A stretch of DNA of 64,000 nucleotides, taken from positions 49,773-113,772 of the forward strand of contig JBGQJC010000001.1 of NCBI GenBank assembly GCA_041498815.1. Reading direction: 5' to 3'. Within the stretch, counting starts at the first letter, position 1; each line of letters opens with the position of its first letter. Under the pieces are notes generated by a model. The model saw nothing but the letters and a program-made list of their open reading frames with translations, did no database searches and was not told the origin of the DNA. The stretch comes from Alphaproteobacteria bacterium (lineage in GTDB: Bacteria; Pseudomonadota; Alphaproteobacteria; DATDPM01). This document shows positions 1-64,000 of this stretch, piece by piece. The position numbers and the translations under genes were made by a program.

Positions 1-546
1 GAAATGGTCAAGGCGATGCATCAATACCGCGAGCGCCATTGGCGAATTCTGCGCGACATATTGTTTGGCGGCACCGAGGAGTTGGCGCACACGTTGCGCA
101 AAAAGCTGTTCGGCAAAAAGCCCGATGGCGCGCCGCAAGCGCAAGTCGACAAACCAAATTCCTGCGCCAATGATCCGGAACAAGCCCGGCGGGTCGCCGA
201 TACTTTGTGGTCGAACTGGATCGCCGCCAGAGGCGTATTGGCCGCGCGCGGCGTGCCCTTTCTGGCGGTTTTGGAGCCGGTCGCGTCGATCGGCGATCCC
301 AACACCACGTACCTGCCGCCGGACGCGAAGTTGATGGTCGACGATTACCGGGCCGTGTATCCGCTCATCCGGGACAAGATGGCGGGCGGGGCCGATTGGG
401 CCTTGGATCTAAGCCAGGCCCTGGATGGGAACGACCCCATCTTCATGGATTGCTGTCACATTACCGCGAAGGGCAACGAAATAATTGCGCGCCGCCTTGC
501 GGACCGCTTGCGACCGTTACTTCCGGCAGGCGACCGGCAAAAATAA
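1..546 (+). CDS. C-terminal part of a hypothetical protein (5' truncated by window edge); possible SGNH/AlgX-like esterase C-terminus
   Basis: ORF runs off the 5' edge. The C-terminal block FMDCCHITAKGNEIIARRLADRL resembles the DxxH catalytic block of SGNH hydrolases. There is no other recognisable motif. Confidence 0.4.
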   Translation, partial: EMVKAMHQYRERHWRILRDILFGGTEELAHTLRKKLFGKKPDGAPQAQVDKPNSCANDPEQARRVADTLWSNWIAARGVLAARGVPFLAVLEPVASIGDPNTTYLPPDAKLMVDDYRAVYPLIRDKMAGGADWALDLSQALDGNDPIFMDCCHITAKGNEIIARRLADRLRPLLPAGDRQK

Positions 547-648
547 CGTCCCGCCGCCGCAAGGCGAGCCAAAATTCGGTAGTGTCCTAATTTGAATTTG
601 GCGACCAAGACGCCGCCCGCGGTGGCGAAGCTTGGTGGGGACCGCCGC

Positions 649-924
649 TCACGTATCGCTCGGCATGGCGTTGGAGAGATATTTGCAGTTGAAGCCGATG
701 CCTATGTCAAAAGCGTCTTCCTGATCCTGCTCAGAATATTCCGCCGCAAGCCGAGCTTGGCACTGAGCTTCATCTGCAAATGGACCTTCGGACGTCCCCT
801 CAAACCTAGAGGGGAACTGGATATTGACGATATACCAGCCTGGGCCCTGAAAAACTCTTGCCGATGCCGGATCAAACCCGGCAATAAGAAATAGGAGCAC
901 AATCGAGAGTAAGGGTATGCGCAT
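649..924 (-). CDS. small secreted protein, paralog A (signal peptide; conserved PGWY..EGTS..GPFADE..C.ARL..NCKYL core)
   Basis: The ATG at 924 gives MRIPLLSIVLLFLIAGF, a signal-peptide-like N-terminus. The protein shares an ordered motif set with the divergent ORF at 1206-1454. Confidence 0.5.
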   Translation of the reverse strand: MRIPLLSIVLLFLIAGFDPASARVFQGPGWYIVNIQFPSRFEGTSEGPFADEAQCQARLAAEYSEQDQEDAFDIGIGFNCKYLSNAMPSDT

Positions 925-1205
925 GTTCCACCTATCGTGAGGTTTGCTCGACCAATTCCTCAACCGACCATAGCCGATCACTGACGCCCGCCGCCATCGC
1001 TGGCGTCATGCCGAGGGTCTTATGCACGCGCACGAAATTGTAATGCGTGAAGCGCGGGCGCTTCTCGCCTTTGGGGCCTCGGGGCATGGGTCTAATATCG
1101 CGCGTTCATAGCAAGTGCGGGAGGGGCTATATGCGCTTAGTGGGGATAGTGGCGATTTGCCGCCTGACATTGAATGGCGTGGCCAAAACCGCAGAGAAGA
1201 AGGTC

Positions 1206-1454
1206 ATGCCCATCGTCAAAACAACACTCGCCGCCTTTGGCTTATTTATTCTGCCGACGGCGGCGATCTGCGCCGACGCAGTCCATTGGACGGCCCCCGG
1301 TTGGTATGCTTGGGTTGACGTTGAAGAGGGCACATCTCTCATTTATGGCCCGGTCGCAGATGAGCCAACCTGCAAGGCAAGATTGCCGCACGATACACCG
1401 ACCGCGATTTATTACTGCGTCTACTTGGCCAATAGGTCGGATTGGGAAGGGTGA
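1206..1454 (+). CDS. small secreted protein, paralog B (signal peptide; PGWY..EGTS..GPVADE..C.ARL..YCVYL core)
   Basis: ATG at 1206. MPIVKTTLAAFGLFILPTAAICADA is a signal peptide. The same ordered motifs and two conserved Cys occur as in the ORF at 649-924. Confidence 0.5.
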   Translation: MPIVKTTLAAFGLFILPTAAICADAVHWTAPGWYAWVDVEEGTSLIYGPVADEPTCKARLPHDTPTAIYYCVYLANRSDWEG

Positions 1455-1570
1455 CGAGCACAATCTGATCCGGAGGCAATAGCGACGCTTAGCCAAATTG
1501 TAACAGTGCCTGATTTCAAACTGAGGCAGTGCTCAAAATTCGCCGGACGATCTAACCGCGGTTCCGGCGG

Positions 1571-2596
1571 TCAGCCCGCCGTCTGCCGCGGCTCGGGCCG
1601 CCCGAATCCGATGAGCTCCCAGAAGGACGGCTTTTCGTTGCGCCACGGGTTGAGGCAGCACTCCTTGCAGATCGCCGGCTCTTCCGCGAGATAGGCCGTA
1701 AGCCATTCCCTAATCGCCGGGCTGCGCCAGGCCTCGGCAAAGGTCTGATTGACGATGCTGGTATTTCGATAATGCCCCGGATTGTGCAGCTCGACGCAAC
1801 AGGGGGCGAGCATGCCGTCCACCGTCACCGCCGGGTCGAAGAACGGCCGCGAGCAGCGCGAAGCCGGGTTCTTGCGCCGGCGCCGCTTGAATTGCGTGTT
1901 GCGGAACGTCAGGTTTTTCAATTTCGGGGTAATCCGCTCGAGCATCGCGTTGAATTCCGCCTTGTGCTCGCGCTTGGTGAACCAGCCGCCATAATCCTCA
2001 TCCTCGTCGCCGAAGGCGCCGAAGTCGGCGAAGCCGCAATCGAAGCCGCCGATGCCGTTGAGCTCGGCCAAGGTGTCGGCGACGTCGCGCAGGTTTTTGA
2101 CGCTGACGACGATGTTGATGATGATCGGCACCGACAATGCCGTGCGCACGGCGCGCAATCGTTCCTTGAGCCTTTTGGTGTCGGTCCCGAAGCGGACCAG
2201 ATCGGCGATTTCCTGGTTCAGCGAATCGACCGAGACATGAAGCTCGTCCAGGCCTGCCGCCTCCATGCGGCGGTAGAAATCCATTTCGCGCGCGAGCAGG
2301 TTGGAAATGACGAAAACCTTGTCGTAGCTTTGCTTGGCGACCGCGATCATCGCCGGCAGGGCGTCGTTCAAGGTCGGCTCGCCGTAGCCGTTCAGCCAGC
2401 AGGTGCCGCCCGGCGGCAGGTTTTTCATGACCTTGGTGAAGATCTCGAGCGGCATGACCTTGGCCGCCAAAAGGCCGCGCGAATCGCGCCAGGTGCGGTT
2501 GCAGCCGGCGCATTTCAGATTGCAATAGGTGGTCGGCTCGATCTGGACCGATTCGAGCCGGCTCGGCGGCGGCTCGATGCGTAAAACCTGGTCCAT
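1571..2596 (-). CDS. radical SAM enzyme with C-terminal SPASM-like Cys-rich domain
   Basis: It has the CX3CX2C motif YCNLKCAGCN near the N-terminus. The C-terminal Cys cluster (APCCVEL...ICKECCLNPW) is typical of SPASM/twitch auxiliary Fe-S domains. The internal start MDQVLRIEPP at 2596 removes the low-complexity N-terminal extension. Confidence 0.8.
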   Translation of the reverse strand: MDQVLRIEPPPSRLESVQIEPTTYCNLKCAGCNRTWRDSRGLLAAKVMPLEIFTKVMKNLPPGGTCWLNGYGEPTLNDALPAMIAVAKQSYDKVFVISNLLAREMDFYRRMEAAGLDELHVSVDSLNQEIADLVRFGTDTKRLKERLRAVRTALSVPIIINIVVSVKNLRDVADTLAELNGIGGFDCGFADFGAFGDEDEDYGGWFTKREHKAEFNAMLERITPKLKNLTFRNTQFKRRRRKNPASRCSRPFFDPAVTVDGMLAPCCVELHNPGHYRNTSIVNQTFAEAWRSPAIREWLTAYLAEEPAICKECCLNPWRNEKPSFWELIGFGRPEPRQTAG

Positions 2597-2664
2597 TCCG
2601 GAGGGCCCCCAATCCCGCGCGCCGATTTTAGCGCGCGGGCGCCGGCCCCCGCAAATTCCGCGTT

Positions 2665-4011
2665 TTAATGCCGGGTTTGGGCGGCGGTGCGGCTGCAACG
2701 GGGCGGTTTGTTGATCAGGCCCCAGCCGAAGGTGTCGTCCCGGCCCGGCGGCCCCAGGTCCACGGCCTCGCGGCTCAAGGAATGGCGGAAATTGTCGGCG
2801 GAGGTCGCGCCGCCCGCGGCGATGTCGGCCGCGATCCGGCTCGTCAAATACGGCACGGCGAAAGAGGTGCCGCTCTGGAACTTCCCGCCGCCCGGCACCG
2901 CCGTCCACATCTGCACCCCGGGGGCGGCAAAAGCGACATAGGATCCGCGGTTGGCAAAGGAATAGATGGCATCCGTCGAATCGATGGCGGTGACGCCGAT
3001 CACTTGCTCATAGGCCGCCGGAAACGCGGGCCGGTCATAAGTGCCCCAGTTGCCGACGGCGGCGGCCAGCACCATGCCGCGGCTTGACGCCTGGTTGACC
3101 GCTTCGTGCAGAATCCGGTTGTCGGCCCCGGCCATGCTGAGATTCACGGCCTGCACATGCGCCGACGACAGCCAGTCGATGGCCTTCACCATCGCGATCA
3201 CATCGGCGACTTCGGCGCCCTGGTCGTTGAACGTGAAGATGTTCCCGGCCAGCAGCTCGGCGCCCGGCAAAAGCCCGCCGAAGCCCTGGGGATCGGGCTT
3301 GCCAACCAGCATCGCCGCGATGGCGGTGCCGTGGTCCGCGGGCGCCGGCGTGCGCGTGGGCAGTATGAACGACCGGTACATGATTTTCTGGCCGGCAAGG
3401 GCGGGGTGCGTGACATCGACGGGCGTGTCCACCATGCCGATGCGCAATCCCTCGCCGCAGGCCGCATCGATACCGGACCAGCCGATCGCGGTGCGCGCCA
3501 GGCTTTGATCGGATTCGCCGCGGGCGGTTTGGAACTGGTGGTTGGCGTCGATGATCACGCCCGGGAATTGCCGGCGAAGGGCTGCGACCGCCGCCGGCAC
3601 CGGCATCCCGGCGGGCGTGGCCAGCCGGAGCACATCGAGCGACAAGGCGGCAAAATGCAATTTTTCCAGAGTCCGGAAGCCCGCCGCCTCGAACCCCTCC
3701 GGCGCATTGGCGACCACGACTTCGTTCGGCTCGAACCAGGTTTCGGGCGCAAATGCGTTTCTCGTTTCTGGCCTCGTTTCTGGCCTCGCTCCGGGCCTCG
3801 GCCCATTCGGGCCGGAAGTCTTTGGCGCGCCCGGTTGCGCGGTTGGCTGTCCCGGCACCTCGCGCAGTTCCTTCAATTGGCCTTGCGAGTCGTATTCGAG
3901 AATCGAGGAATCCGCGTGCGCCAGTGCCCGCGCGCCAACAACGGCGGCTCCCGCCACCAGCAGCAGTGCGGCGGTGCGTAAAGAAAATTTCGTAAATATT
4001 TTCCAACACAT
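2665..4011 (-). CDS. secreted subtilisin-like serine protease (peptidase S8)
   Basis: N-terminal signal peptide. The catalytic triad blocks are GMVDTPVD (Asp), HGTAIAAML (His) and GTSFAVPY (Ser). An internal RPETRPETR tandem repeat is present. Confidence 0.85.
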   Translation of the reverse strand: MCWKIFTKFSLRTAALLLVAGAAVVGARALAHADSSILEYDSQGQLKELREVPGQPTAQPGAPKTSGPNGPRPGARPETRPETRNAFAPETWFEPNEVVVANAPEGFEAAGFRTLEKLHFAALSLDVLRLATPAGMPVPAAVAALRRQFPGVIIDANHQFQTARGESDQSLARTAIGWSGIDAACGEGLRIGMVDTPVDVTHPALAGQKIMYRSFILPTRTPAPADHGTAIAAMLVGKPDPQGFGGLLPGAELLAGNIFTFNDQGAEVADVIAMVKAIDWLSSAHVQAVNLSMAGADNRILHEAVNQASSRGMVLAAAVGNWGTYDRPAFPAAYEQVIGVTAIDSTDAIYSFANRGSYVAFAAPGVQMWTAVPGGGKFQSGTSFAVPYLTSRIAADIAAGGATSADNFRHSLSREAVDLGPPGRDDTFGWGLINKPPRCSRTAAQTRH

Positions 4012-4035
4012 GGGCGGTGATCCTCTGGATGCGGT

Positions 4036-5268
4036 TTAGCTCGCCCGATCGCGGACTTCGCCCGGCTTTATGAAGCGCACGGACGGCAGCTGCACGGTCA
4101 CGGTGGTGCCCATTGCGATACGGCTTTCGAGCGTGAGCGTGCCGCCGTGGGCCTCCGCCATCGCTTTGGCGAGCGGCAGGCCAAGCCCGGTGCCGTCGAA
4201 CCGGCGCCCGAGCTTGCTGTCGATTTGACCGAAGGGCATCAGGGCCTTTGCGATGTCTTCTTCGGCAATCCCGATTCCGGTGTCGGTGACGACGAGCAAG
4301 ACACGGCCTTTGACGTCGCGCTCGACCCGAACCAGGACGCGTCCGCCGGGAAGCGTGAACTTCACCGCATTCGCAACCAGATTGAGGAGAAGCTGGCGCA
4401 GCAGCCGCTTGTCGCCGCGGATGAAGCAAGGATGCTCCCGGATGTCGGTTTCGAGCCGCACGCGGCCTTCGGTCGCGCGTTGGCGCACCAGGCGTAGCGT
4501 CCCATCGACGAGTGTTTTGGCCGCCACCGTTTCTTCGCGCAGCACGAGCTTGCCGGCCTCGATCCTCGAGATGTCCAGGATGTCGTTGATGATTTCGAGC
4601 AGATGCTCGCCGCTCGATAAGATGTCCTGCGCGTAGCCGCGGTAGCGTTCATACGCGTCCGCTCCGAAAGCGCCATCGGCGATGATCTGCGAGAATCCGA
4701 TGATGGCGTTCAAAGGCGTGCGCAGCTCATGGGTCACGGCGGCCAGGAATTGGGCCTTGCTCTTGTTCGATTCCTCGGCCGCAAGCTGGGCGCGGTCGAT
4801 CTCGTGGTGCCGCTGAATCAAATGTTTGGCCGCGGCGTGCAACAGCGATTTTGCCGTGGCGATGCCGAGGTACCGGCCGGCCTCGGTCACGATGAGGGCG
4901 CCCGGGAGCGCGCCGCAGCATTCTTCCGCGGCCAGACTGGCCACCCGCTCCAGATCGTCCGAAACCTCGACCGCGATAGGGGCCCGGTTCATGATTTTCT
5001 CGACCGGTTCGTTTTCCCCATGGTTCGGGGTAAACCGGCCGGTCATGCCGGCGAAGAGCTCGGCGCGGGATACGAGCCCGACGGGTTTGCCCTCCTCCAC
5101 CACCGGAAGTGCTGGAAGGTCGGGATGGGCGGTGAAAATCGCTTCCGCCTCGCCGATCGTGGCGCCGCTCCCCAGGGGCGCAACCAGGCGCACCCAGCCG
5201 GCGGCGGGTGTTTTCTCCGGCGATTCTTCGATCGCCGGCGCAATCGCAGCGGATTTTGCTAAAATCAC
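4036..5268 (-). CDS. sensor histidine kinase (N-terminal CBS-pair-like sensor, HisKA, HATPase_c)
   Basis: H-box [16 protein letters not shown]. The C-terminal segment GTGLGLPLAK belongs to the ATPase domain. The N-terminal ~150 aa resemble tandem CBS motifs. The gene lies 24 bp upstream of the S8 protease on the same strand. Confidence 0.8.
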   Translation of the reverse strand: MILAKSAAIAPAIEESPEKTPAAGWVRLVAPLGSGATIGEAEAIFTAHPDLPALPVVEEGKPVGLVSRAELFAGMTGRFTPNHGENEPVEKIMNRAPIAVEVSDDLERVASLAAEECCGALPGALIVTEAGRYLGIATAKSLLHAAAKHLIQRHHEIDRAQLAAEESNKSKAQFLAAVTHELRTPLNAIIGFSQIIADGAFGADAYERYRGYAQDILSSGEHLLEIINDILDISRIEAGKLVLREETVAAKTLVDGTLRLVRQRATEGRVRLETDIREHPCFIRGDKRLLRQLLLNLVANAVKFTLPGGRVLVRVERDVKGRVLLVVTDTGIGIAEEDIAKALMPFGQIDSKLGRRFDGTGLGLPLAKAMAEAHGGTLTLESRIAMGTTVTVQLPSVRFIKPGEVRDRAS

Positions 5269-5400
5269 AGTGGCGCGTCCCTCAAGTCGTCGCGCCGATT
5301 ACAACCGAAATAAGTATAGGTTTTGTTAAGACTTGGCCCGCGGCCGCAAACGCCGCGTCATGGATTTAGATGAGCGGGGTCATGGTCTTAGGAGTGGCCG

Positions 5401-6519
5401 TCAGTGCAATCGGGCGATGATGAGATAAGTCATTCCGCCGATCGCCGCGGCGCAAGGCAGCGTCACGATCCACGATAAAACGATTCCCGTGACGGTCTTG
5501 ATGTTGGCCTGGCCGGTCGTAAGCCCGATGCCGAACAGCGCGCCGACGGCGACATGGGTGGTGGAGACCGGGAGCCCGAGCGTGCTCGCCAGGATGACCA
5601 GGATTCCGGTCGCCAGATTCGAGGAGAATCCCTGGCCGTGGTTCATCGCCGTGATCTTGTGGCTCATCGTCTCCGCCACCCGGCGGGCACCGAGCAAACC
5701 GCCGATCGCGATCGCCAGCCCGGTAAGCGCTGCGTCCGTCGCGGGCGCGAGCCATGTCACCAACAGCAGAAGGGCCGCGATCTTGGGCGTGTCGCTGAGG
5801 CCGCGGGCGAAGGAAACGATGCCCGCGCTCAGGAAATGGCCGGCGTCGACGATTCTCTGCGCGTCCACGCCGACGACGGTGCCGGCGTAGCGCTCCCGGC
5901 AGCTCGTCACGTCGCAGCACCCGACATTGACCACCGGCACGGCCCGCATCGCCAGCATCGAATCCCCGCGCGGGATGGCGACGATGCGCACTTCCGTGCC
6001 GATGCAAATGCACCACTCCTTGGGGAGCTTAAGCAGCCAGCGCGCGCCGTGGAAAACGGTATAGAGCGCGGCGCCCAAGGCCACCGCCAGCACCGGGCTT
6101 AGCAGCAGCGGCAGGACGAAGCTTCGGCCGAGCGCGGAAAGATCGACACCGCCAAAGCCGACGGCGGCCCAGCCGGAACCGGCGAGCGCGCCCAGCAAGC
6201 TATGCGTGGTCGAGATCGGAAATCCCAGGCGGGCCGCAAGAATGACCGTAGCACCTGCGCCCAATGCCACCGCCAGCAGGAAATATTCGGAGGCGACCAG
6301 CGTGTCGGGCACCAGCCCCCGGCCGGAGAATTTCTTGAGCAAAGCTTCCGCCAGAAAGATCGAGGCGACCGATCCGGCGAAAGTGGTAAGGGTCGCCCAG
6401 GCGATCGCCACCTTGTAGCCGGCCGTGCCGCTGCCGTAGAGGGTGGCGACTCCCTTGAAGTTGTCGTTCGCGCCGTTGGCGTAGGCGAGGAGGCATGCGG
6501 CAAGGAGGAGCAGGCTCAT
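5401..6519 (-). CDS. inorganic phosphate/anion transporter, PiT family
   Basis: A polytopic membrane protein with duplicated GANDNFKG and GLPVSTTH-type PiT signature blocks. Confidence 0.75.
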   Translation of the reverse strand: MSLLLLAACLLAYANGANDNFKGVATLYGSGTAGYKVAIAWATLTTFAGSVASIFLAEALLKKFSGRGLVPDTLVASEYFLLAVALGAGATVILAARLGFPISTTHSLLGALAGSGWAAVGFGGVDLSALGRSFVLPLLLSPVLAVALGAALYTVFHGARWLLKLPKEWCICIGTEVRIVAIPRGDSMLAMRAVPVVNVGCCDVTSCRERYAGTVVGVDAQRIVDAGHFLSAGIVSFARGLSDTPKIAALLLLVTWLAPATDAALTGLAIAIGGLLGARRVAETMSHKITAMNHGQGFSSNLATGILVILASTLGLPVSTTHVAVGALFGIGLTTGQANIKTVTGIVLSWIVTLPCAAAIGGMTYLIIARLH

Positions 6520-6655
6520 GCCTCGGGAGGCTAGGCAAGACTCCGGGGCGGCGACAAATCACGACTGCGATACCATGGCCCTCCTCCGCCGTCCGGCAAC
6601 TATTTGAGCGGCCCAGGATGGACGGGTATTCGCGCGCCGGGCTAGAACACCCCTG

Positions 6656-6745
6656 GATGGGTGGCCGAGCGGTTTAAGGTACCGGTCTTGAAAACCGGAA
6701 AACCCGCAAGGGTTTCGTGGGTTCGAATCCCACCCCATCCGCCAG
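6656..6745 (+). tRNA. tRNA-Ser (anticodon UGA), 90 nt with long variable arm and encoded CCA
   Basis: Acceptor stem ggatggg/cccatcc, anticodon loop cuUGAaa, a long extra arm and the T-arm ggttcgaatcc. Confidence 0.9.
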
Positions 6746-6976
6746 TTATACCGCAACCCGTTGATCTTCCAGCAAGCTGCTGATCCAGCAAACTTTTTTG
6801 TTCCTGGTTGTTACACCAACCTGTTACACCGGGAGCATGAAAGACATGAGCAAACATCCCCGATTGGTGGCCCGTGGTCGCCGCTATTATTTCCGCGCCA
6901 AAATCCCTGCCGATCTCGTTGAGCATGTGCCCCTAACCAGCGAGGGTAGCCCTTTTGGACGGTTGGGACGGATCGG

Positions 6977-7927
6977 GTGTCAACGAAATCGACGCCAGCA
7001 CGTTCCAAATCGTCGAAACTGGCCAGATCATTCGGAAGATCAGCTAGCGGTATCTTCGTGAAATGGACATATCCATGCGCGTTCACATGCGCGCCAGTAT
7101 CGAGTTCGTTGGCGAGCGGAGACGTGGAGGGAACGGCGGTGTGGAAGAGGATTGTGCGGGCGATTCGCGACGCACTCGTTTCGCCAGCACACGATGACGA
7201 GTACATTTCGCGAGAGTTATTTCACTTCGTTGGGCGTACGCATCCGGACAACGACGAAGCCAATTACGGGATTCTGTCAAAGATAATTTCGTCGCGAACG
7301 GTATCGCATCCGCCTCACAACAGCGACTGGGGCAAAATTAGCTATACGATCACTTCGACGGGCGGATTACTCGAAGGGACGCTCATTGAGCCGACGATTA
7401 CATGCTACAGCGATATCCCGTTGCGCAGCCTGCGAATCCATATTGAGAAATACGGCAAATTTGGTCTTTCATTTCATCGCGAGCCTTTGATTTTTCATGG
7501 CGCTAGGCCCGTCACTTATGTGCCGGTCGATTATGGGCCGGGCAATGTTCACGACTCTCCAGCGCAGGGGCGGTATTTAATCGCAGGCTTCGAGGCAGCA
7601 TATCGTGGCTTTATACGTCACATTTATGATAATGAAGCTCGGGCTGTGAGATCAAGCGTTATTGGCAAAGTGGCCGAAAATCGCGCTCAAACAGTTGAGG
7701 CCGTCAAACGCATCTTTGAGAAAGATTTTCTGGCTTTCATAAAAACGTATGATGACCGACTCCCGAAGGATCATCCAAACAACTACTACATGGAACGTGA
7801 GTGGCGGAAACTCGGGAACTTCCAGTTTACGCCGGATCAAGTAATCAGGGTGGTTGTTCCTTCTGCCTATCAAAACCAGATCGCTCGCGCGTTTCCGAAC
7901 TATGTAGATAAAATCTACACGATCTAG
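6977..7927 (+). CDS. hypothetical protein, sole cargo of the low-GC islet at tRNA-Ser (start uncertain; GTG at 7139 possible)
   Basis: The ORF is markedly AT-richer than its flanks from about 7180 to 7930. It has no ATG inside until residue 270. The C-terminal block is NYYMEREWRKLGNFQF. No family could be assigned confidently. Confidence 0.6.
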   Translation: MSTKSTPARSKSSKLARSFGRSASGIFVKWTYPCAFTCAPVSSSLASGDVEGTAVWKRIVRAIRDALVSPAHDDEYISRELFHFVGRTHPDNDEANYGILSKIISSRTVSHPPHNSDWGKISYTITSTGGLLEGTLIEPTITCYSDIPLRSLRIHIEKYGKFGLSFHREPLIFHGARPVTYVPVDYGPGNVHDSPAQGRYLIAGFEAAYRGFIRHIYDNEARAVRSSVIGKVAENRAQTVEAVKRIFEKDFLAFIKTYDDRLPKDHPNNYYMEREWRKLGNFQFTPDQVIRVVVPSAYQNQIARAFPNYVDKIYTI

Positions 7928-8234
7928 AAAATCGCACCTCTATCGAATAGCGAGTGCAGTTAGTTCATTGCACGGTGCTGCGCCTGGGAGCTACAAGCCG
8001 GGATACGCGAGCTTCTCAAGCGCCTCGCGCTTCACACTCAAAGACGCTCCGCCCGAGTACATGCCATACGTTGTCGTTGGCTTGTCGTGCCCGATAATGT
8101 CCGCCGCTACACCCTCGGGCACCCCGGCGTTCTCCAACAGTGTTGCGACTGCTACCTCAAACTGTTACACCAGACGGGCAACTATGGCCTAAAAAAGCTA
8201 GGATTTCCGCTGGTTTCAGCGTCTCGCTGGCTTC

Positions 8235-8250
8235 TCCCACCCCATCCGCC
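8235..8250 (+). repeat. 16-bp direct repeat of the tRNA-Ser 3' end (attR-like) closing the islet
   Basis: tcccaccccatccgcc is identical to tRNA-Ser positions 6729-6744. Confidence 0.55.
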
Positions 8251-8479
8251 GGCCTTCGCGGCTTCGAAGCTTCGCCGGGCGCCGGCACGCCAATTCGCAG
8301 CTTTGCCTGGGCAATCATGGCGCCTTTGTCACGAATTCGCAGCGCCCGGGGTGGCGCCGGAGCGGCGGATTCCGGGATTTTCCAGCCGCCCATTTCTGTA
8401 CTCGATCCCGCTCGCCGTCTGGTATCATGAATGCAATCGGGCGTTGCGTGAAAGCTTTGCGTCCGGCCGCGGCAAAGCT

Positions 8480-10621
8480 ATGGCGGAAATCGAGCAAAAA
8501 TTCGGCGAGGAAGAGGCGGCGAAGGTCCGCGCGTGCCTGGCGAAGGTGATTGCGAGCGAGGTCTTCGCCCAGGCCAAGCGTCAGAAGCGCTTGCTCGAGT
8601 ACCTGACCGCCGAGACATTGGCCGGCCGCGCCAATCTGCTCAAGGGATATACCATCGGAGTCGAGGTATTCGACCGCGACCCGAGCTTCGATCCCGGCAT
8701 CGACGCGATCGTCCGGGTCGAAGCCGCACGGCTCCGGAACAAGCTCTTGGAATATTACGCCGCAGATGGCAGTTCGGATCCCATCCGCATCGAATTGCCG
8801 AAGGGCTCTTACTTCGTCCGGGTCTCCTACCGCGGCGGCGAAACTGGCCGGCAACCGGAAGCGCCGCCGGTAACGCGAAGGCTGGCCGCCATTCTTTGCG
8901 CGGATGTGAAGGGCTACAGCCATTTGATGGAGAAGGACGAGGGGGCAACCGTTCGTACCTTGAGCTCTCATGGGCATGTCATCGCGGGACTGATGGACAG
9001 TCACAGCGGGCGGATCGTCAGCACGGCCGGAGACGGATTTTTGGCCGAATTCGGCAGCGTCGTGGACGCCGTAAACTGCGCGGTCGCCATTCAGCGCAAG
9101 CTTGGCGAGGAAAATGCCGCGCTCGAAGGCGATAGCCGTTTGGATTACCGGATCGGCATAAATCTTGGGGACATCATCATTCAGGAGAAAACCGTTTTCG
9201 GGGACGGAGTGAATATATCCGCTCGGCTCGAATCTTTGGCGAGACCGGGCAACATTTGCATTTCCGGCAGCGTCTACGATCAGGTCAAACGCAAATTGCC
9301 GCTGTCTTATGAGGACGCAGGCCTCCAAAAGCTCAAGAACATCGAGGAGCCGGTCCACGTCTATCATATTCGCATCGCCGGGCCGTTGCCGCCTGCAGCC
9401 CCCCTTCCGGCGCCGCCCGGGATCTCGCCATCCGCTCTCGTAGCGCCCACGGATAAGCCCTCGCTCGCGGTCCTGCCCTTCGCCAACATGAGCAGCGATC
9501 CGGAGCAGGAATATTTTGCCGACGGCATCACCGAAGACTTGATCACCGAATTTTCCAAGCTGTCCGGATTGTTCGTCATCGCCCGCCATTCCGCTTTCGT
9601 CTACAAGGGCGTGAGGAAGAACATCCAGGAGATCGGGAAGGAACTGGGGGTCCGTTACCTGATCGAGGGCAGCGTCCGGCGCGCGGGCGAGCGGGTCCGG
9701 ATCACGGCGCAGTTGATCGACGCCGCATCCGGCGCCCATGTTTGGGCCGAACGCTACGATCGCGACCTCAAGGACATCTTCGACGTCCAGGACGACGTCA
9801 CCCGGCGCATCGTGGATACGCTGCACGTGACACTTTCGCCCGTCGAATCCCAGCGCATCGGCCACGAGGGCACGGTGAGCATCGAGGCCCACGACATGAT
9901 GCTGCGGGGCCTCGAGCGGTTCTGGACGTATTCGCCGGATGGAACCGCCGACGCGCAGGCGCTCTTCCTCAAGGCATTGGAGCTCGACCCGAATTATGCC
10001 GCGGCGCACGGCTGGGTGGCGCGGACGATGGTCTATCAATGGGCGATGAGATGGATCGAAGGCGACATTCTGGATCGGGCGCTTGAGCACGCGACGGCGG
10101 CGGTTCGATTGGACGATCACCTTCCGTTCAGCTATTTCGCGCTGGGCTGGGTCCTGCTGTGGCGCAGGCAAAAGGAAGAGGCGATTGCCGCCGGCCGCCG
10201 CGCGGTGGCGCTGGATCCGAACAACGCCGACTCTCAAATGTTCTTGTCCCTGAGCCTCAGTGCCGCGGACCGCGGGGAAGAGTCGTTGACCTATATCACG
10301 AGCGCCATGCGGCTCAATCCGCATCCGGCGCTGCTTTATGTCTTCGCGCTCGGTCAGTGCTACTACGTCATGAAAAAGTACGATGAGGCGATCGCCGCCT
10401 TCAAATGGGGCGTCCAGTTGGGCGACCAGTTCCCGCCCAACCACCTCTATCTCGCCGCGATTTACAGCGAGCTGGGGCGCACCGAAGAGGCGGCCGCGGA
10501 AAGAGACAGGACTTTCGCGGCGGCGGGCAGCCGGAAACTGCCGGTCATCAAAATGATGATGTTCGAGGGTGAAACCAGCCGCCGGTTAGAGGAAAACTCG
10601 AAACGCATTGGGCTGGCGTAA
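8480..10621 (+). CDS. class III adenylate/guanylate cyclase with N-terminal winged-helix regulator-like domain, TolB-N-like domain and C-terminal TPR repeats
   Basis: CHD cyclase block: LAAILCADVKGYS...STAGDGFLAEFGS...GINLGD. The N-terminus MAEIEQKFGEEE... resembles a DNA-binding transcription-activator domain. The C-terminal repeats are TPR-like. Confidence 0.85.
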   Translation: MAEIEQKFGEEEAAKVRACLAKVIASEVFAQAKRQKRLLEYLTAETLAGRANLLKGYTIGVEVFDRDPSFDPGIDAIVRVEAARLRNKLLEYYAADGSSDPIRIELPKGSYFVRVSYRGGETGRQPEAPPVTRRLAAILCADVKGYSHLMEKDEGATVRTLSSHGHVIAGLMDSHSGRIVSTAGDGFLAEFGSVVDAVNCAVAIQRKLGEENAALEGDSRLDYRIGINLGDIIIQEKTVFGDGVNISARLESLARPGNICISGSVYDQVKRKLPLSYEDAGLQKLKNIEEPVHVYHIRIAGPLPPAAPLPAPPGISPSALVAPTDKPSLAVLPFANMSSDPEQEYFADGITEDLITEFSKLSGLFVIARHSAFVYKGVRKNIQEIGKELGVRYLIEGSVRRAGERVRITAQLIDAASGAHVWAERYDRDLKDIFDVQDDVTRRIVDTLHVTLSPVESQRIGHEGTVSIEAHDMMLRGLERFWTYSPDGTADAQALFLKALELDPNYAAAHGWVARTMVYQWAMRWIEGDILDRALEHATAAVRLDDHLPFSYFALGWVLLWRRQKEEAIAAGRRAVALDPNNADSQMFLSLSLSAADRGEESLTYITSAMRLNPHPALLYVFALGQCYYVMKKYDEAIAAFKWGVQLGDQFPPNHLYLAAIYSELGRTEEAAAERDRTFAAAGSRKLPVIKMMMFEGETSRRLEENSKRIGLA

Positions 10622-10660
10622 GGGGTATTTTTCACGCTGCGGCGCGCGATCCGTCCTTTA

Positions 10661-10712
10661 TAAAAAAAGAGAAGCCCGCGGGGGGAACCGCAGGCTTCAA
10701 GGGGGCGGAAGG
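10661..10712. terminator. putative bidirectional rho-independent terminator between the convergent cyclase and PepSY genes
   Basis: An imperfect GC-rich hairpin (gaagcccgcgg...ccgcaggcttc) is flanked by an A-run upstream, which gives a T-run on the other strand. Confidence 0.35.
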
Positions 10713-10733
10713 AGCTTCGGGGGGAGGAATTCC

Positions 10734-11027
10734 TTAGCGCTGGTCATCGCTGGCGACCGTGCTGATCTCGTGGCCGGTGACGGCGTCGATCTTGAGCTGC
10801 TTTGCGGTCCCGTCGTCTGCGGTATAGCGGAAGTCATAGGCCCGGGCGGAGGTGTCGTAGCGGACGGCCTGGAACTCGCCGTAGTCCGAGCGCTGCTCGA
10901 GGGCGTGCATGACGGTCGAGAATGCGACGATCGGGGAATTGGCGGGCTCTTGCGCGGACGCGGTCGTGGCGGTTAGGGCGAACAGGACGGCGATCATCTT
11001 CACTGTGGTTTCGATTTGGGTCTTCAT
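10734..11027 (-). CDS. PepSY domain-containing periplasmic protein
   Basis: A signal peptide followed by a single PepSY-like fold (YDFRYTADDGTAKQLKIDAVTGHEI). Confidence 0.65.
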   Translation of the reverse strand: MKTQIETTVKMIAVLFALTATTASAQEPANSPIVAFSTVMHALEQRSDYGEFQAVRYDTSARAYDFRYTADDGTAKQLKIDAVTGHEISTVASDDQR

Positions 11028-11208
11028 GGCGTCTCTCCCGGCGAGGGTTGGTTGCTTCGATGGCCGGGAGTATGAGGAGAAGAGCCGCGCCCCATCAGTT
11101 TCATACGGTTCCTACCCCGGGAATCCGGCCTTTTCCGCCGAAAATCCCGGTTCGCCGCAATAGGTACGTACCGTTAAAAATGGCCGTGAGGGCCGACGCG
11201 GCCGCGGC

Positions 11209-12552
11209 TCAAACCGCGATCACGTAATCGAACCAGAAGGGCCCTTCGGTAAATCCGGGCACCGGCTTGGGCGCCGGGCCGTCGGGCGCCCCGGCAACGT
11301 GGATCGAATCGCTGCGGACGACTCCCTTGGCCTTGTTCTTTAGCGCGTCCATCAATTTCCCGAAGGGGATCGAGGGCCAGGGCTTGTTCTGCGTCGAAAT
11401 CATCGCCGCGAATCGCCCTTGGGTCATTTTCTCCAACGCGCTTTTCGGGGTCGCGTTGTGGCTCCCGTGGTGGCCGACCTTGTAGAAATCGACGCTCGCC
11501 AGGATGTCCTTGGCCTCCGGAGATTCGATCCAGGATTGCCAATTTCCGTATTGGGCGTCCCCCGGGAACAGCAGGTTCCGCCCCTTGTAGGAGAAAAGCG
11601 TTACCAGGCTGGTGTTGTTCACCGCCTGATCCAGCGTGAACGCCAGTCCTTCCGGGTCCCCCGCCATTTGCTCCAGCGCCGCCGCGTCCATCTTGGACAG
11701 GATTCCGGACGGGTAATCCTTGGCGCTTGCGTTCCACTTCTTCGCATTCGGGAACGGGGCGACGGCGTTCACCGTTTCGGCGGCGCTGCCGGCAAGCCGG
11801 AGGAATCGGTCGCCGGCCGGCGGGTCCATCTTGGCGAGGAATTTGGGGTCGCGCGGCGGCCCCAGCACGCGCACGGAAAGCCCGGCGATTCCGGCCGCGT
11901 TCTCGAGCTTGTCGCCGGCTTGATAAAATCGGACCCGGCCTCCGGAGATGCCGTTCTTCAGCAATGCCATGGCTTCGGCATTCGGGGCGAGATTTTGGAT
12001 CGCGTATTGCGCCTGCGCGTCCACTTTGGACATCGCCAGGAAGTGGTGCTCAAGCAACCCGATCAGGGCGAGCTGCTTTCTTTTGAGCTTCGCGGCGGCC
12101 GCGTCGTCCGGGTTTTCGGTCCAGGGCATCCACACTTCACCCACCGACAGTTTCCGGAACGCGTCGCCGAAGCGGCCGAATCCCGACACGTGATCTTGAT
12201 GGGCGTGGGTGGCGATCACGAGCGCGAGCCTGCCGCCGGATTCGCGGGCGATGTCGTTGACCGCATCGCCGATGGTCTTGGCGTCTCCCTGAGAATGCAC
12301 GCCGCAGTCGACCAGGATATGCGCCGCCCCGGATTCGGTCGGCAGCGACAACAGGAAGCAATCGCCGAATCCCACCCGGTACATCCGGATGCGGATTTGG
12401 CCGGCATTCGCGCCGGCCGGACCCGGACGCTTGGCGCGCGGCGCCGGCGTTCGCGCGTTTCTGCGAGGCGCTTTTCCCACATTCCGGGCGCGGGCCCTGC
12501 CCTTCCGGGCCGTCTGGCGCGGCTTTGCGCGTTTTCGCGGCGGTCTCGCCAT
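11209..12552 (-). CDS. MBL-fold metallo-hydrolase (alternative start at 12384)
   Basis: HAHQDHVSG (HxHxDH) and a distal VGHHGSHN block. The long start at 12552 has a GGGGA Shine-Dalgarno and lies 3 nt after the upstream stop, so the two genes are translationally coupled. Confidence 0.75.
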   Translation of the reverse strand: MARPPRKRAKPRQTARKGRARARNVGKAPRRNARTPAPRAKRPGPAGANAGQIRIRMYRVGFGDCFLLSLPTESGAAHILVDCGVHSQGDAKTIGDAVNDIARESGGRLALVIATHAHQDHVSGFGRFGDAFRKLSVGEVWMPWTENPDDAAAAKLKRKQLALIGLLEHHFLAMSKVDAQAQYAIQNLAPNAEAMALLKNGISGGRVRFYQAGDKLENAAGIAGLSVRVLGPPRDPKFLAKMDPPAGDRFLRLAGSAAETVNAVAPFPNAKKWNASAKDYPSGILSKMDAAALEQMAGDPEGLAFTLDQAVNNTSLVTLFSYKGRNLLFPGDAQYGNWQSWIESPEAKDILASVDFYKVGHHGSHNATPKSALEKMTQGRFAAMISTQNKPWPSIPFGKLMDALKNKAKGVVRSDSIHVAGAPDGPAPKPVPGFTEGPFWFDYVIAV

Positions 12553-12555
12553 GGC

Positions 12556-14373
12556 TTAAAATCCCCGATGGATCGCCGCGAAATCGAGTTTCTGCAGCGT
12601 CGCGTCCTTCTGGTACGGCGACAGCGCGGCAACCTCGCCCAGACGCGATTGAAACTCCCGTTGCCGCTGGAGCCGGGACTTGTTGCCGATGCTTTTCCGG
12701 ACCACGTAGCGCACGTTTCCGTTATGATCGAAAATCACGGTCGAGCCGCCCCGGAACGTGAATGCCGGAGATTTGGGATCGGCGGGATCGACCTTTTCGG
12801 GACGTTGCTGCATGAACTCGACGACGAATTCGACGACCAGCCGCCCGTTCGGCGCAATGCGGTGAATGGGGTGGAACGACGACGCCTGAATCTTCAACCC
12901 GCCCTTCTTCGATAGCCCCAAGTCCGCGGCGTGAGTCTTGGCGTAAGCCACCAGAATCTTGGCATTCTTCTTCGCCTTGTCCGCATTCAACTTGGCCGCT
13001 TCCTCGTCCGTTTCGTGGAACACTCCGAATCGCAGCCCTTCGCAGGGCGGGAGGCTCTTGCCGTCGTCGGCCGGGCCGCGCCAGCGCAACGCTTCTTCGC
13101 CATAAGACGCCACATCCTCGGGCACGATGCCGCGGCGGCGGAAGGCGCCGATGAGCTCCGCCCGGTAGCCGTGCGGGTCGTCGGGGACGAGATCGGAATC
13201 GGCGGTGATGATGGCGCGCAGGAACTCCCCGAACTGGATGTCCACGGGCGGCGCATAGTCGATCGCCCGGATGCAGATGTTGAGGAAGTTGCCGGCAATC
13301 TTAACCGCCTCGCGGCACAACCGGTCGGCCAAGTCCGGATGAAGATCGCCGGCAGCGCTGACCGCCCCGCCGGCGCGGCCGATCCGCATCAAATCGGCGG
13401 TCCGCTTGAGATAGACGCTGAAGAACGCATCGAAGACCGCGGCGACCAGGATGGCGCCCCGGTTGTGCGGCTCGAATTCCCTTTCGAGCAATGCGGGATC
13501 GGGCGTGGTGCCCAGGGCCTCCCGCAGCGCCTTTCTCGTGCCCATGGCCTCGCCAAACTGCTTGGCCAGCTCGACCAACGGATTATGGCGGCTGATTTCG
13601 GCGCCGATCACCGGCGCGCCGTCCGGCTTCGCGTCGGGGCGAAGCTCCGGTTTGTAGAGCTGTCCGCCCGTCCGGTTGAGGGTGTCGATGACGGCCTCGC
13701 GCATGGAAAAGTGTTGGAACAGGGCGACGATGTCGGCGAACGCCTCGTGGAACGCGGGGGTGTCGGGGCTGGTCGGTTCGGTAAAATACGTGCGGATCCG
13801 GTCTATGACGGCGTGCGTCGTTTCATGGGCGACGATGTCGTGCGACAGGCACGTGAAGACCGTTTGGCCCGGCAGGTTTTCCCCCGCGTCCGTTTCGGAT
13901 GCCGGGAAGTAACCGAACACCAGCGCTTTCAAATCGGGATCGTAGAAAGCGTTGGCCTGCTGGAATGCGTGGGGGAAAATCCGCAAATGGGCGCGGAACG
14001 GCGCATCCTTGCGCGTGCCCGGCTTGGGGCGGAAGTAGATGTCGCGGCCGAGCGCGGTTTCGAAGCGGCTGATCGTTTCGCTGGCGACGGCGTAAACCAT
14101 TTGCTGATGGAATTGAGGATTCGATTCGCCCGGCTCGACGCCGCCGCGAAGAAGAATGTTGGGGTCGTCGAGATTGACCGGGGCGTACCAGCGCTTGTTG
14201 CTGGCGTCGTAATCGACCACGGCGATCTTGCCGCCGACGGGTCCGGGCCTCAGTTCCTCGTACGGCACGCGAATCTGCATGTAATTGCTGAGATTGCGCC
14301 CCATGCTCGGATCGAAGGCGTAGACCGTGAGCGGCCTCGATGTCGGTTTCGCGTATCGGGGCATTTTAGGCAT
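12556..14373 (-). CDS. cytoplasmic thermolysin-like (M4-family-like) zinc metalloprotease domain protein, 605 aa
   Basis: HETTH (HExxH), then about 24 aa on HEAFADI (third zinc ligand Glu), and a distal HNRGAILVAAVF block resembling the thermolysin His231 region. There is no signal peptide. Confidence 0.65.
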   Translation of the reverse strand: MPKMPRYAKPTSRPLTVYAFDPSMGRNLSNYMQIRVPYEELRPGPVGGKIAVVDYDASNKRWYAPVNLDDPNILLRGGVEPGESNPQFHQQMVYAVASETISRFETALGRDIYFRPKPGTRKDAPFRAHLRIFPHAFQQANAFYDPDLKALVFGYFPASETDAGENLPGQTVFTCLSHDIVAHETTHAVIDRIRTYFTEPTSPDTPAFHEAFADIVALFQHFSMREAVIDTLNRTGGQLYKPELRPDAKPDGAPVIGAEISRHNPLVELAKQFGEAMGTRKALREALGTTPDPALLEREFEPHNRGAILVAAVFDAFFSVYLKRTADLMRIGRAGGAVSAAGDLHPDLADRLCREAVKIAGNFLNICIRAIDYAPPVDIQFGEFLRAIITADSDLVPDDPHGYRAELIGAFRRRGIVPEDVASYGEEALRWRGPADDGKSLPPCEGLRFGVFHETDEEAAKLNADKAKKNAKILVAYAKTHAADLGLSKKGGLKIQASSFHPIHRIAPNGRLVVEFVVEFMQQRPEKVDPADPKSPAFTFRGGSTVIFDHNGNVRYVVRKSIGNKSRLQRQREFQSRLGEVAALSPYQKDATLQKLDFAAIHRGF

Positions 14374-14445
14374 TGGGATTCCTCTCCCCTGATTCTTCCT
14401 TGCGGCGCAGCGGCCTCATGGCCGATCCCGCTCGGCCCGGTCTCC

Positions 14446-15591
14446 TCATACGCCTGCATTCGGATAGGGAAAATTCCCGGGCGCCTTCAGACCGGGGTCG
14501 TGAAAGCTGCGCAGCGCGGCATCGCAAACCGCGTATCCCCAATTGATGAGACGTACCTGGACATCCGGCTCCATCGATGCGAGCCGCGTCGGGATACCCG
14601 CGAGGGCCATAGTTCGTTGCGCGGGGCACGGAAGCGCCCCGGGCGCGGGGTACTCGCTTATGTCCGTCCGGATGCTCCAATACGCGCCCTTGCGCGTCTT
14701 GTCCTTGAACGAGCCGATGACCCCCCGTTTCCGGAGCCCGCGCACCTGGTTGTCCACGAGATCGAAGACCCGGTAGGCGTGACGCGCCCAATCCCCCTTC
14801 GGCTGCGGCTCGGGAGGCATCTTGGCGCCGCCGTCGCTGACCAGGATGGTGTCGAATTCCTTCCAAACCGTTTCCAGCCCCAGGTTGTCGTAAACGCCCC
14901 CGTCGCTGAGGACGACCCGGCGGAGGTAAGGATCTTGCTGCAGATCGTCGCCGGAATTCGGTGCGAACGACTTTGGATCGAGCTCGATGGTCATCGGCGA
15001 AAGAAACGGGGGAAAGGCGGACGATGCGGCCACCGCCGTGGCCAAAGGGATAACGGGATTCATGACGCGCCCCACCCGATAGTCGCCCATGTACGGCTTG
15101 GAAAAACGCCACAGCGCGCCCGACTGAACGTTGGTTGCGTTGATCACGAAACGGGGCCGATCGGGGAGAGATTGCAAAGTCGCGTCGCCGAAAAGGTTGC
15201 TGCGGTAGGCGCCGGCGACACGTTCCGCGATCGTGCCGGGCAGAAGCATGCCGCCAACAACCGCGCCGATGTCGATCGTTTTACCGGCGAGTCGGCGGAG
15301 CGGGCCGACCACGAGATCGGCGAAATCGGTTTTTGCGGAATCGAAGGAAAGCCTGCTCCAGGCCAGCGCCAGAACACCCGCGGCAATCGAGCCACCCGAC
15401 ACGCTCGACACCCGGTTTACGGTTTTGAGAATCCCGCTGTCGTAGAGCCGCCAGAGTACCCCCGCATGGAATACCATGGCACGGTAACCGCCGCCCGAGA
15501 GGCAAAGGCCTATGCCGGGTTGGGGCGCGCGGCCGGACCGCGTGTCATTGAGCGGGCTGTTGCGTGCGGCGGGGGAATCGTCCACGAACAT
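14446..15591 (-). CDS. patatin-like phospholipase
   Basis: Oxyanion-hole GGGYRA, nucleophile elbow GVSGGS, and a DGG-type catalytic Asp block. Confidence 0.85.
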   Translation of the reverse strand: MFVDDSPAARNSPLNDTRSGRAPQPGIGLCLSGGGYRAMVFHAGVLWRLYDSGILKTVNRVSSVSGGSIAAGVLALAWSRLSFDSAKTDFADLVVGPLRRLAGKTIDIGAVVGGMLLPGTIAERVAGAYRSNLFGDATLQSLPDRPRFVINATNVQSGALWRFSKPYMGDYRVGRVMNPVIPLATAVAASSAFPPFLSPMTIELDPKSFAPNSGDDLQQDPYLRRVVLSDGGVYDNLGLETVWKEFDTILVSDGGAKMPPEPQPKGDWARHAYRVFDLVDNQVRGLRKRGVIGSFKDKTRKGAYWSIRTDISEYPAPGALPCPAQRTMALAGIPTRLASMEPDVQVRLINWGYAVCDAALRSFHDPGLKAPGNFPYPNAGV

Positions 15592-15803
15592 GACGATCGG
15601 GCCCCTTCACCAAGATCTTCCTCAGAGGAACACCATCCTATTCGAGACGGCATCGTACTTCAACAACGCAGCTTGAATACCCGCGTCGGATCGCGCAACG
15701 GGAAATGTCGCCAATTTGCGCCGGACGCGCGCCATGCGCCGAAGAAGCTATTATGCCCGCCGGCCGAATCTTAGACCGGCGCACGACATTTTAATTGGGG
15801 ATG

Positions 15804-17057
15804 TTACGCCGACTTGAGCGCGGCGGGGCGCGCCTTGAGTTCGGAAACGAGGCGTTCACGGGGGAACCACAGCGTCACCGTGGTACCCGTGCCGGGGATG
15901 CTTGTCATCGTGATCGTGCCGCCGTGAAGCTCGATCAATCCCTTGGTGAGCGATAGGCCGAGCCCGGTACCCTCGTAACGGCGCTTGAGCGAGCCGTCCA
16001 CTTGCGCGAACGGCGTGAATACCACCGGAATATTCTCTTCGGCGATGCCGATGCCGGTATCCGCAACCGTGATGTCGATTCCGCTCGAATCGATGCGCGT
16101 CGTGACCGTTACCTGCCCGCGGGCGGGCGTGAACTTGACCGCGTTCGACAGCAGATTGAGAAGCATCTGCTTCACGCGCCGCGCATCGGCCAGCAAATGC
16201 GGCTGGCCCGGATGCGGCGCGAAGTCGATTCGCACATCCGCCTCCCGCGCGCGCTCGATAACGAGCCGGATCGCGGACTGAATCGTTCCGTCCACATCGA
16301 AGGCGGTTTCCTGCAGGTCGATCTTTCCCGCTTCCACCTTCGAGACGTCGAGGATGTCGTTGATGACTTCGAGGAGATGCTTGGCGCTGCCGAAGATGTC
16401 GCGCACATATTCGCGGTAAAACGGGTTATTGACCGGGCCCGAAAGCTCGTCCTTCATGATCTCGGAAAATCCGATGATCGCGTTCAAGGGCGTGCGCAGT
16501 TCGTGGCTCATGTTGGCCAGGAACTCGGATTTGGCGCGGTTGGCAAGCTCCGCCTGCTCCTTGGCGGCGGCCAAGGACACCGATTTTTCGATCAGCGATT
16601 GGCGGTCGCGCGCCTGGGCGATGGCGTAGCGGATCGAACGGTCGAGCAGCGGGGCGGTGAGCGTCGTCTTATCCAGAAAGTCGGCGGCGCCCGCCTCCAT
16701 CGCCGCGATGTCGATGTCGCGGTCGCTGGCCCCCGTGAGCAGGATGGCGGGGGCGAGCGAGCCCATTTGGGGTGCGTCGCGCAACAAATCGAGCCCGCTT
16801 TTGCCGCCCAGGCGGTAATCGATCAAACAGGCGTCGTGTTCATTGCGCGCGAGGGCGGCCAGCCCGTCGTCGAAAGTTTGCGCCCAGCGGACCTCATACT
16901 GACCGGCCGCGACCTCGGCCAAGAGATCGCGGGTAATCAGATAATCGTCCTCGTCGTCCTCGACCAGAAGGACGCGGATCGCCACGAGTGCCTCCGTCCC
17001 CGCGGTCAGGCCGCGGCCGGTTTGCTGGCCGGCGGCAACTCGACGATTTCCACCCAA
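15804..17057 (-). CDS. hybrid response regulator / histidine kinase (REC-HisKA-HATPase)
   Basis: N-terminal REC ([10 protein letters not shown] ... D), then H-box [17 protein letters not shown] and the C-terminal GTGLGLSL block of the ATPase domain. Confidence 0.85.
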
Positions 17058-17473
17058 TAGTTGCCGAGCACCTGGACGACATGAACCAGATTCTCGAACG
17101 TCACCGGTTTGGTGATGAAGGAATTGGCGCCGAGGTCGTAGGTGCGAAGAATATCTTCTTCCGCGCGCGAGGTGGTGAGCACCACGACCGGAATGCGCCG
17201 CAAATCGGCGTGCGCCTTGATCTCGGCCAAGGCCTCGCGGCCGTCCTTCTTCGGCATGTTGAGATCGAGAAGGATGAGGCCGGGATAAGGCGTGCCGGAC
17301 AGATTCGCGTACTTACCGCGGCGGAAGAGGTAATCGAGAAGCTGCTCGCCGTCCTCGACGAAATGGATATCGTTGTTGAGGCGGCTTTCCTGGAATGCTT
17401 CCTTGACCAGCATGCGGTCGTCGGAATCGTCGTCCGCCATCAGAATCGTGATCGGTTTGCCGTTGGGCCTCAT
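17006..17473 (-). CDS. single-domain response regulator (REC)
   Basis: [10 protein letters not shown]...[11 protein letters not shown]...K is a CheY-like fold. Its 3' end overlaps the next gene by 52 nt. Confidence 0.8.
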
Positions 17474-17478
17474 AGGGC

Positions 17479-19098
17479 TTACTCCTTATTGGCGTGCCGG
17501 ATTGGAACCAGCACGATGAAGGTGGCGCCTTCCCCGGGGGCGGTTTTCGCGGTGATCGTGCCGCCGTGCCGCTCGATGATTTTGCGGCAGGTGGCGAGCC
17601 CGATCCCGGTTCCTTCATATTCGCCGCGGCCGTGAAGCCGCTGGAACATGTTGAATATCCTGTCCACGTATTTTTCGTCGAAGCCGATGCCGTTGTCGGC
17701 GACGGTAATTTTGCACCAGGCCTCCTCGGAATCCGGTTGCGCGGCCGTTCCGTCGGCCATGCAAAGCGAGGCTGCGACGCGGACAACGGGCGGCACGCCC
17801 TCCTGGTGGAACTTGAGGGCGTTGCCGATGAGATTCATCAAGATCTGGCGCATCTGCGTGGGGTCGGCGTCGATCGTCGGCATAGCGCCGATTTCCACCT
17901 TGCCGCCGCTTTTCTCGATCCGCACATGCAGGTCGGCGGCCGCATCCTGCGCGGCCTCGCTCAGATTCACGGGGACGAAGGGCAGAGCCTTGCTGGTGAC
18001 GCGCGAATAGGTAAGCAGATCGTTGATGAGAGAGCGCATGCGCGCGGACGCCTTTTGCATGCGATCGAGGTAAAGCTGCCCGTCTTCGCCCAACTGATCG
18101 CCGCATTTCACCTTCAGCCGGTCGCCGAACGCCTCGATCTTGCGCAATGGCTCCTGGAGATCGTGGGAGGCGACGTAAGCGAAGTCCTGGAGCTCTCGGT
18201 TGCTGCGCTCGAGGCGCCCGGCATATTCCTTGACGGCCTCTTCGGCGCGCTTGCGGTCGCTGATGTCCACCCAATAGCCCACGACCTCGAGCGGCGTGCC
18301 GTCGTTGTCCTCGACCAGCACCAGCTCGTCCCGCATCCACCGGTAGCTCCCGTCCTTGTGGCGGAAGCGGTATTCCTGGACGTGGCGGCCGGTCTTGAAA
18401 AGTTTTGCGAGGTCCGCGAACACGCGCGGCGCGTCCTCGGGATGGATTTGGTGAGTCCAGAACCCCGGATCGTCCAAGAACTCATGCGGCTCGTGGCCGA
18501 GCTGGGTCTTGATGTTGTTGCTGGCGAACGTCGCGGCATGATCGCCGCCGGCCTTGAAGCTGTAGATCATGGCCGGGCTGGTATTGAGCAGATGCTCCAG
18601 CCTGGCCTTCACGGCGAACAGGTTCTCATGGGTGCGTTCGGACTCGGTCACGTCGCGGCCGGTTCCGCGATAGCCCTGGAAACGGCCTTGGGGATCGAAA
18701 TAGGGCCGGCCGTGCACCCGGAATTGCCGCGTCTCGCCCGAAGCCACGGCCACCGAAAACGCGAAATCCGTGATCGGGCGCTGGGCCAAAAAATCCTCGA
18801 GATAGCGTTGCCAATGCGTGTCCCGAAGGTCGGCCTTGGCGACCTCGAGCAACGTGTGCCCCAGCACATTGTCGCGCTTGAGGCCGGTGATTTCCTCGAA
18901 CTGGTCCGAGAGATAGGAGAAGCGGAGGCTGGGGCCGGTTTCCCAGATCCAGTCGGAGACCAGCTCGGCGAAGTCGTGGAAGCGCTGCTCGGCGGCGGTA
19001 AGTCGCGCGGTGAGTTCGGCAAGACCGCCATGCTGCGGCATGGCGGCAGGCTGTTCCTCTCCGATCTCCTGGCGAAGCTCCGCGTTCGGTTTCCGCAT
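17479..19098 (-). CDS. PAS-domain sensor histidine kinase (alternative start at 19155)
   Basis: Two PAS-like segments, then H-box ASHDLQEPLRKI and the C-terminal GTGIGLA block of the ATPase domain. Confidence 0.8.
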   Translation of the reverse strand: MRKPNAELRQEIGEEQPAAMPQHGGLAELTARLTAAEQRFHDFAELVSDWIWETGPSLRFSYLSDQFEEITGLKRDNVLGHTLLEVAKADLRDTHWQRYLEDFLAQRPITDFAFSVAVASGETRQFRVHGRPYFDPQGRFQGYRGTGRDVTESERTHENLFAVKARLEHLLNTSPAMIYSFKAGGDHAATFASNNIKTQLGHEPHEFLDDPGFWTHQIHPEDAPRVFADLAKLFKTGRHVQEYRFRHKDGSYRWMRDELVLVEDNDGTPLEVVGYWVDISDRKRAEEAVKEYAGRLERSNRELQDFAYVASHDLQEPLRKIEAFGDRLKVKCGDQLGEDGQLYLDRMQKASARMRSLINDLLTYSRVTSKALPFVPVNLSEAAQDAAADLHVRIEKSGGKVEIGAMPTIDADPTQMRQILMNLIGNALKFHQEGVPPVVRVAASLCMADGTAAQPDSEEAWCKITVADNGIGFDEKYVDRIFNMFQRLHGRGEYEGTGIGLATCRKIIERHGGTITAKTAPGEGATFIVLVPIRHANKE

Positions 19099-19286
19099 CG
19101 ATATAATTCCGGCGCCCCAATAATAATTCGACGCCTCACGCGCAGGTCGGCGCATGAGGCGAGTAAATCCTTGCTCCCGCGGGGGAAATCATGGCCCCGG
19201 ACGGTAAAGAAGCGGTTAACCTAGCCCCTCGCGCGGGGTGTCCGCGCGCGCGCGTAAGTTGTGGAACCAGCTTCGGATAATGGCGT

Positions 19287-19730
19287 TTAGCCGGACTCGC
19301 GGCCGCCTTCGGCGAAGGCGCGGCCCAAGTCGCCTTCGCGCTCGACCTCCGCCAACTCGTTGCCGGCGAAATCGCGCAACGACACGATCCCGGAAAGCCG
19401 GCCTTTCCGCGTCACCGGCAAATGCCGGAAACGGCCGAGCTGCATCAGGCGCAGGGCAGAGAGCGCCGGAGCGTCGGCTTCGACGGTGCGCGGATTTCTG
19501 GTCATCACCGAATCCAAGGTGGTGGCGTCGAGATTGCACCCTTCCGCCGCCACCCGGTTCACCATGTCGCGCTCGGTGAAAATGCCGACCAGCCGGCCCG
19601 ACTCCGTCACCAGCACGGCGCCGATGTGGCGCTCGGCCATCAGGCGCACGGCTTCGCGCACCGCGGCGCCCGGCGGCAACTGCACCAAGACTTGAGTTCC
19701 GACGAGATCGGAAACGGTTCTGTGCCTCAT
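19287..19730 (-). CDS. CBS domain pair protein
   Basis: Tandem CBS motifs (HIGAVLVTESGRLVGIFTERD ... HLPVTRKGRLSGIVSLRD). Confidence 0.7.
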   Translation of the reverse strand: MRHRTVSDLVGTQVLVQLPPGAAVREAVRLMAERHIGAVLVTESGRLVGIFTERDMVNRVAAEGCNLDATTLDSVMTRNPRTVEADAPALSALRLMQLGRFRHLPVTRKGRLSGIVSLRDFAGNELAEVEREGDLGRAFAEGGRESG

Positions 19731-20038
19731 GGCGTGTCGTCCTTTAGGGGCTCCATCATACCCAATCATACCCGCGTCGCGGCCCGTTGCGCCACCTTCG
19801 ATGGACTAGCCTTTATGGTTAAAAAACGGGCCATTGGCCCAGGATTTTTCTTGCCTCGGGTGGCAAAAGCGCCAATATAAGGCCGGAAGTCGCACAAATG
19901 ATCGGCGTACCCGTGCTCAGTTGCCTTACCTTCAAAAAACCCGGCCTAGCCAGGTTACCCCCCGAAATTGTGAGACCCACACGCGCCGCGGCCGATGTTG
20001 GCGAGGGCGGTTTTGCATATCTTTAAATAGGAGCGATC

Positions 20039-20251
20039 ATGGCTACCGGAACAGTAAAGTGGTTTAACGCAACCAAGGGCTACGGATTCATCACGCCGGA
20101 TCCCGGTCAGGGCGATAAGGACGTCTTCGTCCACATCACGGCGGTCGAGCGCGCCGGCATGCGTTCCCTCATGGAAGGGCAACGCGTCAGCTACCAAGTG
20201 CTGAACGAGCCGCGCGGCGCCAAGGCCGTCGATCTCGCGGCCGCCGACTAG
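20039..20251 (+). CDS. cspA: cold-shock protein CspA family
   Basis: MATGTVKWFNATKGYGFITPD contains the RNP1/RNP2 motifs. A long 5' leader precedes the gene. Confidence 0.9.
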   Translation: MATGTVKWFNATKGYGFITPDPGQGDKDVFVHITAVERAGMRSLMEGQRVSYQVLNEPRGAKAVDLAAAD

Positions 20252-20288
20252 GAATCCGCGCTCCCGTATCGGGAGCCGGCCAAGTCAA

Positions 20289-20327
20289 AAAACCCGTCCT
20301 GGGGAAAGACCGCAGGGCGGGTTTTTT
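20289..20327. terminator. bidirectional rho-independent terminator between cspA and the convergent kinase
   Basis: aaaaaacccgtcctg...cagggcgggtttttt is a perfect 9-bp GC stem flanked by an A-run and a T-run. Confidence 0.7.
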
Positions 20328-20371
20328 CCGTCTTGAACACCGTTTTCTGAAATTCGTTTAACTCGGGACCG

Positions 20372-21415
20372 TCATGCCGCATGGCGCACCGAGCGCGACG
20401 CGGGGAAGATTACCGTCACCGCGGTGCCCTTGCCTTGCTCGCTCTTGATGTCGAAGCGGCCCTGATGCAGCTCGATCAGGGCCTTGGCAAGCGGCAGGCC
20501 GAGCCCGGTTCCCTCGAACTTGCGGTTGAGCGCCGAATCCACCTGGCTGAAGGGCGCAAGCGCCACGGCGATGTCCTTGGGCGCGATGCCGATGCCGGTG
20601 TCGCTGACGGAAATCGTCATCGCGCCGGTTGCATCCACCGCCACCTCGGCCGTGATGCGCCCGCCGGCCCTCGTGAACTTGATGGCGTTCGAAAGAAGAT
20701 TGAGAAGAATCTGCCTCAGCTTGCGTGGGTCGGCCCAAAGCACCGGCAATCCCGCCGGCGTCTCGGCGCGAAGCGTTACGCCGCCGTGGTCCGCGCGCTC
20801 GCGCATCAACGCCACGCAGGAGCGGATGATCGAGCCCACGTCCACCTCCTCTTCGTAAAGGTCCAGCTTGCCCGCCTCGACCTTCGAAAGATCGAGGATG
20901 TCGTTGAGGATGGCGAGCAGATGCCGGCCCGATTCGTTGATGTGGCCCGCGTATTCGACCAGCTTTTCGGGAGACGCGGCGTTGCCCATCCCGTCGCGGA
21001 TCATGTCGGAAAATCCGATGATCGCATTCAGGGGCGTGCGCAATTCGTGGCTGGTATTCGCCAGGAACGCGGATTTGGTGCGGTTGGCGGAATCGGCGAT
21101 TTCGATCGCCAGGCGCAACGCATCTTCCGCGCGCTTGCGATCGTCCACCTCGCGCCGCAGGTGATGGACGACCGACGTGAACAGAAGCGAGGCGATGGGC
21201 GCCGCCAGCACCGGCGCCACCAAAGCGGCAACCGTCACCACCCGGGGAACGGTTCCGACCATGATTACGCTCACCGCCGCCGATACCGCTTCGGCGAACA
21301 CGACCGCGACTATGGTTGCGAGCGCCACCAGCACCGGAGTAGGCAGCGTGAGCAGAAAGCCGGCAAGCCTTCCGGGACTAGGCGAAAGCCCGGCGCCCGC
21401 AGCCAAGCGCCGCAT
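20372..21415 (-). CDS. membrane-anchored sensor histidine kinase (alternative start at 21529)
   Basis: Two TM segments, then [17 protein letters not shown] and the C-terminal GTGLGLPLAK block of the ATPase domain. Confidence 0.8.
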   Translation of the reverse strand: MRRLAAGAGLSPSPGRLAGFLLTLPTPVLVALATIVAVVFAEAVSAAVSVIMVGTVPRVVTVAALVAPVLAAPIASLLFTSVVHHLRREVDDRKRAEDALRLAIEIADSANRTKSAFLANTSHELRTPLNAIIGFSDMIRDGMGNAASPEKLVEYAGHINESGRHLLAILNDILDLSKVEAGKLDLYEEEVDVGSIIRSCVALMRERADHGGVTLRAETPAGLPVLWADPRKLRQILLNLLSNAIKFTRAGGRITAEVAVDATGAMTISVSDTGIGIAPKDIAVALAPFSQVDSALNRKFEGTGLGLPLAKALIELHQGRFDIKSEQGKGTAVTVIFPASRSVRHAA

Positions 21416-21620
21416 GTATGCCTGCCGTGCAACCGTTACGGTTGGCGCCCTGTGATATGCCATCGACCGTGCGGTGCCGATATCGTCCCCCCTGCCGGGC
21501 CCTGAAACGGGCCGATCGGCAGCCGGCACCCCTAGGGCGCGAAGTTTACGCCGCGATATGCTTAATTTCGGGTTAACGGAACGACGCCGGGCCGTTGCGC
21601 GCCCCGACGCTTGTCCGCCC

Positions 21621-22145
21621 TCACCGGCCCGATTTGTCGCCGCGAACAGCAGGATCGGCGGATTTGATCTTGTCGATCAAGGTCCGGTCGATGAGGTTCG
21701 ACACCTCGATCTTCGCGCCGAGCTCGAACCGGCGCAGTGCCGCGCGCGTCTGCCCGCCCGCGACACCATCCACCGCGCCCACGTAATAGCCGCGGCGCGA
21801 GAGCAGCGTCTGGACCTCGATCACCTCGGGCTTGGCCCGACTCCCGCGCCCTTTTTCCACCTTGGGCAGAACGAATTGCAGGTGATCCACCAGCCCCTTG
21901 GAGATGCAGCCGTCGACCGGCAGCTTGGCGTCCTGCTGATAGGCGCCGATGGCGGATTCGGTTTTCAGCGACGGCTGGCCGTCGGGCTGGCCCGCGTCAT
22001 AGCCATGAATATTAAGTTCGAGCTGTATCGTTCGGGTATAGGCCGCAGAAACCGCATCGGGCATGCCGCTGGGACAGGCGGCTCCGGCGGTATTTGCGGC
22101 GGCGCCGATCAACAGCGATACCGCCAGCACGATCGGTTTTCTCAT
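21621..22145 (-). CDS. secreted protein with two peptidoglycan-binding (PG_binding_1-like) repeats
   Basis: A signal peptide and two repeats of the type GYDAG..DG..G..T..A...FQ. Confidence 0.6.
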   Translation of the reverse strand: MRKPIVLAVSLLIGAAANTAGAACPSGMPDAVSAAYTRTIQLELNIHGYDAGQPDGQPSLKTESAIGAYQQDAKLPVDGCISKGLVDHLQFVLPKVEKGRGSRAKPEVIEVQTLLSRRGYYVGAVDGVAGGQTRAALRRFELGAKIEVSNLIDRTLIDKIKSADPAVRGDKSGR

Positions 22146-22269
22146 CGTTTCGACCCTTTATCAACTTCCGGCAACTTCCGGGCTCACGCCCTCTACATAA
22201 TCCCGGACGGCCCCGGACAGAAGTGGGCTTGGCGTTAGCAGGCCTGGCTCGCCGCCTTGCACTCACTAT

Positions 22270-23709
22270 TTGGTAATAAATAATTGTAATTATCCTCAAA
22301 TGTTTCCCTGGGGCAAAGCGGGCGCGCCGGACATCGGCCCGGCCAAGGCCGGATCGAAGCTCGGCGTCCGGGGCGGAACCGCGGCCTGCCTTGCCCGGAT
22401 CCTCGTGCTCGGCCAGGACCAGGGCCGCGCGCGCGAGCTTGCCAAGCTGCTCCGGGGCGAAGGCTATGCCGCCTTCGCCGGCGATTTTTCGGTAAGGGTC
22501 GGCCGCCTGTCCCCGGACGAACATCCCGATCTCGCCCTGATCGACGCTGACGATGCCGGCGAAAAGGGCCTCAAGCTTGCGGCTTCCTTCAAGAACGGCA
22601 ACGGCGTTCGCATCCCGGTCATGATGCTCGCCGAATCCGCCGCCCCGGAGACGCGCCGCCGCTGCCTCGAAGCCGGCATCGACGACCTGATCACACCGCC
22701 CTACAGCGACTCCGTTGTGCTCGCGCGCCTCAAGCCGCTGATCCGGCTCGCCATCATGGAGGCCGAGCTGGAACGCCGTCTGGCGACCGCGCGCGGCCTT
22801 GGGCTGGACCCGGGCGACGTTCAAGATGCGCGGCGCGATACCGCGTTCCACCGGGTGCTGGTGGTGGGCGACGGCACCGATGACCTCTCCGAGGTCGAGA
22901 AGGCTCTCTGCACCGGCGTGCAACTGATCCCCGCGGGCGATGTGTTCGCCGCCGCCTCGATGCTGCACCAAGAAATTTTCGACGCGCTCGTCGCCGTCAT
23001 CAAGGGTGCGGGGGAAGATTCTCTCTACTTCTGCAGCCAGTTGCGCAACAACACGAAGCTTTTCGATCTTCCGGTCCTGCTGGTCGCCGACGGCGGCGCC
23101 TTCGAGTCCGTGGACGACCCGTACCGTTCCGGGGCCAGCGCCGTGGTGCTGCGCCCGGTGGACGAGGCCGAGCTTCAAACCACGATCGAGTCGCTGGTGC
23201 GGCGGCAAAAGCGGCGCCATGCGATCCGCGACCGTCTGGCCGCGATAAAGGCCAAGGCGGGACACGCCGAATTGGGCGGGGTATTTGGCCACGATTTCCT
23301 GCTCGCGCACTTGGAGCGCCTGACCGGAACGGCGCGCGCCTGGCACAAGCACCTGTCGCTCGTTTCCTTCCAGATTCAAAATCTCGCCTGGGTCGTGCGC
23401 GATTTCGGGCCCGGAGCCGGCACCGACCTGATGCGCCAGGTCGCGGAATGGATCGGCGTCCTGATTCGCGCCGAAGATCTGGTCGCGCGCCACAGCGACA
23501 AGGAATTCTGCGTCGCACTCCCCGATACCGCGATCGAAGAGGCCGAGGTTGTGGCGCAGCGAATAGCCGGCGTGGTCCTCAACACCCAATTCGCGGTCAA
23601 GGGCGTGGATCTGCCGCTCGGCGTCTGGCTCCAGACGGGCGCCGCCGAATACGCGCCCGGCGATTCCCCCTCCACCCTCATCGAGCGCGCCCACCGCGAC
23701 CTGCGCTAA
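22270..23709 (+). CDS. PleD-like regulator with two REC-like domains and a degenerate GGDEF domain (start uncertain)
   Basis: Two receiver-like segments. In the C-terminal GGDEF-like domain the signature is replaced by RHSDKEF. Confidence 0.65.
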   Translation: MVINNCNYPQMFPWGKAGAPDIGPAKAGSKLGVRGGTAACLARILVLGQDQGRARELAKLLRGEGYAAFAGDFSVRVGRLSPDEHPDLALIDADDAGEKGLKLAASFKNGNGVRIPVMMLAESAAPETRRRCLEAGIDDLITPPYSDSVVLARLKPLIRLAIMEAELERRLATARGLGLDPGDVQDARRDTAFHRVLVVGDGTDDLSEVEKALCTGVQLIPAGDVFAAASMLHQEIFDALVAVIKGAGEDSLYFCSQLRNNTKLFDLPVLLVADGGAFESVDDPYRSGASAVVLRPVDEAELQTTIESLVRRQKRRHAIRDRLAAIKAKAGHAELGGVFGHDFLLAHLERLTGTARAWHKHLSLVSFQIQNLAWVVRDFGPGAGTDLMRQVAEWIGVLIRAEDLVARHSDKEFCVALPDTAIEEAEVVAQRIAGVVLNTQFAVKGVDLPLGVWLQTGAAEYAPGDSPSTLIERAHRDLR

Positions 23710-23723
23710 TCCGGGGACAAAAC

Positions 23724-26700
23724 CTAGGCTCTTCCGGCGCTCCGCTCCGGCATCTTCGCGGCGCGCGCCGCGATCTCGGAGATCTGGCGCAACAGCTGCC
23801 GCAATCCCGCCACCCGCTCGGACGCCGCCTCCCAAGCCCTTTGCACCACAAGTTTGTGGTCGGGACGGAGCTTCACCGTCCCGGCGTTGCGGGCGATGAA
23901 ATCCACCAGTCCCGCCGGATCGGGAAATTTGTTGCCGCGGAAGGCGATGACCGCGCCCTTGGGCCCGGCCTCCGCTTTCTCGACATTGGCCTCGCGGCAC
24001 AATTGTTTGAGCGCCACGATGTCGAACAGATTCGAAACTTCGCCCGGAAGCGGCCCGAAGCGGTCGATCATCTCGGCGGCGAAGGCCTCGATCTCCCGCT
24101 CGTCCTGAAGATTGGCGATGCGCCGGTAAAGCCCAAGCCGCACGCCCAAGTCGCCGACATAGGATTCCGGGATCAAGACCGGCATCCCAAGCGAGATCTG
24201 CGGCGTCCAAGTTTCCTCGGCGGCAAGCGCCGTGCCGCGCGCCTCCGCCACCGCCTGTTCCAGCATGCTCTGGTAAAGCTCGATTCCGACCTCGCGGATG
24301 TGGCCCGATTGCTCGTCGCCCAAAAGGTTTCCGGCGCCCCGGATGTCGAGATCGTGGCTGGCGAGGCTGAATCCGGCGCCGAGCGAATCGAGGGCGTGGA
24401 GAATTTCCAATCTGCGCTGCGCGACCGGGGAAAGCACGCGCCCGGGCGGAAGCGTCAGATAGGCATAGGCCCTGAGCTTGGCCCTCCCGATGCGCCCGCG
24501 CAGCTGATAGAGCTGGGCCAAGCCGAACATGTCGGCGCGGTGCACGACCAGCGTGTTCGCGGTCGGGATATCGAGGCCCGATTCGATGATGTTGGTGGAA
24601 ACGAGAACGTCGTAGGCCCCGTCGTAAAACGCCGACATCACGGATTCGAGCTGGCGCGCCGCCATCCGGCCGTGGGCGCTTGCGATCTTGACCTCGGGCA
24701 CAAGCTTTTGCAGCCGCTCGGTCACGTCGGCCAGATCCTCGATCCGGGGGCAGACGTAAAAAATTTGCCCGCCCCGGTAATGCTCGCGCAGGATCGCCTC
24801 CCGCACCACCACCGGGTCGAAGGGCAGGATGAAGGTCCGGATCGCGAGCCGATCGACCGGAGGCGTCGCGATCACGCTCATCTCCTTGACCCCGGCAAGG
24901 GCCATCTGAAGCGTGCGCGGTATGGGGGTGGCGGTGAGAGTCAACACATGGACGTTGGCGCGAAGCCGCTTCAAGCGCTCCTTCTGGACCACGCCGAAAT
25001 GCTGCTCCTCGTCCACGATCAAGAGCCCGAGGTTCTGGAACGCCACGTCCTTGGCGAGAAGCGCGTGGGTCCCGATCACGATGTCGATGCCGCCGGTTTT
25101 CAGGCCGGCCTTCACACCCGCCGCCTCGCGCGCGGGGGTGAGCCGCGACAACTGTCCGATGTTCACCGGCAGCCCTTCGAAACGCTTGCGGAAGGTGATG
25201 CTGTGCTGGCGCGCCAAAAGCGTGGTGGGGGTCACGACCGCCGTTTGAACGCCGCCCATCGCGGCGACGAAGGCGGCGCGCAAGGCGACTTCGGTCTTGC
25301 CGAAGCCGACGTCGCCGCAAATCAGCCGGTCCATGGGCTTGCCCGAGCCGAGGTCGGCCAGCGTATCGGCGATGGCCGTCACCTGATCGTCGGTCTCGGC
25401 ATAGGGAAACCGTGCCGCGAATTCGTCGTAATACCCCTCGGGCGGAGTCAAAACCGGGGCCTCGTGAAGCTCGCGGGCGGCCGCCACCTTCAACAGCTGC
25501 TCGGCGATGTCGCGGATGCGTTTCTTGACGCGGGCTTTGCGCGCCTGCCAACCGGCGCCTCCCAGCCGGTCCAGTTCGGCGGCGCTGTCCTCCGAGCCGT
25601 AGCGCGACAGCACCTCGATGTTCTCGACCGGCACGAACAGCTTGTCCCCGCCCTGGTACACGAGCTTCAGGCAATCGTGGGGTGCTGCGTCCACCTCTAT
25701 GGCGGTCAGTCCTTCGTAGCGCCCGATCCCGTGCTCGACATGGACGACCAGATCGCCGTCCGAAAGATTCGAGGCCTCGGCGATGAAAGCTTCGGCCCGC
25801 CGTTTGCGCCGTTGCGGGCGCGCCAAACGGTCGCCCAGAATATCCTGCTCGGTGATGACCAGCGCCTGGGGCGCGGAAAAGCCGTGCTCGATCGGCAGCA
25901 CCACAAGCGCCGTGGCCTCGGCGCCGAGATGGGTCACTTGATGCCAGGATTCGCAAACCGCGAGCCCCAAAATGCCGTGATCGCGCAGCATCGCGCCCAT
26001 GCGCTCCCGCGATCCCTCGCTGTAACAGGCGATCACGCTGCGGCGGCCCGTTTTTCCCTCGCCCGCAATCGTCTCGCGCACCGCGTCGAACACATTGGCG
26101 CCGGGGCGCGCCCGGATGCCGGCGAAGTCAGGCGCCGGCCTGCCCCCGGCATCGAAGGTTCGGGTGGCGTGTTCGGGTGCCGCGAAAGGCGAGAAGATGC
26201 CGGCGGCGCGCGTCTCCAGCAGCCGGTCCCAGTCTTCGCGGTTGAGATAGAGGCGCTCCGGCGGCAGCGGCCGGTAGGGCGCTTCGCCCTCGGCGCGCAA
26301 GGCTGCGGCTCGCGCCGCGTAATAATCGGCGATGGTATCGAGGCGCGCGTCCCTTGCGTCCTCGCTATTGTGATCCAGCGTCACCACGCTCGCCGGCAGA
26401 TAATCGAACAATGTTTCCAGGCGCTCATAGAACAGCGGCAGCCAGTGCTCGAGGCCCGGATAGCGCCGCCCCGCGCTTAGGGCTTCGTAGAGCGGGTCGG
26501 TGCCGGTCACCGCGCCGAACAGCTCGCGGTAGCCCTCGCGGAACCGGGCGATGGATTCGTCGGTCAGCAAGATTTCGCTCACCGGCATCAAGGTGAAATT
26601 TTCGAGTTTTCGGGCCGAGCGCTGGCTCACCGGATCGAAAGTGCGGATGGCCTCGATCATCTCGCCGAAGAGGTCGAGCCTGAGCGGCTCCTCGCAGCCC

Positions 26701-27221
26701 GGCGGGAACAGATCGACGATGCCGCCGCGGAGAGCAAATTCGCCGGGCTCGCGTACGGTCTCGGCCCGGGTATAGCCGTTGCGGGCGAGATAACCGGAAA
26801 GATCCGATAGCGAAAGGCGGTCGCCAGCGCCGGCCCGGAACACCGCGTCGCGAAAAACCTGCCGGGGCGGCACCCGCTGCAAGAGCGCGCTGACGGTCGT
26901 GACCACGACAAGGCCCTGCCCGGCGCCGGCCTCCGCAAGCCGGGTCAGCGTCTCGACGCGCCGCGCGACCGTTTCGCCGTTGGGCGATACCCGGTCGTAG
27001 GGCACGCAGTCCCAAGCCGGAAAGGTCAGGACTTCAAGCCCGGGGGCGAAGAATTTCAGGCTCTCCGCCGTGCGGGCCATGCGCCCTTCGTCTTCGGCAA
27101 CGTGCACGATGGGCGCGAGGCTCTGGGCAAGCCCGGCCAGGACCAGGGCATCGAACCCTTCCGGCGCGCCCGCGATCGCAACCCGGCTGGGCGCAGAGAA
27201 AAATTTCTTGAGGTGTTCCAA
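23724..27221 (-). CDS. mfd: transcription-repair coupling factor
   Basis: 1165 aa. It has a UvrB-homology N-terminus, helicase motifs GDVGFGKTEVA and DEEQHFGV, and a TRG/CarD-like domain. Confidence 0.95.
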   Translation of the reverse strand: MEHLKKFFSAPSRVAIAGAPEGFDALVLAGLAQSLAPIVHVAEDEGRMARTAESLKFFAPGLEVLTFPAWDCVPYDRVSPNGETVARRVETLTRLAEAGAGQGLVVVTTVSALLQRVPPRQVFRDAVFRAGAGDRLSLSDLSGYLARNGYTRAETVREPGEFALRGGIVDLFPPGCEEPLRLDLFGEMIEAIRTFDPVSQRSARKLENFTLMPVSEILLTDESIARFREGYRELFGAVTGTDPLYEALSAGRRYPGLEHWLPLFYERLETLFDYLPASVVTLDHNSEDARDARLDTIADYYAARAAALRAEGEAPYRPLPPERLYLNREDWDRLLETRAAGIFSPFAAPEHATRTFDAGGRPAPDFAGIRARPGANVFDAVRETIAGEGKTGRRSVIACYSEGSRERMGAMLRDHGILGLAVCESWHQVTHLGAEATALVVLPIEHGFSAPQALVITEQDILGDRLARPQRRKRRAEAFIAEASNLSDGDLVVHVEHGIGRYEGLTAIEVDAAPHDCLKLVYQGGDKLFVPVENIEVLSRYGSEDSAAELDRLGGAGWQARKARVKKRIRDIAEQLLKVAAARELHEAPVLTPPEGYYDEFAARFPYAETDDQVTAIADTLADLGSGKPMDRLICGDVGFGKTEVALRAAFVAAMGGVQTAVVTPTTLLARQHSITFRKRFEGLPVNIGQLSRLTPAREAAGVKAGLKTGGIDIVIGTHALLAKDVAFQNLGLLIVDEEQHFGVVQKERLKRLRANVHVLTLTATPIPRTLQMALAGVKEMSVIATPPVDRLAIRTFILPFDPVVVREAILREHYRGGQIFYVCPRIEDLADVTERLQKLVPEVKIASAHGRMAARQLESVMSAFYDGAYDVLVSTNIIESGLDIPTANTLVVHRADMFGLAQLYQLRGRIGRAKLRAYAYLTLPPGRVLSPVAQRRLEILHALDSLGAGFSLASHDLDIRGAGNLLGDEQSGHIREVGIELYQSMLEQAVAEARGTALAAEETWTPQISLGMPVLIPESYVGDLGVRLGLYRRIANLQDEREIEAFAAEMIDRFGPLPGEVSNLFDIVALKQLCREANVEKAEAGPKGAVIAFRGNKFPDPAGLVDFIARNAGTVKLRPDHKLVVQRAWEAASERVAGLRQLLRQISEIAARAAKMPERSAGRA

Positions 27222-27226
27222 GCCTG

Positions 27227-27502
27227 TTAGGTCTTGATCCTGAAGTTCCGCAACAACCCCATGACGTCGTGATCCTGGCCTCGCGGAATAGTGTCGCGGC
27301 CGGTGATCCAGCCGTAAAGGTCCGGGTCGCTGTTCTGGAGCAGGGCTTCGAACCGGTCAAGCTGCGCCGCCGAAAAGCCGGCCATGTGCCGGTCGGCAAA
27401 GCCGCCCAGGAGCAGGTCCATCTCCTTGGTGCCGCGGTGGCGGCTGCGGAAGAGCAGACGTTTGCGCCGCGTCTCCAAATCCACTTCCGTTCGCCCGGTC
27501 AT
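27227..27502 (-). CDS. sdhE: succinate dehydrogenase flavinylation assembly factor SdhE family
   Basis: RRKRLLFRSRHRGTKEMDLLLGGFAD...LYGWI is the SdhE/YgfY fold. The gene lies 3 bp downstream of... it sits immediately upstream of mfd on the same strand. Confidence 0.7.
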   Translation of the reverse strand: MTGRTEVDLETRRKRLLFRSRHRGTKEMDLLLGGFADRHMAGFSAAQLDRFEALLQNSDPDLYGWITGRDTIPRGQDHDVMGLLRNFRIKT

Positions 27503-27571
27503 ACAATCCATACCCAACTTGGCCTAGGATATAGAACCTCCGTCCTGTCAGCCTTGGGAAATTCCGGCACC

Positions 27572-29647
27572 TTGCGCCCCGAAATCCTGTTTCCCCTGTT
27601 CGCCCCGGTCACCGCCCTGCCGGGCATCGGGCCCCGTCTCGCCAAGCTGGTCGAGAAAGTGGCCGGGCCCAAGATCGTCGACCTCTTGTGGCATCTGCCC
27701 ACCGGCATCATCGACCGCCGCTATGCCCCGAAAATCCGCGACGCGGAGCCGGGCCGAATCGCGACCCTGACGGTAAAGGTCGATGCCCATATTCCGCCCC
27801 GCATCAAGCGCCTCCCCTACCGGGTGCACTGTTCCGACGATACCGGCGAGATCGAACTCGTCTTCTTCCACGCCCGGCCGGATTATTTGAAAACCGTGCT
27901 CCCCGTTGGGGAAACCCGCGTCGTCAGCGGAACCGTCGAGCATTTCCGCGATGCGATCCAGATGACCCACCCAGACCATATCGGCAGCTTGGCCGAACTC
28001 GCCCAGCTCCAGTCGGTCGAGCCCGTGTATCCCATGACCGCGGGGCTGACGGCCAAGCCCCTGGGAAAGGCTATTCGCGCCGCCCTTGAGCGCGCCCCAA
28101 GTCTTCCGGAATGGATCGACGCGGTGGCGGAGCGTCGCTGGCCGAATTGGCGGGACTCGATCGAAGCCGTCCATGCTCCGGCCTCCGAATCCGATCTTTC
28201 GCCCGAGACGCCCGCCAGAATGCGCCTTGCCTATGACGAGCTGTTGGCGAACCAATTGGCGCTGGCCATGATCCGCGCGCGCCAGCGCAAACTGCCGGGG
28301 CGCAGCATCGAGGGCGATGGAAAGCTGGTCGGACGCGCGCTCGTGGCCCTGCCCTTCGAACTCACCGCGTCGCAAGAGCAAGCCTTGGGCGAAATCCGGC
28401 GCGACATGGCGGCGCCCGCGCGCATGCTCCGGCTCCTTCTCGGTGACGTCGGCAGCGGCAAGACGGTGGTGGCGTTCTTGGCGATGCTCACCGCGGTCGA
28501 GGCCGGATACCAAGCGGCATTGATGGCGCCGACGGAAATCCTGGCGCGCCAGCATTTCGCGACCATCGAGCCCTTGGCGGCGCAAGCCGGCGTCCCGATC
28601 GCCCTGCTTACCGGCCGCGAAAAAGGCAAGGCGCGAAGCGCGGTGCATGAAGGCTTGGCTTCGGGCGCGATCAAGCTCGCGGTCGGGACCCATGCCCTGT
28701 TCCAGGAAGAGGTCGAATTCGCGGACCTGGCGCTCGCCGTCGTCGACGAGCAGCACCGGTTCGGCGTCCACGAGCGCATGGCCTTGGCGGGAAAAGGCGG
28801 GGCGGCCGACATCCTGGTCATGACGGCGACGCCCATTCCGCGCACCATGATGCTGACGGTCTACGGCGATCTCGATGTCTCGCGCCTCACCGAAAAACCG
28901 GCGGGGCGCAAGCCCGTGGATACCCGCGCGATTCCGCTGGAGCGCTACGACGAAGTCATCGCCGCGGTTTCGCGGACGATCCAGAACAAGGCCCGCGTTT
29001 ATTGGGTATGCCCGCTGGTGGCCGAATCCGAAGCCCTCGATCTTGCCGCGGCCGAAGAGCGTTTCGCGGAGCTCGCAAAGCGGTTCCCGGGCCGCGCCGG
29101 GCTCGTCCACGGCCGCATGAAGGGCCCGGACAAGGACCGGGTCATGGCCGCGTTCGCCGCCGGCGATCTCGATATCCTGGTCGCGACCACGGTGATCGAG
29201 GTCGGGGTGGACGTGCCCGAGGCGACCGTCATGGTGATCGAGCATGCCGAACGTTTCGGCCTTGCCCAGCTTCACCAGCTTCGCGGCCGGGTCGGGCGCT
29301 CACATCGCCCTTCCACCTGTCTGCTGCTTTACGCCACGCCGCTCTCGGAGACGGCGCGCGCCCGAATCACGATTCTGCGCGAGACCGACGACGGTTTCCG
29401 CATCGCCGAGGAGGACCTGCGCCTGCGCGGCGCCGGCGAGATTTTGGGGACGCGGCAAAGCGGCTTCGCGCAGTTCCGTCTCGCCGACCTCGTCCGCCAC
29501 GAGGCCCTTCTGGCCGCGGCATCGGGCGACGCCGAGCTGGTGCTGCGTAGCGATCCGGAGCTTTCGTCCGCGCGCGGCGCGGCGCTCAAGGTTCTGCTGT
29601 ACCTTTTCGAGCGCGACGCGATGGTCTCGACACTGCGTTCCGGGTAG
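27572..29647 (+). CDS. recG: ATP-dependent DNA helicase RecG (TTG start inferred)
   Basis: A wedge domain, then LLGDVGSGKTVVA, DEQHRFGV and the helicase C-terminal motifs. There is no in-frame ATG, and the TTG at 27572 gives MRPEILFPLFAP. Confidence 0.85.
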   Translation: MRPEILFPLFAPVTALPGIGPRLAKLVEKVAGPKIVDLLWHLPTGIIDRRYAPKIRDAEPGRIATLTVKVDAHIPPRIKRLPYRVHCSDDTGEIELVFFHARPDYLKTVLPVGETRVVSGTVEHFRDAIQMTHPDHIGSLAELAQLQSVEPVYPMTAGLTAKPLGKAIRAALERAPSLPEWIDAVAERRWPNWRDSIEAVHAPASESDLSPETPARMRLAYDELLANQLALAMIRARQRKLPGRSIEGDGKLVGRALVALPFELTASQEQALGEIRRDMAAPARMLRLLLGDVGSGKTVVAFLAMLTAVEAGYQAALMAPTEILARQHFATIEPLAAQAGVPIALLTGREKGKARSAVHEGLASGAIKLAVGTHALFQEEVEFADLALAVVDEQHRFGVHERMALAGKGGAADILVMTATPIPRTMMLTVYGDLDVSRLTEKPAGRKPVDTRAIPLERYDEVIAAVSRTIQNKARVYWVCPLVAESEALDLAAAEERFAELAKRFPGRAGLVHGRMKGPDKDRVMAAFAAGDLDILVATTVIEVGVDVPEATVMVIEHAERFGLAQLHQLRGRVGRSHRPSTCLLLYATPLSETARARITILRETDDGFRIAEEDLRLRGAGEILGTRQSGFAQFRLADLVRHEALLAAASGDAELVLRSDPELSSARGAALKVLLYLFERDAMVSTLRSG

Positions 29648-29748
29648 ACTCAGCAGCGCGGGGGGCCGAACGGCATGCCCTTGACCCTGGTCAAGGCGGA
29701 CTCGCCGCTCCTCCCCCAATGTCCGCCGCGAACTTGCGAGCCTGAACG

Positions 29749-31188
29749 ATGAGCTTGGCTGCCGAACAGCAACGGCCCGAACCGCCGCCCCAAAGCGCGC
29801 CGGCTGGCGATGCACCGCCGCAGGTTCCGCATCCTCGCCACCGCTTGGTTTGGGCAGGAGTCGCGGTCGCCGCCGCGTTGGCGATCCTTGGACTCGGCTA
29901 CCGTTACTTAGGCAACGCCAGCGCTGCCCCCGTGTATCGCTTCGGCACCGTCACGCTCGGCCCGGTGACCGCTTCCGTCATCGCCTCCGGCACGGTCAAT
30001 CCGGTTACCACGGTCCAGGTCGGATCGCAGGTTTCCGGCCGGATCAAGGAGCTCTACGCGGATTTCAATTCCCAGGTCACCAAAGGCCAATTGATCGCGC
30101 GGATCGATCCCGACGTCTTCGACACCCACGTCGCTCAGGCGGAAGCGGATCTTGCCGTCGCAAAGGCGGCCGTCGTGATGCAGCAGGCGGCGGTCGAGCG
30201 CTCCAAGACCGACCTTGAATCCGCCAAGGCCGATCTCACGGCTTTGGAGGCGCAGACGGTCAAGGCCCGCGCCGCGCTCGGCGATGCGGAGAAGAACTTC
30301 AAGCGGCAGAGCGAACTTTCGGTCTCGGGCGCCGCGGCGATGGCGACGCGCGACACGGCCGAAGCGAATTATGCCCAAACGAGGGCCCAGGTCGGAACGG
30401 CGCAGGCTCAAGCGCAAAGCCAAGAGGCGGCGATCCGTTCTGCGGAAGCACAGGTCCGCACCGCCGAGGCGACCGTGGTGTCGGCCGGGGCTCAGGTCGC
30501 GCTTAAAGCGGCCGCTCTGCGCGCCACCCAAGTGGATCTCGAACACACTTATATTCGTGCGCCGGTTGACGGGACGGTCGTGCTGCGGAACGTGGACGTC
30601 GGGCAGACGGTCGCCGCCAGCCTTCAGGCGCCTGTTCTGTTCACCATCGCGCGGGACCTGCGGGCGATGCAGGTAGATACCTCGATCGACGAGGCGGATG
30701 TCGGCGGAATCAAGGTCGGCCAGCGAGCCCTTTTCACGGTTGATGCCTATCCGGGCCACACCTTCGAGGGCGAGGTGGTACAAATTCGAATTGCGCCGCA
30801 GGTCGTTCAAAACGTCGTGACCTACGACGTCGTGACCTCCGCGCCGAATCCCGACCTGCTGTTGCTGCCCGGCCTCACGGCGAACGCGCGGGTCATCACG
30901 GCCGAGCGCAAGGATGCGCTGCTCGTGCCGAACGCGGCGTTGCGCTACGGCCAGGCGCAGGCGGCGAAGGCCGCGGCTCCGCCGGCCGGCGCGCAAGTCT
31001 TCGTGCTTGGGACCGATGGCAAGCCGCAAGCCGTGGCCGTGAAGCTCGGCATCGGCGACAACAACGTGACCGAGATCACCGGGGGCGCCCTTACGCCGGG
31101 CCAGCAAGTCATTGTCGGCGAGGCGCCGCCGGCCGGTGCCAAACCCGCGGCCTCGCTGCCGGGGTTCGGCGCCGGGCCCAGGATGTAA
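29749..31188 (+). CDS. macA: efflux periplasmic adaptor subunit (MacA/HlyD family)
   Basis: A membrane anchor, a coiled-coil and beta-barrel blocks (RIDPDVFDT ... IRAPVDGTVV). Confidence 0.8.
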   Translation: MSLAAEQQRPEPPPQSAPAGDAPPQVPHPRHRLVWAGVAVAAALAILGLGYRYLGNASAAPVYRFGTVTLGPVTASVIASGTVNPVTTVQVGSQVSGRIKELYADFNSQVTKGQLIARIDPDVFDTHVAQAEADLAVAKAAVVMQQAAVERSKTDLESAKADLTALEAQTVKARAALGDAEKNFKRQSELSVSGAAAMATRDTAEANYAQTRAQVGTAQAQAQSQEAAIRSAEAQVRTAEATVVSAGAQVALKAAALRATQVDLEHTYIRAPVDGTVVLRNVDVGQTVAASLQAPVLFTIARDLRAMQVDTSIDEADVGGIKVGQRALFTVDAYPGHTFEGEVVQIRIAPQVVQNVVTYDVVTSAPNPDLLLLPGLTANARVITAERKDALLVPNAALRYGQAQAAKAAAPPAGAQVFVLGTDGKPQAVAVKLGIGDNNVTEITGGALTPGQQVIVGEAPPAGAKPAASLPGFGAGPRM

Positions 31189-31190
31189 AA

Positions 31191-31937
31191 ATGACCGTCT
31201 GGCTCGTCGAGACCGAGGACCTGATCAAGGAATACCGGAGCGGCGAGCAGAGGCTTATGGCCGTACGCGACGTTTCGGTGAAAATCGCGCGGGGCGAGTT
31301 CGTGGCCATTATGGGGCCGTCCGGCTCCGGTAAATCTACCTTCATGAATCTCTTGGGCTGCCTCGACAGCCCGACCGCGGGCAAATACCGGCTCGACGGG
31401 CGCGACGTTTCGCGCCTCGACCGCGAGGCTCTCGCGCGCATCAGGAACCGCAGCATCGGATTCGTGTTCCAGCACTTCAATCTTTTGCCGCGGATGACCG
31501 CGCTGGAGAATGTCGAGCTGCCTCTCATCTATGCGGGAATCCCCGCCGCAGCCAGGCGTGCCAAGGCGCTGCGGCGCCTGCGCGAGGTGGGCCTTGTGGA
31601 ACGCGCCTACCACCAGCCGTCCCAGCTTTCGGGCGGCGAACAGCAGCGGGTCGCGATCGCCCGGGCGCTCGCCAACGATCCGATCCTGATCCTGGCGGAC
31701 GAGCCGACGGGCGCTCTCGATTCGCGCACCAGCATCGAGGTCATGGGCTTGTTCCAGCAACTGAACGACCAAGGCATCACCGTCGTGGTGGTCACCCACG
31801 AGTCCGACGTCGCGGCCTTTACCCGCCGGATCCTGAGCTTCCGCGACGGCCGGCTGGTCGGCGACCATCCGGTCGCCGCGCCGCGCCGCGCCGCGGAGAT
31901 GCTCGCAAAGCTCGCCCCGGTGGGTTCGGCGGCATGA
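31191..31937 (+). CDS. macB: ABC transporter ATP-binding protein (MacB-type, separate ATPase)
   Basis: Walker A GPSGSGKST, signature LSGGEQQRVAIARAL and Walker B ILILADEPTGALD. Confidence 0.9.
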   Translation: MTVWLVETEDLIKEYRSGEQRLMAVRDVSVKIARGEFVAIMGPSGSGKSTFMNLLGCLDSPTAGKYRLDGRDVSRLDREALARIRNRSIGFVFQHFNLLPRMTALENVELPLIYAGIPAAARRAKALRRLREVGLVERAYHQPSQLSGGEQQRVAIARALANDPILILADEPTGALDSRTSIEVMGLFQQLNDQGITVVVVTHESDVAAFTRRILSFRDGRLVGDHPVAAPRRAAEMLAKLAPVGSAA

Positions 31938-33166
31938 TGCTTCTTGCCAGCATCCGCATGGCGCTCGAGGCGCTGCGCCTCAACCTCTTGCGCAGCGCCT
32001 TGACGATGCTGGGCATCATCATCGGCGTCGCTTCGGTGATCACGATGATTGCGGTCGGTTCCGGCGCCGAAGCCCAGGTCGCCGAGCAGATCCGCACGCT
32101 CGGCTCGAACCTCATGATCGTGGTTTCCGGGGCGATCACTTCGGGCGGCGTGCGGCTGGGATTCGGAACCGAGCTGACGTTGAGCGAGGATGACGCGCTT
32201 GCCATAAAACGCGAGGTGCCCGAAACGCTGGTGGTGGCGCCGGGCGTGCGCGGCTCGGCCCAGGTCATTTACGGCAACGTCAATTGGTCCACCGTCATCT
32301 TCGGCACGACGCCCGATTTCATGATCGCGCGCGAATGGAACGTCGTCGAAGGCCGCATTTTCAGCCAAGCCGATGTGGAGGGCGCAGCCAAGGTCGCGCT
32401 CTTGGGGCAGACCGTCGCGCGCACCCTGTTCGGGGACGCCGATCCCGTCGGCCAGATGATCCGCGTCAAGAAGGTGCCCTTTACGGTGATTGGCGTCCTC
32501 GATCGCAAGGGCCAAAGCCTTTCGGGACAGGATCAGGACGACACCGTCATCATGCCGCTCTCGACGGCGCGCAACCGCGTCATCGGCGCCAGCCAGGCGA
32601 ACCGGCGCGCCGTCGGCGCCATCATCGTCAAGATGGAGCAAGGCGCAGACCTGCACGCGGGCGAGGATCAGATCAAGGGACTATTGCGCCAGAGGCACCA
32701 CATTCAACCCGGACAGGACGACGATTTCTGGACGCGAAACCTGTCCGACGTGGTCTTGGCCCAACAGGCCTCGACGCGCGCGCTGACCGTGCTATTGGCC
32801 GCCATCGCTTCGGTCTCGCTGGTGGTGGGCGGCATCGGCATCATGAACATCATGCTCGTCTCGGTGACCGAGCGCACCCGCGAGATCGGATTGCGCATGG
32901 CGATCGGCGCCCGCGCCCGCGAGATCCTGAGCCAGTTCCTGATCGAGGCGACGACGCTTTCGCTGGTCGGCGGCGCCGCCGGAATCGCGGTGGGCTTGGC
33001 CGCTTCGCTCATCATCGGCAATTGGGCGGGTTGGCAGACGCGGCTCGAGCCGCACTCGATCCTGCTGGCGGTCGGATTTTCGGCGACGGTTGGAATCTTC
33101 TTCGGGTTCTATCCGGCGCGAAAGGCTTCGCTTCTGCTCCCTATCGAGGCCTTGCGATACGAGTGA
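31934..33166 (+). CDS. ABC transporter permease (MacB/FtsX-like)
   Basis: A MacB periplasmic domain plus a FtsX 4-TM C-terminus. A 4-nt overlap with the upstream ATPase gene is present. Confidence 0.85.
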   Translation: MMLLASIRMALEALRLNLLRSALTMLGIIIGVASVITMIAVGSGAEAQVAEQIRTLGSNLMIVVSGAITSGGVRLGFGTELTLSEDDALAIKREVPETLVVAPGVRGSAQVIYGNVNWSTVIFGTTPDFMIAREWNVVEGRIFSQADVEGAAKVALLGQTVARTLFGDADPVGQMIRVKKVPFTVIGVLDRKGQSLSGQDQDDTVIMPLSTARNRVIGASQANRRAVGAIIVKMEQGADLHAGEDQIKGLLRQRHHIQPGQDDDFWTRNLSDVVLAQQASTRALTVLLAAIASVSLVVGGIGIMNIMLVSVTERTREIGLRMAIGARAREILSQFLIEATTLSLVGGAAGIAVGLAASLIIGNWAGWQTRLEPHSILLAVGFSATVGIFFGFYPARKASLLLPIEALRYE

Positions 33167-33172
33167 CGGGTG

Positions 33173-33961
33173 CTAGGCCTGCTTGCGTCCGCCTTCGTGG
33201 GAGGTCGCTACGCCGCGCGTTCTTGCCCTCAGCTCCGGCGGCCGGTCGTCGGGGGGCGACACGATGCCGCCCGAGATCACCATCTTGATCCCCTCCTCCA
33301 CCGTCATCGACAGCACGACGATTTCGCTGCGAGGCACGAATAGCAGGAATCCCGAGGTCGGGTTGGGCGTGGTCGGAACGAACACATTCACGACCTCTTC
33401 CTCGGTCAGCTCCTGAACCTCGCCTTCCGTGATCCCGGTGATGAAGCCAAGGCCCCAAATCCCGCGGCGCGGGTATTCGACCAGCACCACCTCGCGGAAA
33501 GCGGTCGAATGGGTGCCGACGACGGTTTCGGTGAGTTGCTTGACCGCGCCGTAGACCCCGCGCACCACCGGCATGCGTGCGAGCACGCGGTCGCTGAGGC
33601 GCAAGAACAGCCTTCCCGCCAAGTTGGAGGTCAAGGCGCCGACCAGGATAAGCCCGACGATGGCGACGATCAGGCCGAATCCGGGCAGGCCGAAGGGCAG
33701 GTAATTCTGGGGGTTGTAGCGCTCCGGGATGAGCGGGGTGACCCAGCCGTCGACGATGCCGACGAAGGTCAGAACCAGGTAAACCGTGATACCGATCGGC
33801 GCGGTAACCAGGATTCCGGCAATGAAATAGTTCCGCAGGCGCGCAGCCAACCCCCCGTGCCCCGGACGCGGGGCGCTTCGCGGGCCTTGCGCCGGAAGGT
33901 CCAAATCCTGCTGGCTGCCGGAGGTGCCGCCGGCATCCTGGGGTTTTTGAGGGGTCGGCAT
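33173..33961 (-). CDS. DUF502 family membrane protein
   Basis: Two N-terminal TM segments and a conserved VRGVYGAVKQL...FITG...FVPTTPNPTSGFL block. Confidence 0.65.
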   Translation of the reverse strand: MPTPQKPQDAGGTSGSQQDLDLPAQGPRSAPRPGHGGLAARLRNYFIAGILVTAPIGITVYLVLTFVGIVDGWVTPLIPERYNPQNYLPFGLPGFGLIVAIVGLILVGALTSNLAGRLFLRLSDRVLARMPVVRGVYGAVKQLTETVVGTHSTAFREVVLVEYPRRGIWGLGFITGITEGEVQELTEEEVVNVFVPTTPNPTSGFLLFVPRSEIVVLSMTVEEGIKMVISGGIVSPPDDRPPELRARTRGVATSHEGGRKQA

Positions 33962-34159
33962 GGGTTATTGCGGCCTGGTTGCGGGCGGCGGATCACAACA
34001 CGATAAACACACGCCGCGCAACGGCGTACCATGGAAGCGCAATTTCGCTTTTGCGGTTCCGGCCGGTGCCGGTCACAAACCCGTGAACGCCTGGGCGCGG
34101 CATTGGCAAGCGGCGCCATTGGCACGAAATTAAGCGCCCGCTGAGGAGCCCCGCAAATC

Positions 34160-35206
34160 ATGACCAACCGCCCCCGCTTGCTCGGATTGGCTACCGCCGT
34201 CCCTCCCCACCGTCTGCAGCAATCCGATGTCATCGCCCGCGCCGAAAAATTGTTCGACCGCGACGCGAGCGAGATCGAGCGCATGATGGGCGTTTACGGC
34301 AACGCCGGAATCGAAAGCCGGTATTCCTGTGTGCCGCTCGAATGGTACGAGCAGCCCCACGGCTGGACCGAGAAGAACCGGCTGTTCCTCGAGCACGCCG
34401 TGGACCTGCTGGAGCGCGCGACCGGCGACGTGCTTGGGCAAACCGGGCTCGACGCCGCCGACATCGACGGTATCGTCGCGGTTTCGACCACCGGCATCGC
34501 AACCCCCAGCTTGGACGCTCTTCTTATGGAGCGCATGGGGTTCCGCCGCGACGTCTGGCGGCTCCCCGTGTTCGGGCTCGGCTGCGCGGGCGGCGTGCTG
34601 GGCCTCGCCAGGGCGGCGGCGATGGCGGCGGGCGCGCCGAAACAGAAAATCCTCTATCTCGTGGTCGAGCTGTGCGCCCTCACCTTCCGCCGCTCCGACC
34701 AGTCCAAAAGCAACATCATCGCCACCGCCCTGTTCGGCGACGGCGCCGCCGCGGCGATCGTGAGCTGCGAGGGCGACGGCCCCGAAATCTCCGCCTGGGG
34801 CGAGCACTGCTGGCCCGACTCTCTCGAGGTGATGGGCTGGCAGGTCGAAGACGACGGATTGGGCGTGGTCTTTTCGCGTAATATTCCCAATATCATCCGG
34901 TCCGATCTTCGCGCGGCGACCGAAGCGTTTTTGCAGGCCAACGGACTTGCGCTCCCGGATATCGCGAGCTTCATCTGCCATCCCGGCGGGGCCAAGGTGA
35001 TCGAGGCGCTGGAAGACGCCTTCGGGCTTGTCCGGGGCGCCATGGCGGAAGGCCGCTCGGTGCTGCGGGACTTCGGCAACATGTCGGCCGCAACCATCAT
35101 GTTCGTGCTGCAGCGGGCATTGGGCGCAGCCGCTCCCGGCCGGGCCCTTTTACATGCGCTCGGGCCCGGCTTCACCGCCGGGTTCCTGCTGCTGAACCGG
35201 GCCTAA
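34160..35206 (+). CDS. type III polyketide synthase (chalcone/stilbene synthase family)
   Basis: Active-site Cys in GLGCAGG, His in CHPGGAKV and Asn in GNMSAAT. Confidence 0.85.
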   Translation: MTNRPRLLGLATAVPPHRLQQSDVIARAEKLFDRDASEIERMMGVYGNAGIESRYSCVPLEWYEQPHGWTEKNRLFLEHAVDLLERATGDVLGQTGLDAADIDGIVAVSTTGIATPSLDALLMERMGFRRDVWRLPVFGLGCAGGVLGLARAAAMAAGAPKQKILYLVVELCALTFRRSDQSKSNIIATALFGDGAAAAIVSCEGDGPEISAWGEHCWPDSLEVMGWQVEDDGLGVVFSRNIPNIIRSDLRAATEAFLQANGLALPDIASFICHPGGAKVIEALEDAFGLVRGAMAEGRSVLRDFGNMSAATIMFVLQRALGAAAPGRALLHALGPGFTAGFLLLNRA

Positions 35207-35211
35207 AGGCC

Positions 35212-35718
35212 ATGACGATGCACTACATCATCGTCGCCGCGATCGTGCTGCAGCGGCTGGCGGAGCTCGTCTATTCCCGCCGCAACTTGGAGCGGCTGGT
35301 GGCAAACGGCGCCGCCGTGATAGCGGAGCCTTCCTACCCCTGGCTCGTCGCCGTGCACACGGCCTGGATCGCGGCGCTGGTCATTGCGGTTCCGGCCGAC
35401 GCCCCGGTTCAAATCCCCTTCCTTGCGCTCTATCTGGTCCTTCTGGTGCTGCGGGTCTGGGTGATGACAAGCCTGGGGCGGTACTGGTGCACAAGGATCG
35501 TGACGCTGCCCGAAGCACCGCTGGTGACCAGCGGGCCTTACCGCTTCCTGCGGCACCCGAACTACGCGGTGGTGGCGGGCGAGATTCTGGTGGCGCCTCT
35601 CATCTTCGGCGCCTGGGAGATCGCGGCGATCTTCAGCGTGTTGAACGCGGCGCTGATCTATCTGCGGATCGAGCGCGAGGATGCGGTGCTGGCGGCGCGC
35701 CGCGCCCCGTCCATCTAA
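35212..35718 (+). CDS. isoprenylcysteine carboxyl methyltransferase (ICMT)-family membrane methyltransferase
   Basis: GPYRFLRHPNY plus a C-terminal E..E..Y block. It lies 6 bp after the PKS gene. Confidence 0.8.
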   Translation: MTMHYIIVAAIVLQRLAELVYSRRNLERLVANGAAVIAEPSYPWLVAVHTAWIAALVIAVPADAPVQIPFLALYLVLLVLRVWVMTSLGRYWCTRIVTLPEAPLVTSGPYRFLRHPNYAVVAGEILVAPLIFGAWEIAAIFSVLNAALIYLRIEREDAVLAARRAPSI

Positions 35719-35723
35719 ACCAT

Positions 35724-37178
35724 CTAAAGAAGGCCGCGCACCGCGGGCGCGGCGGTGATCCGGCCTTCGCCCGTGTAGGCCTCGTGGTTGGCCTCGATCT
35801 CGTCGATCTTATAGCGGTAGTTCACCATCAGCCCGGCCGACTGCGCCAAGCCCTTGGCGGAACGGTCGCCCAGCCAATTGAGGCGCTCGACCCGCGCCCC
35901 GTTGCCGAGGTGGAAATGCGCGACCCGGTCGCGTGCATTCGCCCCGCGCCGCTCCAGCAGCAGGTAGCGCGCGCAAAGCCGCAGCAACACGGGTTTCAAA
36001 AGCTCGACCTTTACCGCGTCGCCGACCCACGCCTGGTCGCGCAGCATTGCGAGCAACGCCGCGTTGCCGTCGTTGGCATGGGCGGCGGCCGCCAGCTCGT
36101 TCGCCTCGGGCGGCTCCAAGACCTCGTGGCCGGCGCCGATCTCGGCCTCCAGCCAGCGCATGAACGAAGGCATCGGCGACAGCGTCACGAATTGCCGGAG
36201 ATTGGGGAACTCGTGGGCGAGGTCCTCCACCACCCGTTTGATCAGGAATCCGCCGAAGCTGACGCCCACCAAACCCTTCTGGGCATTGGAGATCGAATAG
36301 AAGACAGCGGTGTCGGCGCTCTTCGGGTCCTGGCGGGGGGCGCCCTCGTCGAGAAGCGCCTGAACGTCCCCGGCCATGCCGGTGGTGAGGGCCGCCTCGA
36401 GGAAGATCAAAGGCTCGTCCGGCATGCGGGGGTGGAAGAAGGCGTAACAGCGCCGGTCGGAATCGAGCCGGTTCTTGAGATCGCCCCAGGAGCGGATCTG
36501 GTGCACCGCTTCGTAGTCGATGAGCTTTTCCAGCAAGGCGGCCGGCGACTCCCAGGTAATGCGCTTCAACTCCAGGATTCCGATGTCGAACCAGGACGCC
36601 AAGAGGTCGCGCAGTTCCGAGTCGAGCCCGGTCAGTTCGGGCTCCGACTTCGAGAACCGGATGAGGTCGGCGCGAAGGTCCGTCAGAAACTTAATTCCCT
36701 CGCCCAAGGTGCTGAACTGCCGCAGGAACTTGAGGCGCGGCGGAACGAGGGCCTGGCGCAAGTCCGAGACCGCCGCGGCAAAGGCGGGCTCGTTCTTTGC
36801 GGCGCTCAGGGAAGCGGCGGCGGCCGCGGCCGTTTTGCGGTCGAGGCCATAGTCGCGGGCCAAGAGACCGAGAAACCGGGCCCGGCCGGCATCGTTGAGA
36901 TCGAGATAGCAGGCACCTAGTTCCGCGGCCCTAGCGCGTGCCGAAACTTCGCCGCCTAAGGCTAGCAGGCACTCGTCGATGCGTTCGCGCAGGCGCGCGA
37001 GGTCGTCGGGCGGGAGATCGGGACGGAAGGCGCCGGAGAGGCGCAGCCGGGCCGTGCCGACGATGTCGCGCCAAGCGTTGATAAGGGCGCTTCGGGTGCG
37101 GCCAAAGAACCCGGCCCGATCCGGCATGCGCGCCACTGTGCCGGGTTCGCTCATTTCTTTCAAGGCCGTGGGCTTCAT
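35724..37178 (-). CDS. malonyl-CoA decarboxylase
   Basis: MCD family blocks (YSISNAQKGL...VAHFHLGNGA). Its start overlaps the upstream stop (ATGA). Confidence 0.8.
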   Translation of the reverse strand: MKPTALKEMSEPGTVARMPDRAGFFGRTRSALINAWRDIVGTARLRLSGAFRPDLPPDDLARLRERIDECLLALGGEVSARARAAELGACYLDLNDAGRARFLGLLARDYGLDRKTAAAAAASLSAAKNEPAFAAAVSDLRQALVPPRLKFLRQFSTLGEGIKFLTDLRADLIRFSKSEPELTGLDSELRDLLASWFDIGILELKRITWESPAALLEKLIDYEAVHQIRSWGDLKNRLDSDRRCYAFFHPRMPDEPLIFLEAALTTGMAGDVQALLDEGAPRQDPKSADTAVFYSISNAQKGLVGVSFGGFLIKRVVEDLAHEFPNLRQFVTLSPMPSFMRWLEAEIGAGHEVLEPPEANELAAAAHANDGNAALLAMLRDQAWVGDAVKVELLKPVLLRLCARYLLLERRGANARDRVAHFHLGNGARVERLNWLGDRSAKGLAQSAGLMVNYRYKIDEIEANHEAYTGEGRITAAPAVRGLL

Positions 37179-38209
37179 GGCTTCCATCCCGCAAGAAGTT
37201 CTGGCGCCGGGCGCACACTTCCCACCTTCGTACCAACCCAATTAAAAATCGGTGACTCGAAAACCTCGGCCAGCCCTGCCGTCTCGGCTTCGCCGAAAAC
37301 GCCGAAGCGCCGCAACAGCCCGCCCATCGCCGTTTCGGCCGCGCGGTTTGCCCCGTCGTCGATCTTGAGCGCCAAGCCAAGGCCCGGCAATGCCGCGCAA
37401 TAAACGCCCTCGGCCCCGCCCTTGACCAAGACGCGCCCGCGGGCCGCCTCCATGACCCTGGTCCCGAACCGTCCGGTGCCCGCGATCAGGAAAGGGTTGG
37501 CTTCCATGGCTCTGCTAATCCGCAGCAGCGCCGACTGGCGAGGTCCGGGCTCGGACTTCGGATCGGCCAAGCGCGCGATCCCGCGGGCAAGCGCAACCAG
37601 GGGAACCGCATGCACCGGGATGCCGCAGCCGTCGATCCCGCCCGGCGCGGATTCGAGGTCGGTCTCGAAGACCTCGGACAAGATCTTGCGCAGCAGGCGC
37701 TGAACCGGGTGGCCGGGGCGGATGTATCCCATGACGGGCTCGTTCAAATGGCGGGCGACGGTCAAGAAGCCGGCATGCTTGCCCGAGCAGTTGTTGTCGA
37801 CGGCGGATGGGCCCCGCCCCTCGCGCCAAAGAGTACGGGCGGCGGAATCGGTGCGGGGCGGCTCCGGCCCGCATTCGAGATCGGCCTCGCTGCATCCGAT
37901 CCGCTCCAGCCAAGCCGTCACGATTTCGACGTGGCGGGGCTCGGCCGTGTGGCTGGCGCAGGCGAGCGCGACCTCGTCATCGCCCAATCCGAACGCGTCG
38001 GCGGCGCCGGATTCGAGCAGGGCCAAGGCCTGCAGCGGCTTGATGGCCGAGCGCGGAAAGACCGGGGCATCCACCGCCCCTGTTGCGAAAACCAGGTTCC
38101 CGCCGGAATCGACGGCCGCGACCGCGCCGCGGTGGCGGCTTTCGACCAAATCGCCCCGGGTCACCTCGACCAGGACCGGATTTGCGGCTCGCGCCGGGAT
38201 CTCAACCAT
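37175..38209 (-). CDS. L-asparaginase II family (Rhizobium-type asparaginase)
   Basis: Family blocks RSAIKPLQAL, CSGKHAGFL and GGAEGVYCAA. The internal start MVEIPARAANP was used. Confidence 0.8.
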   Translation of the reverse strand: MVEIPARAANPVLVEVTRGDLVESRHRGAVAAVDSGGNLVFATGAVDAPVFPRSAIKPLQALALLESGAADAFGLGDDEVALACASHTAEPRHVEIVTAWLERIGCSEADLECGPEPPRTDSAARTLWREGRGPSAVDNNCSGKHAGFLTVARHLNEPVMGYIRPGHPVQRLLRKILSEVFETDLESAPGGIDGCGIPVHAVPLVALARGIARLADPKSEPGPRQSALLRISRAMEANPFLIAGTGRFGTRVMEAARGRVLVKGGAEGVYCAALPGLGLALKIDDGANRAAETAMGGLLRRFGVFGEAETAGLAEVFESPIFNWVGTKVGSVRPAPELLAGWKP

Positions 38210-38235
38210 TGCCGGGGATTCGGATGCCGTCGCGG

Positions 38236-38586
38236 TTATTCGAAATGCCGGGCGACCAAAACCCGGGTCTCCCGGTCCATCATCGTAAAGACGCCCGCCA
38301 CTTCGCCCGTTTCCTTGTCGGCGCGGACGATGATCGCCTTGCACGCGAAATGGATGGTGTTTCCCGGCACTTCGATCCGGAACCGGATGTCGACGCCGTC
38401 GCCTTCGCGCCGGGGGCAATCGCAGGGCATGGCCAGGAACCCGGTCGAGCTCCAGTTCTTCACCGGATAGCTGCGCCCGTCGATCTCCACCGTGCCGAGC
38501 TTGACCTCTTCACGCCGCTCGCGGCGCTTCTCGCCTGCTGCTAGGCCCACGAGCGACAGGAGCGTTGTCAACAGGTTGCGCGACAT
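38236..38586 (-). CDS. PilZ domain protein (small)
   Basis: The short form of 116 aa has RxxxR...DxSxxG-like PilZ elements (RRERREE ... NWSSTGF). Confidence 0.5.
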   Translation of the reverse strand: MSRNLLTTLLSLVGLAAGEKRRERREEVKLGTVEIDGRSYPVKNWSSTGFLAMPCDCPRREGDGVDIRFRIEVPGNTIHFACKAIIVRADKETGEVAGVFTMMDRETRVLVARHFE

Positions 38587-38950
38587 GGGACGGCCGATCT
38601 CCTTGGCTGGCTCAGGCCTGCGACCATAACACCCTTGGCCCCCGGCCAAAGCGGCCGGGGACGCCGGTATGCGCGCCATTCTTGCCCGGGCGGGTAAAAC
38701 CGCCGATACTGCCGCCGCCCTTTGAGCAGGGCAATTCGAGCAAAGTCGTGGGCGACGACCCAAGTTGCGGTCCCGGCTGGGACGAAATCCTGACATTCGA
38801 TGACGCGACGCTTTGGCGTGCCGATGCGGGCGGCGGCGTTTTGTCCCGGTGCTTGGCAGCAAGGGGGGCCGCCGGCCCGGGAATTCGGCGCGGGATTGGG
38901 GCGAATGCCGGCATTTGTAAACAAGACTCGCCGGGGCGGAAGGCGTTGGC

Positions 38951-39376
38951 ATGAGCTGGACCAATTCCGAACTGGTCGAAGTTCGAACCCGTGAGGGCGG
39001 CCATCGCGCCGTCTTCAGCCGCGCCGATATCCCCAAGGACGCGATCGTCGCCATTTTCGACGGCCGGGCGGTGACCTTGGACATCCGCGAGGACGGCACC
39101 GTGGAGTACCGCGACGAGAACCCGCATATGCTCATCCACCTCGCGGTCCAGGGGCGCAAGTTCTTCGCCCTTTCCCCGATCGCCCCCGACGACGTGGGCG
39201 GGGTGGATTTCATGAACCATTCCTGCGAGCCCAACTGCTATATCGAGCGCACGCTGGTGGTGCGCGCCAAGAACCCTATCCCCCGCGGCACCGAACTCAC
39301 TTGGGATTACCGCGAGACCGATCTCATCGCGCAAGGTATACCATGCTGGTGCGATGTTCCTAAGTGCGTGCTTTAA
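38951..39376 (+). CDS. SET domain protein (putative protein lysine methyltransferase)
   Basis: FMNHSCEPNC (NHSCxPN) and ELTWDY (the Tyr motif) form the SET core. A C-terminal Cys pair suggests a post-SET-like region. Confidence 0.8.
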   Translation: MSWTNSELVEVRTREGGHRAVFSRADIPKDAIVAIFDGRAVTLDIREDGTVEYRDENPHMLIHLAVQGRKFFALSPIAPDDVGGVDFMNHSCEPNCYIERTLVVRAKNPIPRGTELTWDYRETDLIAQGIPCWCDVPKCVL

Positions 39377-39532
39377 GCACAGACACTTAGGGCGTTGATC
39401 TCATCCATTTTCGAAAAATTTTCGAGGGGCGAAATCGTTGCCGGCGCATGAACGCCGCGAGACGCAATTTAACCATGATTTAACTATGTACCGTTAAAAC
39501 CGTCGGCTTAACCGGAGACCGGAGTAAGACCG

Positions 39533-41446
39533 ATGCGCTACCGGCGCCGCTGGGCCCTGTTGGCCGCAGTTCTTTCCGTACTTTCCCTGGAATCCTGCTC
39601 GAGCGATCCGATCATCAGTTCGCTGCGCCCGACGGCAGAGGACAGGAAGGAACAGCCGCAACCGCCTGCCGGGGCCATTTCCGCCTTGATGCGGGTCGGC
39701 GAAGCAACGCGCCAAGGCGGCGATCCGGCCACCGCCGTCACCCTCTTCCGCCGGGCCCACGCGCTGGACCTGTTCCAGGTCGCACCGCTGGTCAAACTGG
39801 GTGCGGCGCTCAACGACGTCGGCGCCTACAACGAGGCTTCCGAAGCGTTCAAGGACGCGATCAACCTCGACCACAACAACGTCGAGGCGCTGCGGGGAAT
39901 GGGGACCGCGCTCATCGGCCTCAACCAGCCGGCGCTGGCGATCGACCAATTCAAGGCGGCCCTTGCGATCGAGCCCGACTACCGGACCTTTAACGGACTG
40001 GCCGTTGCCAGCGATCATCTGGGCGAGCACAAGGTCGCCCAGGACTATTACCAATCCGGTCTAAAGGAATTCCCGAGAAATCTGACTCTCCTCAACAATC
40101 TCGGGCTCTCGCAAATCCTCAGCCGCGATTATGACGCGGCGATCACGACCCTCGTCGCCGCCTCTCAGGAGCCCGGCTCAACCGCGCGTCAGCGTCAAAA
40201 CCTGGCGCTCGCCTATGGGCTGGCCGGCCGGGACAGTGACGCCGAGCGGGTTTCGCGCATCGACCTCGACGACCGGTCGGTGCAATCGAACCTCGCCTAC
40301 TACGGGATCTTGCGCGCCGGCGACGACGCCGCGCTGATGCAGGCCGTCATGGGCATCCATGTCCCGGTCAAGTCGGCGGCGGTGCCCGCCCAGCCGGGCG
40401 TTGCCGAGAAGCCCCAAGCCGGGGCCCCGGACCAAGGTTCATCGGCCGAGACGCCGCAATCGAATAACTCGAGCACAAGCGCCGAAACCACCGCCGCGCC
40501 CCAGGCGATCGGCTCGAGCACAAGCGCGCAGCCGGCCGCGGCACCGCAGGCCTCGGCGCCCGCAACCGAGGTTCCATCATTCGCGGCGGTTGTGACCCAG
40601 GCCCCGCAACAGCAAGCCGAGGCAGTTCCCGCCAAGACAACGGAACCGGCCGCGGCACCGCAGCACTCGGCGCCCGCAACCGAGGTTCCGTCATTCGCGG
40701 CGGTTGTGACCCAGGCCCCGCAACACCAAGCCGAGGTAGCTCTCGCCAAAAAGTTGGCGAAGACGGCGCCGGACCGGACTGAGCTTATGAACGTGACTAC
40801 TCCGGCCGGGCACCCGATAACGGTCATTCCGATAATCCAGGTAACGAACGGTGAGCGGCCGGGAACCCAGGAGCCGGTTGATCCGGCCGCGACCAACGAG
40901 CAGGAGCCGGGCATCCTGGCAACTCCTCCCGCCGTGAGCCAGGCATCGGCCACACCGGTCTCCGACAGCCAGACCAATAACTTGACAGAATCTTCTCGTA
41001 ATTCATCTGAGGCGGCACACCCGGTGCGGATCGAGATCCGCCCAAGCGGACCCGCGCCAATCACGACCGGCTATTCGGATTTGGCAACCCCAATGCCGGC
41101 GGCCAGCCGCCAAATCGGTGTTCTTCCGCCGTATATTGCGGGTCCGGTTTCGCCGGGACCGCCGATCTGGTACATGCAGCCCAAGATGGCCTCCGAATAC
41201 GTTACGTCGAGGCGCGATCCGATCACGGCGCTGGTCGATTACATTTTTGGGCCCTCGGCACCGGAAATGCCCGCGATGACCTCGCTTCGGCCTGCTGCGG
41301 GACTCGAGGAAACAAGCGCAATACCCACCGACGTATCCGGCGATCTCGATGCCCGTTACCACGGCCGCCTCCAATCGGTTCGTGGACCCCACGGTTCCGC
41401 CTCGACCGGCGCCGGGCCGCCCACCCTCCTTCGCGGCGCTCGCTAG
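39533..41446 (+). CDS. TPR-repeat lipoprotein with Pro/Ala/Gln-rich repetitive C-terminal region
   Basis: Lipobox LSLESC, several TPR units and a 120-bp tandem duplication in the low-complexity region. Confidence 0.7.
   Translation: MRYRRRWALLAAVLSVLSLESCSSDPIISSLRPTAEDRKEQPQPPAGAISALMRVGEATRQGGDPATAVTLFRRAHALDLFQVAPLVKLGAALNDVGAYNEASEAFKDAINLDHNNVEALRGMGTALIGLNQPALAIDQFKAALAIEPDYRTFNGLAVASDHLGEHKVAQDYYQSGLKEFPRNLTLLNNLGLSQILSRDYDAAITTLVAASQEPGSTARQRQNLALAYGLAGRDSDAERVSRIDLDDRSVQSNLAYYGILRAGDDAALMQAVMGIHVPVKSAAVPAQPGVAEKPQAGAPDQGSSAETPQSNNSSTSAETTAAPQAIGSSTSAQPAAAPQASAPATEVPSFAAVVTQAPQQQAEAVPAKTTEPAAAPQHSAPATEVPSFAAVVTQAPQHQAEVALAKKLAKTAPDRTELMNVTTPAGHPITVIPIIQVTNGERPGTQEPVDPAATNEQEPGILATPPAVSQASATPVSDSQTNNLTESSRNSSEAAHPVRIEIRPSGPAPITTGYSDLATPMPAASRQIGVLPPYIAGPVSPGPPIWYMQPKMASEYVTSRRDPITALVDYIFGPSAPEMPAMTSLRPAAGLEETSAIPTDVSGDLDARYHGRLQSVRGPHGSASTGAGPPTLLRGAR
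40531..40770 (+). repeat. two tandem ~120-bp repeat units inside the TPR lipoprotein gene
   Basis: ccggccgcggcaccgcag..ctcggcgcccgcaaccgaggttcc.tcattcgcggcggttgtgacccaggccccgcaaca.caagccgagg occurs twice. Confidence 0.7.
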
Positions 41447-41647
41447 CCCGCATTCCAAATCTCGCCGTCAAATGTTGCCGCGCCGGCCCATGAGCCGGCG
41501 CGGCAAACGATTCATCGGGCTTGCGGAATCGAGTCCGGCCCGTAGGCTATTAGCCCAGGCCATGTGCCGGGAGGCTCGCGGGCGGTGGGCCGTTGCAGTA
41601 GGTTTCGGTCCGGGGCCTTCCCCAGCCAATGAGATGGAGAGGCGACG

Positions 41648-41941
41648 ATGACGACCTATATCATGCTCGCCAATTACACCGGTCAGGGCATACGAAAGAT
41701 CAAGCAATCTCCCAAACGCCTTGATGCCGCGCGCAAATTGGCCAAGCGCTATGGCTGCCAGATTAAGCTCTGGTACCTGACGCTCGGCAGCTACGACGCC
41801 GTGATGGTCATGGACGGTCCGAATGACGAGGCCGTGGCCAAATTTCTGCTGGCCGTGGGGTCGCTCGGCAATGTGCGCACGGTGACGCTCCGCGCCTTCG
41901 ACGAAAAGGCATTTCGAAAGATCGCCGGCGCCGTGCGCTGA
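41648..41941 (+). CDS. GYD domain protein
   Basis: LGSYD and an alpha/beta pattern typical of the GYD family. Confidence 0.75.
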   Translation: MTTYIMLANYTGQGIRKIKQSPKRLDAARKLAKRYGCQIKLWYLTLGSYDAVMVMDGPNDEAVAKFLLAVGSLGNVRTVTLRAFDEKAFRKIAGAVR

Positions 41942-42144
41942 CGGCGGCGTATCCGGGCTTTTGCGCGCGGCAAAACCGGAATCCGGCTCGCGAACGGCGC
42001 GCTTCCCTGCGTCAGGCGCGCGGAAATTGGTGGAATTTGCTAAGATGGCGGCGGATCGCGCCTGGAAAGTGCCGGTAACGGCCAGGCGAAAGGCGCTTTA
42101 AGCATCGGAACCGTCACGAAACCGGCCATTTAGGGGGGAAATCC

Positions 42145-42441
42145 ATGAGCGACGACAACCAACAGTCCATCAACGCGGCCTCGCGGCAGGCGGTTTGGCT
42201 CCGGCTCCTGTTCATGATTCTTTTTGTCGTCATCGGCCACATCACCGGTTGGCTCGTGGTCGCGGTCGGCATATTCCAGTTCCTGTGCGTGGTCATCACC
42301 GGCCAGAAGAATGCACAGGTCGCAGACTTCGGCGACGGGCTCAGCAAATATCTGTACCAAATCGCCCGCTTCATAAGTTTCGGCGGCGAGGACAAGCCGT
42401 TTCCGTTCACCGATTGGCCGGGTGCGGCGCCCGGACGCTAG
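42145..42441 (+). CDS. small two-TM membrane protein (DUF4389-like, uncertain)
   Basis: Two hydrophobic helices and a conserved aromatic C-terminus. Confidence 0.5.
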   Translation: MSDDNQQSINAASRQAVWLRLLFMILFVVIGHITGWLVVAVGIFQFLCVVITGQKNAQVADFGDGLSKYLYQIARFISFGGEDKPFPFTDWPGAAPGR

Positions 42442-42563
42442 ATTTTGCGTTGACCGCGGCGCAAAGGCGCGGCAGTTTGAATCCTTAATAGGGCCGGACG
42501 TGAACCGGCCACAATCTTCGGATTGATAATCTGGGAGGGCGGCTAGCAGACAAGGAGGACGCC

Positions 42564-43133
42564 ATGCGTCGTTATCTTTGTGTTCTGGCTGTTACGAGCG
42601 CGGTGCTCGCCGGATGCGGTAGTTCCACCGGCGAGCGGACGGTGACGGGTGCTGGCATCGGCGCCACCGCGGGCGCGATCGTGGGCGCGGTCACCGGTGT
42701 CGACATGGGCTTGTTGGCGATCGTCGGCGCGACCGCGGGCGGTATGGCCGGCATGCTCACCGACACGGACGAGCTCGATCTGGGGCCGGCGCCTTGGGAT
42801 TCGAGTTCGGGCGAGCGCGCGGACGCAAATCAGACGGCCGCGGCCAAGGGGAACGCGGGACCGAACCAAGCGGCGACCGCGGCGGATGCCGCAGCGGTTG
42901 CACCGGCAGCGGGGACGCCGGGACCGCAGCCGGGGGCCGACCCGGAAACGGTGCGCGGCATCCAATCTGGGTTGGCCAAGCTCGGCTTCGATCCGGGCTC
43001 CGCCAACGGTATCGCCGGCGCCAAAACCCGGAGCGCGATCCGCGCCTTCCAGCAGCAGAATGGCCTTCCGGCCGACGGCGTGCCGACGCGCGAATTGGCG
43101 CAGCAGATCCAGCAGCAACTGGGACCGAATTAG
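42564..43133 (+). CDS. lipoprotein with glycine-zipper segment and C-terminal peptidoglycan-binding domain
   Basis: Lipobox LAGC, a GxxxG zipper (GAGIGATAGAIVGAVTG) and a PG_binding_1-like C-terminus (GFDPGSANGIAGAKTRSAIRAFQ). Confidence 0.65.
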   Translation: MRRYLCVLAVTSAVLAGCGSSTGERTVTGAGIGATAGAIVGAVTGVDMGLLAIVGATAGGMAGMLTDTDELDLGPAPWDSSSGERADANQTAAAKGNAGPNQAATAADAAAVAPAAGTPGPQPGADPETVRGIQSGLAKLGFDPGSANGIAGAKTRSAIRAFQQQNGLPADGVPTRELAQQIQQQLGPN

Positions 43134-43261
43134 AACGCCCGTAGCGGGCTTTCGGATATTTGCGGGGCGCCGGCCCCGTTTTTTTTGCGGGCCAAGCAAA
43201 AATGAAGCGGGCCGCCCGATTGGGGCGGCCCGCCTTAAGGAAACTATTAAACCTCGAAGCC

Positions 43262-43423
43262 TTACTTCTTTTCCACCTTGCATTCGGGTTTATCGACGTT
43301 TTCCTTCTTCGTGCAATCGACCTTCGGCTTGTCCTCTGCGAATGCCGCGACGGGCATGAAGCTGACGGTGCCGACAGCCGTCACGAAGGCAGCGGCCATG
43401 GCCGAGAGAAGGACTTTTTTCAT
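43262..43423 (-). CDS. small secreted protein (53 aa, Lys-rich, two Cys)
   Basis: Manual translation gives MKKVLLSAMAAAFVTAVGTVSFMPVAAFAEDKPKVDCTKKENVDKPECKVEKK. It has a signal peptide. It is absent from the ORF track because it is under 60 aa. Confidence 0.45.
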   Translation of the reverse strand: MKKVLLSAMAAAFVTAVGTVSFMPVAAFAEDKPKVDCTKKENVDKPECKVEKK

Positions 43424-43594
43424 TTATAGCGACTCCGGTTAAGTAGTTGCGGTGGCAGACATATACGGCGCGCACGGCGGCGGCGGCAAATGAACAAATT
43501 GTAATAATATGGCCGGATTGCCATCTTTGTTTCGCGGCGGTTAATGCGGGCCGGCCGCCTTACGCCGTTCGGCTAGGCCGGTGCCGGCGGCGTG

Positions 43595-44059
43595 TCAGCC
43601 CGGGGCCTTGGGCGCGCAGCCGAAGTGGTGCTTGGGATCTTCGGCGAGCACGTTGCGCTCCGCCGGGAACGGCCCGGCGACGGCGGCGTTGCTGCCGGCA
43701 TCGAGCACGGTCAGCGCCGCCTTGTTGGTTTTTCCGTCGAGATCCCCTTCCACCAGGTATTTGGCGCCGGCAACGGCGGTGAACTCGAACTGGCCGAAAT
43801 AGTCGGCGCAGGGCCGATCCACGCCGCATACCGAATACGAAGCGACGACGCGGTGGGGCCCGGCGGGCAGCGAAAGCCCGAGCAGCGATTGGGTCTCGAT
43901 GCCGTCCAGGCAGTGGATATCGGTTCCGCTATAGACGCCGACCGCGTTTGAAAGCCGGGCCATCGCCGGCTTGGGCGGGGGCGGAGGCGCCGCATGCTTT
44001 TCGGCGCAGGCGGCCAACGCCGCGGCGGCGGCAAGCATCAAGGCAAGCGTGCGGGATTT
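43595..44059 (-). CDS. lipoprotein (hypothetical)
   Basis: The start MTGKSRTLALMLAAAAALAAC has a lipobox and lies 5 bp after the upstream membrane-protein gene. Confidence 0.55.
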   Translation of the reverse strand, partial: KSRTLALMLAAAAALAACAEKHAAPPPPPKPAMARLSNAVGVYSGTDIHCLDGIETQSLLGLSLPAGPHRVVASYSVCGVDRPCADYFGQFEFTAVAGAKYLVEGDLDGKTNKAALTVLDAGSNAAVAGPFPAERNVLAEDPKHHFGCAPKAPG

Positions 44060-44064
44060 GCCGG

Positions 44065-44433
44065 TCATCCTCCACGATGGCGCATGAAGTTGACGAGGAA
44101 TATCGCCATGCTCGCAAGCGTGAGCAGCGAGCCGACGATGACCATGGGATAGCTCTCGGTGGTGATGACGATGAAAATGCCGGGGATGAAGATGACCGCG
44201 CCTAGATTCGCGACCCAGAAATGGACCTTGGTGAGAGGGCTTTCCCGCATCGCCGGATAGGCGCGGTAAACCAGGCCGAAGATCGCCAGCGTGACCCACC
44301 CGACCAGATTGATATGGGCGTGGACGTCCCGATAGTCGAAGGCGTGGCCGATTCCGATGACGATTCCGATTGCCATGCCCAGGACCGCGTAAACGACCGC
44401 GACGGTGATGAACAGAACGTCGACGTTCTTCAT
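44065..44433 (-). CDS. four-TM membrane protein (hypothetical)
   Basis: Strongly hydrophobic helices and a clean start. Confidence 0.55.
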   Translation of the reverse strand: MKNVDVLFITVAVVYAVLGMAIGIVIGIGHAFDYRDVHAHINLVGWVTLAIFGLVYRAYPAMRESPLTKVHFWVANLGAVIFIPGIFIVITTESYPMVIVGSLLTLASMAIFLVNFMRHRGG

Positions 44434-44614
44434 AACGCCCCCCCTCCAGCCGCTCTCTCCGCGCGGATTTCCCGGTGGCCGCGATTATAGGGAGAGAACG
44501 GCCTCGCCGAAAGGCAGCTTGCGACGGGACGGAGCCGCTTGCGGCGCAGGTGCCGGAGCCCCAATTCGGTGGTATTCTTCGGGCTTCGGCAAATCCCAGG
44601 CAAAGGAGGAGAGC

Positions 44615-45022
44615 ATGACTCTCGCGCGAGCCCTTGGTTTGGCGGCGGGCCTGTGCCTCATGTGCGCCGCGGGCGGTTCCGCGGCATTGGCCCTGGAAGG
44701 CAACACGGTATCCGGTGCGGCGTATTCCGGTTTTCTGGTCCCGGCCGGATGCGGCGGATATGGCGGCGCCGACTGCCCGACCGACGTATCCAAGGCCAAG
44801 CCGGAATCGACCGAAGCGGATTCGCAGCGGAAACCGCAAGACCAATGCGCCAAGGGCGGCTACGGCGCGGCCGACTGCAAGTCACGCGATCCGAGCAACG
44901 GGGCGCCCGATTCCGCGGCGGACCCGACGCCTCCCCAGGGATGCGGCGGTTACGGCGAGGCGGCATGCCCGAGTGGCGCCGGCGGCAGCTTCGACAAGGG
45001 AGGAAAAACTGACCCTTATTAG
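44615..45022 (+). CDS. secreted Cys-rich repeat protein (C-x2-GGYG-x-ADC units)
   Basis: A signal peptide and three repeats of the type GCGGYGGADCP / QCAKGGYGAADCK / GCGGYGEAACP. Confidence 0.6.
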   Translation: MTLARALGLAAGLCLMCAAGGSAALALEGNTVSGAAYSGFLVPAGCGGYGGADCPTDVSKAKPESTEADSQRKPQDQCAKGGYGAADCKSRDPSNGAPDSAADPTPPQGCGGYGEAACPSGAGGSFDKGGKTDPY

Positions 45023-45320
45023 ACTCGCCTGCGGGCTTTTCGTCTTGGCGTTCGGCTTGTCGCTCGACGGTCCGGCGAGTTTGGCCGGCGCTTACGTCGC
45101 CGATGCGGTGCCCGCAACTGGAGATCGGAATCCGGAAGGGGATTCGAAAATGGCACCCACACAGGGTGCGGCCCCGTCATCCGGCGAAGACCCGCAAGGC
45201 CCGATGCATCAATGCAAGCTCGGTTGCGAGCCCCAGTGCCGGGCGTTCGGCAACGCGGATTTGGCGGCGGAATGCCGCGACGCCTGCGAAGCGAAGTGCC
45301 AGACGAATAACGGGCAGTAA
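45009..45320 (+). CDS. secreted Cys-rich protein with apparent non-ATG start
   Basis: A signal-peptide-like LTLIRLACGLFVLAFGLSL is in frame and preceded by the AAGGGAGG Shine-Dalgarno at 44997-45004. The C-terminus is CKLGCEPQCRAFGNADLAAECRDACEAKCQ. The only start options are CTG (45009), ATT (45018) or TTG (45045). Confidence 0.4.
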   Translation: MTLIRLACGLFVLAFGLSLDGPASLAGAYVADAVPATGDRNPEGDSKMAPTQGAAPSSGEDPQGPMHQCKLGCEPQCRAFGNADLAAECRDACEAKCQTNNGQ

Positions 45321-45338
45321 TCAACGCCGGGGAAGGTC

Positions 45339-45656
45339 TTGAAACTCATTGCGCCGGAACGGGCCGCGGAATTGATGCGCCAGGGCGCTATGCTGGTGGA
45401 CGTCCGCGAGGCGGACGAATTTGCGCGCGAACACATCGTCGGCGCCAAGCACCGGCCCTTGAGCGCGATCGCGGCCGGCGGGGCGGCCGGCGCGGCCGGC
45501 CAAGCCGTGATCTTCCATTGCCGCAGCGGGGGGCGAACGTTGATCAACGCGGAAAAGCTCTTGCCGCTTGCGCAGGGCGATACCTACATCCTCGAAGGCG
45601 GGATCGAAGCCTGGAAGCAGGCGGGATTGGCGGTCGAAGCCGGCCAAAATAGTTAG
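45339..45656 (+). CDS. rhodanese-domain sulfurtransferase (single domain)
   Basis: Active-site loop FHCRSGGRT. A TTG start follows a GGGAAGG Shine-Dalgarno. Confidence 0.75.
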   Translation: MKLIAPERAAELMRQGAMLVDVREADEFAREHIVGAKHRPLSAIAAGGAAGAAGQAVIFHCRSGGRTLINAEKLLPLAQGDTYILEGGIEAWKQAGLAVEAGQNS

Positions 45657-45696
45657 GCGTTCAGGGGCGGCGATTGGCGGGGCAAAGGAGGAAGGC

Positions 45697-46188
45697 ATGA
45701 TCTCCGGCGGAATCCTCGGCGTTGCGGCAGCCCTGTCGCTGGCGCTCATCGTTCATCCGGCGGAAGTTTCGGCGCGATGCGGCCTGGGCGGCTACGGTGT
45801 TTCCCAATGCCCGGATTACTTCACCACGACCAAGCGGAATTACGGCGGCGAGGCGGAAACCTATGAGCCGCCGCCGATGGCGGCGCATCCGGCGCCTTGG
45901 GATCAATGCGCCAAGACCGGCTGGGGCATCACCGGATGCCCGGGATACAAAACCGGGATCACGCCGGGCGCGCCGGAGTCCGGGTATCGGCAAAACCTGG
46001 ACGATTGCATGAAGACGGGCTGGGGCATTACCGGATGCCCGAATTGGCCTACCGGAACCACGCCCCAGCCGCCGGGATCGCCCCGGAGGCCCGCTTGGTC
46101 GCAGGAAATTCAAGAGAGATGCGGCAAGGCGGCCGATCCCGAATGCTCCGGGGGCGAAAAGCCCGCGTCATCGCCGCCGCCCTATTAA
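45697..46188 (+). CDS. secreted Cys-rich repeat protein (C-x-TGWGITGCP units)
   Basis: A strong Shine-Dalgarno aaggaggaagg, a signal peptide, and repeats QCAKTGWGITGCPGY / DCMKTGWGITGCPNW. It shares DQCAK.G.G with the 44615 protein. Confidence 0.65.
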   Translation: MISGGILGVAAALSLALIVHPAEVSARCGLGGYGVSQCPDYFTTTKRNYGGEAETYEPPPMAAHPAPWDQCAKTGWGITGCPGYKTGITPGAPESGYRQNLDDCMKTGWGITGCPNWPTGTTPQPPGSPRRPAWSQEIQERCGKAADPECSGGEKPASSPPPY

Positions 46189-46209
46189 AAGGCGCCGCGG
46201 CTTCACGCC

Positions 46210-46665
46210 CTAGTCCGGCTCCTGCGGTTTCAGGTGCGGCAAGAGCTTGCGCGCGAATTCCGGAGTGATGTGGGCGAAGAGCTCTTTGTCGAAGGTCGCG
46301 CCCATCGCCGCCTCGAGGAAATAAGTTTGCCCGGCCGCGGCGTTCACCGTCAGATCCGGAATCATCGGCAGTCCATCGCAGGTAAACGTGTGGCGGCCGG
46401 GCGCGATCTGAACGACCGCGTAGCGCCTTTGGTCCAAGGTCACGATCTTCCGCTCGCCGTCATAGATCGTCTTGGACGATCCGAATACGGTCGGCGTACT
46501 CATGTTGAGCACGTAGAGGGCCGCCATTCCGGGAGCGGGCGCTTCGATTTGCGGCGGCGCGGAAGCCCGGTTCGCGCAGCCGGACGCCATCAGCGCGGCG
46601 GCCAACAGCGCGGCAAGATTCCGGCGGCGCCGGTTAGGACCGGAACAGGGCAAAGTAGAGGACAT
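46210..46665 (-). CDS. DUF2846-like lipoprotein
   Basis: Internal start MSSTLPC...LMASGC with a lipobox, and a conserved ...YAVVQIAPGRHTF... core. Confidence 0.55.
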   Translation of the reverse strand: MSSTLPCSGPNRRRRNLAALLAAALMASGCANRASAPPQIEAPAPGMAALYVLNMSTPTVFGSSKTIYDGERKIVTLDQRRYAVVQIAPGRHTFTCDGLPMIPDLTVNAAAGQTYFLEAAMGATFDKELFAHITPEFARKLLPHLKPQEPD

Positions 46666-46810
46666 ACAGCCAGCCCAGGACTCCGTGGATAATGGCCCAA
46701 AGGATGGAATGGTTCGCGGTATAAGAAATCGCGATCGCCAGCGCCGAGCCGAAGCCGATGCCGTATTTCGCGCCTTCGACACGGAAACTATAGGCTTGGA
46801 CTCCGTTCAT
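46634..46810 (-). CDS. YqaE/Pmp3-family small membrane proteolipid (58 aa)
   Basis: ATG preceded by GGGGAGGAAGG. The protein is MNGVQAYSFRVEGAKYGIGFGSALAIAISYTANHSILWAIIHGVLGWLYVLYFALFRS. Its 3' end overlaps the next start by about 30 nt in another frame. Confidence 0.5.
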   Translation of the reverse strand: MNGVQAYSFRVEGAKYGIGFGSALAIAISYTANHSILWAIIHGVLGWLYVLYFALFRS

Positions 46811-46896
46811 GCCTTCCTCCCCGATTGCGATGCCCGGGGCGCCATCAAATTTGCCCGCCCGAGCGAGAAGGGCAACCGGCATCGAACGACCCTTCG

Positions 46897-47931
46897 TCAA
46901 TGCCCGGGATTTTGACGATCGGCCGGAAGGCGGTCAATAAGCGGTGCAACCTGTTCGGCGACCAGCGCGTTGCCGTTCTCATTCAAGTGCGGATCCACGG
47001 CGAAATAGTCGCTCTTGTCGAAAAGAGGCGCCAGGTCGACGACGTTTCGAGCGCCGTTCTCGGTCAGCAACGCGAGGAGGGTTCGGTGCGGGTTAACGAA
47101 TTTGGGATTGCCGTCGTAAAATCTCTTGTCGGGGATCACGAAATAAACGACCGGTACTTTCGCGGCGATGACATCGAACGCTTTGAATACCGTTGCCGCC
47201 TTGTTCTCGGGTACGACCTCACCGGGCCGTCCAAAGACGAACGTCAACATTCGTTCGGCGTGCCGTACGATTGAAGTCAGCAAATAGCTGTTCCGCACGA
47301 CCGGCCAGGATTCATAGGCCGTGATTTGAATGAAGCGCCCGTTGACATCCGAATAGAGTCGCTCGGTCTGGACGCGGATGGGTCCGCCGTTTTCGTCCAC
47401 GCCGAGCCAATGGTTTATTTCGAAATCCCTTGAGTCACTGAACGTGGTGACGAACATGATCAAGAGATCCGGTTGAAGTTGCAGACCTTCCTTCGTGACG
47501 TATGCGTAATAAGTGTCGGGAGAATAAGCGTCGTGAAAGCCGGCGTTGATGACCTCGATCCCGTTGTTTCGAAACTTGGAAGCAAGTATTGCGGCGAAGC
47601 TCTTGTTGTCTCCCATTCCATATCCCACGGCAACGGAATCACCAAGCAGGATAATGCGTTTTACGCCGGCCGGTTTGGCCACCGACTTCGGAAATTCACC
47701 GAGGTAGCCGAGCGTGTTGGTGCGGTAGGTGACGTCGTATTCCGGCGCCACATGGCGAAAAGTCAGATTCGGAGCCAGGGTGAAGGGAAGATAATCGCTT
47801 TTCACCAGGAACTGCGGCATGGAATGTATGAAATACGGTCCAATGAGAATCCGAAGGCCGATTTCGGCAAGAACCAGGCAAACGACGATCGTTAGCGACA
47901 GCAGCATCAGATTCTTCGTCCGGTCGTTCAT
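46897..47931 (-). CDS. SGNH/GDSL hydrolase-type esterase
   Basis: N-terminal TM, block I LLGDSVAVGYG and block V DPHLNENGNALVAEQV. Somewhat AT-richer than its neighbours. Confidence 0.75.
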   Translation of the reverse strand: MNDRTKNLMLLSLTIVVCLVLAEIGLRILIGPYFIHSMPQFLVKSDYLPFTLAPNLTFRHVAPEYDVTYRTNTLGYLGEFPKSVAKPAGVKRIILLGDSVAVGYGMGDNKSFAAILASKFRNNGIEVINAGFHDAYSPDTYYAYVTKEGLQLQPDLLIMFVTTFSDSRDFEINHWLGVDENGGPIRVQTERLYSDVNGRFIQITAYESWPVVRNSYLLTSIVRHAERMLTFVFGRPGEVVPENKAATVFKAFDVIAAKVPVVYFVIPDKRFYDGNPKFVNPHRTLLALLTENGARNVVDLAPLFDKSDYFAVDPHLNENGNALVAEQVAPLIDRLPADRQNPGH

Positions 47932-47969
47932 TTATCGCTCCGTGGAGCCGGCGGGATTGGCGCACATGG

Positions 47970-49805
47970 CTAGTCGGGATCGAAGACATTTCTGTAATCG
48001 CGCTTAAGCGACGGGTTCTGCTCGCTTTTCACGAGATAGAGATTGCCCACCGCCAGCGAGTCCAATTCGGTGCCCATGAAGCAGCGGAACGCATCCTCGG
48101 GCGTGCACACGATCGGTTCGCCGCGCACGTTGAAACTGGTGTTGCACAGCACGGGACAGCCGGTCTTCGCCTTGAAGACCGAGAGCAAGGCGTGGAAGCG
48201 CGGGTTAGTCTCGCCGTGGACGGTTTGGATGCGCGCCGAGTAGTCGACGTGGGTCACCGCGGGTATTTCGGAGCGCGGCACCTTGAGCTTCTCGATGCCG
48301 AAAAGCTTCTGCTCTTGCGCCGTCATCTGGCGCCGGCGGCGCTTCGCCACGTCGGCAACCAGCAGCATGTAAGGGCTGTCGGTGTCGAGATCGAACCAAT
48401 CGGAGACGTCGTCCCGCAACACGGCGGGCGCGAACGGGCGGAACGATTCGCGGTACTTGACCTTGAGGTTGAGGGCCGATTGCATTTCGGGCCGGCGCGC
48501 GTCGGCGAGGATCGAGCGATTGCCGAGCGCCCGCGGCCCGAACTCCATGCGGCCCTGGAACCAGCCGAGCACCTTGCCGTCCGCCAGATCCGCGGCCGCG
48601 CGCGCGATGACCGCGTCGCCGCCGAGCCGCAGGAAACGGGCGCCCGCGGCTTCGAGCCGTTTGGCGCTGTCATCGTCGTCGAATTCGGGACCGAGATAGG
48701 CGCCGCTCATGCCGTCCTGCCGGTTGGCGACCTGGCGCGGGCGATCCTTGTAGACGTGATAGGCGGCGAGTGCGGCGCCCAAGGCCCCGCCGGCGTCCCC
48801 GGCCGCGGGCTGGATCCAGATGCGCTTGAATTTGCCGTCGCGCAAAATCTTGCCGTTCGCGACGCAGTTGAGCGCGACGCCGCCGGCAAGGCACAGATTT
48901 TCCGCGCCGGTCTCGCTTGCTATGCCGCGCGTGAGGCGCAGCACGATTTCCTCGGTCACGGTCTGGATCGACGCGGCGAGATCCATGTGGCGCTGCGAGA
49001 GCGCCTCATCGGCTTTACGCGCCGGCCCGCCGAGCAGCCGGTCGAATTTGCCGCTGGTCATCCGCAGGCCGGTGCAATAGTCGAAATACGACTGGTCGAG
49101 GCGGAAAGTGCCGTCGGGCTTGAGGTCGACGAGATTCTCGAGAATGAGCTTGGTGTATTTGGGCTCGCCGTAAGGGGCAAGACCCATGAGCTTGTATTCT
49201 CCCGAATTGACCTTGAAGCCGGTGTAATAGGTGAAGGCCGAGTACAAGAGGCCGAGCGAATGGGGGAAGTGCAATTCCTTCACCATCTCGAGATGGTTCC
49301 TGCTTCCGAACCCGACCGAGGTCGTCGCCCACTCGCCGACGCCGTCCATGGTCAGGATCACCGCTTCTTCAAACGGAGAGGGAAAGAAGGCGGACGCCGC
49401 GTGGCTTTGGTGATGTTCGCCGAAGAGAAGCCGGTTCTGCCAGTCGTAGTCCGCCGCGAATTTCCCGAGCTCGTCGCGCAGGAGCTGCTTCTGGAACAGC
49501 TTTTCGCGCAGCCAAAGCGGGATCGCCATGCGGAAGGACGCGAATCCCCTGGGCGCGAAGGAAAGATAGGTTTCGAGCAGGCGCTCGAACTTCAGGAACG
49601 GCTTGTCGTAGAAGACGACGTGGTCGACCGAATCCAGCGAGATCCCGCCTGCCCGCAAACAGTATTCGATCGCGTGGCGGGGAAAGCCGGCATCGTGCTT
49701 CTTGCGCGTGAAACGCTCTTCCTGGGCCGCGGCCACGATGGCGCCGTCCCGGAGAAGGGCGGCGGCGCTGTCGTGGTAGAAGGCGGAAATGCCGAGGATG
49801 TGCAT
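47970..49805 (-). CDS. carbamoyltransferase (NodU/CmcH family)
   Basis: MHILGISAFYHDSAAAL starts a Kae1/YgjD-like fold. The C-terminal domain is the carbamoyltransferase domain. Confidence 0.9.
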   Translation of the reverse strand: MHILGISAFYHDSAAALLRDGAIVAAAQEERFTRKKHDAGFPRHAIEYCLRAGGISLDSVDHVVFYDKPFLKFERLLETYLSFAPRGFASFRMAIPLWLREKLFQKQLLRDELGKFAADYDWQNRLLFGEHHQSHAASAFFPSPFEEAVILTMDGVGEWATTSVGFGSRNHLEMVKELHFPHSLGLLYSAFTYYTGFKVNSGEYKLMGLAPYGEPKYTKLILENLVDLKPDGTFRLDQSYFDYCTGLRMTSGKFDRLLGGPARKADEALSQRHMDLAASIQTVTEEIVLRLTRGIASETGAENLCLAGGVALNCVANGKILRDGKFKRIWIQPAAGDAGGALGAALAAYHVYKDRPRQVANRQDGMSGAYLGPEFDDDDSAKRLEAAGARFLRLGGDAVIARAAADLADGKVLGWFQGRMEFGPRALGNRSILADARRPEMQSALNLKVKYRESFRPFAPAVLRDDVSDWFDLDTDSPYMLLVADVAKRRRRQMTAQEQKLFGIEKLKVPRSEIPAVTHVDYSARIQTVHGETNPRFHALLSVFKAKTGCPVLCNTSFNVRGEPIVCTPEDAFRCFMGTELDSLAVGNLYLVKSEQNPSLKRDYRNVFDPD

Positions 49806-49822
49806 CCTGCGGGCGGCCGCGA

Positions 49823-49975
49823 TCAGAAGAGCGTGTAAATGAAGGGGGCGACCGCGGAGCCCATGGTGAGCGCGATGAGCCCGCCGAATATCACCATCAT
49901 GACGAGGACCGGCAGCAACCAATATTTTTTGCGCACCCTCAGGAACATCCAAATCTCGGACAGAAACGAAAGCAT
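49823..49975 (-). CDS. DUF5989 family small membrane protein (50 aa)
   Basis: MLSFLSEIWMFLRVRKKYWLLPVLVMMVIFGGLIALTMGSAVAPFIYTLF. Its start lies 2 bp after the SxtJ-like stop. Confidence 0.7.
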   Translation of the reverse strand: MLSFLSEIWMFLRVRKKYWLLPVLVMMVIFGGLIALTMGSAVAPFIYTLF

Positions 49976-49977
49976 GT

Positions 49978-50415
49978 TCAGAACTGATTCTTCATCGATT
50001 CGGGAGGCGGCCCCGGCGGGTTCCGCGGGATCCAGTAGCTGGCGGCGGCGGCATCCCGTCGCAACCGGAGGGGATCGTTTCCGAACGCGCGCATGAGCAC
50101 GCCGACTGGGGTCACGAAAAGATAGTAAAGCAGCCCGAGGAAAACCGGACTGACGATGCGGTTGAGCAGGAGGCCGAGCCCGGTCCAGAGGCGGTTGAGC
50201 GGCGCCAGACCATCCGGCCAGGCCAGTGCCAGGACCAGGAACAGGGCCGAAAGCCCGAGCGCCCACCAGCGCACCGGTCCATGCCCTTCCAGGACCAAGG
50301 GGGCTAGAGCCACGATCGCGAAGAAGGCGGCCATGACCAGCCCGAAGGTGCGATCGGAGGAGCCGTGGATCTCCTCGGGCCGGCTGAAATCCTCGTGCAT
50401 TCGGGACCGTTCCAT
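49978..50415 (-). CDS. SxtJ-like membrane protein
   Basis: About three TM helices. This protein is the usual partner of DUF5989 and a carbamoyltransferase in this conserved gene trio. Confidence 0.6.
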   Translation of the reverse strand: MERSRMHEDFSRPEEIHGSSDRTFGLVMAAFFAIVALAPLVLEGHGPVRWWALGLSALFLVLALAWPDGLAPLNRLWTGLGLLLNRIVSPVFLGLLYYLFVTPVGVLMRAFGNDPLRLRRDAAAASYWIPRNPPGPPPESMKNQF

Positions 50416-50714
50416 TTAGTGGGACGTTGCCAGGGTATTAAGTATCTTGTTAAAGATTTGAAGGGAAGAGCCAAGGGAATCGCGATCGAAGCGGGCGGAT
50501 CGATGCCAGGGGGGTGGCCTTTTGTCCAGCGCCGCGAGGGGCTTGCCGGGCGCTTCCCGGGTATGGCGGATTGCCGGACCGGAACAGGAAACTCCGGAGC
50601 CCCTTTTGAGCCGATGACGATCGCGTCGAGCGAGACCCCTTGCGGCGGTAAGTTCACGCGCCCGCACATAGCCTGAGTTGCGTGAACCATTGGCCTGGAG
50701 GGCCAGGCAAGGGC

Positions 50715-51695
50715 ATGCCGTCGAAAATCAAATCCATTCTGTCTTCCGCGGCGCTGGCCGCCGTTTCGGTGGCCGTTTCGCTTGGCGCCGCCGAGGGCAT
50801 CTTGCGGATCAAGAACGCATCGATGACCAATTACGACATCGAGATGTGGCGTTACGCCAAGGAGCTGAAGATCCGCAGCGACGATCCCGCGCTCGACTTC
50901 GACCATTTGAAATCGAAATCCGCCGTCCTCGAGAACGTCGCCATACGGCTCAACGATTGGGGCTTGCGCGGCGGACCCATAGCACCCGCGCCCGGCAGGC
51001 GCATCCTCTTTCTCGGCGGGTCGATTACCTTGGGCTGGGGCGTGGCCGAAGAGGACACGGTCGAGGCCAGGCTCGAAAAGATGCTGGCCGGCCAAAAAGC
51101 CGAGGTCCTCAACGGCGGGGTCGGCAACTACAACGCCGAGCGTTACGTATCGCGCTTCTTTCACGAACTCACCGGGCTGAAGCCCACCGATATCGTCGTG
51201 CACTATTTTCTGCGGGATGCCGAGGATCTGCCGCCGGGCGGCGGGAACTTTCTGCTGCGGCACAGCGAGCTCGCGGTCACCTTGTGGATCGCCGCCCACA
51301 GGACGTTCGACAAATCCGGGGAGGCGTCGCTGGTGGAGCATTACCGGCAAGCGTACCGGCCGGACGCCCCCGGATTCCTCAAGATGAAGGACGAGCTGAA
51401 AAAGCTCGCCGATTACGCCAAAGAGAACGGCATCCGCATCTACCTCGCCATGGTCCCCGACGTCCACGACTTGATCGATTACAAGTTCGCATTCGTGCAT
51501 GACATCATGCGCCGGATCGCGGAGACGGACGGCTATACCTACATCGACCTGTTGCCCGCCTTGCAAGGGCGGCCGCCGCAGGAACTCTGGGCTATGCCGG
51601 GCGACCCGCACCCCAATGCGCTGGGCCACGAAGCAATGGCGCAGGCGATTTTTCCGGCGATCGCGAAAACGGGCGAGAGCCCAAGCGGCCGATGA
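50715..51695 (+). CDS. SGNH/GDSL hydrolase (AlgX/AlgJ-like, alternative start at 50682)
   Basis: N-terminal signal/anchor, block I LFLGGSITLGWG and block V GDPHPNALGH. Confidence 0.75.
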   Translation: MPSKIKSILSSAALAAVSVAVSLGAAEGILRIKNASMTNYDIEMWRYAKELKIRSDDPALDFDHLKSKSAVLENVAIRLNDWGLRGGPIAPAPGRRILFLGGSITLGWGVAEEDTVEARLEKMLAGQKAEVLNGGVGNYNAERYVSRFFHELTGLKPTDIVVHYFLRDAEDLPPGGGNFLLRHSELAVTLWIAAHRTFDKSGEASLVEHYRQAYRPDAPGFLKMKDELKKLADYAKENGIRIYLAMVPDVHDLIDYKFAFVHDIMRRIAETDGYTYIDLLPALQGRPPQELWAMPGDPHPNALGHEAMAQAIFPAIAKTGESPSGR

Positions 51696-51734
51696 GCGCG
51701 GACGCTCGATCCACCCGGAAAGGCTCGAGCCGCC

Positions 51735-53129
51735 ATGCTCTTTAGCTCGCCCGTTTTTTTCCTGTTCTTCGCCGCGTATTTTTTGCTGCATCTCGTGGTT
51801 CCCAAGCGCTTCAGGATTTATCTGATCATCGCCGGCAGCACGGTTTTCTACGCCTGGTGGCGGCCGGAATATGCCTGGATCCCGTATCTGCTGATGGCGA
51901 CGGCGTTCGGCGGCGCGCTGTGGATGGGGCAAGCGGATAGCCGCGGCCGGCGCAAGCGGCGCGTCCTATGCACCATCGCCGCGCTGTTCCTCCCCCTCCT
52001 CTTCTTCAAATACACGAATTTCATCTACCGCGACGTGATCGGCCCGTTCATCGGCAACCACGACAAGCTCATGGATCTCCCGCTGCCGCTTGGCGTGTCG
52101 TTCATCACCTTCACCCTCACGGCCTACGTCGTGGATGCGTTCAAGGGCAAGTTTGCCGTGAGCCGGTCGGCTTCGACGGTGCTTGGCTATGTGCTCTTCT
52201 TTCCCCATTTGATTGCCGGCCCGATTCTGCGGCCCGCCGACCTCATTCCGCAACTCGAACGCCCAAAGCCGGCGGCCCTTCGCCGCGCCGCGGTGCCGAT
52301 CGCGATCTTCACGCTCGGTCTCGTCAAAAAGCTGGTGTTCGCCGATCAGATCGGCGAGGCCGTCAACACGATTTACGCCCAGGCCGGGCCGAGCGGCCCG
52401 GCCACGCTGCTCGCGATCTACGGTTTCGCGGTCCAGATATACTGCGACTTCAGCGGCTATACCGACATGGCCATTGGTCTCGCGCTTATGCTCGGCATCC
52501 GGCTGCCGAACAATTTCCTCCGGCCTTACGCTTCAGAATCCCTGATCGATTTCTGGCAGCGGTGGCACATCACCCTTTCCTATTGGCTGCGGGATTATCT
52601 CTATATCCCGCTCGGCGGCAACCGCGGCAGCCGCGTCCGGCAGGCCGGCAACGTCATGATCACCATGGTGCTGGGCGGGCTTTGGCACGGCGCGAATTGG
52701 ACTTTCGTGATCTGGGGCATGCTCCACGGCATCGGCGTCGTTTTCGTGCAAGCGCTGAAACGGGATTTTCCCGGGCATTGGCTGCTTCGGATGCCGCGGT
52801 GGCTGGGCGTGTTCGTCACCTTCCACTTCGTCACCCTGGCTTGGGTATTTTTCCGGGCCGAAAGCCTTGGCAAGGCGCTCGCCATGCTCGCCGCCCCGTT
52901 TGCGGGCGGCTGGGAAAACGCTTACCCCGTGTTCGCCGCGAATGTTTTGCCGATCCTGCTGATCGTGATGTTCTTCGGCGTGCACCGTTACGACGATCAC
53001 CGCCGCATCAAGGCCGCGGTCCGGTACGTGCGCCCCGAAATCGTCTGGCCCGCGATCTTGCTCGGCTGGATTATCGCGATCGCGCTCAGCCAAGGCAGCT
53101 CGGCCAAGTTCATCTATTTCGATTTCTGA
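51735..53129 (+). CDS. MBOAT family membrane-bound O-acyltransferase (AlgI/DltB-like)
   Basis: Polytopic. It has the invariant His in the WHITLS..LRDY block and the GGLWHGA block. Confidence 0.9.
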   Translation: MLFSSPVFFLFFAAYFLLHLVVPKRFRIYLIIAGSTVFYAWWRPEYAWIPYLLMATAFGGALWMGQADSRGRRKRRVLCTIAALFLPLLFFKYTNFIYRDVIGPFIGNHDKLMDLPLPLGVSFITFTLTAYVVDAFKGKFAVSRSASTVLGYVLFFPHLIAGPILRPADLIPQLERPKPAALRRAAVPIAIFTLGLVKKLVFADQIGEAVNTIYAQAGPSGPATLLAIYGFAVQIYCDFSGYTDMAIGLALMLGIRLPNNFLRPYASESLIDFWQRWHITLSYWLRDYLYIPLGGNRGSRVRQAGNVMITMVLGGLWHGANWTFVIWGMLHGIGVVFVQALKRDFPGHWLLRMPRWLGVFVTFHFVTLAWVFFRAESLGKALAMLAAPFAGGWENAYPVFAANVLPILLIVMFFGVHRYDDHRRIKAAVRYVRPEIVWPAILLGWIIAIALSQGSSAKFIYFDF

Positions 53130-53181
53130 GAATCAAAGACGAGGGCACGGGCGCCGTCCGGGCGGCGGTTGCTTCGGGACT

Positions 53182-54075
53182 TTAGGTTCGGCAGTAGCTC
53201 GGGACCCAGCTTCTCTCGACCATGCCCGGCGGCATGCCGGTGTAGTTGAAGGCGAGTCCGTCCTCGACCATGCGGTCGATATCGAAGATGCGCTTCGCCT
53301 CGGGAATATCGTGGTAGAAGGCGCGGAACAGCGGACCGACCAGCAGCCGGGCGAATCTGATTCCGATCGGCCCGATGAAATTGCGCCGCTGTCCGACATG
53401 GGCAAGCTCATCGACCATGATCTCGTGCAGCAGGTCGCGAATGCGCGTTTTCGCCTCGGGCTCGTCGGCGAGGATGTCGTCGAGCACCGCATCGAGGTGG
53501 CGATAGAAGACGATGCCCATCAATTCGGTCACGAAGGCCGGGGCGTCGAGCAAGGCAGCCGGAAAATACGGGAACACCCGGTAGATCCGCCCCATGATCG
53601 GGCCGAGCGGCATCCATTTGACGTTTTCCAGGCGCATGGTCCGGAACATCTCGTGGAAGAAGCGCACATGGCAGAATTCCTCCGCCAGGTGGTAGCGCGT
53701 GATCTTGTCGGTGAGGCCGCGCGCCGCCGATATGGAAGGAACGGCGTCCCACGCGCCCGATATGCCGACCCATTCGTGGCGCGCGAATTTGTAGACGCAG
53801 GTGAGGAGCAAGGTGCGGCGGTCGAGTTTGCTTGGATCGTCGACGAGCTTGACGTAGTTCCGGTAGAAGGCGTCCGGATCGGCCAACGGCCGCCGGGAGC
53901 GCACCGGATTGTCCTGGAAATATTTGAGGCGCGCGCGCTTGAGGGTGAGATCCTTTTCGGCCTCGATGATCTCGCCGGAATGCCCCCGCGAAAATTCGAA
54001 ATAGGTCTCGAAGTTGGAGACCCGCTCGGTCGCGGTGCTGGGTGAAAATATCGAGCGGAAGGTCATCGGCGCCAT
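53182..54075 (-). CDS. hypothetical protein with ferritin-like di-iron carboxylate motifs
   Basis: Two ExxH elements, HLAEEFCH and MVDELAH, are about 90 aa apart. Confidence 0.45.
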   Translation of the reverse strand: MAPMTFRSIFSPSTATERVSNFETYFEFSRGHSGEIIEAEKDLTLKRARLKYFQDNPVRSRRPLADPDAFYRNYVKLVDDPSKLDRRTLLLTCVYKFARHEWVGISGAWDAVPSISAARGLTDKITRYHLAEEFCHVRFFHEMFRTMRLENVKWMPLGPIMGRIYRVFPYFPAALLDAPAFVTELMGIVFYRHLDAVLDDILADEPEAKTRIRDLLHEIMVDELAHVGQRRNFIGPIGIRFARLLVGPLFRAFYHDIPEAKRIFDIDRMVEDGLAFNYTGMPPGMVERSWVPSYCRT

Positions 54076-54336
54076 GAGGCCATCCTCGCAAAGAAGGCGT
54101 TAGAGGTTGCAGACAGGCATGCGAGACACCCCCGGCGAAGCCCCCGGCCACGGCCGGCATCTTGGGCCCCGGATAGACGGCATCCGAGCAGGCCGGATAA
54201 TAACGGACCCGGGCGGCCAACATCAATCGCTTCGATGCCGCGCTTGGTGGGGGGGCGCCCGAAGGAGACCGGTGGCTGCATCAATGCGTTGTCCGCGCGG
54301 TCGGAATGACTTAACATTGATAAAAGTGGCTGGAGG

Positions 54337-54846
54337 ATGATTATGCATATCAGACATTTGCGAACATCGGCGTCTTTGATCCTGGCCGTGAGCGTGGCGG
54401 CGATTCCGCTCTACGGTTGCGAATCGATCGAAAGGGAAACGGGGCTCAGCAAGGAAACCCAGACCGGTGCCGCCGGCGGGGCGGCCTTCGGCGGCATCAT
54501 CGCGGCGCTGGCCGGCGCCAATCCGGCGTGGATCGCGGCGAGCATACTCCTGGGCGGCGTTACGGGCGGCGTGATCGGCAATGCCCTCGGCAAGGAGGAT
54601 GCCCAAAAGCACGCCGACAACAATCTCCATTCCCTCGATACGCTTGGGGCGGGACAAAGCTCGACCTGGGAGGACAGCAAGACCGGCAACAGCGGCGGCA
54701 CCACCGTGACCGCCGTCAACAGCCGGCAGGACGGCACCATCTGCAAGTCCTATACCGAGACGGTGAAGACCAGCGCCAAGACCGTGACCCAGCAGGCGAC
54801 GGCCTGCAAGGCGCCCGGCGGCGGTTGGAAAGTGCAAGGGGCTTAA
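54337..54846 (+). CDS. outer-membrane lipoprotein, SlyB / 17-kDa surface antigen (glycine zipper) family
   Basis: Lipobox LYGC. The glycine zipper is GAAGGAAFGGIIAALAG...GGVTGGVIGNALG. Confidence 0.65.
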   Translation: MIMHIRHLRTSASLILAVSVAAIPLYGCESIERETGLSKETQTGAAGGAAFGGIIAALAGANPAWIAASILLGGVTGGVIGNALGKEDAQKHADNNLHSLDTLGAGQSSTWEDSKTGNSGGTTVTAVNSRQDGTICKSYTETVKTSAKTVTQQATACKAPGGGWKVQGA

Positions 54847-54967
54847 AGCCGGACGGAGAGACCGCTAAGGCCGGGGCCGCCGCGGACGGCGGCGGGATGC
54901 AACACGCCCGGCTTTTTGCCGGCGGCGGTCAGCCGCGCAAGTCGCCTTCGATACGGATGCCGTTTGG

Positions 54968-55360
54968 ATGCTGATCGTCGCGCGCATCGTCATTGGAATC
55001 TTCGGGCTCGCGGCCGCGAGCCAGTTCTTCCGGTTTGCCGTTTACCTGGTCTGGGGCGCGGTCGAAGGCAGATCGGACCCGCTGCTCATTTTTATCTTGG
55101 CGTTTCTGGGGCCGGTCATGTTCCTCGCCCTGTGGTTCGCGTTCTTTGGCGCAGACCCGGCCGAGCGGGCGCGGATGGGATTGACCTTGAAAATCGCCGC
55201 CGCCATCGGCGTCATTGGATTCCTGGGCGGCTTCATCTTGCCGATGATCTTGACGCCCGAGGCCAATCAGGGCCCGATGATGGGAATATTCCTCACCGGC
55301 CCGGCGGGATTGGCACTCGGGTGCATCGGCGGATTCATCTGGGCGCGGCGGTCCATGTGA
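54968..55360 (+). CDS. small membrane protein (hypothetical)
   Basis: Four hydrophobic helices. Confidence 0.5.
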   Translation: MLIVARIVIGIFGLAAASQFFRFAVYLVWGAVEGRSDPLLIFILAFLGPVMFLALWFAFFGADPAERARMGLTLKIAAAIGVIGFLGGFILPMILTPEANQGPMMGIFLTGPAGLALGCIGGFIWARRSM

Positions 55361-55641
55361 AATCAATTTTCAGGGCATCCGGACCAAAGCCGATTAATCC
55401 TTGGCGCACGGTGGCGGCGATCGGCGGCGGTGCCGCGCTGTCGCTAGCCGCGCTCGGGATCTTCGTCTATCTCGAATACGGCGACCTCGGTCTCGGCGCC
55501 AACGGCTATATCGCGCTCACGCTCGGCGCCATCGGCACCGCGCTGGTGGGCGTCGCCCTCATGTCCCTCGTTTTCCTGAGCGACCGGCTGGGCTACGACG
55601 ACGAAGTGGGGAAATTCCGTAAAGATTCGAAACGCCGCTAG
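55357..55641 (+). CDS. small membrane protein (GTG start overlapping the upstream stop, ATGTGA)
   Basis: In-frame GTG at 55357. The protein is VKSIFRASGPKPINPWRTVAAIGGGAALSLAALGIFVYLEYG... with 2-3 TM helices. Confidence 0.45.
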   Translation: MKSIFRASGPKPINPWRTVAAIGGGAALSLAALGIFVYLEYGDLGLGANGYIALTLGAIGTALVGVALMSLVFLSDRLGYDDEVGKFRKDSKRR

Positions 55642-55772
55642 GAGATTGGCCGGCTAAGGCGGCGCGGATTTTATTATCCAGGCACCGAACGCTTGCGCCG
55701 AGGCCGCCGTGGCATGGGCGGGCAAGGGCGGGTATATTCGGGCGGCCCGGTATCGCGAAATCAGGAGAAGCC

Positions 55773-56135
55773 ATGACGCGCTTTCGTTTCCTGTGGATCG
55801 CTTTCGTTCTCGCGGGCTGCTACCCCGGTCCCGAAAATCCGCCCGATTACGGGCCTTATCCCGACGGTTACGAGTCCATCGTCACGACCTGGATCCAGGG
55901 GCATGTCTTCAACGCGCCGACCGTCAAGGATGTTTCGATGACCAAGCCGGTCCAGGACCAGCTTTGGGTCGGCAAGCTTTATGGCGGCTTCGCTTACGGA
56001 TACAAGACCTGCCTTTCTTACGACGTTCAGGATCGCGACGGCCGTTACAAGGGCATCGCGCAATACACCGTGCTTTTGAAAGACGGCGCCGTCGCCCACG
56101 CCGGCGTTTACGATCTCGTCAACGAGGGGTGTTAG
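55773..56135 (+). CDS. lipoprotein whose 3' end is the source of a direct-repeat family
   Basis: Lipobox VLAGC. The C-terminus ...AGVYDLVNEGC is encoded by the repeat core. Confidence 0.7.
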   Translation: MTRFRFLWIAFVLAGCYPGPENPPDYGPYPDGYESIVTTWIQGHVFNAPTVKDVSMTKPVQDQLWVGKLYGGFAYGYKTCLSYDVQDRDGRYKGIAQYTVLLKDGAVAHAGVYDLVNEGC

Positions 56136-56140
56136 GGGGG
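56101..56140 (+). repeat. direct repeat copy A (core GGCGTTTACGATCTCGTCAACGAGGGGTGTTAGGG, gene 3' end plus stop)
   Basis: The same core recurs at 57608-57643, 59260-59294 and 60991-61018. Confidence 0.8.
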
Positions 56141-56188
56141 GCGCGGCAAAAAGCGCGCGCCTCGCCCCGTAGAAGGAAGGAGAATATC

Positions 56189-56470
56189 ATGACCCTCCCA
56201 ACAGTTAAGGCGGCGAGCGGCTTGATCAATATCGTGGCCTTAGGGTGGGCTCTTTCGGCGGCGCTTGTCGTCTTGTATGTAATTTGTGCGCTGGCCGGGA
56301 TGATATTTCCGGAGGCCCCGCTCACCCACGGATGGTTGAGTCTCTTCTCAACCGCACCGCTCGGTACCCTGAAGAGCTTCGTCGACGGCATCGTTGGCAG
56401 TATCGGGTTTGCCTGGGTGACGGCCTTTGTTCTTGGGTTGGTATACAATCGCCTCGCCTCGCGCGGATGA
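56189..56470 (+). CDS. small membrane protein (93 aa, hypothetical)
   Basis: Shine-Dalgarno gaaggaaggag and 2-3 TM helices. It is the first gene after repeat copy A. Confidence 0.5.
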   Translation: MTLPTVKAASGLINIVALGWALSAALVVLYVICALAGMIFPEAPLTHGWLSLFSTAPLGTLKSFVDGIVGSIGFAWVTAFVLGLVYNRLASRG

Positions 56471-56643
56471 CAGAAAAACGGCGTTCAGCCAAAGTTTCCG
56501 CCCGAACCCGTCCACCTTCCTGGCGGCGTGGTGGCCGCCGCCATGCCGTTCGATGAGGACTCGGGCCGAGCGGTAATGTCACGGTCGTGCGGCCGGCCGC
56601 ATGGGCGCGATACGATCGACGCCGAAGTGGAGGAACGCGGGGC

Positions 56644-56868
56644 ATGAATGATCGATCCCAAACGCCCTGGTGGCGCACCAAGGCCGGGCTCGTATTCTGC
56701 GGCTTCCTGGCGGTCGCGGGCTTCTTCCTGATCACCGAGCACACCGCGCATGTCTTCGGTGCTTTGCCCTATCTGCTCCTTGCCGCATGTCCTTTGATGC
56801 ACCTCTTCATGCACCACGGGCACAGCGGCCGCCATCACGGCGGCGATGACGAGCATCGGCCGCGATGA
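56644..56868 (+). CDS. DUF2933 family small protein (His/Cys-rich metal-binding-like)
   Basis: A TM helix plus CPLMHLFMHHGHSGRHHGGDDEH. Confidence 0.6.
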   Translation: MNDRSQTPWWRTKAGLVFCGFLAVAGFFLITEHTAHVFGALPYLLLAACPLMHLFMHHGHSGRHHGGDDEHRPR

Positions 56869-57497
56869 ACGGTACGCCGGCCTATGGCCTGTGGTCGCTC
56901 GCCGCCATCAATTCGGCCGTGTTCATCATCTTTGCGTACAGCTTTACGAAGCCGCGGACGAACAGGGACTGGCGCTCGTTCGGCGCGTTCAGCGCCTTCA
57001 TCGTCGCGCTCTTTTCGGAGATGTACGGCTTTCCGTTGACGATTTACTTCCTCTCCGGTTGGCTGCAGAGCCGTTATCCTCAGGTCGATTGGTTTTCGCA
57101 CGACGCCGGCCACCTATTGGAGGAACTATTCGGCTGGAACGTTAATCCGCACTTCGGGCCATTCCATATCCTGAGCTTCATCTTCATCGGGGGTGGCTTC
57201 ATCTTGCTTGCGGCGGCGTGGCGCGTTCTCTATGACGCGCAGCGGCAGCATCGTCTCGCGGTAGCCGGCCCGTACGCATATGCGCGGCACCCGCAATATG
57301 TGGGCTTTGTCGCCATCATGTTCGGGTTCCTCCTGCAATGGCCGACGATCCTCACATTGGCGATGTTCCCGCTGCTGGTGTTCATGTACGTGCGCTTGGC
57401 GGTCGCCGAAGAGCATGACGCGCGGCGCGAATTCGGCGAGGCCTACGAGCGGTACGCCGCGGTAACACCACGGTGGGTGCCGCGCCTCGGCGGATAA
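56865..57497 (+). CDS. ICMT/PEMT-like membrane methyltransferase family protein
   Basis: GPYAYARHPQYVG plus a C-terminal EE..L...FGE.Y block. Its start overlaps the DUF2933 stop (ATGA). Confidence 0.75.
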   Translation: MNGTPAYGLWSLAAINSAVFIIFAYSFTKPRTNRDWRSFGAFSAFIVALFSEMYGFPLTIYFLSGWLQSRYPQVDWFSHDAGHLLEELFGWNVNPHFGPFHILSFIFIGGGFILLAAAWRVLYDAQRQHRLAVAGPYAYARHPQYVGFVAIMFGFLLQWPTILTLAMFPLLVFMYVRLAVAEEHDARREFGEAYERYAAVTPRWVPRLGG

Positions 57498-57563
57498 TGC
57501 TCGGCTTACAGCGGCATCCCGTCAAAAATTTTCATTGGGTCATGGGCTTCGCGGCGACCGCGG

Positions 57564-57655
57564 GGGCAATACACCGTGCTATTGAAGGACGGCGCCGTCG
57601 CTAGAGCCGGCGTTTACGATCTCGTCAACGAGGGATGTTGAGGGGGCGCGGCAAC
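57564..57655 (+). repeat. direct repeat copy B (about 90 bp duplicate of the lipoprotein gene 3' end, including stop)
   Basis: About 90% identical to 56061-56150. It encodes ...AIEGRRRR.AGVYDLVNEGC stop. Confidence 0.8.
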
Positions 57656-57795
57656 CGCTGGGCTTAAGAAACTCCGCTCTACAATCCTGTTGCCGACGAT
57701 ATTACCTATCACTTTAGTCCATTCGCGGCCGGGGCCGGCGGGTGGTCAACCGCACCGTCCAGAACGCCGAGCGCCCGGCCATAAGGGAGGCGGCC

Positions 57796-58230
57796 ATGCA
57801 TGTGGCGCAGATACTGAAGGCCAAGGGAGACCGCGTTGAAACCGTCGGCGAGACGGTGAGTATTGCCAAGGTGTCGCAAATGCTTCGGGAAAAGCGGATC
57901 GGTGCCGTGGTCGTCACCGGCGGCGATGGAGCCGTGTCCGGCATCCTCTCCGAGAAGGAAATCGTCCATGGTCTCGCCGCTTACGGGACCGCCCTGCTCG
58001 GAATGACGGCGGCGCAGATCATGAATCGGGAGGTCGTAACCTGCACGCCCGAATCCCGTGTCGAGGAGCTGATGCGCGAGATGACGACGCGCCGCGCCCG
58101 GCATCTGCCGGTCATCCATCAAGGCGCGCTCGCCGGCATCGTCAGCATCGGCGACGTCGTCAAGTGGCGGCTCGACGAACTCCAGTCCGAGGCCCAAAGC
58201 TTGCGGGATTACGTGACCGGATCGCGCTGA
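57796..58230 (+). CDS. CBS domain pair protein (alternative start at 57742)
   Basis: Shine-Dalgarno aagggagg. Tandem CBS motifs (IGAVVVTGGDGAVSGILSEKE ... HLPVIHQGALAGIVSIGD). Confidence 0.7.
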   Translation: MHVAQILKAKGDRVETVGETVSIAKVSQMLREKRIGAVVVTGGDGAVSGILSEKEIVHGLAAYGTALLGMTAAQIMNREVVTCTPESRVEELMREMTTRRARHLPVIHQGALAGIVSIGDVVKWRLDELQSEAQSLRDYVTGSR

Positions 58231-58339
58231 CGTAAACGCGGCGGTTTAGGCGATGCGGGTTTTTGGCGCGGATTCCGGGACGGAGGCGAGGTGGCGGGCC
58301 CGAAGACCCGCCACTTCGTTGAGCTTCAAGTCTTGCGCG

Positions 58340-58621
58340 TCACTTCGTCGGCGCCGGCGCCGGCGCCGGTGCGCACGCCTTTAGCGTCGTGGAGTACACC
58401 ATGCCCGTCGGGCAAGTCGGTGTTGGCGCCGTAGTAGTAGGAGCGGGAGCAGCAGTAGGAGGGGGGGCGGGCACGCATGCTTTTTTGGTCGCGTCCCACA
58501 CCAAGAGCGGGGGGCACGCAGGAACAGGAGCGGCTTTAGTCTGAGCGTATGCGGCCATCGGAGCCGAGACAGCGAGCAGAAGGCCAGCAAGAGCTGCGCC
58601 TGTAATGATTTTAAACAACAT
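58340..58621 (-). CDS. small secreted Pro/Ala/Thr-rich protein with four Cys
   Basis: A signal peptide, then APVPACPPLL..KKACVPAPPP...CPTGMVYSTTLKACAPAPAP. Confidence 0.45.
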   Translation of the reverse strand: MLFKIITGAALAGLLLAVSAPMAAYAQTKAAPVPACPPLLVWDATKKACVPAPPPTAAPAPTTTAPTPTCPTGMVYSTTLKACAPAPAPAPTK

Positions 58622-58884
58622 CTGGAACTCCTTTTTTTGACTTACTTAGTCGCCATGCGATAATTGTATTACATTTATCATTTGTCACAAAGATTCCTCG
58701 ACGGTGACCCGAGACCCTCGTTTTCCTCCAGATTTGAGTAGAGTCCGTGACTCCAGGAAGGAGACGGACGAGGCGTAAGTCGAGGTTCACGCTGACATGC
58801 CGCGACCGGTAGACGATGGCGGCTTTCGGTCCGGAAGCGGAAGCTCGCGCGCTGCTGTCAGTCCGGATTTATGGGTTCACGGAT

Positions 58885-59187
58885 TCAGCGCCGCCGATTT
58901 ACGTTGTTTTTCCATTCGCGCCGGCCCCTGCGGATGAGCCGGACAATCCAGCGCTTGAGCGGCGGCACGTCGTCGGCCAGAAGCAGAAGGCCCAAGGGAA
59001 TCATCCAAATTCCGAGAACGGGCAGGAATCCGAAAATCCCGCCAATAATGAAAACGACGGCGGCCGGCAGGCGCACCCATCGGCCGGCGGGCGCGCGCAG
59101 CCAATGCACGGCGCCGCGCAGCCGCACCGGCAACGTATCGATCATGTGCCGGATATAGCGCTCGCGGCGCTCGTGACTCGGGCTCAT
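58885..59187 (-). CDS. PGPGW/YbaN-like small membrane protein
   Basis: A basic N-terminus, then IIGGIFGFLPVLGIWMIPLGLLLLADDVP. Confidence 0.45.
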   Translation of the reverse strand: MSPSHERRERYIRHMIDTLPVRLRGAVHWLRAPAGRWVRLPAAVVFIIGGIFGFLPVLGIWMIPLGLLLLADDVPPLKRWIVRLIRRGRREWKNNVNRRR

Positions 59188-59257
59188 GGCGACATCCGCG
59201 GGCGATCATGCAATTGCATGGTTTCGGTGTCAGGAGATTCAAAATCGAATGGTGAGC

Positions 59258-59296
59258 CTGGCGTCTACGATCTCGTCAACGAGGGGTGTTAGGGCG
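59258..59296 (+). repeat. direct repeat copy C
   Basis: ggcgtctacgatctcgtcaacgaggggtgttaggg. Confidence 0.8.
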
Positions 59297-59315
59297 GCGG
59301 GCAACGGCGGGTAAT

Positions 59316-59690
59316 TTAACGACAACTCTCGATGTTGCCTCCCCGGTCTGCACCGCAAGCGGAGTTGCCAAAGACGGTGTTGTTATTGATCGTTGCGGAG
59401 GCGCAATCGGTTACTTCGACACTCCAGTACTGGCTGGTACCATTTCCGAGGTCTCTCCTGCACAGCGCTCTGGCGTATACTGCTCCTTCTTGCTGCTGGT
59501 TCGGAACAACCCCTTTTTGCGGCACGAGAGATAGGCGAAGGATATTCTTGTCCAGCACACTGTCGTCCCGAAGTGTGATCTCTGTCGAATTTTTCAGGAG
59601 AGCGAGTCGCGCCTGATCATTCGAGTCAAGGTTGCACCCGGTGAGAGACAAGACCATAAAGAGAACACCGAAGCATTGAGTCTTTATCAT
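59316..59690 (-). CDS. lipoprotein (hypothetical), AT-richer
   Basis: Lipobox LSLTGC and four Cys. Confidence 0.55.
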   Translation of the reverse strand: MIKTQCFGVLFMVLSLTGCNLDSNDQARLALLKNSTEITLRDDSVLDKNILRLSLVPQKGVVPNQQQEGAVYARALCRRDLGNGTSQYWSVEVTDCASATINNNTVFGNSACGADRGGNIESCR

Positions 59691-59763
59691 TTTTATCCTC
59701 GCTTTTTTGCCGTGTTCTGATTTGCCAGGAGAGGACTATTCTTGCCCAATTGGAGGCCAGTAA

Positions 59764-59913
59764 CATGTCCCGCCATGAAATCGTGTTGGGCAGGAAAAGC
59801 AAACCGCTATGGAGTGCCGCTCGGTCAGTCGCCCCGAGCGCATGGGATTTAGGCCGGTATTCCACTGGGGCGCACAAGGTCCCGAGGACGTCGAAATCGT
59901 GGATTACCACTGA
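59764..59913 (+). pseudogene. 5'-truncated higB-like toxin remnant (only the C-terminal ~25-50 codons retained)
   Basis: A frame ending in TGA at 59911-13 reads ...MGFRPVFHWGAQGPEDVEIVDYH, which is the characteristic HigB/RelE-family C-terminus. A stop lies at 59761 and no room remains for the N-terminal two thirds. Confidence 0.45.
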
Positions 59914-59938
59914 CGGTTTCTTGTCGAGGACAACAGCC

Positions 59939-60232
59939 ATGCCAAGCCCCAAGCCCATCCACCCCGGTGTCGTTCTCAAAGAGGACGTGATGGACGAGCT
60001 CAAGCTCAGTGCCAACGCCTTGGCGCTGGAGCTGCACGTACCCGCGAACAGGATCACCGGGATCGTCAATGGCGAGCGCGCCATCACGCTGGAGACGGCG
60101 CTGCGATTGGAGCGCTATCTCGGCGCCTCGGCCGACTTCTGGCTGAACCTTCAGAGCCGGTACGAATTGGAGGCCGCTTCGGGGCTGCGCCGGCGCGTGA
60201 AGCGCGAGGTCCGGCCGCGGAAGATGGCTTGA
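59939..60232 (+). CDS. higA: HigA-family antitoxin (XRE-type HTH)
   Basis: MPSPKPIHPGVVLKEDVMDELKLSANALALELHVPANRITGIVNGERAITLETALRLERYLGASADFWLNLQSRYELE. Confidence 0.8.
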   Translation: MPSPKPIHPGVVLKEDVMDELKLSANALALELHVPANRITGIVNGERAITLETALRLERYLGASADFWLNLQSRYELEAASGLRRRVKREVRPRKMA

Positions 60233-60366
60233 GAGGCGCGGGACGGAGGCGCGGGCCAAAAGAGAGCGATCTCTATTAGGGCGATTCTTGAACGGAGGCG
60301 CGGGCGAAAGTAGGCCGTGGCGATTAAGGTGGCACAGATTGTGGGGATGCCTGAAATTTCACGCTC

Positions 60367-60843
60367 TTAGAATTGCCTTTGTGCAAGGCCTTTCCTTATG
60401 CGTTTAAGGCGGCGCGTTTGCTCACTTTGAATCTTCTTCAGCACCTTCGTGAGATCAGCGTCACGATGGAACTGCCCGCTTACTGAATTCCCAGGAGGAC
60501 GTGCGACACGCAGCAGTATGGACTCGATGTCCTTGAGATAACGAACTCGACCCACGCGGAAGATCGCGAAGCTGTCCCATTTGGCCCGGTGTTTGTTCTT
60601 TGTATGACCCAGGAGTCTCCAATACAGGTTTTTCGCTAGGCCGACGTAGTAGAGGGTTTTACGCCTGTAGAGAAGATAAATGCCTGAATACCCCCGCGTG
60701 ATTTCTTCAAGTCCGTGTTTGAAGGTTGGTTCGTAAAGAAGATCGATCGGAAGCCGCGCCGATACGCCCTTCACCAAGGCGCCCTTGCTCGAACCTTTCT
60801 TGATCTTGCGGTGCGTACGGAATCGTTGCCGTTTCTTTGGCAT
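60367..60843 (-). CDS. GIY-YIG nuclease family protein
   Basis: GIYLLYRRKTLYYVGLAKNLYWRLLGH (GIY ... YVG ... R) with a basic N-terminus. AT-richer. Confidence 0.7.
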   Translation of the reverse strand: MPKKRQRFRTHRKIKKGSSKGALVKGVSARLPIDLLYEPTFKHGLEEITRGYSGIYLLYRRKTLYYVGLAKNLYWRLLGHTKNKHRAKWDSFAIFRVGRVRYLKDIESILLRVARPPGNSVSGQFHRDADLTKVLKKIQSEQTRRLKRIRKGLAQRQF

Positions 60844-60989
60844 AGGCACCCACTGAAGAGGTCTAACTTCGGCCCCGTGATATTGTAACGATGCGGCAAG
60901 CGTTGGGCTAGTCCAGCATACTACGGTGGGCGAGCGCTTGGTCCGTTTTGGACGCCGCCACGAGCCGGAAAGATTTGGCGCCATAGCTC

Positions 60990-61018
60990 GCGCCGGCGTC
61001 TATGATCTCGTCAACGAG
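60990..61018 (+). repeat. direct repeat copy D (shortest; 28 bp core) fused to the start of the next gene
   Basis: gccggcgtctatgatctcgtcaacgagg followed immediately by tacgaATG. Confidence 0.7.
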
Positions 61019-61024
61019 GTACGA

Positions 61025-61309
61025 ATGAAGACTTTGATCTACATCCTTGCCGTGACTGTATTGGTTGGCTGTGCAGGGGGTCCCGTTGGTTGGGGGGGCA
61101 CTGATGAGGTGCTTTTTTCCGACAAGGATACGATTAAGATTCAATGGGACAACACGGTAACTAGTGAAGACGCCGTACGTCAGAAGGCGATAGCTCACTG
61201 TGCAAGGACGAACCGCGGGGCTCAAGTCGTTGATGCAACGTCTGACCCATTTACCTTTGGGTTGATTCAATCGAAGACATGGAAATGCACTGAGTTGCAC
61301 GCTAACTAA
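61025..61309 (+). CDS. lipoprotein (hypothetical, 94 aa)
   Basis: Lipobox LVGCAG. Its Shine-Dalgarno is supplied by the repeat core (GAGG). Confidence 0.55.
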   Translation: MKTLIYILAVTVLVGCAGGPVGWGGTDEVLFSDKDTIKIQWDNTVTSEDAVRQKAIAHCARTNRGAQVVDATSDPFTFGLIQSKTWKCTELHAN

Positions 61310-61339
61310 CCGACCAAACGGCCGCTAAAATAGAAGATT

Positions 61340-61393
61340 TGGTGAGCCCGGAAGAAGTCGAGCCCGCGGCCCTCTGATTAAAAGTCAGATGCT
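61340..61393 (-). repeat. partial duplicate of the tRNA-Lys 3' two-thirds (att-like)
   Basis: tggtgagccc plus a diverged T-arm plus ggccctctgattaaaagtcagatgct, matching 61926-61979 of the intact gene. Confidence 0.7.
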
Positions 61394-61894
61394 TTAGTGT
61401 GCCAATACCTTGGCGATGCAGAAAGCTCCTGCGATGAAAAAACCAAACGACGCAAACGCAAAAATGATCATTGCAATAGCAGTGCCTCTCGTAGCGTGTG
61501 CTAACCAGTTAAGTGGCTTGAGTTTGTCAGCGTCCGTCGAAACCTCGGCGAGAGCACGCACGTTTTTAAACGTGACGAAGCTTTGATGGAAATAAGCCAC
61601 GAGGCCTGCAAAACCAGCAAGAATTACACCCCATAAGAACGGGCGCATGCCTTGTAGGACTTGCGACAATACATTTTCTTTCCCGGCTTTGTCCCAAAGC
61701 TGACCTACGAATGCGAGCAGCGCAATGACTGCGCCTGCATTGAGCACTACGGCTGTGCGTAGGGCGACTAGGCCGATCTCGCCAGCCATGCGGTCACTAT
61801 GTAACTGGGACTCAAATCGGGCCTGCCAGTGTTGCTCCTGGCGGCGGAGAGTGGCTCGATAACGCTCAAGTTCTTTTTCTTCGTCGAGTGTCAC
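61394..61894 (-). CDS. membrane protein (hypothetical), AT-richer, between the partial and intact tRNA-Lys
   Basis: 166 aa with three C-terminal TM helices. Confidence 0.5.
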   Translation of the reverse strand: MTLDEEKELERYRATLRRQEQHWQARFESQLHSDRMAGEIGLVALRTAVVLNAGAVIALLAFVGQLWDKAGKENVLSQVLQGMRPFLWGVILAGFAGLVAYFHQSFVTFKNVRALAEVSTDADKLKPLNWLAHATRGTAIAMIIFAFASFGFFIAGAFCIAKVLAH

Positions 61895-61925
61895 CGATAA
61901 TCCACGCGGCTAGTGATTAGCGCTT

Positions 61926-62000
61926 TGGTGAGCCCGCCGGGGATCGAACCCGGGGCCCTCTGATTAAAAGTCAGATGCTCTACCGCTGAGCTACGGGCTC
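61926..62000 (-). tRNA. tRNA-Lys (anticodon UUU), 75 nt with encoded CCA
   Basis: The reverse complement gives the acceptor GAGCCCG/CGGGCTC, the D-arm GCTCAGCGGTAGAGC, the anticodon loop CTTTTAA and the T-arm CCGGGTTCGATCCCCGG. Confidence 0.9.
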
Positions 62001-62129
62001 ACTGGGGCGGGAAGATAGGCTTGCCGGCGCGGTTTATCAATCGAGCCGCCCGCAGGCGGCCGACCACCGCACTCTATTACAAGCAGCCCGTTGCGGCGCT
62101 GATGCTTCTTATCGCGCGGCGGGTTGAAG

Positions 62130-62321
62130 CTATCCGCTGTCGCGGATTCGGCCGTCGGGACGGTGCGTCACGACCTCAACATGCTCGCGGCGGGCGGTTT
62201 CGCGTGCGGCGTCATACGCCTCGGTCTGGGTATCGAAATTCCGGCTTACCCGGTCGGCACCCTCGCGGCGAGTTGCCCAGTTATCCCCGTGCGTCACGAC
62301 ATGAATGTCTGTTTTGGACAT
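62130..62321 (-). CDS. DUF2188 domain protein (63 aa)
   Basis: MSKTDIHVVTHGDNWATRREGADRVSRNFDTQTEAYDAARETARREHVEVVTHRPDGRIRDS. Confidence 0.65.
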   Translation of the reverse strand: MSKTDIHVVTHGDNWATRREGADRVSRNFDTQTEAYDAARETARREHVEVVTHRPDGRIRDSG

Positions 62322-62547
62322 GAAACGCCCTCGTTTCACAATGGCGGGCCCATTGCCCACCTTTGTATCGATAGGGACATAAACTGGCCAAAAAATCAAG
62401 GTATTGTTAGTTAGCGTTAAACAAACACCACATACAGAGGGCCGGGCGCCCGCCCCGGCGGGGCCGAAATGCTAATATGAGTCGGTTGAACTTGGCGGCT
62501 TGCCAAGGGCTTTGCCGCGGCCCGGCAGAGCATTTGGCCAAGGGGGC

Positions 62548-62979
62548 CGGATGCCGCATCGAACGAAGCTTCTCGACGATTTGGGAGTCGTGGTCGTCCG
62601 GTTTCGGGACGGCGTCACCTTCGTCGACGTCAAGACCGCGATGGACGAGGTGCCGGCGATGCCCGGGTTCCGGGAGGGACTGAAGGCGGTCGCCGATTTC
62701 CGGGATTGCACCACGGCCCTGCGCGGGGCGGAGGTGAAGAAGCTTGCGGATTACGCCAAACGCGCCGATCCGGCTTGGGGCGAAACCAGATGGGCGCTGC
62801 TGGCCGCAAGCGACATCATTTACGGGTTGTCCCGCATGTATATGGTTTATACGGCGGGATACAAGGTGACGAGCCATGCATTCCGGACCGCCGGGGACGC
62901 CAACGACTGGCTCGGCATCGGCGTCGACGTGGACGATATCTTGAAGCGGGCGGGCAACAAAATCCCGGAAAACTCCTAG
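62548..62979 (+). CDS. hypothetical protein
   Basis: Clean ATG and balanced composition. Its stop overlaps the convergent coaD stop. Confidence 0.4.
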   Translation, partial: RMPHRTKLLDDLGVVVVRFRDGVTFVDVKTAMDEVPAMPGFREGLKAVADFRDCTTALRGAEVKKLADYAKRADPAWGETRWALLAASDIIYGLSRMYMVYTAGYKVTSHAFRTAGDANDWLGIGVDVDDILKRAGNKIPENS

Positions 62980-63512
62980 ACCGCCTTGGGCTGTTTGGCG
63001 GAGGGGGTTTCCTCGCGGCCGAAGCGGCGCATCAAATGATTGGCGACGCGGGGACTGACGAATTGGGAGACGTCGCCGCCCAAGCGCGCGACCTCCTTCA
63101 CCAGCTTGGCGGAGATGAACTGGTGCTTGTCGGAGGCCATGAGGAACACGGTTTCGATCTCCGGGTCCATGCGGGCGTTCATGCCGGCCATCTGGAATTC
63201 GAATTCGAAATCGGAAACCGCGCGCAGGCCCCGGATGACCACCGACGCGCCCATGTCGGCGGCGAAGGAGACGAGGAGCGTGTCGAAGCGGTGCACCTCC
63301 ACGGTTTTTCCATTGGAGTAGGCCCCGAACGCGAGCTCGTCCTGGATCATCTGGACGCGCTCTTCGACCTCGAAGAAGGGCGATTTGCCGTCGGAGACCG
63401 CGACCGCGACGATCAGGCGGTCGACGATGTGGGTGGCGCGCCGGATGATGTCGAGGTGGCCGTAGGTGACGGGATCGAAGGTGCCGGGATAGATGCCGGT
63501 CGGTTTCGTCAT
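62976..63512 (-). CDS. coaD: phosphopantetheine adenylyltransferase
   Basis: GIYPGTFDPVTYGHLDII (the HxGH-type nucleotidyltransferase motif). Confidence 0.9.
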   Translation of the reverse strand: MTKPTGIYPGTFDPVTYGHLDIIRRATHIVDRLIVAVAVSDGKSPFFEVEERVQMIQDELAFGAYSNGKTVEVHRFDTLLVSFAADMGASVVIRGLRAVSDFEFEFQMAGMNARMDPEIETVFLMASDKHQFISAKLVKEVARLGGDVSQFVSPRVANHLMRRFGREETPSAKQPKAV

Positions 63513-64000
63513 TCGCTCCCTTCCCTTCCGCCTTCGCCCGATGGCTTGCGCGGACCGGCGCCGTTTTCGCCCGGGCCGGTTCCGCCATTCGGCCCGGCTT
63601 CGTTTTCCGGCCCGTTGTTTTCGCCCAAACCGCCTTCCGTCCGGTTGTTTTCGTCCGGGCCGGTTTCCGTCCCGGTGCTTTCGCCCAAACCGGTTTCCGT
63701 CCCGGTGCCGTTGCCGGGGGTGCCGTTTTCGGGCTCGGCTTCAACCGGATCGCCTTCATCGGCAAGACGGGTGACGGAGACCACGCGCTCGGCCTCGGCG
63801 ACCTTGAACAGGATCACGCCCTGGGTCTGGCGGCGCGCGATGCGGATGTCGTGCACCGGGCAGCGGATGATCTGGCCGCCGTCCGTCACCAGCATGACCT
63901 GATCCTTGGCCGCCACCGGAAAGGCCGCGACCACCGGGCCGGTGCGGTTGGTGAGCTCCATGTTGGCGATGCCCTTCCCGCCGCGATTGGTGATCCGGTA
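63509..64000 (-). CDS. gyrA: DNA gyrase subunit A, C-terminal end (gene continues beyond the 3' edge of the window)
   Basis: GyrA C-terminal beta-pinwheel blade (QVMLVTDGGQIIRCPVHDIRIARRQTQGVILFKV) followed by an acidic Gly/Glu/Thr-rich tail. ATGA overlap with coaD. Confidence 0.85.
   Translation of the reverse strand, partial: YRITNRGGKGIANMELTNRTGPVVAAFPVAAKDQVMLVTDGGQIIRCPVHDIRIARRQTQGVILFKVAEAERVVSVTRLADEGDPVEAEPENGTPGNGTGTETGLGESTGTETGPDENNRTEGGLGENNGPENEAGPNGGTGPGENGAGPRKPSGEGGREGSE
63540..63730. repeat. imperfect tandem repeats encoding the low-complexity acidic GyrA tail
   Basis: Reiterated ccggtttccgtcccggtgc / ttttcgcccaaaccg units. Confidence 0.5.

What the first reader, a model, noticed from the sequence alone, without database searches (positions are those of the whole stretch)
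61340..62000. Partial tRNA-Lys(UUU) duplication (3' 54 nt) flanking a 530-bp AT-rich segment with a single membrane-protein gene
61340-61393 reproduces the 3' acceptor strand and the anticodon arm of the intact tRNA-Lys at 61926-62000 exactly, with a diverged T-arm between. A partial 3' tRNA copy in direct orientation is an attL/attR scar. The enclosed segment holds only a 166-aa membrane ORF. Combined with the repeat array to its left, the whole 56.1-62.0 kb interval looks like a composite integration hotspot using two different att sequences.
Basis: seen in the sequence. Interest (0 to 1): 0.55.

Follow-up and report, generated by a model that had tools for sequence, protein, structure and literature searches.

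The report
Integration scar beside a tRNA-Lys gene
A 59-base copy of the end of a lysine tRNA gene marks where foreign DNA was inserted next to that gene, leaving a one-gene remnant with no integrase; this is a real but ordinary kind of bacterial genome scar.

Summary
A 59-nt direct repeat (61338-61396 and 61924-61982) copies the 3' part of tRNA-Lys(UUU). Blocks of 13 and 26 nt are exact. The T-arm between them is diverged and cannot pair.

The repeat encloses 529 bp of low-GC DNA (52% against 63% for the window). This DNA is almost entirely one 166-aa membrane-protein gene.

Close relatives carry an identical tRNA but different DNA starting 2 nt after CCA. One relative (L002) has its own partial tRNA copy exactly where the window keeps a 9-11-nt stub (59250-59260). 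The locus therefore holds nested scars of repeated insertion at the tRNA 3' end.

Only the acceptor strand plus CCA is shared by every copy. This points to a crossover at the T/acceptor junction, which is an inference.

No integrase was found in the locus or among the window ORFs scanned. The segment is a decayed, integrase-less islet, like a CIME.

The cargo gene belongs to a widespread uncharacterised family. Members also occur in an integrase-bearing island and in a similar small insertion at the 3' end of mdh in other bacteria.

The neighbouring repeat array copies the 3' end of a lipoprotein gene. It behaves the same way in another species, so the "two-att hotspot" reading holds.

This is a known kind of feature with modest interest.

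The parts
61926..62000 (-). Intact tRNA-Lys(UUU) gene with encoded CCA; the regenerated integration target
   Evidence: ARAGORN. Rfam RF00005 at 75.4 bits. Identical in L001, L002, L005, L007 and L008.
61924..61982 (-). tRNA-side copy of the 59-nt direct repeat: D-stem 3' strand to CCA plus 2 nt
   Evidence: the repeat finder family D4 (repeated).
61338..61396 (-). Displaced or partial tRNA-Lys 3' copy in the same orientation as the tRNA. 50 of 59 nt are identical; the T-arm cannot pair.
   Evidence: Not called as a tRNA.
61351..61357 (.). 7-nt block (GAAGAAG against CCGGGGA in the tRNA) that replaces the T-stem 3' strand. It directly abuts the 13 nt shared with the tRNA.
   Evidence: Mismatch positions. 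8 of 9 mismatches fall in 17 nt (corrected P about 0.004).
61397..61923 (.). Low-GC inserted segment between the repeats: a 32-nt spacer plus the ORF
   Evidence: GC 52.4% against 63.3% for the window. Absent from L002 and L005, present in L001, L007 and L008.
61394..61894 (-). 166-aa membrane-protein gene of an uncharacterised family, with foreign codon usage (GC3 0.53). The stop codon lies in the tRNA-derived repeat.
62012..62040 (-). Promoter-like site (TTGATA-17-TATCTT) just upstream of the tRNA. It is a candidate driver of tRNA plus ORF read-through.
   Evidence: consensus scan only. No terminator-like site lies between the tRNA and the ORF.
59261..61337 (.). Older mosaic insert between the 59250 stub and the partial copy. 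It holds a 124-aa lipoprotein gene, a HigB stub plus HigA, a 205-aa GIY-YIG-like gene, a HigB fragment, a 94-aa lipoprotein gene and two D1 copies.
   Evidence: Differs from L002 except for HigA. Most genes have GC3 of 0.54-0.59.
59250..59260 (-). Stub of a tRNA-Lys 3' end (TGGTGAGCCtG) at the ancestral outer boundary. L002 has a 58-nt partial tRNA copy at this exact position.
55773..56135 (+). Lipoprotein gene ('gene A'). Its last 43-56 nt form the second repeated att-like sequence (D1 copy 1, 56085-56127).
57566..57646 (+). D1 copy 2: an in-frame displaced 3' end of gene A, 81 nt at 89% identity
59254..59284 (+). D1 copy 3, fused to the tRNA stub
60977..61019 (+). D1 copy 4, abutting a HigB fragment on its left and the 94-aa lipoprotein gene on its right

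Best explanation
The partial tRNA-Lys copy is the far-end scar of a site-specific insertion into the 3' end of the tRNA-Lys(UUU) gene. The insertion was most likely made by a tyrosine integrase.

The general mechanism is established. A circular element carries an attP that imitates the tRNA's 3' part. It recombines with the gene, and the tRNA stays intact. A tRNA-like fragment is left at the distal end of the insert.

This happened more than once here. The 529-bp segment (61397-61925) is the innermost and youngest insert. It sits in front of an older 2.1-kb mosaic (59261-61337). The outer boundary of that mosaic is the stub at 59250-59260.

The only sequence common to all copies is the acceptor 3' strand plus CCA (CGGGCTCACCA, extended to AA in the element-derived copies). 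I therefore infer that strand exchange took place at the junction of the T and acceptor stems. On this view the rest of the partial copy is the element's own tRNA-like arm. That arm need not fold, which would explain the unpaired T-arm.

The integrase and other element genes have since been lost. What remains is an integrase-less single-gene islet.

The 166-aa membrane-protein gene starts 32 nt after the tRNA on the same strand, with no terminator between them. It is probably transcribed by read-through from the tRNA promoter.

Shown: the repeat, the variable occupancy, the nested copies, the foreign composition and the absence of an integrase from the ORFs scanned.

Inferred: the integrase type, the crossover position, the order of events and the co-transcription.
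For: Repeat geometry
- The repeat is real, in direct orientation and on the 3' side of the tRNA.
- It is absent from 36 distant coaD-tRNA-Lys loci.

Variable occupancy
- The tRNA is identical in six assemblies.
- Window-type and L002-type sequences diverge 2 nt after CCA.
- L002 has a different 4-kb insert ending in its own 58-nt partial copy, at the position of the window's 59250 stub.
- The flank beyond the stub (TTCGATTTTG) resembles the flank after the tRNA in relative L109 (TTCGAATTGC). L109's CoaD is 88% identical to the window's at the protein level.

Foreign origin
- GC is 52% and GC3 0.53, against GC3 of 0.8-0.9 for core genes.
- Against L007 the segment has 0 differences over 61613-62055 (443 nt). 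The adjacent 1,483 nt of flank has 42 differences.

Cargo gene on mobile elements elsewhere
- One homologue lies in an integrase/AlpA/primase island at tRNA-Met (L013).
- Another lies in a 1.45-kb insert flanked by mdh's 3' end and an in-frame displaced mdh fragment (L010).

The same target and the decay route are seen independently
- Metagenome loci L111, L116 and L121 are displaced 3' fragments of a tRNA-Lys with the same 3' end. L106 and L121 form an empty/occupied pair.
- The tRNA-Ser gene at 6655-6744 has a 16-nt displaced fragment 1.5 kb away, with integrase stubs in between.

Literature
- The tDNA-plus-displaced-fragment signature, and the anticodon-loop, T-loop and T/acceptor-junction crossover sub-sites, are described in PMC4383910.
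Against: - No integrase or integrase fragment lies between 55 and 64 kb. None was found among the other window ORFs scanned against Pfam. The recombinase is therefore inferred, not seen.
- No empty-site or circular junction for the 529-bp segment was found.
- The partial copy's pattern is odd. It has a 26-nt exact anticodon arm next to a 7-nt block substitution. Simple decay of a displaced host 3' half does not predict this.
- The tRNA-type and D1-type scars are interleaved rather than nested. Extra rearrangements must be assumed to explain this.
- Comparative evidence rests on a few short metagenome or MAG contigs (L002, L005, L007, L008), which could be chimeric.
Confidence: 0.72

Rival explanations
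1. The 586-bp unit (ORF plus tRNA-like site) is not a dead relic. It is a still-mobile, integrase-less mini-cassette, excised and re-inserted in trans by an integrase encoded elsewhere in the genome or on an incoming element. This would resemble a CIME or a single-gene cassette.
For: - The ORF fills the space between the repeats exactly, and its stop codon lies in the att-like sequence.
- The segment is identical in two backgrounds whose flanks differ by 2.8%.
- The same gene family sits in another small, integrase-less insert flanked by a target 3' end (mdh, L010).
- Other small integrase-less inserts flanked by target-gene ends occur at gene A, in this window and in another species.
- The gene has no conserved partner genes across its contexts.
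Against: - The 7-nt block difference next to the shared core would hinder attL x attR recombination if it overlaps the exchange region.
- No empty site, circular junction or second insertion site of this same cassette was found.
- No candidate integrase was found in the window.
- The tRNA-Ser islet shows that simple decay of integrase genes does occur in this genome.
Confidence: 0.15
2. The insert entered by homologous (Campbell-type) recombination between the resident tRNA gene and a tRNA-like stretch on a circularised foreign fragment. No site-specific integrase was involved.
For: - The repeats share a 26-nt exact block, which could just support RecA-dependent exchange.
- No integrase is present.
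Against: - Sequence variation among relatives starts at a fixed point 2 nt after CCA. All copies share precisely the acceptor strand plus CCA.
- L002's partial copy has a diverged anticodon arm and so lacks the long identity block.
- A donor tRNA allele would be expected to have a foldable T-arm, and this copy does not.
Confidence: 0.07
3. The partial copy is the remnant of a second, tandem tRNA-Lys gene that decayed in place. It is unrelated to mobile DNA.
For: Tandem tRNA genes are common in bacteria (general knowledge). The copy is in the same orientation as the tRNA.
Against: - No relative has two tRNA-Lys genes here. This covers 36 coaD-tRNA-Lys loci plus L002, L005 and L109.
- L002 and L005 lack this copy.
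- The enclosed DNA is compositionally foreign.
- The mismatches are clustered, not scattered as decay would give.
Confidence: 0.03

Closest known systems
tRNA-gene genomic islands mapped by the tDNA-plus-displaced-fragment signature (Islander; PMC4383910)
   Same: There is an intact tRNA gene at one end and a 3' tRNA fragment in direct orientation at the other. The content is foreign in composition and varies between strains. The shared core lies at the T/acceptor junction, one of the three recognised crossover sub-sites.
   Different: No integrase gene is present, and Islander requires one. The insert is only 0.53 kb with one gene. The fragment has a block-substituted T-arm and a long exact anticodon arm.
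CIMEs (cis-mobilizable elements) and tandem accretion at the 3' end of target genes, including a tRNA-Lys gene in Streptococcus agalactiae (PMC5704250)
   Same: The element lacks integration and transfer genes but is still bounded by att-like repeats. Several generations of inserts sit in tandem at the 3' end of a tRNA-Lys gene.
   Different: There is no evidence that either att site is still functional, or that the element derives from an ICE or IME. The host is an uncultured alphaproteobacterium, not a firmicute. The element is much smaller than described CIMEs.
Tycheposon-rich islands of Prochlorococcus (bioRxiv 10.1101/2020.12.28.424599)
   Same: A tRNA-adjacent island is built by successive integrations. 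New elements push older ones inward, leaving scattered partial tRNAs and degenerate elements.
   Different: No tycheposon-type recombinase or replication module is present here. Any relationship to that family is untested.
Integron gene cassettes
   Same: The unit is a single promoterless-looking ORF plus a recombination-site-sized sequence of about 60 nt. It is inserted co-directionally just downstream of a strong promoter.
   Different: The site is a tRNA fragment in direct repeat, not an attC hairpin. There is no IntI and no attI. The neighbouring units are not co-oriented ORFs separated by the same site. The resemblance is architectural only.

Membership tests
tRNA-targeting integrative island (Islander definition) | Intact tRNA or tmRNA gene at one end of the interval | tested here: met
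   tRNA-Lys(UUU) at 61926-62000.
tRNA-targeting integrative island (Islander definition) | Cognate tDNA fragment in the correct (direct) orientation on the 3' side | tested here: met
   59-nt repeat at 61338-61396; 0 matches expected by chance.
tRNA-targeting integrative island (Islander definition) | Tyrosine integrase gene (PF00589) inside the interval | tested here: not met
   No PF00589 in any ORF of 55-64 kb. A motif scan for integrase stubs was negative there. None was found among the other window ORFs scanned.
tRNA-targeting integrative island (Islander definition) | Presence/absence or alternative content among related genomes, with the breakpoint at the att core | tested here: met
   L002 and L005 differ from the window, L001, L007 and L008 starting 2 nt after CCA.
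CIME (cis-mobilizable element) | [quoted passage not shown] | tested here: met
   Only one ORF, of unknown family.
CIME (cis-mobilizable element) | Retains functional attL and attR | tested here: inconclusive
   The 13-nt 3' core and the 26-nt block are identical, but a 7-nt block beside the core differs. Function cannot be judged from sequence.
CIME (cis-mobilizable element) | Derives from an ICE or IME and can be mobilised by accretion with one | not testable with these tools
   No ICE or IME remnants were seen. Testing needs mating or excision assays.
tRNA gene or tRNA pseudogene conserved in the lineage | Cloverleaf recognised by tRNA models | tested here: not met
   The partial copy is not called by ARAGORN or by Rfam at E<=1. 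The T-stem strands GCGGG and TCTTC cannot pair.
tRNA gene or tRNA pseudogene conserved in the lineage | Present at the same place in relatives | tested here: not met
   Absent from L002 and L005 and from 36 coaD-tRNA-Lys loci.
Integron cassette | attC-type imperfect inverted repeat, and an IntI/attI platform | tested here: not met
   No inverted repeat occurs within the site. No integrase was found among the window ORFs scanned.

The most novel reading that the evidence does not exclude
The 586-bp unit may belong to a class of integrase-less, one-to-three-gene cassettes. Each would carry an att site of about 56-83 nt that copies the 3' end of a conserved host gene.

Candidate targets seen here are tRNA-Lys and lipoprotein gene A in this genome, gene A again in a second species, and mdh in a third organism.

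Such cassettes would be shuffled in trans by integrases encoded elsewhere. The 166-aa membrane-protein family would be a recurrent free-standing passenger. At the tRNA-Lys site, the cassette would be expressed from the tRNA's promoter.
Probability: 0.12. Interest if true: 0.6.

Novelty: new member of a known kind. Interest (0 to 1): 0.3.

Why it matters
The finding marks the tRNA-Lys/coaD locus of an uncultured alphaproteobacterial lineage as a strain-variable insertion hotspot. It faces a second hotspot at the 3' end of a lipoprotein gene.

This explains why assemblies of these populations break at this point. It also identifies the 59.3-61.9 kb genes as recently acquired accessory genes.

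The finding gives a concrete example of how far an integrated element can be whittled down. Here one gene is left, apparently plugged into a tRNA promoter.

It also flags a widespread, unannotated small membrane-protein family as mobile-element cargo worth testing, for example for phage exclusion. The family has about 2,000 cluster representatives at E<=1e-3.

None of this changes current understanding of tRNA-targeted integration.

Tried and rejected
Searches that found nothing or nothing close
- Exact-protein look-ups for the 166-aa ORF and the 94-aa lipoprotein: not on record.
- GTDB genome scan with CoaD: the best hit was only 63% identical, so no close species was available.
- Metagenome scan with a locus-specific 37-mer: 0 hits.
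- Viral-contig scans with the tRNA 3' end, with the partial copy's variant T-arm and with the protein family: all 0.
- tblastn against phages gave nothing; against plasmids it gave one weak Vibrio hit.

Integrase searches
- phmmer with the L013 integrase against all ORFs of the window and all loci: only the self-hit.
- Motif scan for integrase stubs in the tRNA-Lys region: none.

Function of the 166-aa protein
- Pfam gave only a sub-threshold TctB hit. PADLOC and PHROGs gave nothing.
- The AlphaFold2 model (pLDDT 77, three long helices) had no significant PDB match.
- Ten distant family members also lack Pfam domains.

Other features looked for
- Arm-type repeats or inverted repeats inside the cassette: none.
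- A conserved partner gene next to homologues: none.
- A direct repeat of tRNA-Met in L013: not within the fetched part.

Explanations considered and rejected
- Chance match.
- Tandem tRNA pseudogene.
- Integron cassette.
- T-loop crossover. The T-loop and T-stem of the copy differ from the tRNA.
- Random decay as the cause of the T-arm divergence. The mismatches are clustered, corrected P about 0.004.
Full report
**1. The observation**

ARAGORN finds two tRNA genes in the window. One is tRNA-Lys(UUU) at 61926-62000 on the minus strand, and Rfam's tRNA model scores it at 75 bits.

A direct repeat of 59 nt joins 61338-61396 to 61924-61982, with 50 of 59 positions identical. Its parts, on the plus strand, are:
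- TT plus TGGTGAGCCCG (2 nt beyond CCA, CCA, discriminator and acceptor 3' strand): 13 nt, exact.
- The next 17 nt (the T-arm): 9 of 17 identical.
- GGCCCTCTGATTAAAAGTCAGATGCT (variable loop and anticodon arm): 26 nt, exact.
- Three further nt of the D-stem: 2 of 3 identical.

The 26-mer occurs twice in the window, against none in 100 shuffles.

Eight of the nine mismatches lie in the T-arm. Six sit in a single 7-nt block, 61351-61357 (GAAGAAG against CCGGGGA), which is the T-stem 3' strand. Such clustering has a corrected probability of about 0.004.

The copy's T-stem strands (GCGGG and TCTTC) cannot pair. Neither ARAGORN nor Rfam at E<=1 sees the copy as a tRNA.

Between the repeats lie 529 bp at 52.4% GC, against 63.3% for the window. 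This DNA consists of a 32-nt spacer and one ORF, 61394-61894 (minus strand, 166 aa). The ORF's TAA stop codon is the mutated TAG of the tRNA's D-stem segment.

The repeat is slightly longer than stated, and 'AT-rich' is true only relative to the window.

**2. The enclosed gene**

The ORF is a real gene. Twenty-six proteins of 125-185 aa match it at 47-56% identity, most of them over essentially its whole length. They share strongly conserved motifs such as NAGAVVALLAFVGQLW (alignment A2).

A profile search of 1.84 billion cluster representatives finds 2,075 members at E<=1e-3 and 43 at E<=1e-30.

The protein has two strongly hydrophobic segments and a third that is weaker. AlphaFold2 models three long helices with mean pLDDT 77.

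No function could be assigned:
- Pfam gave only a sub-threshold TctB hit. PADLOC and PHROGs gave nothing.
- The model has no significant PDB match.
- Ten distant family members carry no Pfam domains.

Its GC3 is 0.53, against 0.8-0.9 for neighbouring core genes such as coaD. It is therefore compositionally foreign.

**3. Comparative evidence at the locus**

An exact look-up of the adjacent CoaD protein retrieved nine contigs.
- L001 is the same sequence as the window. It has no differences between 57120 and 62788.
- L002 and L005 are 97-98% identical to the window on the coaD side and have the identical tRNA.
- Two nt after CCA they switch to unrelated sequence: AATTGCC... against AAGCGCT... 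in the window, L001, L007 and L008.

L002 carries about 4 kb of different content next to the tRNA. This comprises an HD-domain fragment, a 247-aa gene, HigB/HigA and two lipoproteins. It ends in its own 58-nt partial tRNA-Lys copy at L002 7798-7857. That copy has the same acceptor strand plus CCA and a mostly conserved T-arm, but a diverged anticodon arm.

Beyond that copy, L002 and the window are again 98.5% identical (window 56732-59261). At the exact corresponding place the window keeps only TGGTGAGCCtG (59250-59260), fused to a copy of the left-hand repeat.

L007 comes from a background whose flank differs from the window at 42 of 1,483 positions. It has no differences over 61613-62055, which covers 313 nt of the insert, the tRNA and 55 nt upstream. 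About 9 differences would be expected in the insert part alone.

No closer relatives could be found:
- The best GTDB representative has CoaD at only 63% identity.
- A locus-specific 37-mer is absent from the metagenome collection.

At greater distance, coaD followed by tRNA-Lys(UUU) is widespread in Alphaproteobacteria. Of 36 such loci, none has even a 13-nt tRNA fragment in the downstream sequence that was fetched, which was at most about 10 kb.

The partial copy is thus not a conserved pseudogene, and the DNA next to it is variable.

**4. The same target is used elsewhere**

A scan of metagenome contigs for the tRNA's last 23 nt gave 20 loci.
- Seventeen are intact tRNA-Lys genes.
- Three (L111, L116, L121) are displaced 3' fragments that begin in the anticodon loop.
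- L121's fragment is followed by the same flank that follows the intact tRNA in L106, so these two form an occupied/empty pair.
- L109 is the closest extra relative. Its CoaD is 88% identical at the protein level, and it has the same uvrA-ssb-gyrA-coaD order.
- After CCA, L109 reads TTCGAATTGC. This resembles the TTCGATTTTG beyond the window's 59250 stub. The stub is therefore plausibly the ancestral boundary.

**5. Mechanism**

The general principle is established. Tyrosine integrases recombine an element-borne attP with the 3' part of a tRNA gene. The element restores the gene, and a displaced fragment marks the far end.

Crossovers fall in the anticodon loop, in the T-loop, or at the junction between the T and acceptor stems. 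Tandem arrays arise by repeated use of the site (PMC4383910; PMC5704250; bioRxiv 10.1101/2020.12.28.424599).

Three nested copies exist here: the tRNA itself, the 59-nt copy at 61338-61396, and the stub at 59250-59260, which is 58 nt long in L002. The only sequence they all share is the acceptor 3' strand plus CCA.

The three element-derived junctions are the window tRNA, the L002 tRNA and the 61338 copy. Each continues with AA. The ancestral flank continues with TT.

From this I infer a crossover in CGGGCTCACCA(AA), at the T/acceptor junction. The remainder of each partial copy would then be an element-borne, tRNA-like arm that is not required to fold. This accounts for the non-pairing T-arms in both partial copies.

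An anticodon-loop crossover would instead make the copy's T-arm the former host sequence. That sequence should have been functional, and random decay would not produce a 7-nt block change beside 39 unchanged positions. The T-loop and T-stem of the copy also differ from the tRNA, which argues against a T-loop crossover.

The origin of the block substitution, and of the long exact anticodon arm, is still not fully explained. Possibilities include later patch replacement or gene conversion.

**6. No recombinase is present**

No ORF from 55 to 64 kb has an integrase domain. This rests on my Pfam scans and on the precomputed Pfam hits for every called gene of the matching contig. A motif scan for integrase stubs is negative in this region.

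About 35 further ORFs from the rest of the window were scanned against Pfam, and none is an integrase.

The 529-bp segment is therefore an integrase-less islet. That this genome does whittle islands down is shown 55 kb away.
- tRNA-Ser(UGA) at 6655-6744 has an exact 16-nt copy of its 3' end 1.5 kb downstream.
- Between them lie low-GC DNA and an AbiGi gene.
- There is also an integrase N-terminal stub (DUF6538, E=5.7e-6).
- A probable C-terminal stub (...IIGHDKPTTTYGMYS...) is present too.

**7. Expression (inferred)**

The ORF starts 32 nt after the tRNA on the same strand. The only promoter-like site nearby is TTGATA-17-TATCTT, just upstream of the tRNA. No terminator-like site separates tRNA and ORF.

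Read-through transcription from the tRNA promoter is therefore the simplest expectation.

The RNA of the partial-copy region folds more stably than shuffled sequence (-33.6 kcal/mol, z = -3.6). It may act as a 3' end structure between the convergent 166-aa and 94-aa genes. This is speculative.

**8. The cargo gene elsewhere**

- P0005 (54% identical) lies in an island with a tyrosine integrase, an AlpA-type regulator and a primase. The island sits next to tRNA-Met (L013).
- P0008 lies beside a Fic gene.
- P0007 lies in a 1.45-kb, three-gene insert between mdh and sucC. The insert is flanked by mdh's 3' end and an in-frame, diverged copy of the last ~20 mdh codons. This is the same 'regenerated target plus displaced fragment' pattern, again without an integrase.
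- No partner gene is conserved next to the family.
- The family is absent from viral contigs and phage genomes.

The gene thus behaves as free-standing cargo of integrative elements.

**9. The left-hand repeat array and the 'composite hotspot'**

The array has four copies, at 56085, 57591, 59242 and 60977, with core GGCGTnTAyGATCTCGTCAACGAGG. It is the 3' end of lipoprotein gene 55773-56135.

The C-terminus of that gene...DGAVAHAGVYDLVNEGC, is conserved in homologues at 58-74% identity. Copy 2 keeps 25 codons in frame with mostly synonymous changes, as expected of a displaced gene end.

A second species carries a homologue of the gene at 72% identity (L123, L124). There the gene is followed by a single hemerythrin gene. 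An in-frame 56-nt copy of the gene's own end comes next, after which the two contigs diverge.

The lipoprotein gene's 3' end is therefore a second, conserved insertion site.

Two caveats apply:
- The order of scars is interleaved: D1, D1, tRNA stub, D1, D1, tRNA copy, tRNA.
- The 56.1-59.25 kb part has native-like codon usage (GC3 about 0.8).

The junction TGGTGAGCC|TGGCG at 59250-59262 looks like a secondary join at GAGCC microhomology. A HigB fragment at 60930-60980 is separated from the HigB stub plus HigA at 59860-60232. Rearrangements have evidently followed the insertions.

**10. Verdict**

The feature is the distal scar of insertion at the tRNA-Lys 3' end. It encloses a decayed, integrase-less, single-gene islet within a nested, strain-variable hotspot.

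This is a new member of a well-known kind. The closest matches are Islander-type tRNA islands, which it fails only on the integrase criterion, and CIME-like relics in tandem arrays.

Points of mild interest:
- The extreme reduction to one gene plugged in behind a tRNA promoter.
- The block-substituted T-arm.
- The recurrence of small integrase-less inserts flanked by target-gene ends.
- The unannotated cargo family.

The most novel reading not excluded is that such units are still shuffled in trans as cassettes. I rate its probability at about 0.12.

Noticed in passing
window 6655-8250: tRNA-Ser(UGA) at 6655-6744 has an exact 16-nt copy of its 3' end (TCCCACCCCATCCGCC) at 8235-8250. The 1.5 kb between is 52% GC. 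It holds an AbiGi abortive-infection gene (6977-7927), an integrase N-terminal stub (DUF6538-like, starting about 6846) and a probable integrase C-terminal stub (7991-8137, minus strand). TGTTACACC repeats lie near both ends. This is a second decayed tRNA islet.
   Followed up: partly
window 55773-61019; L123 10334-11000; L124 1620-2290: The last 43-56 nt of lipoprotein gene 55773-56135 recur four times, bounding 1.5-1.7-kb gene modules with no integrase. A homologous gene in another species is likewise followed by a one-gene (hemerythrin) insert and an in-frame copy of its own 3' end. The gene's 3' end looks like a conserved insertion site.
   Followed up: partly
L010 9271-10802: A homologue of the 166-aa gene sits in a 1.45-kb three-gene insert between mdh and sucC. 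The insert is flanked by mdh's 3' end and an 83-nt, 76%-identical, in-frame displaced mdh fragment. No integrase is present.
   Followed up: partly
window 59250-59262 and 60930-60980: A tRNA-Lys stub is fused directly to a D1 copy at a GAGCC microhomology. A 51-nt HigB fragment abuts D1 copy 4, about 1 kb away from the HigB stub plus HigA. Both are signs of secondary rearrangement or circular permutation inside the older insert.
   Followed up: no
window 63560-63710: 30-nt tandem repeats encode a Gly/Glu/Asn/Thr/Pro-rich stretch at the 3' end of the ORF immediately upstream of coaD; the matching gene in L001 is annotated as DNA gyrase subunit A. This stretch is the most variable part of the flank between the window, L002 and L007.
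   Followed up: no
window 62130-62979; L019-L050: In many Alphaproteobacteria tRNA-Lys(UUU) lies about 100 nt after coaD. In this lineage two extra small genes (a 142-aa unknown and a DUF2188 gene) sit between them. Relative L109 has two paralogues of the 142-aa gene instead.
   Followed up: no
L101 (Logan SRR29604901), whole contig: This 3.2-kb contig begins, ends and is bisected by D1 copies. The repeats evidently break short-read assemblies of this population at the hotspot.
   Followed up: no
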